DNA of 24,000 nucleotides from Gloeotrichia echinulata CP02 (GCA_038087035.1 CP051187.1:2570443-2594442); one strand, 5' to 3'; positions 1 through 24,000 are shown, counted from the first letter of the stretch. The notes: generated from the sequence alone by a model not told the origin. Program-made: numbers and translations.

Positions 1-905
1 GGCTGAAACTCACACCCCAGACTTCACCCTGATGCCCCTTAAATTCCTGGAGCAGTTGCCCCTGCAAGTTCCACAACCGCGCTGTCCCGTCCGTTGATGC
101 GGTAGCGATGGTTTTGCCGTCGGGGCTGAAACTCACACCCCAGACTTCACCCTGATGCCCCTTAAATTCCTGGAGCAGTTGCCCCTGCAAGTTCCACAAC
201 CGCGCTGTATTGTCATATGATGCGGTAGCGATGGTTTTGCCGTCGGGGCTGAAACTCACACTCGTGACCCAACCCTGATGCCCCTTAAATTCCTGGAGCA
301 GTTGCCCTTGCAAGTTCCACAACCGCGCTGTCCCGTCCGATGATGCGGTAGCGATGGTTTTGCCGTCCGGGCTGAAACTCACACTCGTGACCCAACCCTG
401 ATGCCCCTTAAATTCCTGGAGCAGTTGCCCTTGCAAGTTCCACAACCGCGCTGTATTGTCTAAGGATGCGGTAGCGATGGTTTTGCCGTCCGGGCTGAAA
501 CTCACACTCGTGACCCAACCCTGATGCCCCTTAAATTCCTGGAGCAGTTGCCCTTGCAAGTTCCACAACCGCGCTGTATTGTCTAAGGATGCGGTAGCGA
601 TGGTTTTGCCGTCCGGGCTGAAACTCACACTTGAGACATAACCCTGATGCCCCTTAAATTCATGGAGCCGTTGCCCCTGCAAGTTCCACAACCGCGCTGT
701 ATTGTCATTTGATGCGGTAGCGATGGTTTTGCCGTCGGGGCTGAAACTCACACTAAAGACACGATCCTGATGCCCCTTAAATTCCTGGAGCAGTTGCCCT
801 TGCAAGTTCCACAACCGCGCTGTATTGTCATTTGATGCGGTAGCGATGGTTTTGCCGTCGGGGCTGAAACTCACACTAAAGACATAACCCTGATGCCCTT
901 CTAAG
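1..905 (-). repeat. 123-bp tandem repeat, 8 copies in the window, one WD40 blade (41 codons) per unit
   Basis: The string ggctgaaact recurs at 1, 124, 247, 370, 493, 616, 739 and 862. Units are near-identical apart from two short variable patches. Confidence 0.95.
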
Positions 906-1699
906 CGGTTGCGTTCTTTTCCCTGAGTAAGAACTGTCTGCAAAGCATTTAATTGCTGTGGGTTAGTTGTGTTGTGTTTCCCGAAGATTTTCCCTGCTTT
1001 AATTGCTGTGACAAAAGCCTCCAATTCTTTATGTTCATTAAATAATAATAAAGAATATCTAGCAAGAGATTCGGCTCCATTGAGTTCCGATTGCTTTGTC
1101 TGATTCCATGCAGTCAAAGCCAACCCACCGCTAATCATCACCGCCACCAACGAACCCGCAGCAATTCCCCAGGCGGTTCTAATTTCGCGTTTCCTGCTGG
1201 CTACTTCGACTTGTTGGAGGCGATTTCCTTCTTGGATACTCTGCTCAATAAATTCTTGCTCATCAATTAAGTCTTCTGGGCGTTCCTTGAGTTGTTCTTC
1301 TGCTTCCGCCAAAGCCGCACCCCGCAACAATGAACCAGAATCTTGCTTCGTTGCTTCCCATTGTCCCTTGGCTGAACGCAGTCGCTCTTGCCAAGCTGAC
1401 TCTTCCGGCTTTTCTTGTTTCAATAACTCCTGCGCTAACTTAATAATTTCCGTATCTTTATCAACTCCTAAATTGATTAACTCTTCTTTAAGCAATGCTT
1501 TAAACGCTTCTGAATCCAGCTTTTTCTCATGTTTATCTACAATATCGCTGTCATCTTCTTTACCCTGTTCAGCAAACTTTTTTTTAATCAAGGTTTTCAA
1601 CCCCTGATAGGCATTTTTAACTGCTGTTTGTGCGGTCTCTTTAGTAGCAGCGATCGCGCCTGCACCCAATGCAGCAAGAATCAGAGAGATAGGTTCCAT
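1..1699 (-). CDS. WD40-repeat protein. The N-terminus is complete and the C-terminal end runs off the window edge
   Basis: Absent from the ORF track because it leaves the window. My hand translation of the minus strand from ATG at 1699 (GAGGA a few nt upstream) stays open to position 1. It reads MEPISLILAALGAGAIAATKETAQTAVKNAYQGLKTLIKKKF..., then an acidic linker, an LLRGAALAEAEEQL motif and a hydrophobic helix (IAAGSLVAVMISGGLALTAW). After that come repeated GHQGxVxSVSFSPDGKTIATASxDxTARLWNLQGQLLQEFK blades. Confidence 0.85.
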   Translation of the reverse strand, partial: MEPISLILAALGAGAIAATKETAQTAVKNAYQGLKTLIKKKFAEQGKEDDSDIVDKHEKKLDSEAFKALLKEELINLGVDKDTEIIKLAQELLKQEKPEESAWQERLRSAKGQWEATKQDSGSLLRGAALAEAEEQLKERPEDLIDEQEFIEQSIQEGNRLQQVEVASRKREIRTAWGIAAGSLVAVMISGGLALTAWNQTKQSELNGAESLARYSLLLFNEHKELEAFVTAIKAGKIFGKHNTTNPQQLNALQTVLTQGKERNRLEGHQGYVFSVSFSPDGKTIATASNDNTARLWNLQGQLLQEFKGHQDRVFSVSFSPDGKTIATASNDNTARLWNLQGQRLHEFKGHQGYVSSVSFSPDGKTIATASLDNTARLWNLQGQLLQEFKGHQGWVTSVSFSPDGKTIATASLDNTARLWNLQGQLLQEFKGHQGWVTSVSFSPDGKTIATASSDGTARLWNLQGQLLQEFKGHQGWVTSVSFSPDGKTIATASYDNTARLWNLQGQLLQEFKGHQGEVWGVSFSPDGKTIATASTDGTARLWNLQGQLLQEFKGHQGEVWGVSFS

Positions 1700-1992
1700 C
1701 GTTAATCCTCTGAAATGTGTATAGAACATTTATATCGGATATTGAGAAAATATTTGCAAAAAGTTCTACTCTCGGATTTCTCACCAGATTTTTCTGACCG
1801 TTGCTTTCTCTATGTCCCGAATTCGTAGGGGCGGGTGAGCGCGATATCCTCGTTAATAATTGATGATCCTTATGAACCTGACCCTATTTGTGAGAAATGC
1901 AGGTACTCAGGGACGTGGGGTGACTCTAAATAATTTATTGTGTGATAAGTAGGTAGGCACAATTAAGCGGAACGTAGGGGCGCAAGGGGAAC

Positions 1993-2037
1993 GTAGGGGC
2001 GCAAGGCCTTGCGCCCCTACCACGTGGTCTATTTACC
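1993..2037. repeat. Dispersed palindromic element GTAGGGGCGCAAGGCCTTGCGCCCCTAC plus a 17-nt arm. It is the left member of an inverted pair
   Basis: A perfect 28-nt palindrome at 1993-2020 is followed by cacgtggtctatttacc. A half-copy (gtaggggcgcaagg) lies at 1974-1987. The reverse complement recurs at 3199-3243 with one mismatch. Confidence 0.8.
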
Positions 2038-2058
2038 AGAAAATCCCTGTAAGTAGCT

Positions 2059-2421
2059 TTAGGTAGTAGGCAAAGCTACACTTTGACGCACAGTACGCTT
2101 GCGGTTGCTTTTGCGAGTACCTCCAGCCATCTGATACTCATGGCTATCGTGACCAAACTTATAAGCAATACCACGCAAGATTTTCTCAGAATAATCTGCT
2201 AAATCTTGTTCTTGTTCGATAATCTGGGTTAATAAGATATCGATACTAGAAAGGTTGCTATTGTACGTTTCCAGTATTTTACGCAGGGTTTCTATTTTAT
2301 CAGTATATTCTGTAACTGTCAATCCTTCTCCGATATCTAGAGTTTGACTGATAGATTTAACGCTTGCTAGACGAATCTGAGCTTTATCGAGAGTACGTGA
2401 ACTGCGTTTTGGTCTTGGCAT
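2059..2421 (-). CDS. Hypothetical protein, 120 aa, with basic termini and a helical middle
   Basis: ORF-track entry with an ATG start and a GGAG about 18 nt upstream. I recognise no family. It is non-repetitive and lies between repeat blocks. Confidence 0.5.
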   Translation of the reverse strand: MPRPKRSSRTLDKAQIRLASVKSISQTLDIGEGLTVTEYTDKIETLRKILETYNSNLSSIDILLTQIIEQEQDLADYSEKILRGIAYKFGHDSHEYQMAGGTRKSNRKRTVRQSVALPTT

Positions 2422-2551
2422 AATTAATACTCATTCTCCACATTTTGGATAACTCTATAGTGGACAATGGTTTAAACAGTTGTCATACGTAAAATTGTTG
2501 ATTTTTGTTAAAAAACCTAAAATTTGAATAACAGGAAACAGGGAACAGGCA

Positions 2552-3084
2552 ATATAGCGGTTCTCAGTTGAATGCAACACAAAATTATATTGTCGCGTGT
2601 AGGGGCACGGCACTGCCGTGCCCTTACGAGTGTATTGGACTCAACCGAGAACCGCTATATACACAAAATTATATTGTCGCGTGTAGGGGCACGGCACTGC
2701 CGTGCCCTTACGAGTGTATTAAACTCAACCGAGAACCGCTATATACACAAAATTATATTGTCGCGTGTAGGGGCACGGCACTGCCGTGCCCTTACAAGTG
2801 TATTGGACTCAACCGAGAACCGCTATATACACAAAATTATATTGTCGCGTGTAGGGGCACGGCACTGCCGTGCCCTTACAAGTGTATTGGACTCAACCGA
2901 GAACCGCTATATACACAAAATTATATTGTCGCGTGTAGGGGCACGGCACTGCCGTGCCCTTACGAGTGTATTGGACTCAACCAAGAACCGCTATATACAC
3001 AAAATTATATTGTCGCGTGTAGGGGCACGGCACTGCCGTGCCCTTACGAGTGTATTGGACTCAACCAAGAACCGCTATATACAG
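2552..3084 (+). repeat. 84-bp tandem repeat with 6 full units, each carrying a 13-bp-stem hairpin. An inverted partial unit sits at the left edge
   Basis: The unit is aaaattatattgtcgcgtgtaggggcacggcactgccgtgcccttacgagtgtattggactcaaccgagaaccgctatatacac. Units start at 2581, 2665, 2749 and so on, differing by only a few SNPs. Positions 2552-2580 resemble the reverse complement of the unit's 3' part. Confidence 0.95.
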
Positions 3085-3108
3085 TTTCTTGATCACATAA
3101 GGTTTCCC

Positions 3109-3137
3109 GTAAGGGCACGGCAATGCCGTGCCCCTAC
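3109..3137. repeat. Isolated copy of the GTAGGGGCACGGCA hairpin, inverted relative to the tandem array
   Basis: gtaagggcacggcaatgccgtgcccctac. The mismatch position is mirrored relative to the array copies. Confidence 0.8.
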
Positions 3138-3198
3138 CAACGTATTTGTATCATACTTAAAGTGAAATGGTATAACGCGGAGCTTACAGCAGTTTTCA

Positions 3199-3243
3199 GG
3201 TAAATAGACCACGCGGTAGGGGCGCAAGGCCTTGCGCCCCTAC
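3199..3243. repeat. Right member of the 45-bp inverted pair (arm plus GTAGGGGCGCAAGGCCTTGCGCCCCTAC)
   Basis: ggtaaatagaccacgcg followed by the 28-nt palindrome. This is the reverse complement of 1993-2037 with one mismatch. Confidence 0.8.
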
Positions 3244-3299
3244 GAGGATCTGTGGTTCAAATCAATGAAAATCGCTGTAAATAATAAGTGCGTAAAATA

Positions 3300-3565
3300 T
3301 AAAAACGTCTTGGCAGAAGCTGCTACAGACTGCGCGGAACATAAAAACGTCTTGGCGGAAGCTGCTACAGACTGCGCGGAACACGGAAACGTCTTGACGG
3401 AAGCTGCTACAGGGAAGGCGGAAGCTGCTACAGACTGCGCGGAACACGGAAACGTCTTGACGGAAGCTGCTACAGGGAAGGCGGAAGCTGCTACAGACTG
3501 CGCGGAACACGGAAACGTCTTGACGGAAGCTGCTACAGGGAAGCCGGAAGCTGCTACAGGGAAGA
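3300..3565 (+). repeat. Nested 42-bp and 63-bp tandem repeats built around the 13-mer GAAGCTGCTACAG (8 copies)
   Basis: Two 42-bp units are followed by 63-bp units (aaacgtcttgacggaagctgctacagggaaggcggaagctgctacagactgcgcggaacacgg). The block ends about 145 bp upstream of the 3709 start codon. Confidence 0.9.
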
Positions 3566-3708
3566 CTTGATATTACACGCTGAATTTTTTCTGAATTTAT
3601 TAATCTAAATAGTAATCTATCTCACTTGGCGCACTATCGTGTAAGAAGAACACAAAGTATCTTGCGGGTCTTGATGCAGCAAATGCTGCAAACAGCTAAG
3701 GAGGAATT

Positions 3709-6237
3709 ATGCGTGCAGTACTAATGGCTGGCGGTTCGGGAACGCGGCTTCGCCCGTTAACTTGCGATTTGCCCAAACCTATGGTACCCATTCTCAATCG
3801 CCCAATTGCCGAACACATTATTAATCTCCTCAAACGACATCAAATTACGGAAGTAATTGCGACATTGCATTATTTACCTGATGTCTTGCGAGACTATTTT
3901 CAAGATGGTGACGATTTTGGTGTCCAGATGACCTACGCGGTGGAGGAAGACCAACCCCTGGGGACGGCGGGTTGTGTAAAAAATATTGCCGAACTTTTAG
4001 ATGAAACTTTTTTAGTGATTAGCGGCGATAGTGTCACGGATTTTGACCTGACTGCAGCCATTGAATTTCACAAACAAAAAAAGTCCAAAGCTACTTTAAT
4101 TTTAACCAGAGTCCCCAATCCTATTGAATTTGGGGTGGTGATTACCGATGAACAAGGTCGAATTCGGCGATTTTTAGAAAAACCTTCTACTAGTGAAATT
4201 TTTTCTGATACCGTCAATACTGGTACTTACATTCTCGAACCGGAAGTTTTACAATACCTACCAGAACACACAGAATGCGATTTTTCTAAGGACTTATTCC
4301 CGTTATTGCTGCAACAAGATGAGCCAATGTATGGCTATATTGCCCAAGGTTACTGGTGCGATGTGGGTCACTTGGATGCATATCGTCAAGCTCAGTATGA
4401 TGCCCTATATCGTCAGGTAAACCTCGATGTTGCTTACAATGAAGTTTCTCCTGGTTTATGGCGGGGACAAAACACTTATATTGACCCAACAGCGATGATT
4501 GAAACCCCAGCAGTGATTGGCAATAATTGCCGCATCGGGGCTAGAGTCCAAATTGAGGCAGGTACCGTCATTGGAGATAATGTTACCATTGCTGGTGATG
4601 CTAATCTCAAGCGTCCGATTGTTTGGAATGGGGCAATTATTGGCGAAGAAGCCCATTTATCTGCTTGTGTAATTTCTCGTGGCACCCGTGTAGACCGCCG
4701 CGCTCATGTGTTGGAAGCGGCTGTAGTTGGTTCGCTTTCTACGGTGGGTGAAGAAGCCAAAATTAGCCCTGGTGTGCGGGTTTGGCCTAGTAAAAAGATT
4801 GAGTCTGGTGCGATTTTAAACATTAACTTGATTTGGGGGAATACCGCCCAACGGAATCTATTTGGACAGCGTGGGGTGCAAGGTTTAGCTAATATTGACA
4901 TCACCCCAGAATTTGCGGTGAAGTTGGGTGCTGCTTACGGTTCTACTTTAAAACCAGGTTCTCAAGTGTCAGTTTCCCGTGACCAGCGGAATATCTCGCG
5001 CATGGTGACGCGATCGCTGATTGCTGGTCTGATGTCGGTGGGGGTTGATATTCAAAACCTCGATGCTACGGCGATTCCTATGGCGCGGACGGTTATTCCC
5101 AAAATGGGGATAACTGGCGGTATTCATGTGCGGGTACACCCAGACCGTGCTGATTACATCCTGATTGAATTTATGGACGCCAAAGGGATTAATATTTCTA
5201 AAGGGCAGGAAAAGAAAATTGAGGGGGCTTATTTTAAGGAAGATATGCGGCGATCGCAAATTCATGAAATTGGTGATGTCGCCTACCCCAGTCAAGTTAG
5301 TGACATTTATTGCAAGGCGTTTGAGAAGCTATTGCACGTTGACACCCTGCGTAACAGTCGGGCAAAAATCGTCATAGACTATGTTTATGCGGTGTCTGGG
5401 GCTGTATTACCCCAAATGTTACATAAATTTGGGGCGGATGCAGTGGTGCTAAACGCCAGTTTGAATAAAACGGCGATGTCTACTACTGACCGCGAAACAT
5501 TGCTGACTCAACTTGGTCATGTAGTCGAGGCGTTAAAGGCTAATTTTGGTGTGCAAGTATCGGCAAATGGGGAACAACTTATTTTAGTCGATGAATCTGG
5601 TATTCCCATTCGGGGGGAAACCCTCACCGCCCTGATGGTAGACATGATCTTAATGTCTAACCCCAGAGGGGCTGTAGTGGTGCCAGTTCATGCTTCTAGT
5701 GCGGTGGAACAAGTCGCCCGTCGCCATGATGGGAAGGTAATTCGCACCAAAGCCAATCCCACAGCCTTGATGGAGGCTTCCCAAAAATACCCAAATGTGG
5801 TATTGGCAGGTAGTGGGGAGACTGGTTTTATTTTCCCACAACTGCATCCGGGATTTGATTCGATGTTTTGCATCGCCAAGCTCATTGAAATGTTAACAAT
5901 ACAAGAGCGATCGCTTGCGGCTGTGCGCTCAGAATTACCCCGTGTGGTTCACAAAAATTATACAGTCCGCTGTCCCTGGAGTGTTAAGGGGGCGCTGATG
6001 CGTCATTTGGTGGAAACTAACCCCGCGCAAAATCTAGAATTAATCGATGGGGTGAAAATTCGTCAGCCCTACGATGACAGTTGGCTACTAGTTTTACCCG
6101 ATGCTAGTGAACCGGTAGTGCATTTGTATGCTAATAGCAATGAGCGCGATTGGGTCGATGAGACTTTAAGACATTACCGTAAGCGCGTGCAGATATTTGT
6201 GGAGAAGGAACAGGAACAACAGCCGGCTGAGGTGTAA
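3709..6237 (+). CDS. Sugar-1-phosphate nucleotidyltransferase (mannose-1-phosphate guanylyltransferase family) fused to a phosphohexomutase-like C-terminal module
   Basis: 842-aa ORF with AGGAGG before the ATG. The N-terminal [20 protein letters not shown] motif is the G-x-G-T-R-L-x-P-L-T-x-x-x-P-K nucleotidyltransferase signature. A hexapeptide-like stretch ([25 protein letters not shown]) follows. The C-terminal ~450 aa have the PGM/PMM four-domain layout. Confidence 0.9.
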
Positions 6238-6260
6238 GCGAACTCTATCTATGGCTTGCG

Positions 6261-6302
6261 GGGGCGCAAGGCCTTGGGGGGCGCAAGGCCTTGCGCCCCT
6301 AC
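6261..6302. repeat. GGGGCGCAAGGCCTTGCGCCCC palindromic element with a tandem half-copy
   Basis: ggggcgcaaggccttggggggcgcaaggccttgcgcccctac lies just after the 6237 stop. It may double as a terminator hairpin. Confidence 0.75.
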
Positions 6303-6368
6303 GGAGAATCATCCTGACATGGCGGATAAAATGCAATACAGTTCAGTTAGGCTCGAATGATATACACT

Positions 6369-6432
6369 GTAGGGGCACGGCATCCAAAATTTTTTCTTCT
6401 AATTGACAATTTTATTCGTGCCGTGCCCCTAC
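6369..6432. repeat. Split copy of the GTAGGGGCACGGCA / TGCCGTGCCCCTAC hairpin with a 36-nt AT-rich loop
   Basis: gtaggggcacggca at 6369-6382 pairs with tgccgtgcccctac at 6419-6432. Confidence 0.75.
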
Positions 6433-6528
6433 GACAATTTTCCTTAACTGAACCGTATTGGGATAAAATGGGTGTCAATCGGTTATTGTGGTGCAATGAG
6501 CTTCGGGGGCGCAACGTTCATCACGTAG

Positions 6529-7158
6529 CTATGTCAGTGGATTGGCGGATTGAAAAATTTGTTCAGCAGTCAGAGCCAAGTCTGGAAAAGTTAGGGATTC
6601 GATGCGATCGCCATTTCGGAATTGCTTAACAAGGTATTCCCCTTCAACTAACGAGTAAATCGAGATAGTTGGTTGTTTAGGATTACCAATGAATTTTCTA
6701 CCACCACTAGCAGCATAATCTACAATCCAGTATTCTGGGATGCCAATAGCCTCGTACTGACCAAGTTTGGTAAAGTAATCATCACGCCAGTTCGTGCTGA
6801 CAACTTCTATAACTAATGGGATTGATGACGGTTGACTAACTGTTGATTTATTTCTCCACTTTGGCTCATTGACTAAGTTGGGGCGATTCAACAACAGTAT
6901 GTCAGGTAAGAAAGTAGATTCACTTTCAGTTGATTGAACAAACCCCATTTTAGGAATCAAATAGGGTTTTGAAATCCGGGCGCACTCCTGCAAAATTTGC
7001 TGGATTAAGAATGCGATAAGTAATTCATGATCACCTGTTGGTGGTGGTATTTGTTTGATAAATCGATTATGCAGTTCGTAACGCAACTGTGTTGAATTAG
7101 CAGGATACCAGTCTAGAAACTGGTCAACAGAAATCGTCATTGGTAGCGATTGAATCAT
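6529..7158 (-). CDS. Uma2-family (DUF820) putative endonuclease
   Basis: 209 aa. It carries the family hallmarks PDILLL...IPLVIEVVSTNWRDDYFTKLGQYEAIGIPEYWIVD (a PD-(D/E)xK-like core). It is a paralog of 18275..18916. Confidence 0.85.
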   Translation of the reverse strand: MIQSLPMTISVDQFLDWYPANSTQLRYELHNRFIKQIPPPTGDHELLIAFLIQQILQECARISKPYLIPKMGFVQSTESESTFLPDILLLNRPNLVNEPKWRNKSTVSQPSSIPLVIEVVSTNWRDDYFTKLGQYEAIGIPEYWIVDYAASGGRKFIGNPKQPTISIYSLVEGEYLVKQFRNGDRIESLTFPDLALTAEQIFQSANPLT

Positions 7159-7309
7159 TTATCTACCTCCAAAAAGTCAATGAAAAACTCCATCCACTCT
7201 TGGGTGGAGTTTTAGAGCATCGAGCATGGGGAAGAGTAACCAATGCCCTATGTATGCCCTATGCCCCTCCTCGGCGGCTTCTCTCCCTCTCCACCCACTC
7301 TTGGGTGCA

Positions 7310-8223
7310 GTTTCCCGCGAACGGGTTTTGTTAATTTGAAAGATGAATATCTAAAAATTATAAATCAGTTTGACGGAAGCTTCAATCCCGCGAACGGGTT
7401 TCATTAATTTGAAAGTCTTCGGCTTTTGAAAAGACTCTGCGGCACTATGGAATGTTTCAATCCCGCGAACGGGTTTCATTAATTTGAAAGTATAATCCCG
7501 TTATAGGGATTCAATAAAAATATGGAGTTTCAATCCCGCGAACGGGTTTCATTAATTTGAAAGCAGAAACTATTTATCAGCCACAGCCAAAGCCATGCTG
7601 TTTCAATCCCGCGAACGGGTTTCATTAATTTGAAAGTTGCTATCAGCAGAATATTCGATGATAAAAAAGTGTTTCAATCCCGCGAACGGGTTTCATTAAT
7701 TTGAAAGTCCTATTTAGGGATTGCTTCAATGAATTAAGGAACTGTTTCAATCCCGCGAACGGGTTTCATTAATTTGAAAGAACAATGCGGGTGTATGGCT
7801 GGTTGTAATTGGGGATGTTTCAATCCCGCGAACGGGTTTCATTAATTTGAAAGCGATGAAGCTGATGAAATTGTTGAATTACAGCCTGTAGGTTTCAATC
7901 CCGCGAACGGGTTTCATTAATTTGAAAGTTGAAAGTGCATCCGCCCGTTATCCCTCATAATCACATTCTTGTTTCAATCCCGCGAACGGGTTTCATTAAT
8001 TTGAAAGTTGGTTTTGGGATGCTTGTCGCCCTTACCTAGTACGTTTCAATCCCGCGAACGGGTTTCATTAATTTGAAAGTTCCCATTAATGTTATCCCAA
8101 ATACCTGATAGCGGTTTCAATCCCGCGAACGGGTTTCATTAATTTGAAAGGCCATAAGCAACCAGTCCACCGGCTGAATCAAAATAGTTTCAATCCCGCG
8201 AACGGGTTTCATTAATTTGAAAG
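7310..8223 (-). CRISPR. CRISPR array 1: 13 repeats (12 full 37-nt repeats plus 1 degenerate distal repeat) and 12 spacers of 34-42 nt
   Basis: On the + strand the repeat is GTTTCAATCCCGCGAACGGGTTTCATTAATTTGAAAG. Full repeats start at 7379 (one mismatch), 7454, 7527, 7600, 7671, 7744, 7817, 7892, 7971, 8043, 8114 and 8187. The degenerate copy with a 4-nt deletion is at 7310-7342. The leader lies on the 8224 side, so the transcribed orientation is minus: CTTTCAAATTAATGAAACCCGTTCGCGGGATTGAAAC. Confidence 0.97.
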
Positions 8224-8440
8224 TCCGCCAGCCAGAAGCTAGTTATAGACCAAGTTTTAGAAGCAATTTTGGCGGGACTAATTTAAAAAGCCATTTCAGC
8301 CTTTGTCAAGAGCCAACCAAAAAACATTCATGACGCCGAAAGTATTGAATTGTCAAGGTTCTGGCGATTTGGCGGGAGGTTATGGGTTTTCGCCCGCGCT
8401 TTCCCCTGCCAAAAACTGGCTTACCGAAAGTATAAGCTCA
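8224..8440 (-). promoter_or_regulatory. CRISPR leader of array 1
   Basis: It shares three blocks with the array-2 leader. An 82-nt core (8338-8419) matches 15037-15118 at 77/82. It also carries ttttaaattagtcccgccaaaattgc. Its repeat-proximal 14-mer tccgccagccagaa is the reverse complement of ttctggctggcgga. The core contains a conserved TTGACA hexamer. Confidence 0.75.
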
Positions 8441-8449
8441 TACTTCATT

Positions 8450-8487
8450 ATTTTACGTTGCCACTTTACAAAAGTTATCCAAAATCC
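8450..8487 (+). repeat. 38-bp direct repeat, copy 1 (flanks the TA cassette)
   Basis: attttacgttgccactttacaaaagttatccaaaatcc. It is identical to 9400-9437 except for one base (g/c). Confidence 0.9.
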
Positions 8488-8563
8488 AATATAGTTCAGT
8501 TAACTGAACCCTGTTGAAAATTGTTCGAGCCAAGGGATTTAAGGCGTTTGTTCTATCAAAGTC

Positions 8564-9061
8564 TTAACCCTCATCAGCAGATAGCAAGACAATTGCATAC
8601 AACTTTTGGCTAACCCGAAAGTCAGCAGTAGCAATTAACTGATCAATCAATGGTTTAATAGCTGGAATTAACCCTTGTTTTTTGGCTTGTAGCAAGACTC
8701 CCAACAGACCCGTTACATTTAGTCCATAACTTGTAGCGACTGCTCGTCCTCGGCGTTCGTCCATTAATAGCAAGTCAGCTTTCAGTTCTTTGGATAAAAT
8801 AATTGCTTCGGCTTCTCCTAAGTCAATATTGTCCTGTTTTTCCTGAATTTCTGTAACTTCTTGAGAATTAACAACAGCTATCGTCTGAATCCAAGATAGC
8901 TGTTGTACTTCTACTGCGCCAGGGACAACTTTATCTACACCGACCATCTCGTTATAAACGGCTTGGGGAATGATAACGCGACTATACAACTGACGCAGTA
9001 AATCTAACTGACCAATCGCTGCCAAGTTTGTGATCGGTGATGTGTCGCTAACTATAATCAC
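8564..9061 (-). CDS. PIN-domain protein of the DUF3368 family, a putative toxin
   Basis: 165 aa with a GTG start. The N-terminus IIVSDTSPITNLAAIGQLDLLRQLYSRVIIPQAVYNEM is typical of DUF3368/COG2405. It overlaps the upstream UPF0175 gene by 4 nt (GTGA). Confidence 0.8.
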   Translation of the reverse strand: MIIVSDTSPITNLAAIGQLDLLRQLYSRVIIPQAVYNEMVGVDKVVPGAVEVQQLSWIQTIAVVNSQEVTEIQEKQDNIDLGEAEAIILSKELKADLLLMDERRGRAVATSYGLNVTGLLGVLLQAKKQGLIPAIKPLIDQLIATADFRVSQKLYAIVLLSADEG

Positions 9062-9303
9062 AACAAGCCCATTGATTGCAGTGTCCGCACATCGGATTGG
9101 AAGTCTTCTACATCATAGTTGATGTGTAAACCGCGTTTAGCCAGTTCATGCTGGAATTCAAGTACTGTGATTCCTGTCCAGGCTCGAACTTTGCCACTGC
9201 TAATTTTACCTTGCTCATAAAGCAAGATGCCAATTTCTAATTTCAGTTCATCCTCAGTCATGTTTGATGCTCGGAGGATGTCATCGGGAATTATGACGCT
9301 CAT
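9058..9303 (-). CDS. UPF0175-family protein, a putative antitoxin
   Basis: The track ORF 9058..9318 starts at TTG. I prefer the ATG at 9303 (MSVIIPDDILRAS...), which has GGAG 9 nt upstream. The stretch LKLEIGILLYEQGKISSGKVRAWTGITVLEFQHELAKRG fits the UPF0175 HTH-like pattern. Confidence 0.75.
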   Translation of the reverse strand: MSVIIPDDILRASNMTEDELKLEIGILLYEQGKISSGKVRAWTGITVLEFQHELAKRGLHINYDVEDFQSDVRTLQSMGLL

Positions 9304-9399
9304 ACGAGAAAACTCCAATTCATAGTTTATTCTAATTCTTTTCTCCTAGTACCGTGACTAGAAGGACGGGGTTTTAAACCCAAATTTTCGATAATCCTG

Positions 9400-9437
9400 A
9401 TTTTACCTTGCCACTTTACAAAAGTTATCCAAAATCC
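9400..9437 (+). repeat. 38-bp direct repeat, copy 2, 90 bp upstream of cas3'
   Basis: attttaccttgccactttacaaaagttatccaaaatcc. Confidence 0.9.
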
Positions 9438-9526
9438 CCGACAAAAAAATGATTGATATCAAATTTTGACTACAACATTTCCGAAACTTGTATTAGGCTA
9501 GGTGTCATAGAAATACAGATAACCGC

Positions 9527-11662
9527 ATGAAGCTTTTTTTACAGCCTCTTTTCTCTCAGATGAACCCAGGCGTCGAGAATTGTCCTTTGGGGTGTAAGTC
9601 TGAATGTATTGTCACTCAAAAGGCTCCTGACCTGCAAGCACCACCTGGATGTGCTTGTCCTCTATCATCGCACCAAGCCCAGACCTATGGTGAAATTATA
9701 CATGGGGATGCAGATATTATTTGCAATCAAGCCGCAACTGGTGACGGTAAGACCCTAGGTGCAAATTTACCAGCATTGATTAATCCTGAGTTTCGGATTA
9801 TGGGGTTATATCCCACAATCGAACTGGTGGAAGACCAAGCGGAACAGCAAAACAAATATCATACGCTGTTTGGATTGGATGCTGCTCAACGGGTAGACCG
9901 TTTATTTGGTGCGGAATTAAGCAGAAGAGTGAAGCAAGCAAATAAGAGTAATAAATTTCAAGAATTACTGCTAGCGATTCAACAAAAGCCGATTTTGCTG
10001 ACCAACCCTGATATTTTCCATTATATTACTCACTATCAATATCGCGACCCTGCTTATGGTAGCGATCAACTACCGTTAGTATTAGCAGAATGGCCTGATT
10101 TGTGGGTCCTTGATGAATTTCATATTTTTGGTAGTCATCAAGAAACTGCAGCTTTAAATAGTTTAGCTTTTATTCGTCGTAGCCAAGAAAATCAAACTCG
10201 TCCCCGGCGGTTTTTATTTACTTCCGCAACGCCAAAACCCGATTTTATCGAACAATTACGCAAAGCAAACTTTAAAGTTGCTGCGGTTGAGGGTGTTTAT
10301 ACAAATGAAGAAACTCCGGGTTTTCGCCAAATTCTGCAAGCTGTGGAATTAGAGTTTGTGGAATTAGCCAAAGATGCAGACACCCTGACATGGTTAAAAC
10401 AAAACATTTCTACCATTGAGCAAATTTTAAATAAAGAGTCAAAAGCCAGAGGATTAATTATTGTTAATTCGGTAGCGAAAGCTGGTCAAGTGACTCGGTT
10501 ACTAGATAAGTTATTACCAGGGGTAAAAGTTAGAGAAATTAGCGGACGCATCGACAGACAACAAAGATTGCAAGTTCAAAGCGACTTGAAAGATGCTAAA
10601 CAGCCAGTGTTAGTTGTGGGTACTTCTGCAGTTGATGTTGGTGTAGACTTTAAAATTCATCTGTTAATCTTTGAAAGCAGCGACTCCGCAACAGTAACCC
10701 AGCGTTTGGGAAGATTGGGGAGACATCCGGGCTTTAATACCTACACAGCATTTATTTTGATTCCTGGTCATACACCTTGGGTGATGGCTAGACTACAAGA
10801 AAAAATTGGTTTTCAAGAAACAGTAACACGGGATATTTTAGCGTTGGCGATCGCCTGTGCTTTTGATCCACCCAAAGAATTTGAAAACTATCGCCAGCGT
10901 TGGGGTGCATTACAAGCACAGGGAATGTTTTGGCGGATGACCCAAGAGAACAGAAAAGTTAGTGAAATCGTGCGCCAAAGCATGACAGAAGATTTGCAGC
11001 GCTTATATTCCCAAGATTTTAAGTCAGCACATAAACAGTGGTTTGCAATGCAAAATAATCCCGTTGGTAAAGCCACTCAAAAAGAACTATTAAGCTTCCG
11101 AGGTGGTTCAACATTACAAGCTGCAGTTTGGGATAGCAATAATTTTTATGCTTACGACTTACTCCGATTATTACCCTATGCGCGAGTAGAAATCATTGAC
11201 AGCGAGACATTTTTAAATGCAGCTAATAACTCAGGACGAGGCGAAGAAGAATTTCCCGATGATTTTATTCAAGTTTATCTTCGTATCCAAGAATGGACTG
11301 ATAACAGAATTGATAACCTTAGTTTCCATACCAATCGCCTGAGTAGCGAATTAGCAATTGGCGAACTGTGTTTAATCGATAAATTAAGCTTAATTGGACA
11401 TCCTCAATCTGATGTCATTAAATGTTTACAACAAAAACAACTACTAACCTTTCTAGTACCAGTCAACAAAAACAAACAAAATAGCCATTGGGAAGTAAGT
11501 CGCACCCTAAATCTTAGTCCATTATTTGGTTTATATCGCCTAGTTGATGCTAGCGAACAAACTTACGCCTGTGCATTTAATCAAGATGCACTACTTCTCG
11601 AATCTTTAAAATGGCGCTTAAAAAAATTCACCAACACCCGCTTTCAATCCTCCATATTTTAA
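9527..11662 (+). CDS. cas3: Type I-D-like CRISPR-associated helicase Cas3' (helicase only, no HD domain seen)
   Basis: 711 aa. The SF2 motifs are AATGDGKT (I), VLDEFHIF (II), FTSATP (III), VGTSAVDVGVDF (V) and QRLGRLGR (VI). The N-terminus is Cys-rich (CPLGCKSEC...PPGCACPLSSHQ). The gene sits between two arrays with a I-D-style repeat. Confidence 0.85.
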   Translation: MKLFLQPLFSQMNPGVENCPLGCKSECIVTQKAPDLQAPPGCACPLSSHQAQTYGEIIHGDADIICNQAATGDGKTLGANLPALINPEFRIMGLYPTIELVEDQAEQQNKYHTLFGLDAAQRVDRLFGAELSRRVKQANKSNKFQELLLAIQQKPILLTNPDIFHYITHYQYRDPAYGSDQLPLVLAEWPDLWVLDEFHIFGSHQETAALNSLAFIRRSQENQTRPRRFLFTSATPKPDFIEQLRKANFKVAAVEGVYTNEETPGFRQILQAVELEFVELAKDADTLTWLKQNISTIEQILNKESKARGLIIVNSVAKAGQVTRLLDKLLPGVKVREISGRIDRQQRLQVQSDLKDAKQPVLVVGTSAVDVGVDFKIHLLIFESSDSATVTQRLGRLGRHPGFNTYTAFILIPGHTPWVMARLQEKIGFQETVTRDILALAIACAFDPPKEFENYRQRWGALQAQGMFWRMTQENRKVSEIVRQSMTEDLQRLYSQDFKSAHKQWFAMQNNPVGKATQKELLSFRGGSTLQAAVWDSNNFYAYDLLRLLPYARVEIIDSETFLNAANNSGRGEEEFPDDFIQVYLRIQEWTDNRIDNLSFHTNRLSSELAIGELCLIDKLSLIGHPQSDVIKCLQQKQLLTFLVPVNKNKQNSHWEVSRTLNLSPLFGLYRLVDASEQTYACAFNQDALLLESLKWRLKKFTNTRFQSSIF

Positions 11663-11709
11663 CCCAAACTCAGCGTACCTCCGCGTTAAAAATCGCTCCT
11701 CATCTTATT

Positions 11710-11759
11710 ATGTCTACCCTCCTCCAAACCCTCCTCATCGAAACCATCTCAAAAGATAC
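11710..11759 (+). pseudogene. Possible 5' stub (16 codons) of the next cas gene, with cas10d expected by I-D gene order. It is cut by the ISL3 left end
   Basis: ATG at 11710, 48 bp after the cas3' stop, reads MSTLLQTLLIETISKD and then runs straight into the IS inverted repeat at 11760. Identity is inferred from position only. Confidence 0.3.
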
Positions 11760-13056
11760 GGTTCTTGGGTACTTAGCGTGCTAAAATGTTAAGATATTTT
11801 TTAATAATGTTTAATAAAATAAATTATGAAACGAATAATGACTCAACTCCTAAATTTGCCTGAAGTATTAGTAGAATCAAGCCTACAAGAGGGTCAAGTC
11901 CTAATTCTATCAGTAGGTAAAAAAGCGAAAAGTGCATCGTGCCCACACTGTGGTCAAAACTCAAGACATTTACATCAAAATCAAAAATGTTTAGTGAAAG
12001 ATTTACCGATGGGGGATTTTGAAGTAATACTGAATGTCAATAGACGAAGATTCAAGTGTAAAAAATGCCGAAAAACATTTAATGAAAAGCTAGATTTTCT
12101 AGGAGCAAGAAAGAGGTATACATACCGATATGCGGAATATATTATCAAACAAGTGATTAATAGTAATGTAAGTAATGTGGCAAGAAATAATGGACTAACT
12201 AATGAATAAGTCATATCAATGCTTGAAGATGTAGCTAAAAATGTGATGCCAATAGATGTCAAAGATTTAAGAAGATTAGGAATAGATGAAATTAGTTTGG
12301 TCAAAGGACAAGGAAAATTTATTGTCGTGCTAGTAGATATAGATTCAGGTAAATTGATAGGTTTAGTAAAAGAAAGAAAACAAATTGAAATCAAAAAAAC
12401 CATGAGAATGTGGGGAGAAAAAGTTTTGTCACAAATAGAAGAAGTAAGTATTGATATGACAGGCAATTATAAATCTTTAATTGAGAAGATTTGTCCAAAC
12501 GCCCTTGTAACGGTAGATAGGTTCCATGTTACTAAATTAGTACATGAAGAATTAAATCGAGCTAGGATAGCAGAAAAGAAAATAGCATCTGAGTTAAATG
12601 CCCCGGAAAGAAAAAAAGTATTTGAAAGTTTAAAAGGAAATAAATTTACAATTCTAAAAGCCGAGAATAAGCTCACCGAAAAGCAAAAAGATAAATTAAA
12701 TAGAATTAAACAAGCTTCTCCTTTAATAGCTAGAATGCATTCATTAAAAGAAGATTTTCACAATTTATTTGAAGACAATAAAAATGTGGTAACGGGAACG
12801 CTAGAATTAATCAATTGGTTAAAAAAAGCTGAACCATATTATCAAAGAAGTGTGCAGACAATTAAACGGTGGTTTGGAGAAATAGTCGGATATTTTGAAC
12901 GAAGGACTACCAGTGGAGTAGTAGAAGGAATAAATAATAAACTGAAGTTAATAAAGCGAAGTGGATTTGGATTTAGAAACTTTCGTAATTTTGAGATTAG
13001 AGCTTTACTTTCTTGGCATTATCCTATCAATTTAGCACGCTAAGTACGCAAGAGCC
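11760..13056 (+). mobile_element. ISL3-family insertion sequence (1297 bp)
   Basis: The left terminal inverted repeat is GGTTCTTGGGTACTTAGCGTGCTAAA. The reverse complement of the right end is GGCTCTTGCGTACTTAGCGTGCTAAA. It encloses an ISL3-type transposase. The flanking 8-mers differ (aaagatac vs gtttttgc), so there is no target-site duplication. Confidence 0.9.
11826..13043 (+). pseudogene. ISL3 transposase interrupted by a single in-frame TAA at 12207-12209
   Basis: Track ORFs 11826..12209 (zinc-finger CPHCG...CKKC plus HTH) and 12219..13043 (DDE part: RFHVTKL..., VEGINNKLKLIKRSGFGFRNFRNFEIR) are in the same frame. Only one stop codon separates them. Confidence 0.8.
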
Positions 13057-13057
13057 G

Positions 13058-13294
13058 TTTTTGCAAGCATGGGAACGCAAAATGACCGATGAGTTTAAGC
13101 ATCCCACCTTTGGCTATCGTTGCAGCTATCGTCGTGCCATTGAATTGCAAGCACGTTTATTAAGTCGTCATTTACAAGAAGACGTTCCCTATAAACCGTT
13201 ACATAAATCCTACTCAAACCTAGTCAACACCTATCAAAGCTATTCAACTGAGTTTGAGTTTCGTTTATTTCCTGCTACCCTTCGGGAACGCTAA
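13058..13294 (+). pseudogene. cas1: cas1 3'-terminal remnant. The Cas1-like part runs to about 13215 and the rest of the ORF reads into the TnpB element end
   Basis: FLQAWERKMTDEFKHPTFGYRCSYRRAIELQARLLSRHLQEDVPYKPL matches my memory of Cas1 C-termini (...HP..G..vSYRRaIelQ......L.g..pY.P). The first 15 codons of track ORF 13013..13294 are IS right-end sequence. Confidence 0.55.
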
Positions 13295-13346
13295 GAGCGA
13301 ACATTCTGGCAACGTCGGCGTTAACCAGTCCACAGGCTAAAACTGT

Positions 13347-14432
13347 CTAACTGACAGCTTGACTCAAATTGATTGCTGCGTTTAAATCTCGGTCAATTGT
13401 GAAACCGCAGTTACCACACTCAAACACTCTTTCTGATAGCGAGAGCGTTTCTTTTTTGGTTCCGCAGTTAGAGCAGGTTTTGGAACTAGGAAACCATCTA
13501 TCAACTACAACCAAATTAGAACCATACAGTTTGCACTTGTATGTTAATTGACGGCGAAACTCGAAGAATCCCATATCAGTAATTGCCTTAGCTAGTTTGT
13601 GGTTAGCCAACATTCCAGACACATTAAGGTCTTCAATCACTACTGTGCCGTGGTTCTTGGCTAGTAGTGTCGTGAGCTTGTGTAATGTATCTTTTCGGAT
13701 GTTGGCTATCTTTCTATGCAGTCTAGCAATCTTTATCTGTGCTTTTTTCCAGTTAGCTGAACCGATGACTTTATGACGATTCAACCATTGCATTCTTGAC
13801 AGCTTGGCTTCATATTTCTTGTAGGATTTGGCTCCTAAAAAAACTTCACCAGTCGAGAGTATAGCCAGTGCCTTAACACCAAGGTCAACGCCGACAATAC
13901 TCTTGTTGCCTAAATCCTGTTGTTCTACATCAAATCTGAAACTGATAAACCATCTGTCGGCTTGACGAGATATTGTACAAGATTTAGTTAATACTTGTGG
14001 TAATCGTTCATAAGTTTTGAGAACACCAATAATAGGTACTTGAATCTTGTTATTGTCTAAAATTTTGACTGTGCCTTCTAATGTGAAAGAATCACGTTTA
14101 CCTTTCTTTTTAAACTTGGGTACTCCAGCCTGATGGTCAAAACAGCGTTTCCAGGATTCTCGCAAAGCCATCAATGCTTGCTGTGGAGTAGATTTTGAGC
14201 ATTCGTAGTACCATTCGTTTTCAGATTTCACCAATGCCACTAACCATTTGTGCAAGTCAATAGCAGTAGGAAATTTAATCTTAGAACCGGGATTTTCTTT
14301 GTTGTGGTCAAGAATTTGCTTTGTTAAAGCAAGTCCCCAATTCCAAGCATGACGAGCTACTCCACAATGTTTAGCGAATGCTATGCGTTGCTGATTATTC
14401 AGTTTCAATTCAGTTTTGAATCCGAGTAGCAC
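13347..14432 (-). CDS. tnpB: TnpB (OrfB_IS605) RNA-guided endonuclease
   Basis: 361 aa with a GTG start. The split RuvC motifs are GVDLGVK, VIEDLNV and DRDLNAAINL. The zinc finger is CSNCG...CGNCG. The N-terminal FKTELKLNNQQ...CGVARHAWNWGL matches the family. Confidence 0.9.
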   Translation of the reverse strand: MLLGFKTELKLNNQQRIAFAKHCGVARHAWNWGLALTKQILDHNKENPGSKIKFPTAIDLHKWLVALVKSENEWYYECSKSTPQQALMALRESWKRCFDHQAGVPKFKKKGKRDSFTLEGTVKILDNNKIQVPIIGVLKTYERLPQVLTKSCTISRQADRWFISFRFDVEQQDLGNKSIVGVDLGVKALAILSTGEVFLGAKSYKKYEAKLSRMQWLNRHKVIGSANWKKAQIKIARLHRKIANIRKDTLHKLTTLLAKNHGTVVIEDLNVSGMLANHKLAKAITDMGFFEFRRQLTYKCKLYGSNLVVVDRWFPSSKTCSNCGTKKETLSLSERVFECGNCGFTIDRDLNAAINLSQAVS

Positions 14433-14560
14433 GGTAACTCCTTAATCCATTCTCTAAATGCTTGTGACATATTCCAACCTTGCTTATCTGCGTAAGCTTG
14501 AAGTTTATTTATTTCTTCTTGACTGAGTAAAGCTTTAAACCATTTATCGCGTTTAGGCAT
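14405..14560 (-). CDS. Small ribbon-helix-helix-like ORF (51 aa) overlapping the tnpB start
   Basis: Hand-translated as MPKRDKWFKALLSQEEINKLQAYADKQGWNMSQAFREWIKELPCYSDSKLN. It has a strand-helix-helix pattern. It falls below the track's length cutoff and overlaps tnpB by 28 nt. Confidence 0.35.
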   Translation of the reverse strand: MPKRDKWFKALLSQEEINKLQAYADKQGWNMSQAFREWIKELPCYSDSKLN

Positions 14561-14724
14561 AACTTTTTTGACTCTATGGGTCTATCTTACCCAAGAAATA
14601 CCCATATATCAAGTAGTATTAACCGTACTAAAGCCGTACAAATATTAAAAAGCTCCCCAAAATTGAGTAGTTATGAAGAGAGGTGATAAGGAATTAAGTT
14701 ACAGTTTCTAGCCCTGACACTGCG

Positions 14725-15018
14725 ATGAGTACGTTATTTTACCTGATCATTTATGATTTACCGGATAGCAAGGCGGCGAATAAGCGGCGGACAAAACTCC
14801 ATAAAATGCTCTCTGGTTATGGAACTTGGACACAGTACAGTGTGTTTGAATGTTTTTTGAGTGCTGTCCAGTTCGCTAAATTGAAGGTGCAAGTTGAAAC
14901 CTTGATTAAACCAGCTGAAGATTCAGTCAGGATCTATGTTTTGGATGCTGGCTCGGTACGCAAAACCATTACTTATGGTTCCGAACAACCTCGACAGCAA
15001 GAGACAATCATATTATGA
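14725..15018 (+). CDS. cas2: CRISPR-associated endoribonuclease Cas2
   Basis: 97 aa. MSTLFYLIIYDLPDSKAANKRRTKLHKMLSGYGTWTQYSVFECFL is a canonical Cas2 ferredoxin-fold N-terminus. The leader and array follow immediately. Confidence 0.9.
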   Translation: MSTLFYLIIYDLPDSKAANKRRTKLHKMLSGYGTWTQYSVFECFLSAVQFAKLKVQVETLIKPAEDSVRIYVLDAGSVRKTITYGSEQPRQQETIIL

Positions 15019-15233
15019 TGGTAATATGATCCAAGTCCAATTTTTGGCAGGGCAAAGCACGGGCGAAAACCCATAACCTCCCGCCAAATCCCCAGAACCT
15101 TGACAATTCCATACTTTCAGCGTTTTCATATCCAATGTAGAGTCTACTACTGAATGCCGGAAACGGACTTTTAAAGTAGTCCTGCCAAAATTGCCGGTAG
15201 GAATGGCTCTATGATTAGGTTCTGGCTGGCGGA
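15019..15233 (+). promoter_or_regulatory. CRISPR leader of array 2
   Basis: The conserved 82-nt core at 15037-15118 (TTGACA at 15100-15105), the block at 15170-15196 and ttctggctggcgga at 15220-15233 are all shared with the array-1 leader at the same spacing from the first repeat (about 115 nt). Confidence 0.75.
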
Positions 15234-16682
15234 CTTTCAAATTAATGAAACCCGTTCGCGGGATTGAAACTTGCCATAGGGGGACTATCCAGAATCCCAA
15301 GAACTTTCAAATTAATGAAACCCGTTCGCGGGATTGAAACTATTCCTAACTACTACACAGGGAATAAAATTTAAGCTATCTTTCAAATTAATGAAACCCG
15401 TTCGCGGGATTGAAACGACAAGCTAAAGGCTCTTGGCATTTCACCCCTAAACTTTCAAATTAATGAAACCCGTTCGCGGGATTGAAACCCCGCAGCAAAA
15501 GTAGGAGGAACATCAAGAACAAGACCTTTCAAATTAATGAAACCCGTTCGCGGGATTGAAACATTTCTCCAGCACGCCTACCGTTAGCGTTAGGGGCCAA
15601 CTTTCAAATTAATGAAACCCGTTCGCGGGATTGAAACACTTCGCGCACTTGGGCACGAAAATAGATATCTTTGCTTTCAAATTAATGAAACCCGTTCGCG
15701 GGATTGAAACAAACTGATGAAACCTACTTGCACTAACTGCAAACTTTCAAATTAATGAAACCCGTTCGCGGGATTGAAACAATTGAGGGATAGCACAAAC
15801 CTGCCTATCCTTACCCCAACTTTCAAATTAATGAAACCCGTTCGCGGGATTGAAACCGCTGTTCTGTCACCGCTAGCCGAATCTAACGCGGCTCTTTCAA
15901 ATTAATGAAACCCGTTCGCGGGATTGAAACATTGCATCCCACCGCTCTTTGGTGGGGATGGGTACTTTTTTACTTTCAAATTAATGAAACCCGTTCGCGG
16001 GATTGAAACATGGCAAGGATTCTGCTAATGTTGTTTTAATCGGTCAGCTTTCAAATTAATGAAACCCGTTCGCGGGATTGAAACATCCAGGTTTGCATCT
16101 CAGTTCCCGTACCACCAGCAACTTTCAAATTAATGAAACCCGTTCGCGGGATTGAAACTGCTAAAATCAGTGCTGGAATCTTAACCAAAAAAAACTTTCA
16201 AATTAATGAAACCCGTTCGCGGGATTGAAACAGGACACTATCGCAACTCTTCTCTCTAGACGACTGGCTTTCAAATTAATGAAACCCGTTCGCGGGATTG
16301 AAACAACTAGCTGACAAGGGTCACTTGGTGGTGTGGTTGGTGGTGTCTTTCAAATTAATGAAACCCGTTCGCGGGATTGAAACCCAGGAACATGAATAGG
16401 AACCTCACAATTTCCCAAACTTTCAAATTAATGAAACCCGTTCGCGGGATTGAAACTATTTCCCATCATTACCAACCCAAGGCTTAATCCGCCTAACTTT
16501 CAAATTAATGAAACCCGTTCGCGGGATTGAAACCTAGCACGAAGTACCCCGAATCCGCATCCGTTCACTTTCAAATTAATGAAACCCGTTCGCGGGATTG
16601 AAACGAGCCGGGGAAAGAGCCAAAGGGGCGGATGATGGGCTTTCGCTTTCAAATGGGGATGTAGAAACCCCATCTTCAACGA
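15234..16682 (+). CRISPR. CRISPR array 2: 20 repeats (19 perfect plus 1 degenerate terminal repeat) and 19 spacers of 33-42 nt
   Basis: The repeat is CTTTCAAATTAATGAAACCCGTTCGCGGGATTGAAAC. Repeats start at 15234, 15304, 15380, 15452, 15526, 15601, 15674, 15744, 15820, 15894, 15973, 16048, 16122, 16195, 16268, 16347, 16420, 16497 and 16568. The degenerate copy is at 16646-16682. The repeat has an internal CCCG-TTCG-CGGG hairpin and an ATTGAAAC 3' tag typical of Cas6-processed class 1 repeats. Confidence 0.97.
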
Positions 16683-16699
16683 AGTAAGATGGGGTAGTT

Positions 16700-17020
16700 C
16701 ATTAGTTCTCAAATATCCTCTAATTACCAGCGTCAACTACCTACACTTCCCTAACGGGTAAGTGTAGGCTTGCGGAAAACCTAGCTTGCTAGGCTCACGG
16801 TACGCAACTAAGAGTTGGTTAGGGCGTAGAGATTTGGTAAGGACAAACGTACAAATATTTCCCTAGTTTGTACACGCCACTTGCTTTAAGCCGGCGAACC
16901 CGTCCAACGCAGTGGCTCCTCTTTGCGGTCTAGTCGTGAATAGAAGATACGCTTGCCAAATTGCCCGAAGGGACTGGATTTATTCCTAAATACAAATTAG
17001 TAATAATTTGGGTTATCCTC
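16700..17020 (+). ncRNA. Candidate omegaRNA scaffold for the downstream IsrB-like nuclease. The 5' boundary is uncertain
   Basis: The region is non-coding and densely structured. Stems lie at 16740-16768 (cctacactt/aagtgtagg), 16780-16793, 16849-16873 (gtacaaa/tttgtac), 16876-16916 (gccacttgc/gcagtggc) and 16964-16972 (ccc-gaa-ggg). Its position directly 5' of the nuclease ORF matches IscB/IsrB loci. Confidence 0.4.
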
Positions 17021-18172
17021 ATGAATCAAAATAATCAAGTTATACGAGTACCAGTAATATCTCCAAAAGGAATTGCACTTATGCCAACCACACCAGCACG
17101 GGCTAGGAAATGGATAAAATCTGGTAAAGCTGTTGGTAAACATAATAAAGTTGGTGTTTTTTACGTTCAATTATTGCGCGAAGCATCTGGACATGAGACA
17201 CAAGAAATAGTAGTTGGCACGGATAGAGGTAAAGCATTTACAGGTATTGCTTTTCAATCAAAGCTGGCGACGATTGCGTTATTTCATGCTTGTTTACCTG
17301 GTTTCTACAAATCCAAGAAAACCAGCAAAGATAGACAGTCTGTGACAGGAAAAATGGAGAAACGCACAGAACTACGTCGTACTCGTAGAGGACAGCGTAT
17401 TAATCGTAAAGTTGCTTTTAAATTACGCAATCACCGAGAAAAAAGGTTTAACAATCGTCGTCAAAACAAGCTACCACCTAGCGTAAAAGCTAACCGAGAA
17501 ATGGAATTAAGAATCTTGTCAGAAATGTCTAAAATAATTCCTATCTCCGAGATTAGAGACGAGTCGTGTGGTGGTAATTCCAAACGGAATGGATTTGGCA
17601 TATCTCCTGTAACAGTTGGGCAAGAATGGTTTAGAGTCGAAGCGTCAAAGCTTGCACCAGTCAAAGAAATAGATTCTTTGGATACCGGGAAATACCGCAC
17701 TCGGCTAGGTCTTGTTAAAGACAAGAAAGATAAATCAAAACAGACTCCAGAAACCCATGCTAACGATGCAATAGCATTAGCATCTACCGCATTTATTCAA
17801 TACAAAGCTTTCCATACCCAAAAAAGTCACGGGCATCATTGGGTTGGGGAATGTGTTGTAACTCCATCACCATTCATTGTGATTACTCGACCTAAATTAT
17901 TTAGGAGAAAATTGCATCAAGAAAACTACTCAAAGGGGGGAATTTTAAAGCGGCAAGGTGGAACAATAACACCATTTGGTTTTCGGTCAGGTGACTATGT
18001 TCAAACCTCTCGCAAGGGAGAAGTAATACGCGGTTGGGTTGGCGGATTTACTAATTCTGGGAAAACCAAAAATATTTCCATCTATGACCACAACTGGTCA
18101 CGTATTGGTCAATTTAATCCCAACAATGTCAAGTTAATAAAACGGAGTACGAGATTATGCGTTGTTGCATAA
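17021..18172 (+). CDS. isrB: IsrB-like OMEGA nuclease (IscB homolog lacking the HNH domain; RRXRR-domain protein)
   Basis: 383 aa from the ATG; the track's 16961 start is TTG. It carries a PLMP domain (ISPKGIALMPTTPARARKWIKSGKAV) and RuvC-I (IVVGTDRGKAFTGIAF). An Arg-rich bridge helix follows (RTELRRTRRGQRINRK...RFNNRRQNKLPPSV), then a RuvC-II region (IPISEIRDES). There is no CxxC/HNH insert. RuvC-III is ETHANDAIALAS, followed by a C-terminal beta-rich domain (FGFRSGDYV...RGWVGGF). Confidence 0.8.
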   Translation: MNQNNQVIRVPVISPKGIALMPTTPARARKWIKSGKAVGKHNKVGVFYVQLLREASGHETQEIVVGTDRGKAFTGIAFQSKLATIALFHACLPGFYKSKKTSKDRQSVTGKMEKRTELRRTRRGQRINRKVAFKLRNHREKRFNNRRQNKLPPSVKANREMELRILSEMSKIIPISEIRDESCGGNSKRNGFGISPVTVGQEWFRVEASKLAPVKEIDSLDTGKYRTRLGLVKDKKDKSKQTPETHANDAIALASTAFIQYKAFHTQKSHGHHWVGECVVTPSPFIVITRPKLFRRKLHQENYSKGGILKRQGGTITPFGFRSGDYVQTSRKGEVIRGWVGGFTNSGKTKNISIYDHNWSRIGQFNPNNVKLIKRSTRLCVVA

Positions 18173-18178
18173 ACTATT

Positions 18179-18251
18179 GCTTGTTTTGTCGCTGTCCTCC
18201 TCCCTCTTCTTGCTGTGCAAGAAAATGGTCGCAGGACGCAACAAAACAAGC
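18179..18251 (+). other. Long imperfect hairpin just after the isrB stop, either a terminator or the element's right-end structure
   Basis: gcttgttttgtcgc (18179-18192) pairs with gcaacaaaacaagc (18238-18251) with one mismatch. Inner stems gtcct/aggac and cttgc/gcaag lie between them. Confidence 0.3.
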
Positions 18252-18274
18252 CCGCAATTCCTCCCAACACCGAA

Positions 18275-18916
18275 TCAGAGATTTCGGTGTGGGACTCCTT
18301 GCGGTTCGAGTTGAAAAATTTGCTCTGCAGTTAAATTCAAATCTCGAAAAGTTGGTGATATTATCCTATCATTACCCCTAAACTGGCTAACCTGATACTC
18401 ACCCTCAACCAACAAGTAAACTGATATAGTTGGTTGTTTAGAATTGCCAATAAACTTTCTTGCACCATTAGCTAAATAATCAACAATCCAGTATTCAGGA
18501 ATGCCAATACCCTCATATTCGCCAGCTTTTTTATAGTAATCATCACGCCAATTTGTACTGACAACCTCAATAACTAATGGAACTGAGGCACCTTGAGTTA
18601 CTGTCGATTCTTTTTTCCATAATGGTTCATTTGCTAAATTATTGCGGTTCAATATCAGCAAATCTGGCAAATAGGCTGATTCACCAAAAAGCGATTTGAC
18701 TAATACTTGTTTGGGGATGGAATAGGGGAGGTTTATTCGTTTAATTTCTGTAGCTAGTTCCAGAGTTAAAAACCCTGTAATTTCTTCATGATCTCCCACT
18801 GGTTGTGCTATTTCAACAATCACTCCATCATGTAATTCGTAGCGTCCCCCGTCAGGTTTCCATTGAATAAATTCTGTAAAATTTACTAATTTGGTTTTTG
18901 GTATAGCTGCAGTCAT
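18275..18916 (-). CDS. Uma2-family (DUF820) putative endonuclease, a paralog of 6529..7158
   Basis: 213 aa. It carries PDLLILNRNNLANEPLWKKESTVTQGASVPLVIEVVSTNWRDDYYKKAGEYEGIGIPEYWIVDY. It is colinear with the other copy at both protein and DNA level, at roughly 70% nt identity by eye. Confidence 0.85.
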   Translation of the reverse strand: MTAAIPKTKLVNFTEFIQWKPDGGRYELHDGVIVEIAQPVGDHEEITGFLTLELATEIKRINLPYSIPKQVLVKSLFGESAYLPDLLILNRNNLANEPLWKKESTVTQGASVPLVIEVVSTNWRDDYYKKAGEYEGIGIPEYWIVDYLANGARKFIGNSKQPTISVYLLVEGEYQVSQFRGNDRIISPTFRDLNLTAEQIFQLEPQGVPHRNL

Positions 18917-18930
18917 ACTGTCAATTCCTT

Positions 18931-19263
18931 AGAGGTTGTTTGAAAAGTCCGTTTTCATGTGTCCTGGCGATTAGAAATCGCGGCTACACAGACAAAACCT
19001 GCACTTCGACAAGCTCAGTGACCACCTCCGCAGGTTGGAAAAACCTTCTCTTCGACACGCACTCGCGTTCGTAGAGAAAATATTGTGTTACTCCCTTCCC
19101 GCTGGAAGATTACCGAAATAATTTTTAGCTCACGCAAAGGCGCAAAGGCGCAAAGAAGGAAAATTATAGGTAATCTTAGACCGGGAAGGGAGTAGTCCAC
19201 GGAGGTGGACTTTGCTTGTGTAGTTGTCACCTTCATTCGCCCAAAACTTTTCAAACATCCTCT
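18931..19263. repeat. MITE-like nested inverted-repeat element filling the whole intergenic region
   Basis: The outer arms are agaggttgtttgaaaagt (18931-18948) and acttttcaaacatcctct (19246-19263). An inner hairpin pairs tactcccttcccg (19089-19101) with cgggaagggagta (19182-19194). An internal gcgcaaag x3 tandem is present. The AGAAATCGCGGCTACACA and GTCCACGGAGGTGGAC motifs look like Nostoc-type dispersed repeats. Confidence 0.6.
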
Positions 19264-19281
19264 TATGGGCGACAGATTTAT

Positions 19282-20682
19282 TCAATTCTCAAATGGTAAA
19301 CTAGGATATGGACTCTTAGGAAATATCGCCAACTCAGTTTCCGGGTCAAAAAAGTGAATTTTATCTGTCACCAGCGATAACCAAAGTTGCTCACCAGGAC
19401 GCACTAATTTATCTGGTGGTACCCGCACTTGCAGATAATTATCAGTCTGGGACAGTCTCACACTAATAAAAGAATCATTACCAAGATTCTCTACCACATC
19501 TACATCCACTGGTAAATTTTTCGTAGCAGGTACACCCATAATTAAGTGTTCTGGACGCATACCTAAAATTATGGTTTGTCCGTCGTATTTTTGCAGAGCA
19601 TTGACCCAGATATCTGGTAAAGTGAAGCGAAACTGGGAATGGCTAATTAATAATGGGGCGTGAAATTCTACCGGGATAAAATTCATCGGTGGTGAACCAA
19701 TGAATTCGGCGACAAAGCGGTTAGCAGGGCGGTTGTAAAGTTCTAGAGGTGCAGCCACTTGCTGGATTTGTCCCTGATTCATAATTGCAATGCGATCGCC
19801 CATTGTCATTGCTTCGGTTTGGTCGTGGGTAACGTAAATGGTCGTTGTCCCTAATTGTCGCTGCAATTTCACAATTTGAGCGCGAGTTTCAGCCCGCAGT
19901 TTAGCATCTAAATTCGACAGCGGTTCATCCATCAAAAACACTTGGGGATTCCGGGCGATCGCCCTTCCTAATGCTACCCGTTGTCTTTGTCCCCCAGATA
20001 ATTGTTTGGGTAATCGATTTAACAATGGTTCAATTTGTAACAATTGGGCAACGTTCAGCACCCGTTGAGCTACAGCCCGTTCCCTATCAGAAACATAACG
20101 GAGTCCTTTAGGTAACTTTCTTGTCATCTCCACCAGTAGATTTTCAGCCCACGGTGGAAGTTGGGAGGATGAGGAAGTATTTTCTTCTTCCCTTGAATAG
20201 TCTCCCCCTCCTCCTCGGCGCCGTAGACCAAAAGCAATGTTGTCATACACCGTCATGTGGGGATAGAGGGCGTAATTTTGAAACACCATTGCGATGTCCC
20301 GTTCCTTGGGGGGGAGGTCATTAATCAAGCGATCGCCTAGCCAAATTTTACCGCCAGTCATCACCTCCAACCCAGCTATTAACCGCAGCAGGGTACTTTT
20401 ACCACAACCAGAGGGTCCCACCAGCACGATAAATTCCCCATCTTCGACGGTGAGGTTAATCTGTCGCAAGACATTAATATTGTCTGCACGTTCTGACGCT
20501 GTATCACTTTTTTGGGATAGTGACGTAGTACCTTCCCCTTTGCGGGGGGGAAAACTTTTATAAATGTTTTCTAAAATAACTTGGGACACGGGTGTTAATT
20601 GGGGATTGGGGATTGGGGACTGGGGGAGGGGGAGATGAGGGAGATGAGGGAGAAATAACAAATGAGAACAGTCAACCGTCAA
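19282..20682 (-). CDS. ABC transporter ATP-binding protein of the MalK/UgpC sugar-importer type. This is the maximal ORF and the true start is probably downstream
   Basis: It has Walker A (GPSGCGKST), signature ([14 protein letters not shown]), Walker B ([12 protein letters not shown]) and a C-terminal MalK-like regulatory domain. The track start at 20682 is a TTG inside a heptamer repeat. A GTG at 20589 ([13 protein letters not shown]) aligns better with the family N-terminus. Confidence 0.85.
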
Positions 20683-20712
20683 CCGTCAACCGTCAACCGT
20701 CAACCATCAACG
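20599..20712. repeat. Short tandem repeats: GGGGATT heptamers (the CCCCAAT STRR type), GAGATGAGG x2 and GTCAACC x5
   Basis: ttggggattggggattggggactggggg lies at 20599-20626. gtcaacc x5 lies at 20671-20705, followed by a degenerate unit. Confidence 0.9.
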
Positions 20713-20759
20713 GACACATAATACACGTTCTTTGTCAATACGAAAAGTTAAATAAATAG

Positions 20760-20996
20760 CTTTCACCATAAAAAGAACACTACCCTTAATTCTAGGGCTA
20801 TTAGAAGGTGTCGTTTGTAGCCATTTATGTTTGGCTTGAGCATAAGTTTCAATTGCTACCCAGCTATCTGCTCCAGTGAGTACCGCTTCGCAATAGCAAC
20901 GATATCTATTAGCAGATGCTGTTTAGTGCGCTCAATTCTTGGATCTTCTAGACCAGAAAAGTGTTTGAGGATGGTATCGTCAAAGTTTGGGTTCAT
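20760..20996 (-). pseudogene. ISAs1-family transposase N-terminal remnant, frameshifted and truncated
   Basis: The minus strand from ATG at 20996 reads MNPNFDDTILKHFSGLEDPRIERTKQHLLIDIVAIA and then hits a stop. A shifted frame continues CEAVLTGADSWVAIETYAQAKHKWL. Together these match the DDE_Tnp_1-associated N-terminal domain pattern. No DDE domain follows. Confidence 0.55.
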
Positions 20997-21385
20997 AAGT
21001 AGTGGATGCACCGAGCGCCTGGAGTAGCAGCAAAAATGCTAACCCTCTACTATACCTCATTTTTCGTTCCAATTAAGATGCGTTTGCCCTGCTCTACAAT
21101 ATAACTCCAACAATGTGGAGAAATAAAACCATGAGCAACTTTATTGAGGAGAGAGTCCCAGCTAAAACCGTGAGAAACTAACTCCTTAAGAATATCCTAC
21201 TTGACGGCAAAATTGTGCATTGAAATGGCGAGTGGTAGCACTTAAGCTAAATAACTTAGGGCACATAATTAGCCATCATGAACTGCCTCATCGCCGTGGT
21301 TCCCCTTGAATCGTGACTCTTTACCGCCATAACAAAAAATATATGTGCCTAAAATCACAGCCAACCACTTTTCAAACAACCTCTT

Positions 21386-23239
21386 ATGTTTAAAGAAGTG
21401 CTGAATACTGTACGTAGGTACACAAAAGCTTTCTGCCGTTCTCTACCGTTCTTATGGACAGCAGCACCAAAAGAAACAATCTTGATGATTGCTGGTGTGT
21501 TGTTGCAGGGAATTGTTCCCGCAATCAGCATTACTATTACCAAGCAAGTGGTAGATAAAGTGGCAATAGCTGTGAACGAAGGTAAGGAAATTACTGTTGA
21601 ACTCATGGCTGGCTTGGTAGCTGCATGGGTTGGGGCTTTGCTGCTACAGGCTCTCCTGCGACCTTGGATGTCAGCAATTCAAGGAAACTTGGGTGAAAAG
21701 CTAACGACTCACATTAACTTGTTGTTGATGCGTAAAGCTGACACTTTTCCCGATCTGAACCGTTTTGAAGACTCAAAGTTTTATGACGAGCTACGGCTTC
21801 TCCAAGAACAAGTAAACTATCAGCCAATGGGTTTTATTGGCAATTTGGCTGAGGGAGGCAGCAGTTTATTCACTTTGGTGACTATGATAGTGCTGCTATT
21901 CCCACTGGGATTTTGGATTCCGTTTGTGATTATCATTACAACCATACCCCAGATATATGTTTCCTTCCAGTATGAAATGATTATTTGGGGAGCTATGTAT
22001 GACAAAAGTCCAGAAGCCAGGCGGATGCAGTATTGCTCTTCGGTGATGCTTACTGATACTTACGCTAAAGAAGTGCGATTGTTTAAGCTTGGTTCTTTGT
22101 TTATTAGTCGATATATCAAAGAATTCCAGTCTTTACATCAAACTATGCGTCACTTGCGTGGTAAACAAGCTTTTTGGGCAGCACGTTTATCTGTGATGAG
22201 TGCTTTGGGGAATGGCTTTGCCTTTTATTGGGTGGTGCAGCAGGCTTTTAGAGGAGAGATTAGCCCAGGAAGTGTACTTCTTTTCGTGCAATCACTAGCT
22301 TACCTCCAGCAGAATTTAGAACAATGTATCACTGTCTCTTTAACTACCTTTGAGACTCTACTCTATATGCAGCAGTTTTTTGGTTTCCTTGATAGCCAAG
22401 CTACCATGCCTGTGTGCATTCCGGGTAAACCAGTACCTGTTCCCATGCGAACGGGCATCACTTTTAACAAAGTACAGTTTTGCTATCCAGACAATCGGTC
22501 TGCTTTAACAGATGTTTCCTTTACTCTGGAACCTGGAGAAACCGTAGCTTTGGTAGGGGAAAATGGCGCAGGCAAGACCACGCTCGTAAAGCTGCTGACG
22601 CGGTTATATGACCCTACAGAAGGAGCTATTTTGGTCGATGGTGTGGACTTGAGGGAATTAAATTTGGATGGGTGGCGACAGAAGATTGCTGTGGTGTTTC
22701 AAGACTTTAGTTGCTATGCACTTACCCTGGGAGAAAATATTGCATTGGGAGACATTGAGGCATTGGATGACTCAGAACGCCTCAGACGTGCAGTCCAAAA
22801 AGCTGGTATAGCTGAACTGGTCGAAAAATTTCCTCAAGCAGAACTTACTCCTTTAGGTAAGCAATTTGGTGGTACAGAACTTTCGGGAGGGGAATGGCAA
22901 AAATTAGCGATCGCTAGAGCCTTCATGCGGGAAGAAGCCCAAATACTGATTCTTGATGAGCCTACAGCTGCCCTTGACCCCCGCAGCGAGTATGAGGTAT
23001 ACCGACGCTTTGTAGAACTAGCTCAAGGTAAGACTACGCTTTTAATTACTCATCGACTAGCTTCAGTACGCATGGCTGACCGGATCTTAGTTTTGAAGCA
23101 TGGGCAGCTGATTGAAGAAGGTACTCACGAGGAGCTATTAGGACGTAAAGGTGAGTATGCGACGCTTTGGAATATGCAAGTAGAACAATATGGCTATCAA
23201 ATTAATGGCTCTTGCGTGTGTAGCGTGCTTAATTATTAA
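21386..23239 (+). CDS. ABC exporter with fused permease and ATPase (type I exporter)
   Basis: 617 aa. The N-terminal half is a multi-helix membrane domain. It has Walker A (GENGAGKTT), signature (LSGGEWQKLAIARAF) and Walker B (ILILDEPTAALD). The last 10 codons and the stop lie inside a MITE. Confidence 0.9.
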   Translation: MFKEVLNTVRRYTKAFCRSLPFLWTAAPKETILMIAGVLLQGIVPAISITITKQVVDKVAIAVNEGKEITVELMAGLVAAWVGALLLQALLRPWMSAIQGNLGEKLTTHINLLLMRKADTFPDLNRFEDSKFYDELRLLQEQVNYQPMGFIGNLAEGGSSLFTLVTMIVLLFPLGFWIPFVIIITTIPQIYVSFQYEMIIWGAMYDKSPEARRMQYCSSVMLTDTYAKEVRLFKLGSLFISRYIKEFQSLHQTMRHLRGKQAFWAARLSVMSALGNGFAFYWVVQQAFRGEISPGSVLLFVQSLAYLQQNLEQCITVSLTTFETLLYMQQFFGFLDSQATMPVCIPGKPVPVPMRTGITFNKVQFCYPDNRSALTDVSFTLEPGETVALVGENGAGKTTLVKLLTRLYDPTEGAILVDGVDLRELNLDGWRQKIAVVFQDFSCYALTLGENIALGDIEALDDSERLRRAVQKAGIAELVEKFPQAELTPLGKQFGGTELSGGEWQKLAIARAFMREEAQILILDEPTAALDPRSEYEVYRRFVELAQGKTTLLITHRLASVRMADRILVLKHGQLIEEGTHEELLGRKGEYATLWNMQVEQYGYQINGSCVCSVLNY

Positions 23240-23402
23240 TGAAAATCGATTAAATTGCTTTAATAACAAGGCTTACAGGCGTTTATAATTTGATTTTTAG
23301 TAACAGGATCTCAAATACAAAAAATAATGGCTTTTATCGGAGCCACGCAAGGGTTTCAAACTTATTTTTTAACAAATTCAGCACGCTAAGTACGGAAGAG
23401 CC
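23207..23402 (+). mobile_element. 196-bp MITE derived from the ISL3 family seen at 11760-13056
   Basis: Its ends are GGCTCTTGCGTGTGTAGCGTGCTTAATT and ...AATTCAGCACGCTAAGTACGGAAGAGCC. Both match the ISL3 terminal inverted repeats. It has no coding capacity. Confidence 0.75.
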
Positions 23403-23671
23403 GTATTTTTGCCCGTAATACAAAAGGGGATTATACAACTGATGAATTCATTGGTTTCCGAGAAAATAGGGACAGTTTAAAAGAAATATTCCAAAATTCT
23501 TTGTTAGCTGATATGGGGCTAATAGAAATAAAAGAATTAGAAAATACTATGCAACACTTCAATATGGGATTCTTTGCTAGTTCACCGCTTTTTGCTCAGA
23601 CCCTATCACTTGAACTCTGGTTGCGCTGCTTGTCCAAGGATAGTAGAAGTTTCTGGTTAGAAGAGGATTAG
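23403..23671 (+). pseudogene. 3' fragment of an unidentified gene trapped between the two MITE copies. The C-terminus is faintly asparagine-synthase-like
   Basis: The frame is open from the MITE edge: ...ARNTKGDYTTDEFIGFRENRDSLKEIFQNSLLADMGLIEIKELENTMQHFNMGFFASSPLFAQTLSLELWLRCL... with a stop at 23669-23671. There is no start codon context. The family assignment rests only on the SLELWLR-type ending. Confidence 0.25.
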
Positions 23672-23821
23672 CAGAGATCACTTTTGTTCATAGCAAGTAG
23701 AAAAATTAAGACAAAGCCTATATTTTCCAAGAGGTCTATTGTATAGAAAGGTCAATCATGAAAGACATTCACGTCCCACTCTATGTTTCCACGACTTTTT
23801 TTGAAGAAAGCGCAATTTTAT

Positions 23822-24000
23822 GGCTCTTCCGTACTTAGCGTGCTAAATTTATTAAATAATCAGCTTGAAACCCTTACTGAGATACGGTAATAGCCATTAT
23901 TTCCTGTATTTTTGGTCATATTGCTGAAAATTAAATTATGAACGCCTGTAAGTCTTACTTTTAAAGCAAATTTATAGACTTTAACTAATAATTAAGCACG
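23822..24000 (-). mobile_element. Second copy of the ISL3-derived MITE, inverted and running off the window end
   Basis: It begins ggctcttccgtacttagcgtgctaaattt at 23822. Its reverse complement is colinear with 23224-23402 (shared blocks cttacaggcgtt, aataatggct, gggtttcaa). Confidence 0.7.

Follow-up and report, generated by a model that had tools for sequence, protein, structure and literature searches.

A non-autonomous IsrB element most likely inserted by chance beside a decaying class 1 CRISPR array in Gloeotrichia echinulata

The window analysed here, a stretch of 24,000 nucleotides from Gloeotrichia echinulata CP02, holds a decayed, IS-ridden class 1 CRISPR island in which the gene for an RNA-guided nuclease lies downstream of a CRISPR array (Table 1). 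The repeat of this array, array 2, is of class 1 type (3' end ATTGAAAC), and cas2 lies on its leader side (14725-15018, + strand). No class 1 effector genes were found in the window; a Cas3-like helicase and cas2 are all that is left. The island also holds a TnpB element and an ISL3 transposase, here split into two ORFs, and both insertions are polymorphic between G. echinulata strains. The array-IsrB arrangement was found in every sampled strain of the species, with the same 19 perfect repeats in each, and leader, array, trailer, scaffold and nuclease all share the + strand, as the first-pass annotation had described. Its degenerate last repeat is plausibly a decayed terminal repeat of array 2: the first 9 nt are identical, the spacer-like stretch before it has spacer length (41 nt), and its gapped alignment score to the repeat was equalled by 1.45% of shuffles, yet just 13 of the 37 ungapped positions match. 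The hairpin in the trailer forms within the MFE fold of 16605-16735 (z = -1.86) and, we infer, may terminate transcription of the convergent Uma2 gene.

Table 1. Features at the array 2-IsrB locus, in window coordinates.
Feature	Position	Strand	Remarks
CRISPR array 2, 19 perfect 37-nt repeats	15234-16604	+	repeat CTTTCAAATTAATGAAACCCGTTCGCGGGATTGAAAC; spacers 33-42 nt
Putative decayed terminal repeat	16646-16682	+	keeps first 9 nt and GAAACCC block
Trailer hairpin CCCCATCTT / AAGATGGGG	16670-16695		outside IsrB element; read from sequence
20-nt guide template AATATCCTCTAATTACCAGC	16712-16731	+	flank DNA: antisense of Uma2 codons Ala-Gly-Asn-stop and 3' UTR
Whole IsrB element, 1579 bp	16732-18310	+	5'-GTCAACTACC to GGTTCGAG-3'; non-autonomous ISC1 / IS200-IS605-type
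omegaRNA scaffold, 289 nt	16732-17020	+	alignment A1 of 30 copies
Scaffold S1	16732-37 with 16814-19	+	one-sided changes only
Scaffold SL1	16740-68	+	alignment A1
Scaffold inner stem	16770-74 with 16803-07	+	alignment A1
Scaffold SL2	16781-92	+	alignment A1
Scaffold adaptor pseudoknot	16796-801 with 16933-38	+	G-C to A-U covariation
Scaffold S2 (nexus)	16822-26 with 16962-66	+	alignment A1
Scaffold S3	16832-41 with 16952-61	+	alignment A1
Scaffold SL4	16850-72	+	alignment A1
Scaffold nexus pseudoknot	16860-64 with 16969-73	+	no changes in alignment
Foreign 45-nt hairpin CACGCCACTTGC...GCAGTGGCT	16873-16917	+	in SL4-SL5 junction of scaffold
Scaffold SL5	16929-44	+	alignment A1
Hairpin over RBS and start codon	17010-20	+	alignment A1
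isrB, 383 aa	17021-18172	+	PLMP motif ALMPTTP, RuvC-I D, Arg-rich bridge helix, RuvC-II E, no HNH, RuvC-III H..D, TAM-interacting domain with SRIGQF
Right-end structured region	18179-18304	+	long hairpin 18179-18251 and subterminal hairpin 18252-18304
Uma2-family gene, convergent	18275-18916	-	Pfam Uma2 5.7e-29; last three codons displaced by insertion
TTGA, target site and expected TAM	18311-18314	+	flank DNA, outside element

Judged by its sequence, the nuclease ORF is a full-length IsrB. It aligns with DtIsrB (PDB 8DMB) over residues 5-378 (E=1.5e-46) and matches Pfam RRXRR over residues 10-181 (1.6e-35), and its ATG is backed by a CATGAA conserved in alignment A1. The PLMP domain (ALMPTTPARARKWI, aligned with PLMPTTPRKARLLI of DtIsrB) and the Arg-rich bridge helix (RTELRRTRRGQR, aligned with RRNLRRARRYRK) are both present. 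The candidate catalytic residues picked out in the first pass (GTDRG, IRDES, HANDA) are intact: in the DtIsrB alignment, the RuvC D, E and H..D fall in GTDRG, IRDES and ETHANDA, respectively. The phosphate-lock N is matched as well, as is the R..Q pair that recognises the TAM (SRIGQF versus KRIGQF in DtIsrB, whose R323 and Q326 read the NTGA TAM; PMC9581776). With the RuvC residues in place, the protein is consistent with an active nuclease (nickase). A Pfam search of the protein returned no HNH family and the DtIsrB alignment runs on without an insert, so that the HNH-less identity first proposed is borne out by the match to DtIsrB, the domain order and the missing HNH; absence of HNH between RuvC-II and RuvC-III is what separates IsrB from IscB. 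The NCBIfam profile guided_IscB is covered at positions 3-154 of 314, with a score of 77.9, below the cut-off of 175. Homologues number more than 1200, mostly in Nostocales; the exact protein was found at one place only. Of the 10 isrB differences between strains, 8 are synonymous, and one strain assembly (L054) carries a +1 frameshift that may be a homopolymer error.

The 289 nt before isrB are a real omegaRNA scaffold with both IsrB pseudoknots, as far as comparative sequence analysis can tell. Over 30 copies, its 62 pairs are paired in 95.6% of cases (slid-partner controls: 32-46%) and 35 of them show compensatory changes, values reached by none of 500 shuffles. Every covarying helix is intact in the copy of the window. 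This strong covariation upholds the description of the upstream region as non-coding and structured. Because S1 shows one-sided changes only and the nexus pseudoknot none, these two helices are modelled by analogy, not covariation. They replace a 5'-end pairing proposed by RNAalifold (GTCAACT with AAGGGAC), the columns of which are all invariant; S1 and a nexus pseudoknot between the SL4 loop and AGGGA follow the published IsrB architecture. Rfam, searched over the whole window at gathering thresholds and over 16400-18500 at E up to 10, returned no omegaRNA, HEARO-type or other meaningful family, the noise consisting of miRNA-like matches to the hairpin of the right end and a CRISPR-DR8 match at E=4.5, so the omegaRNA assignment draws on our alignment and the published architecture. 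Six stems had been marked upstream of isrB. Those at 16740-16768, 16780-16793 and 16849-16873 correspond to SL1, SL2 and SL4; that at 16876-16916 is a foreign 45-nt hairpin within the scaffold, that at 16668-16694 belongs to the trailer and is not part of the element, and that at 16964-16972 is better taken as S2's 3' strand together with the nexus pseudoknot.

The foreign hairpin is missing from most IsrB copies. It occurs at the same scaffold site in three other loci (L005, L015, L032), at two further scaffold sites (L007/L010 and L014/L029), and in unrelated intergenic sites on 18 Nostocales plasmids, so that a by-product of this analysis is a small dispersed hairpin repeat that invades omegaRNA scaffolds. 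It could impair the omegaRNA; its position in a family-variable junction, shared with the diverged L005, L015 and L032, suggests that it is tolerated.

The ends of the element are sharp. Homology to 51 genomic loci starts at 16732 and stops at ~18310-18314, with unrelated flanks beyond, the left end being fixed from 37 loci and the right end from 35; the scaffold starts exactly at the left end. The 5' terminus is 5'-GTCAAC, and TTGA directly follows the right end in 34 of the 35 loci. Cyanobacterial ISC1 elements, too, have a 5'-GTCA terminus, and their insertion at N|ATGA leaves no duplication (PMC4810608). Subterminal hairpins are present at both ends, the right-end core (CCCAACACCG...CGGTGTGGG) resembling the left-end hairpin (CCTACACT...AGTGTAGG). 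The right-end region folds as DNA at -36 kcal/mol (z = -7.65) and is conserved across loci, with a compensatory change from CACCG/CGGTG to CACCA/TGGTG. No TnpA was found inside or beside any IsrB copy, and the only Y1 transposase (Y1_Tnp) seen in G. echinulata is ~8 kb off, within an IS605-TnpB element.

The insertion can be read from the Uma2 gene, in which positions 18275-18310 are element DNA and now encode a foreign tail (LEPQGVPHRNL-stop). When the element is excised in silico, joining 16731 to 18311, Uma2 ends ...AEQIFQAGN-stop without duplicated bases, and its homologues end ...AEQIFQAGN(xx)-stop, a C-terminus common to dozens. As excision restores the usual C-terminus, the insertion took place three codons ahead of the stop of Uma2. 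An alternative empty site that keeps GTTGA was discarded: Uma2 would end ...QRW-stop, seen in no homologue, whereas the ...QAGN-stop of the TTGA version is seen in many. No true empty site for this locus was found in another genome, and the reconstruction is made from the Uma2 C-terminus. The element thus begins inside the Uma2 3' end, 49 nt beyond the decayed terminal repeat and 127 nt beyond the last perfect one, and the earlier wording that it was fused to the array trailer was overstated.

The IsrB element is widespread in Nostocales and common in filamentous cyanobacteria. At least 47 different contexts without CRISPR hold copies that share this left end (GTCAACTACC...), and no CRISPR array was found in the fetched flanks of 84 related loci; of the two array-like matches, at L030 and L076, one is a tandem duplication of 76 bp and the other a coding repeat of 15 nt. 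The nearest relative (L053) has an ABC-transporter-Uma2 neighbourhood without CRISPR and without IsrB. A metagenome scan returned nothing with the exact pattern of the window's own left end and 33 loci with a degenerate left-end pattern.

The first-pass annotation offered two readings of this arrangement, a chance landing of an IS200/605-family element at the array end and a functional coupling of nuclease and array. It had named as signs of chance same-left-end copies outside CRISPR contexts, an ordinary flank-derived guide, and a lack of both repeat complementarity and linking transcripts; we observed the first two and, for the third, the lack of complementarity. Coupling would mean that array spacers serve as IsrB guides, through an anti-repeat or chimeric repeat-spacer-scaffold RNAs, in a nickase-branch analogue of the IscB-to-Cas9 transition. 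The common strand, the class 1 remnant of Cas3-like helicase and cas2, the failure to find a promoter-like or terminator-like + strand site between array and element, and the recurrence of the arrangement in every sampled strain would all agree with it. However, the left boundary yields an ordinary 20-nt guide from Uma2-derived flank, with no spacer immediately 5' of S1, and both S1 and SL1 pair intact within the molecule, just as they do in array-free copies. The predicted repeat-scaffold duplex (-17.4 kcal/mol) does not surpass shuffles (-18.6 +/- 2.7) and falls within the range of 38 scaffolds from other, array-free genomes (-14.5 to -21.8), so complementarity is not above chance; the repeat has no exact complement longer than 7 nt, the length already noticed, and there is no anti-repeat. 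A duplex between trailer 16683-16731 and the repeat (-15.8 kcal/mol, equalled by 4.7% of shuffles) was set aside as an anti-repeat, being marginal, upstream of the guide and outside the scaffold. Given also that array adjacency does not recur among the related loci, and that conservation of the same 19 repeats within one species is simple inheritance, we regard coupling as extremely improbable. Nothing shows that IsrB works with the array: boundaries, reconstructed empty site and family context are those of a chance insertion.

A looser dependence deserves more weight. IsrB takes its guide from flank DNA 5' of the scaffold (PMC9581776), hence transcription must start outside the element. The only sigma-70-like + strand site upstream is at 15001-15030, in the array leader; a crude consensus scan gave no + strand promoter-like site in 15031-17506, no + strand terminator-like site was found between array leader and element, and array 2 is the sole evident source of + strand transcription entering it. 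An ordinary insertion might therefore obtain its omegaRNA only from pre-crRNA read-through, the array acting incidentally as its promoter. Over 47 insertion sites the upstream open frame (a putative gene) is co-oriented with isrB in 25 and opposed in 7, which fits a general reliance on host read-through and is a crude hint, bearing on how 5'-guided omegaRNAs are transcribed, that elements favour sites downstream of co-oriented host transcription. Against this, cyanobacterial promoters often lack a -35 element, the trailer hairpin might stop or pause transcription, and the frames counted are putative genes; we hold this dependence to be possible, if short of an even chance. That the array is the transcription unit for the omegaRNA, with read-through possibly Cas6-trimmed at the last repeats to give a guide-bearing precursor and an OMEGA nickase depending on a class 1 array, seems rather doubtful. 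If true, an array-fed omegaRNA would be a natural first step to array/nuclease linkage, with spacers not yet guides. It is also conceivable that the copy is an inactive relic, immobile and with a non-functional RNP owing to the invading hairpin and the lack of a cognate transposase. The insert itself, the L054 frameshift, the single occurrence of the exact protein and the missing TnpA point that way, but the ORF and all catalytic residues are intact, strain differences in isrB are mainly synonymous, the covarying helices are preserved and the insert appears tolerated, and we consider a relic unlikely.

The best overall explanation, to which we assign a probability of roughly 0.9, is that a single non-autonomous IsrB copy (ISC1-type, IS200/IS605 superfamily) inserted here by chance. 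Protein identity, catalytic and TAM-reading residues, scaffold, boundaries, target site and the lack of array association elsewhere are observations; the course of events proposed from them is conditional. A Y1 transposase acting in trans would have inserted the element just 5' of TTGA without target-site duplication, in a Uma2 gene that happens to point towards the trailer of the decaying array. A + strand transcript arriving from the flank, probably by read-through from the array leader promoter, would carry a guide of ~20 nt joined to the scaffold; this length is carried over from DtIsrB (PMC9581776) and applied to the left boundary from 37 loci. IsrB would bind this guide-bearing omegaRNA and might nick the empty donor site after excision, or an unoccupied allele, helping the element to be retained or to home. 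Once occupied, the site would be protected, since the four nucleotides after the guide match are GTCA, not NTGA, and it therefore lacks a TAM.

This locus is mainly an ordinary copy of a known IsrB and, as regards CRISPR-OMEGA coupling, a false lead. An RNA-guided nuclease beside a same-strand array with missing effectors resembles an evolutionary intermediate; the ends, the empty site and the family context show a routine landing. What the analysis adds is a precisely bounded Nostocales IsrB element with a TTGA target, and a covariation-supported omegaRNA model for the Nostocales IsrB clade.

Type II CRISPR-Cas9 and CRISPR-associated IscB loci, the latter reportedly described by Altae-Tran et al. 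in 2021, likewise place an RNA-guided RuvC nuclease by an array on the same strand. Unlike them, the present locus has no anti-repeat or tracrRNA-like pairing, its guide is set by the insertion site, its repeat is of class 1 type (ATTGAAAC at the 3' end), a Cas3-like helicase and cas2 lie close by, and array adjacency is not recurrent in the IsrB family. The closer relatives are ISC1 elements (Kapitonov, Makarova, Koonin 2016, PMC4810608), such as ISC1-1_MA of Microcystis aeruginosa, which share the size of ~1.5 kb, a RuvC-type Cas9 homologue as sole product, the 5'-GTCA terminus, subterminal hairpins at both ends, the lack of an own transposase, and a duplication-free insertion immediately before a 4-bp site of NTGA type. 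Unlike these ISC1 elements, the present one has TTGA, not ATGA, as its target, its host belongs to the Nostocales, and the copy was seen once, at this locus. Among OMEGA IsrB systems (Hirano et al. 2022, PMC9581776), an omegaRNA of ~300 nt, a 20-nt guide and an NTGA/TTGA TAM have been described; here, TTGA stands where the TAM is expected, and an omegaRNA of ~290 nt, running up to the start codon, combines S1, nexus stem, and adaptor and nexus pseudoknots. The scaffold differs by its extra 45-nt foreign hairpin, and activity of the system is a prediction from sequence. The protein is an orthologue separate from DtIsrB, with modest similarity over the aligned region. It has the same domain order as DtIsrB, CwIsrB (Crocosphaera watsonii) and DsIsrB (Dolichospermum sp.), namely PLMP, split RuvC, bridge helix, no HNH and TI domain, and the catalytic and TAM-reading R/Q residues are conserved. 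Like CwIsrB and DsIsrB, it has extra segments relative to DtIsrB, and the IsrBs of Crocosphaera and Dolichospermum are active (PMC9581776).

We place the IsrB element at 16732-18310 (1579 bp), because the block of DNA shared with its relatives has sharp ends and because taking it out restores the C-terminus of the adjoining Uma2 protein. A scan with one genome per species yielded 51 loci encoding IsrB relatives; in one after another, nucleotide similarity to the window sets in sharply at 16731-16732 and breaks off at 18314-18321. The conserved block starts with GTCAACTACC in 37 loci and ends in ...AGTTGA in 34 of 35, the DNA upstream of the left end and downstream of the right end being unrelated. 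Uma2 homologues terminate in ...LTAEQIFQAGN, some with a few further residues, and in-silico removal of 16732-18310 makes the window's Uma2 finish exactly in ...AEQIFQAGN*, with its stop at 16724-16726. Insertion split CCAGC from TTGA at a point three codons short of the Uma2 stop and left no target duplication. No TnpA was found inside or beside any IsrB copy compared.

Features of the IsrB element and the neighbouring CRISPR island (window positions)
Feature	Position	Strand	Remarks
Array 1	7379-8223	-	12 repeats with the repeat sequence of array 2; repeat at 7379 with one mismatch
DUF3368/PIN gene	8564-9061	-	between array 1 and the Cas3-like helicase
Split ISL3 transposase	11826-13043	+	on the TnpB side away from cas2
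TnpB (IS200/605) element	13347-14432	-	between the split ISL3 transposase and cas2
cas2	14725-15018	+	leader side of array 2
Array 2	15234-16604	+	19 perfect 37-nt repeats; repeat ends in ATTGAAAC
Guide, 20 nt, AATATCCTCTAATTACCAGC	16712-16731		directly 5' of the scaffold; antisense of the last Uma2 codons and 3' UTR
45-nt hairpin, CACGCCACTTGC...GCAGTGGCT	16873-16917		inside the omegaRNA scaffold; absent from most copies
isrB, 383 aa	17021-18172	+	Pfam RRXRR at 1.6e-35
Uma2 gene	18275-18916	-	convergent; runs into the element's right end

Judged by its alignments, the isrB product is an IsrB, that is, an HNH-less RuvC nuclease, as the first-pass annotation had proposed. Among solved structures DtIsrB (8DMB) matches it end to end (E=1.5e-46, residues 5-378), and no HNH domain was found in its 383 aa. 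The alignment preserves the PLMP motif, the RuvC-I Asp (GTDRG), the Arg-rich bridge helix, the RuvC-II Glu (IRDES) and the RuvC-III His/Asp (ETHANDA), including the candidate catalytic residues picked out earlier (GTDRG, IRDES, HANDA). Additionally, the phosphate-lock Asn and the TAM-reading residues (R323 and Q326 in DtIsrB, SRIGQF in the window protein) are conserved. Of the NCBIfam model guided_IscB it matches the N-terminal half only, with a score under the cut-off. Homologues number more than 1200, most of them from Nostocales, and the exact window protein is recorded at one place only.

Covariation indicates that the region upstream of isrB is a real omegaRNA, in line with the earlier assignment of its structured leader. 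In an alignment of 30 IsrB copies, from the left end to the start codon, RNAalifold returned 24 pairs with compensatory changes; a model was then drawn after the published IsrB architecture, with helices S1, SL1, an inner stem, SL2, S2 (nexus), S3, SL4 and SL5. The model also has two pseudoknots: in the adaptor one 5' UCACGG pairs with the SL5 loop, and in the nexus one the SL4 loop (UCCCU) pairs with the AGGGA that follows S2 directly. Across this alignment the model's 62 pairs are 95.6% paired, a figure that drops to 32-46% if partners are shifted by 1-3 columns; both-sided changes occur in 35 of the 62, the covariation score of 0.338 exceeds the 0.04-0.08 of shifted partners, and 0/500 shuffles reach any of the observed measures. 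Rfam holds no family matching the scaffold. Of six stems annotated by eye, three covary (SL1, SL2 and SL4), another fits better as the 3' strand of S2 together with the nexus pseudoknot, one falls outside the element and the last is a foreign insert, the 45-nt hairpin. This hairpin occupies the same site in the copies at L005, L015 and L032 and other sites in L007/L010 and L014/L029, taking three scaffold positions among IsrB copies. It also recurs in unrelated intergenic sites of 18 Nostocales plasmids (including L093-L095), for instance beside vnfK and fldA, and this distribution suggests a small, dispersed and mobile repeat that has entered the omegaRNA.

The guide, by its position and origin, is an ordinary flank-derived OMEGA guide. 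It lies 30-49 nt past a putative degenerate repeat of array 2 and, as anticipated, is templated by the flank, here Uma2. At the occupied site the guide match is followed by GTCA instead of NTGA, hence this site has no TAM; the empty site, reconstructed in silico, would carry TTGA. In the standard and best-supported OMEGA account, a transcript from the left flank would provide both guide and scaffold, and IsrB would bind this RNA and nick DNA in which a guide match precedes TTGA, namely the empty site. Such nicking would favour retention of the element.

The first-pass annotation had considered that the nuclease might be functionally tied to array 2, for which we find no support. Paired with the scaffold, the 37-nt repeat gives at best -17.4 kcal/mol, no better than scaffold shuffles (-18.6 +/- 2.7), and 38 scaffolds from other genomes give -14.5 to -21.8 kcal/mol. 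The longest exact complement is 7 nt, the same length found by eye, and there is no anti-repeat. CRISPR arrays are near 0/51 genomic loci (fetched flanks up to 4 kb) and 0/33 further metagenome loci found with the left-end pattern. Two array-like candidates among related loci turned out to be plain tandem repeats. A flank-derived guide of 16-20 nt had been named as evidence against coupling, and the 20-nt guide is of this kind. The trailer at 16683-16714 (GGGTAGTTCATTAGTTCTCAAAT) bears a loose likeness to the 5' half of the repeat in reverse complement, perhaps by chance or perhaps as the decayed remnant of an inverted repeat. The duplex of trailer 16683-16731 with the repeat (-15.8 kcal/mol; shuffles -10.8 +/- 2.6, 4.7% of which match it) is marginal and, given that this stretch is also outside the scaffold, does not support coupling between array and scaffold. 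Coupling fails the tests named for it in that annotation on copies elsewhere, guide and repeat complementarity. The other reading first offered, a chance landing at the array end, explains the neighbourhood: IsrB relatives occupy at least 47 distinct insertion sites and none of the related loci has an array in its fetched flanks. Chance insertion, in a CRISPR island already decaying and rich in IS, accounts for the proximity.

Array 2 may nonetheless matter for expression. With a guide placed 5' of the scaffold, a transcript has to begin outside the element. The only sigma-70-like site upstream on the + strand is at 15001-15030, in the array leader, and a sequence scan found no + strand terminator-like site between array 2 and the element; read-through of array 2 is therefore a reasonable candidate source of the omegaRNA. 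Such dependence would be incidental rather than CRISPR-type coupling. As a crude check, the 200 nt before the left end were inspected at 47 distinct sites (L002-L091) for predicted open frames of ≥80 aa: 25 sites have one in the orientation of isrB, 7 have one opposed to it and 15 have none. The 25 against 7 is a hint that the family depends in general on read-through from the host. Placement downstream of host transcription would suit the need of a 5'-guided omegaRNA, a possible bias.

The island itself is decayed and IS-ridden. A Cas3-like helicase and a toxin-antitoxin pair lie in it, together with an ISL3 transposase, which the window has in split form, and, next to cas2, a TnpB element. 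This TnpB element is polymorphic among G. echinulata strains, being present in L055, while L054 and L056 carry an intact ISL3 without it. Three kinds of IS lie within the island, and the two arrays, on opposite strands, diverge around a cas remnant. Spacers of array 2 are 33-42 nt long, and a 41-nt spacer-like stretch directly follows its last perfect repeat. The earlier suggestion of a degenerate last repeat at 16646-16682 (37 nt) is plausible: it resembles the repeat only in its first 9 nt and in a GAAACCC block; 13/37 positions match ungapped, and 1.45% of shuffles reach the gapped score. Large tandem repeats occur at 1-898, 2577-3083 and 3299-3564 (periods 123, 84 and 42-105 bp), and the flank of the IsrB copy at L046 resembles, by eye only, the 84-bp unit.

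Inserted-form Uma2 is 100% identical to a Gloeotrichia echinulata record, and the Uma2-isrB junction is present in 6/6 places recovered for it, three genome assemblies among them; all five of the six contigs that reach far enough carry array 2 (19 perfect repeats) and cas2. L053, the nearest relative with an orthologous neighbourhood (Uma2 83% identical), has the ABC transporter and Uma2, with neither CRISPR island nor IsrB. Four G. echinulata loci, L055-L058, show 10 differences from the window copy, confined to 17888-18128 (240 bp of isrB), of which 8 are synonymous and the others give G324C and V370L; the remaining ~1340 bp of the element and 130 bp upstream are identical. This clustering suggests a recombination or gene-conversion tract, its donor perhaps another IsrB copy in the genome. 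In L054 (GCA_023657325.1) an extra G in a G run, equivalent to 17834, shifts the isrB frame and a 289-aa product is called, reflecting either a strain pseudogene or a homopolymer assembly error.

IsrB, omegaRNA and the element type are already known kinds, and the window copy is one more member. The DtIsrB omegaRNA, its 20-nt guide included, is 284 nt long and extends to the start codon (PMC9581776); the window scaffold, at 289 nt, likewise stops there. Cyanobacterial ISC1 elements have a 5'-GTCA terminus, N|ATGA-type insertion sites and no transposase gene (PMC4810608, Kapitonov et al.), and the window element matches them in all three respects. Finally, the TTGA at its insertion site agrees with the NTGA/TTGA TAM described for IsrB (PMC9581776).
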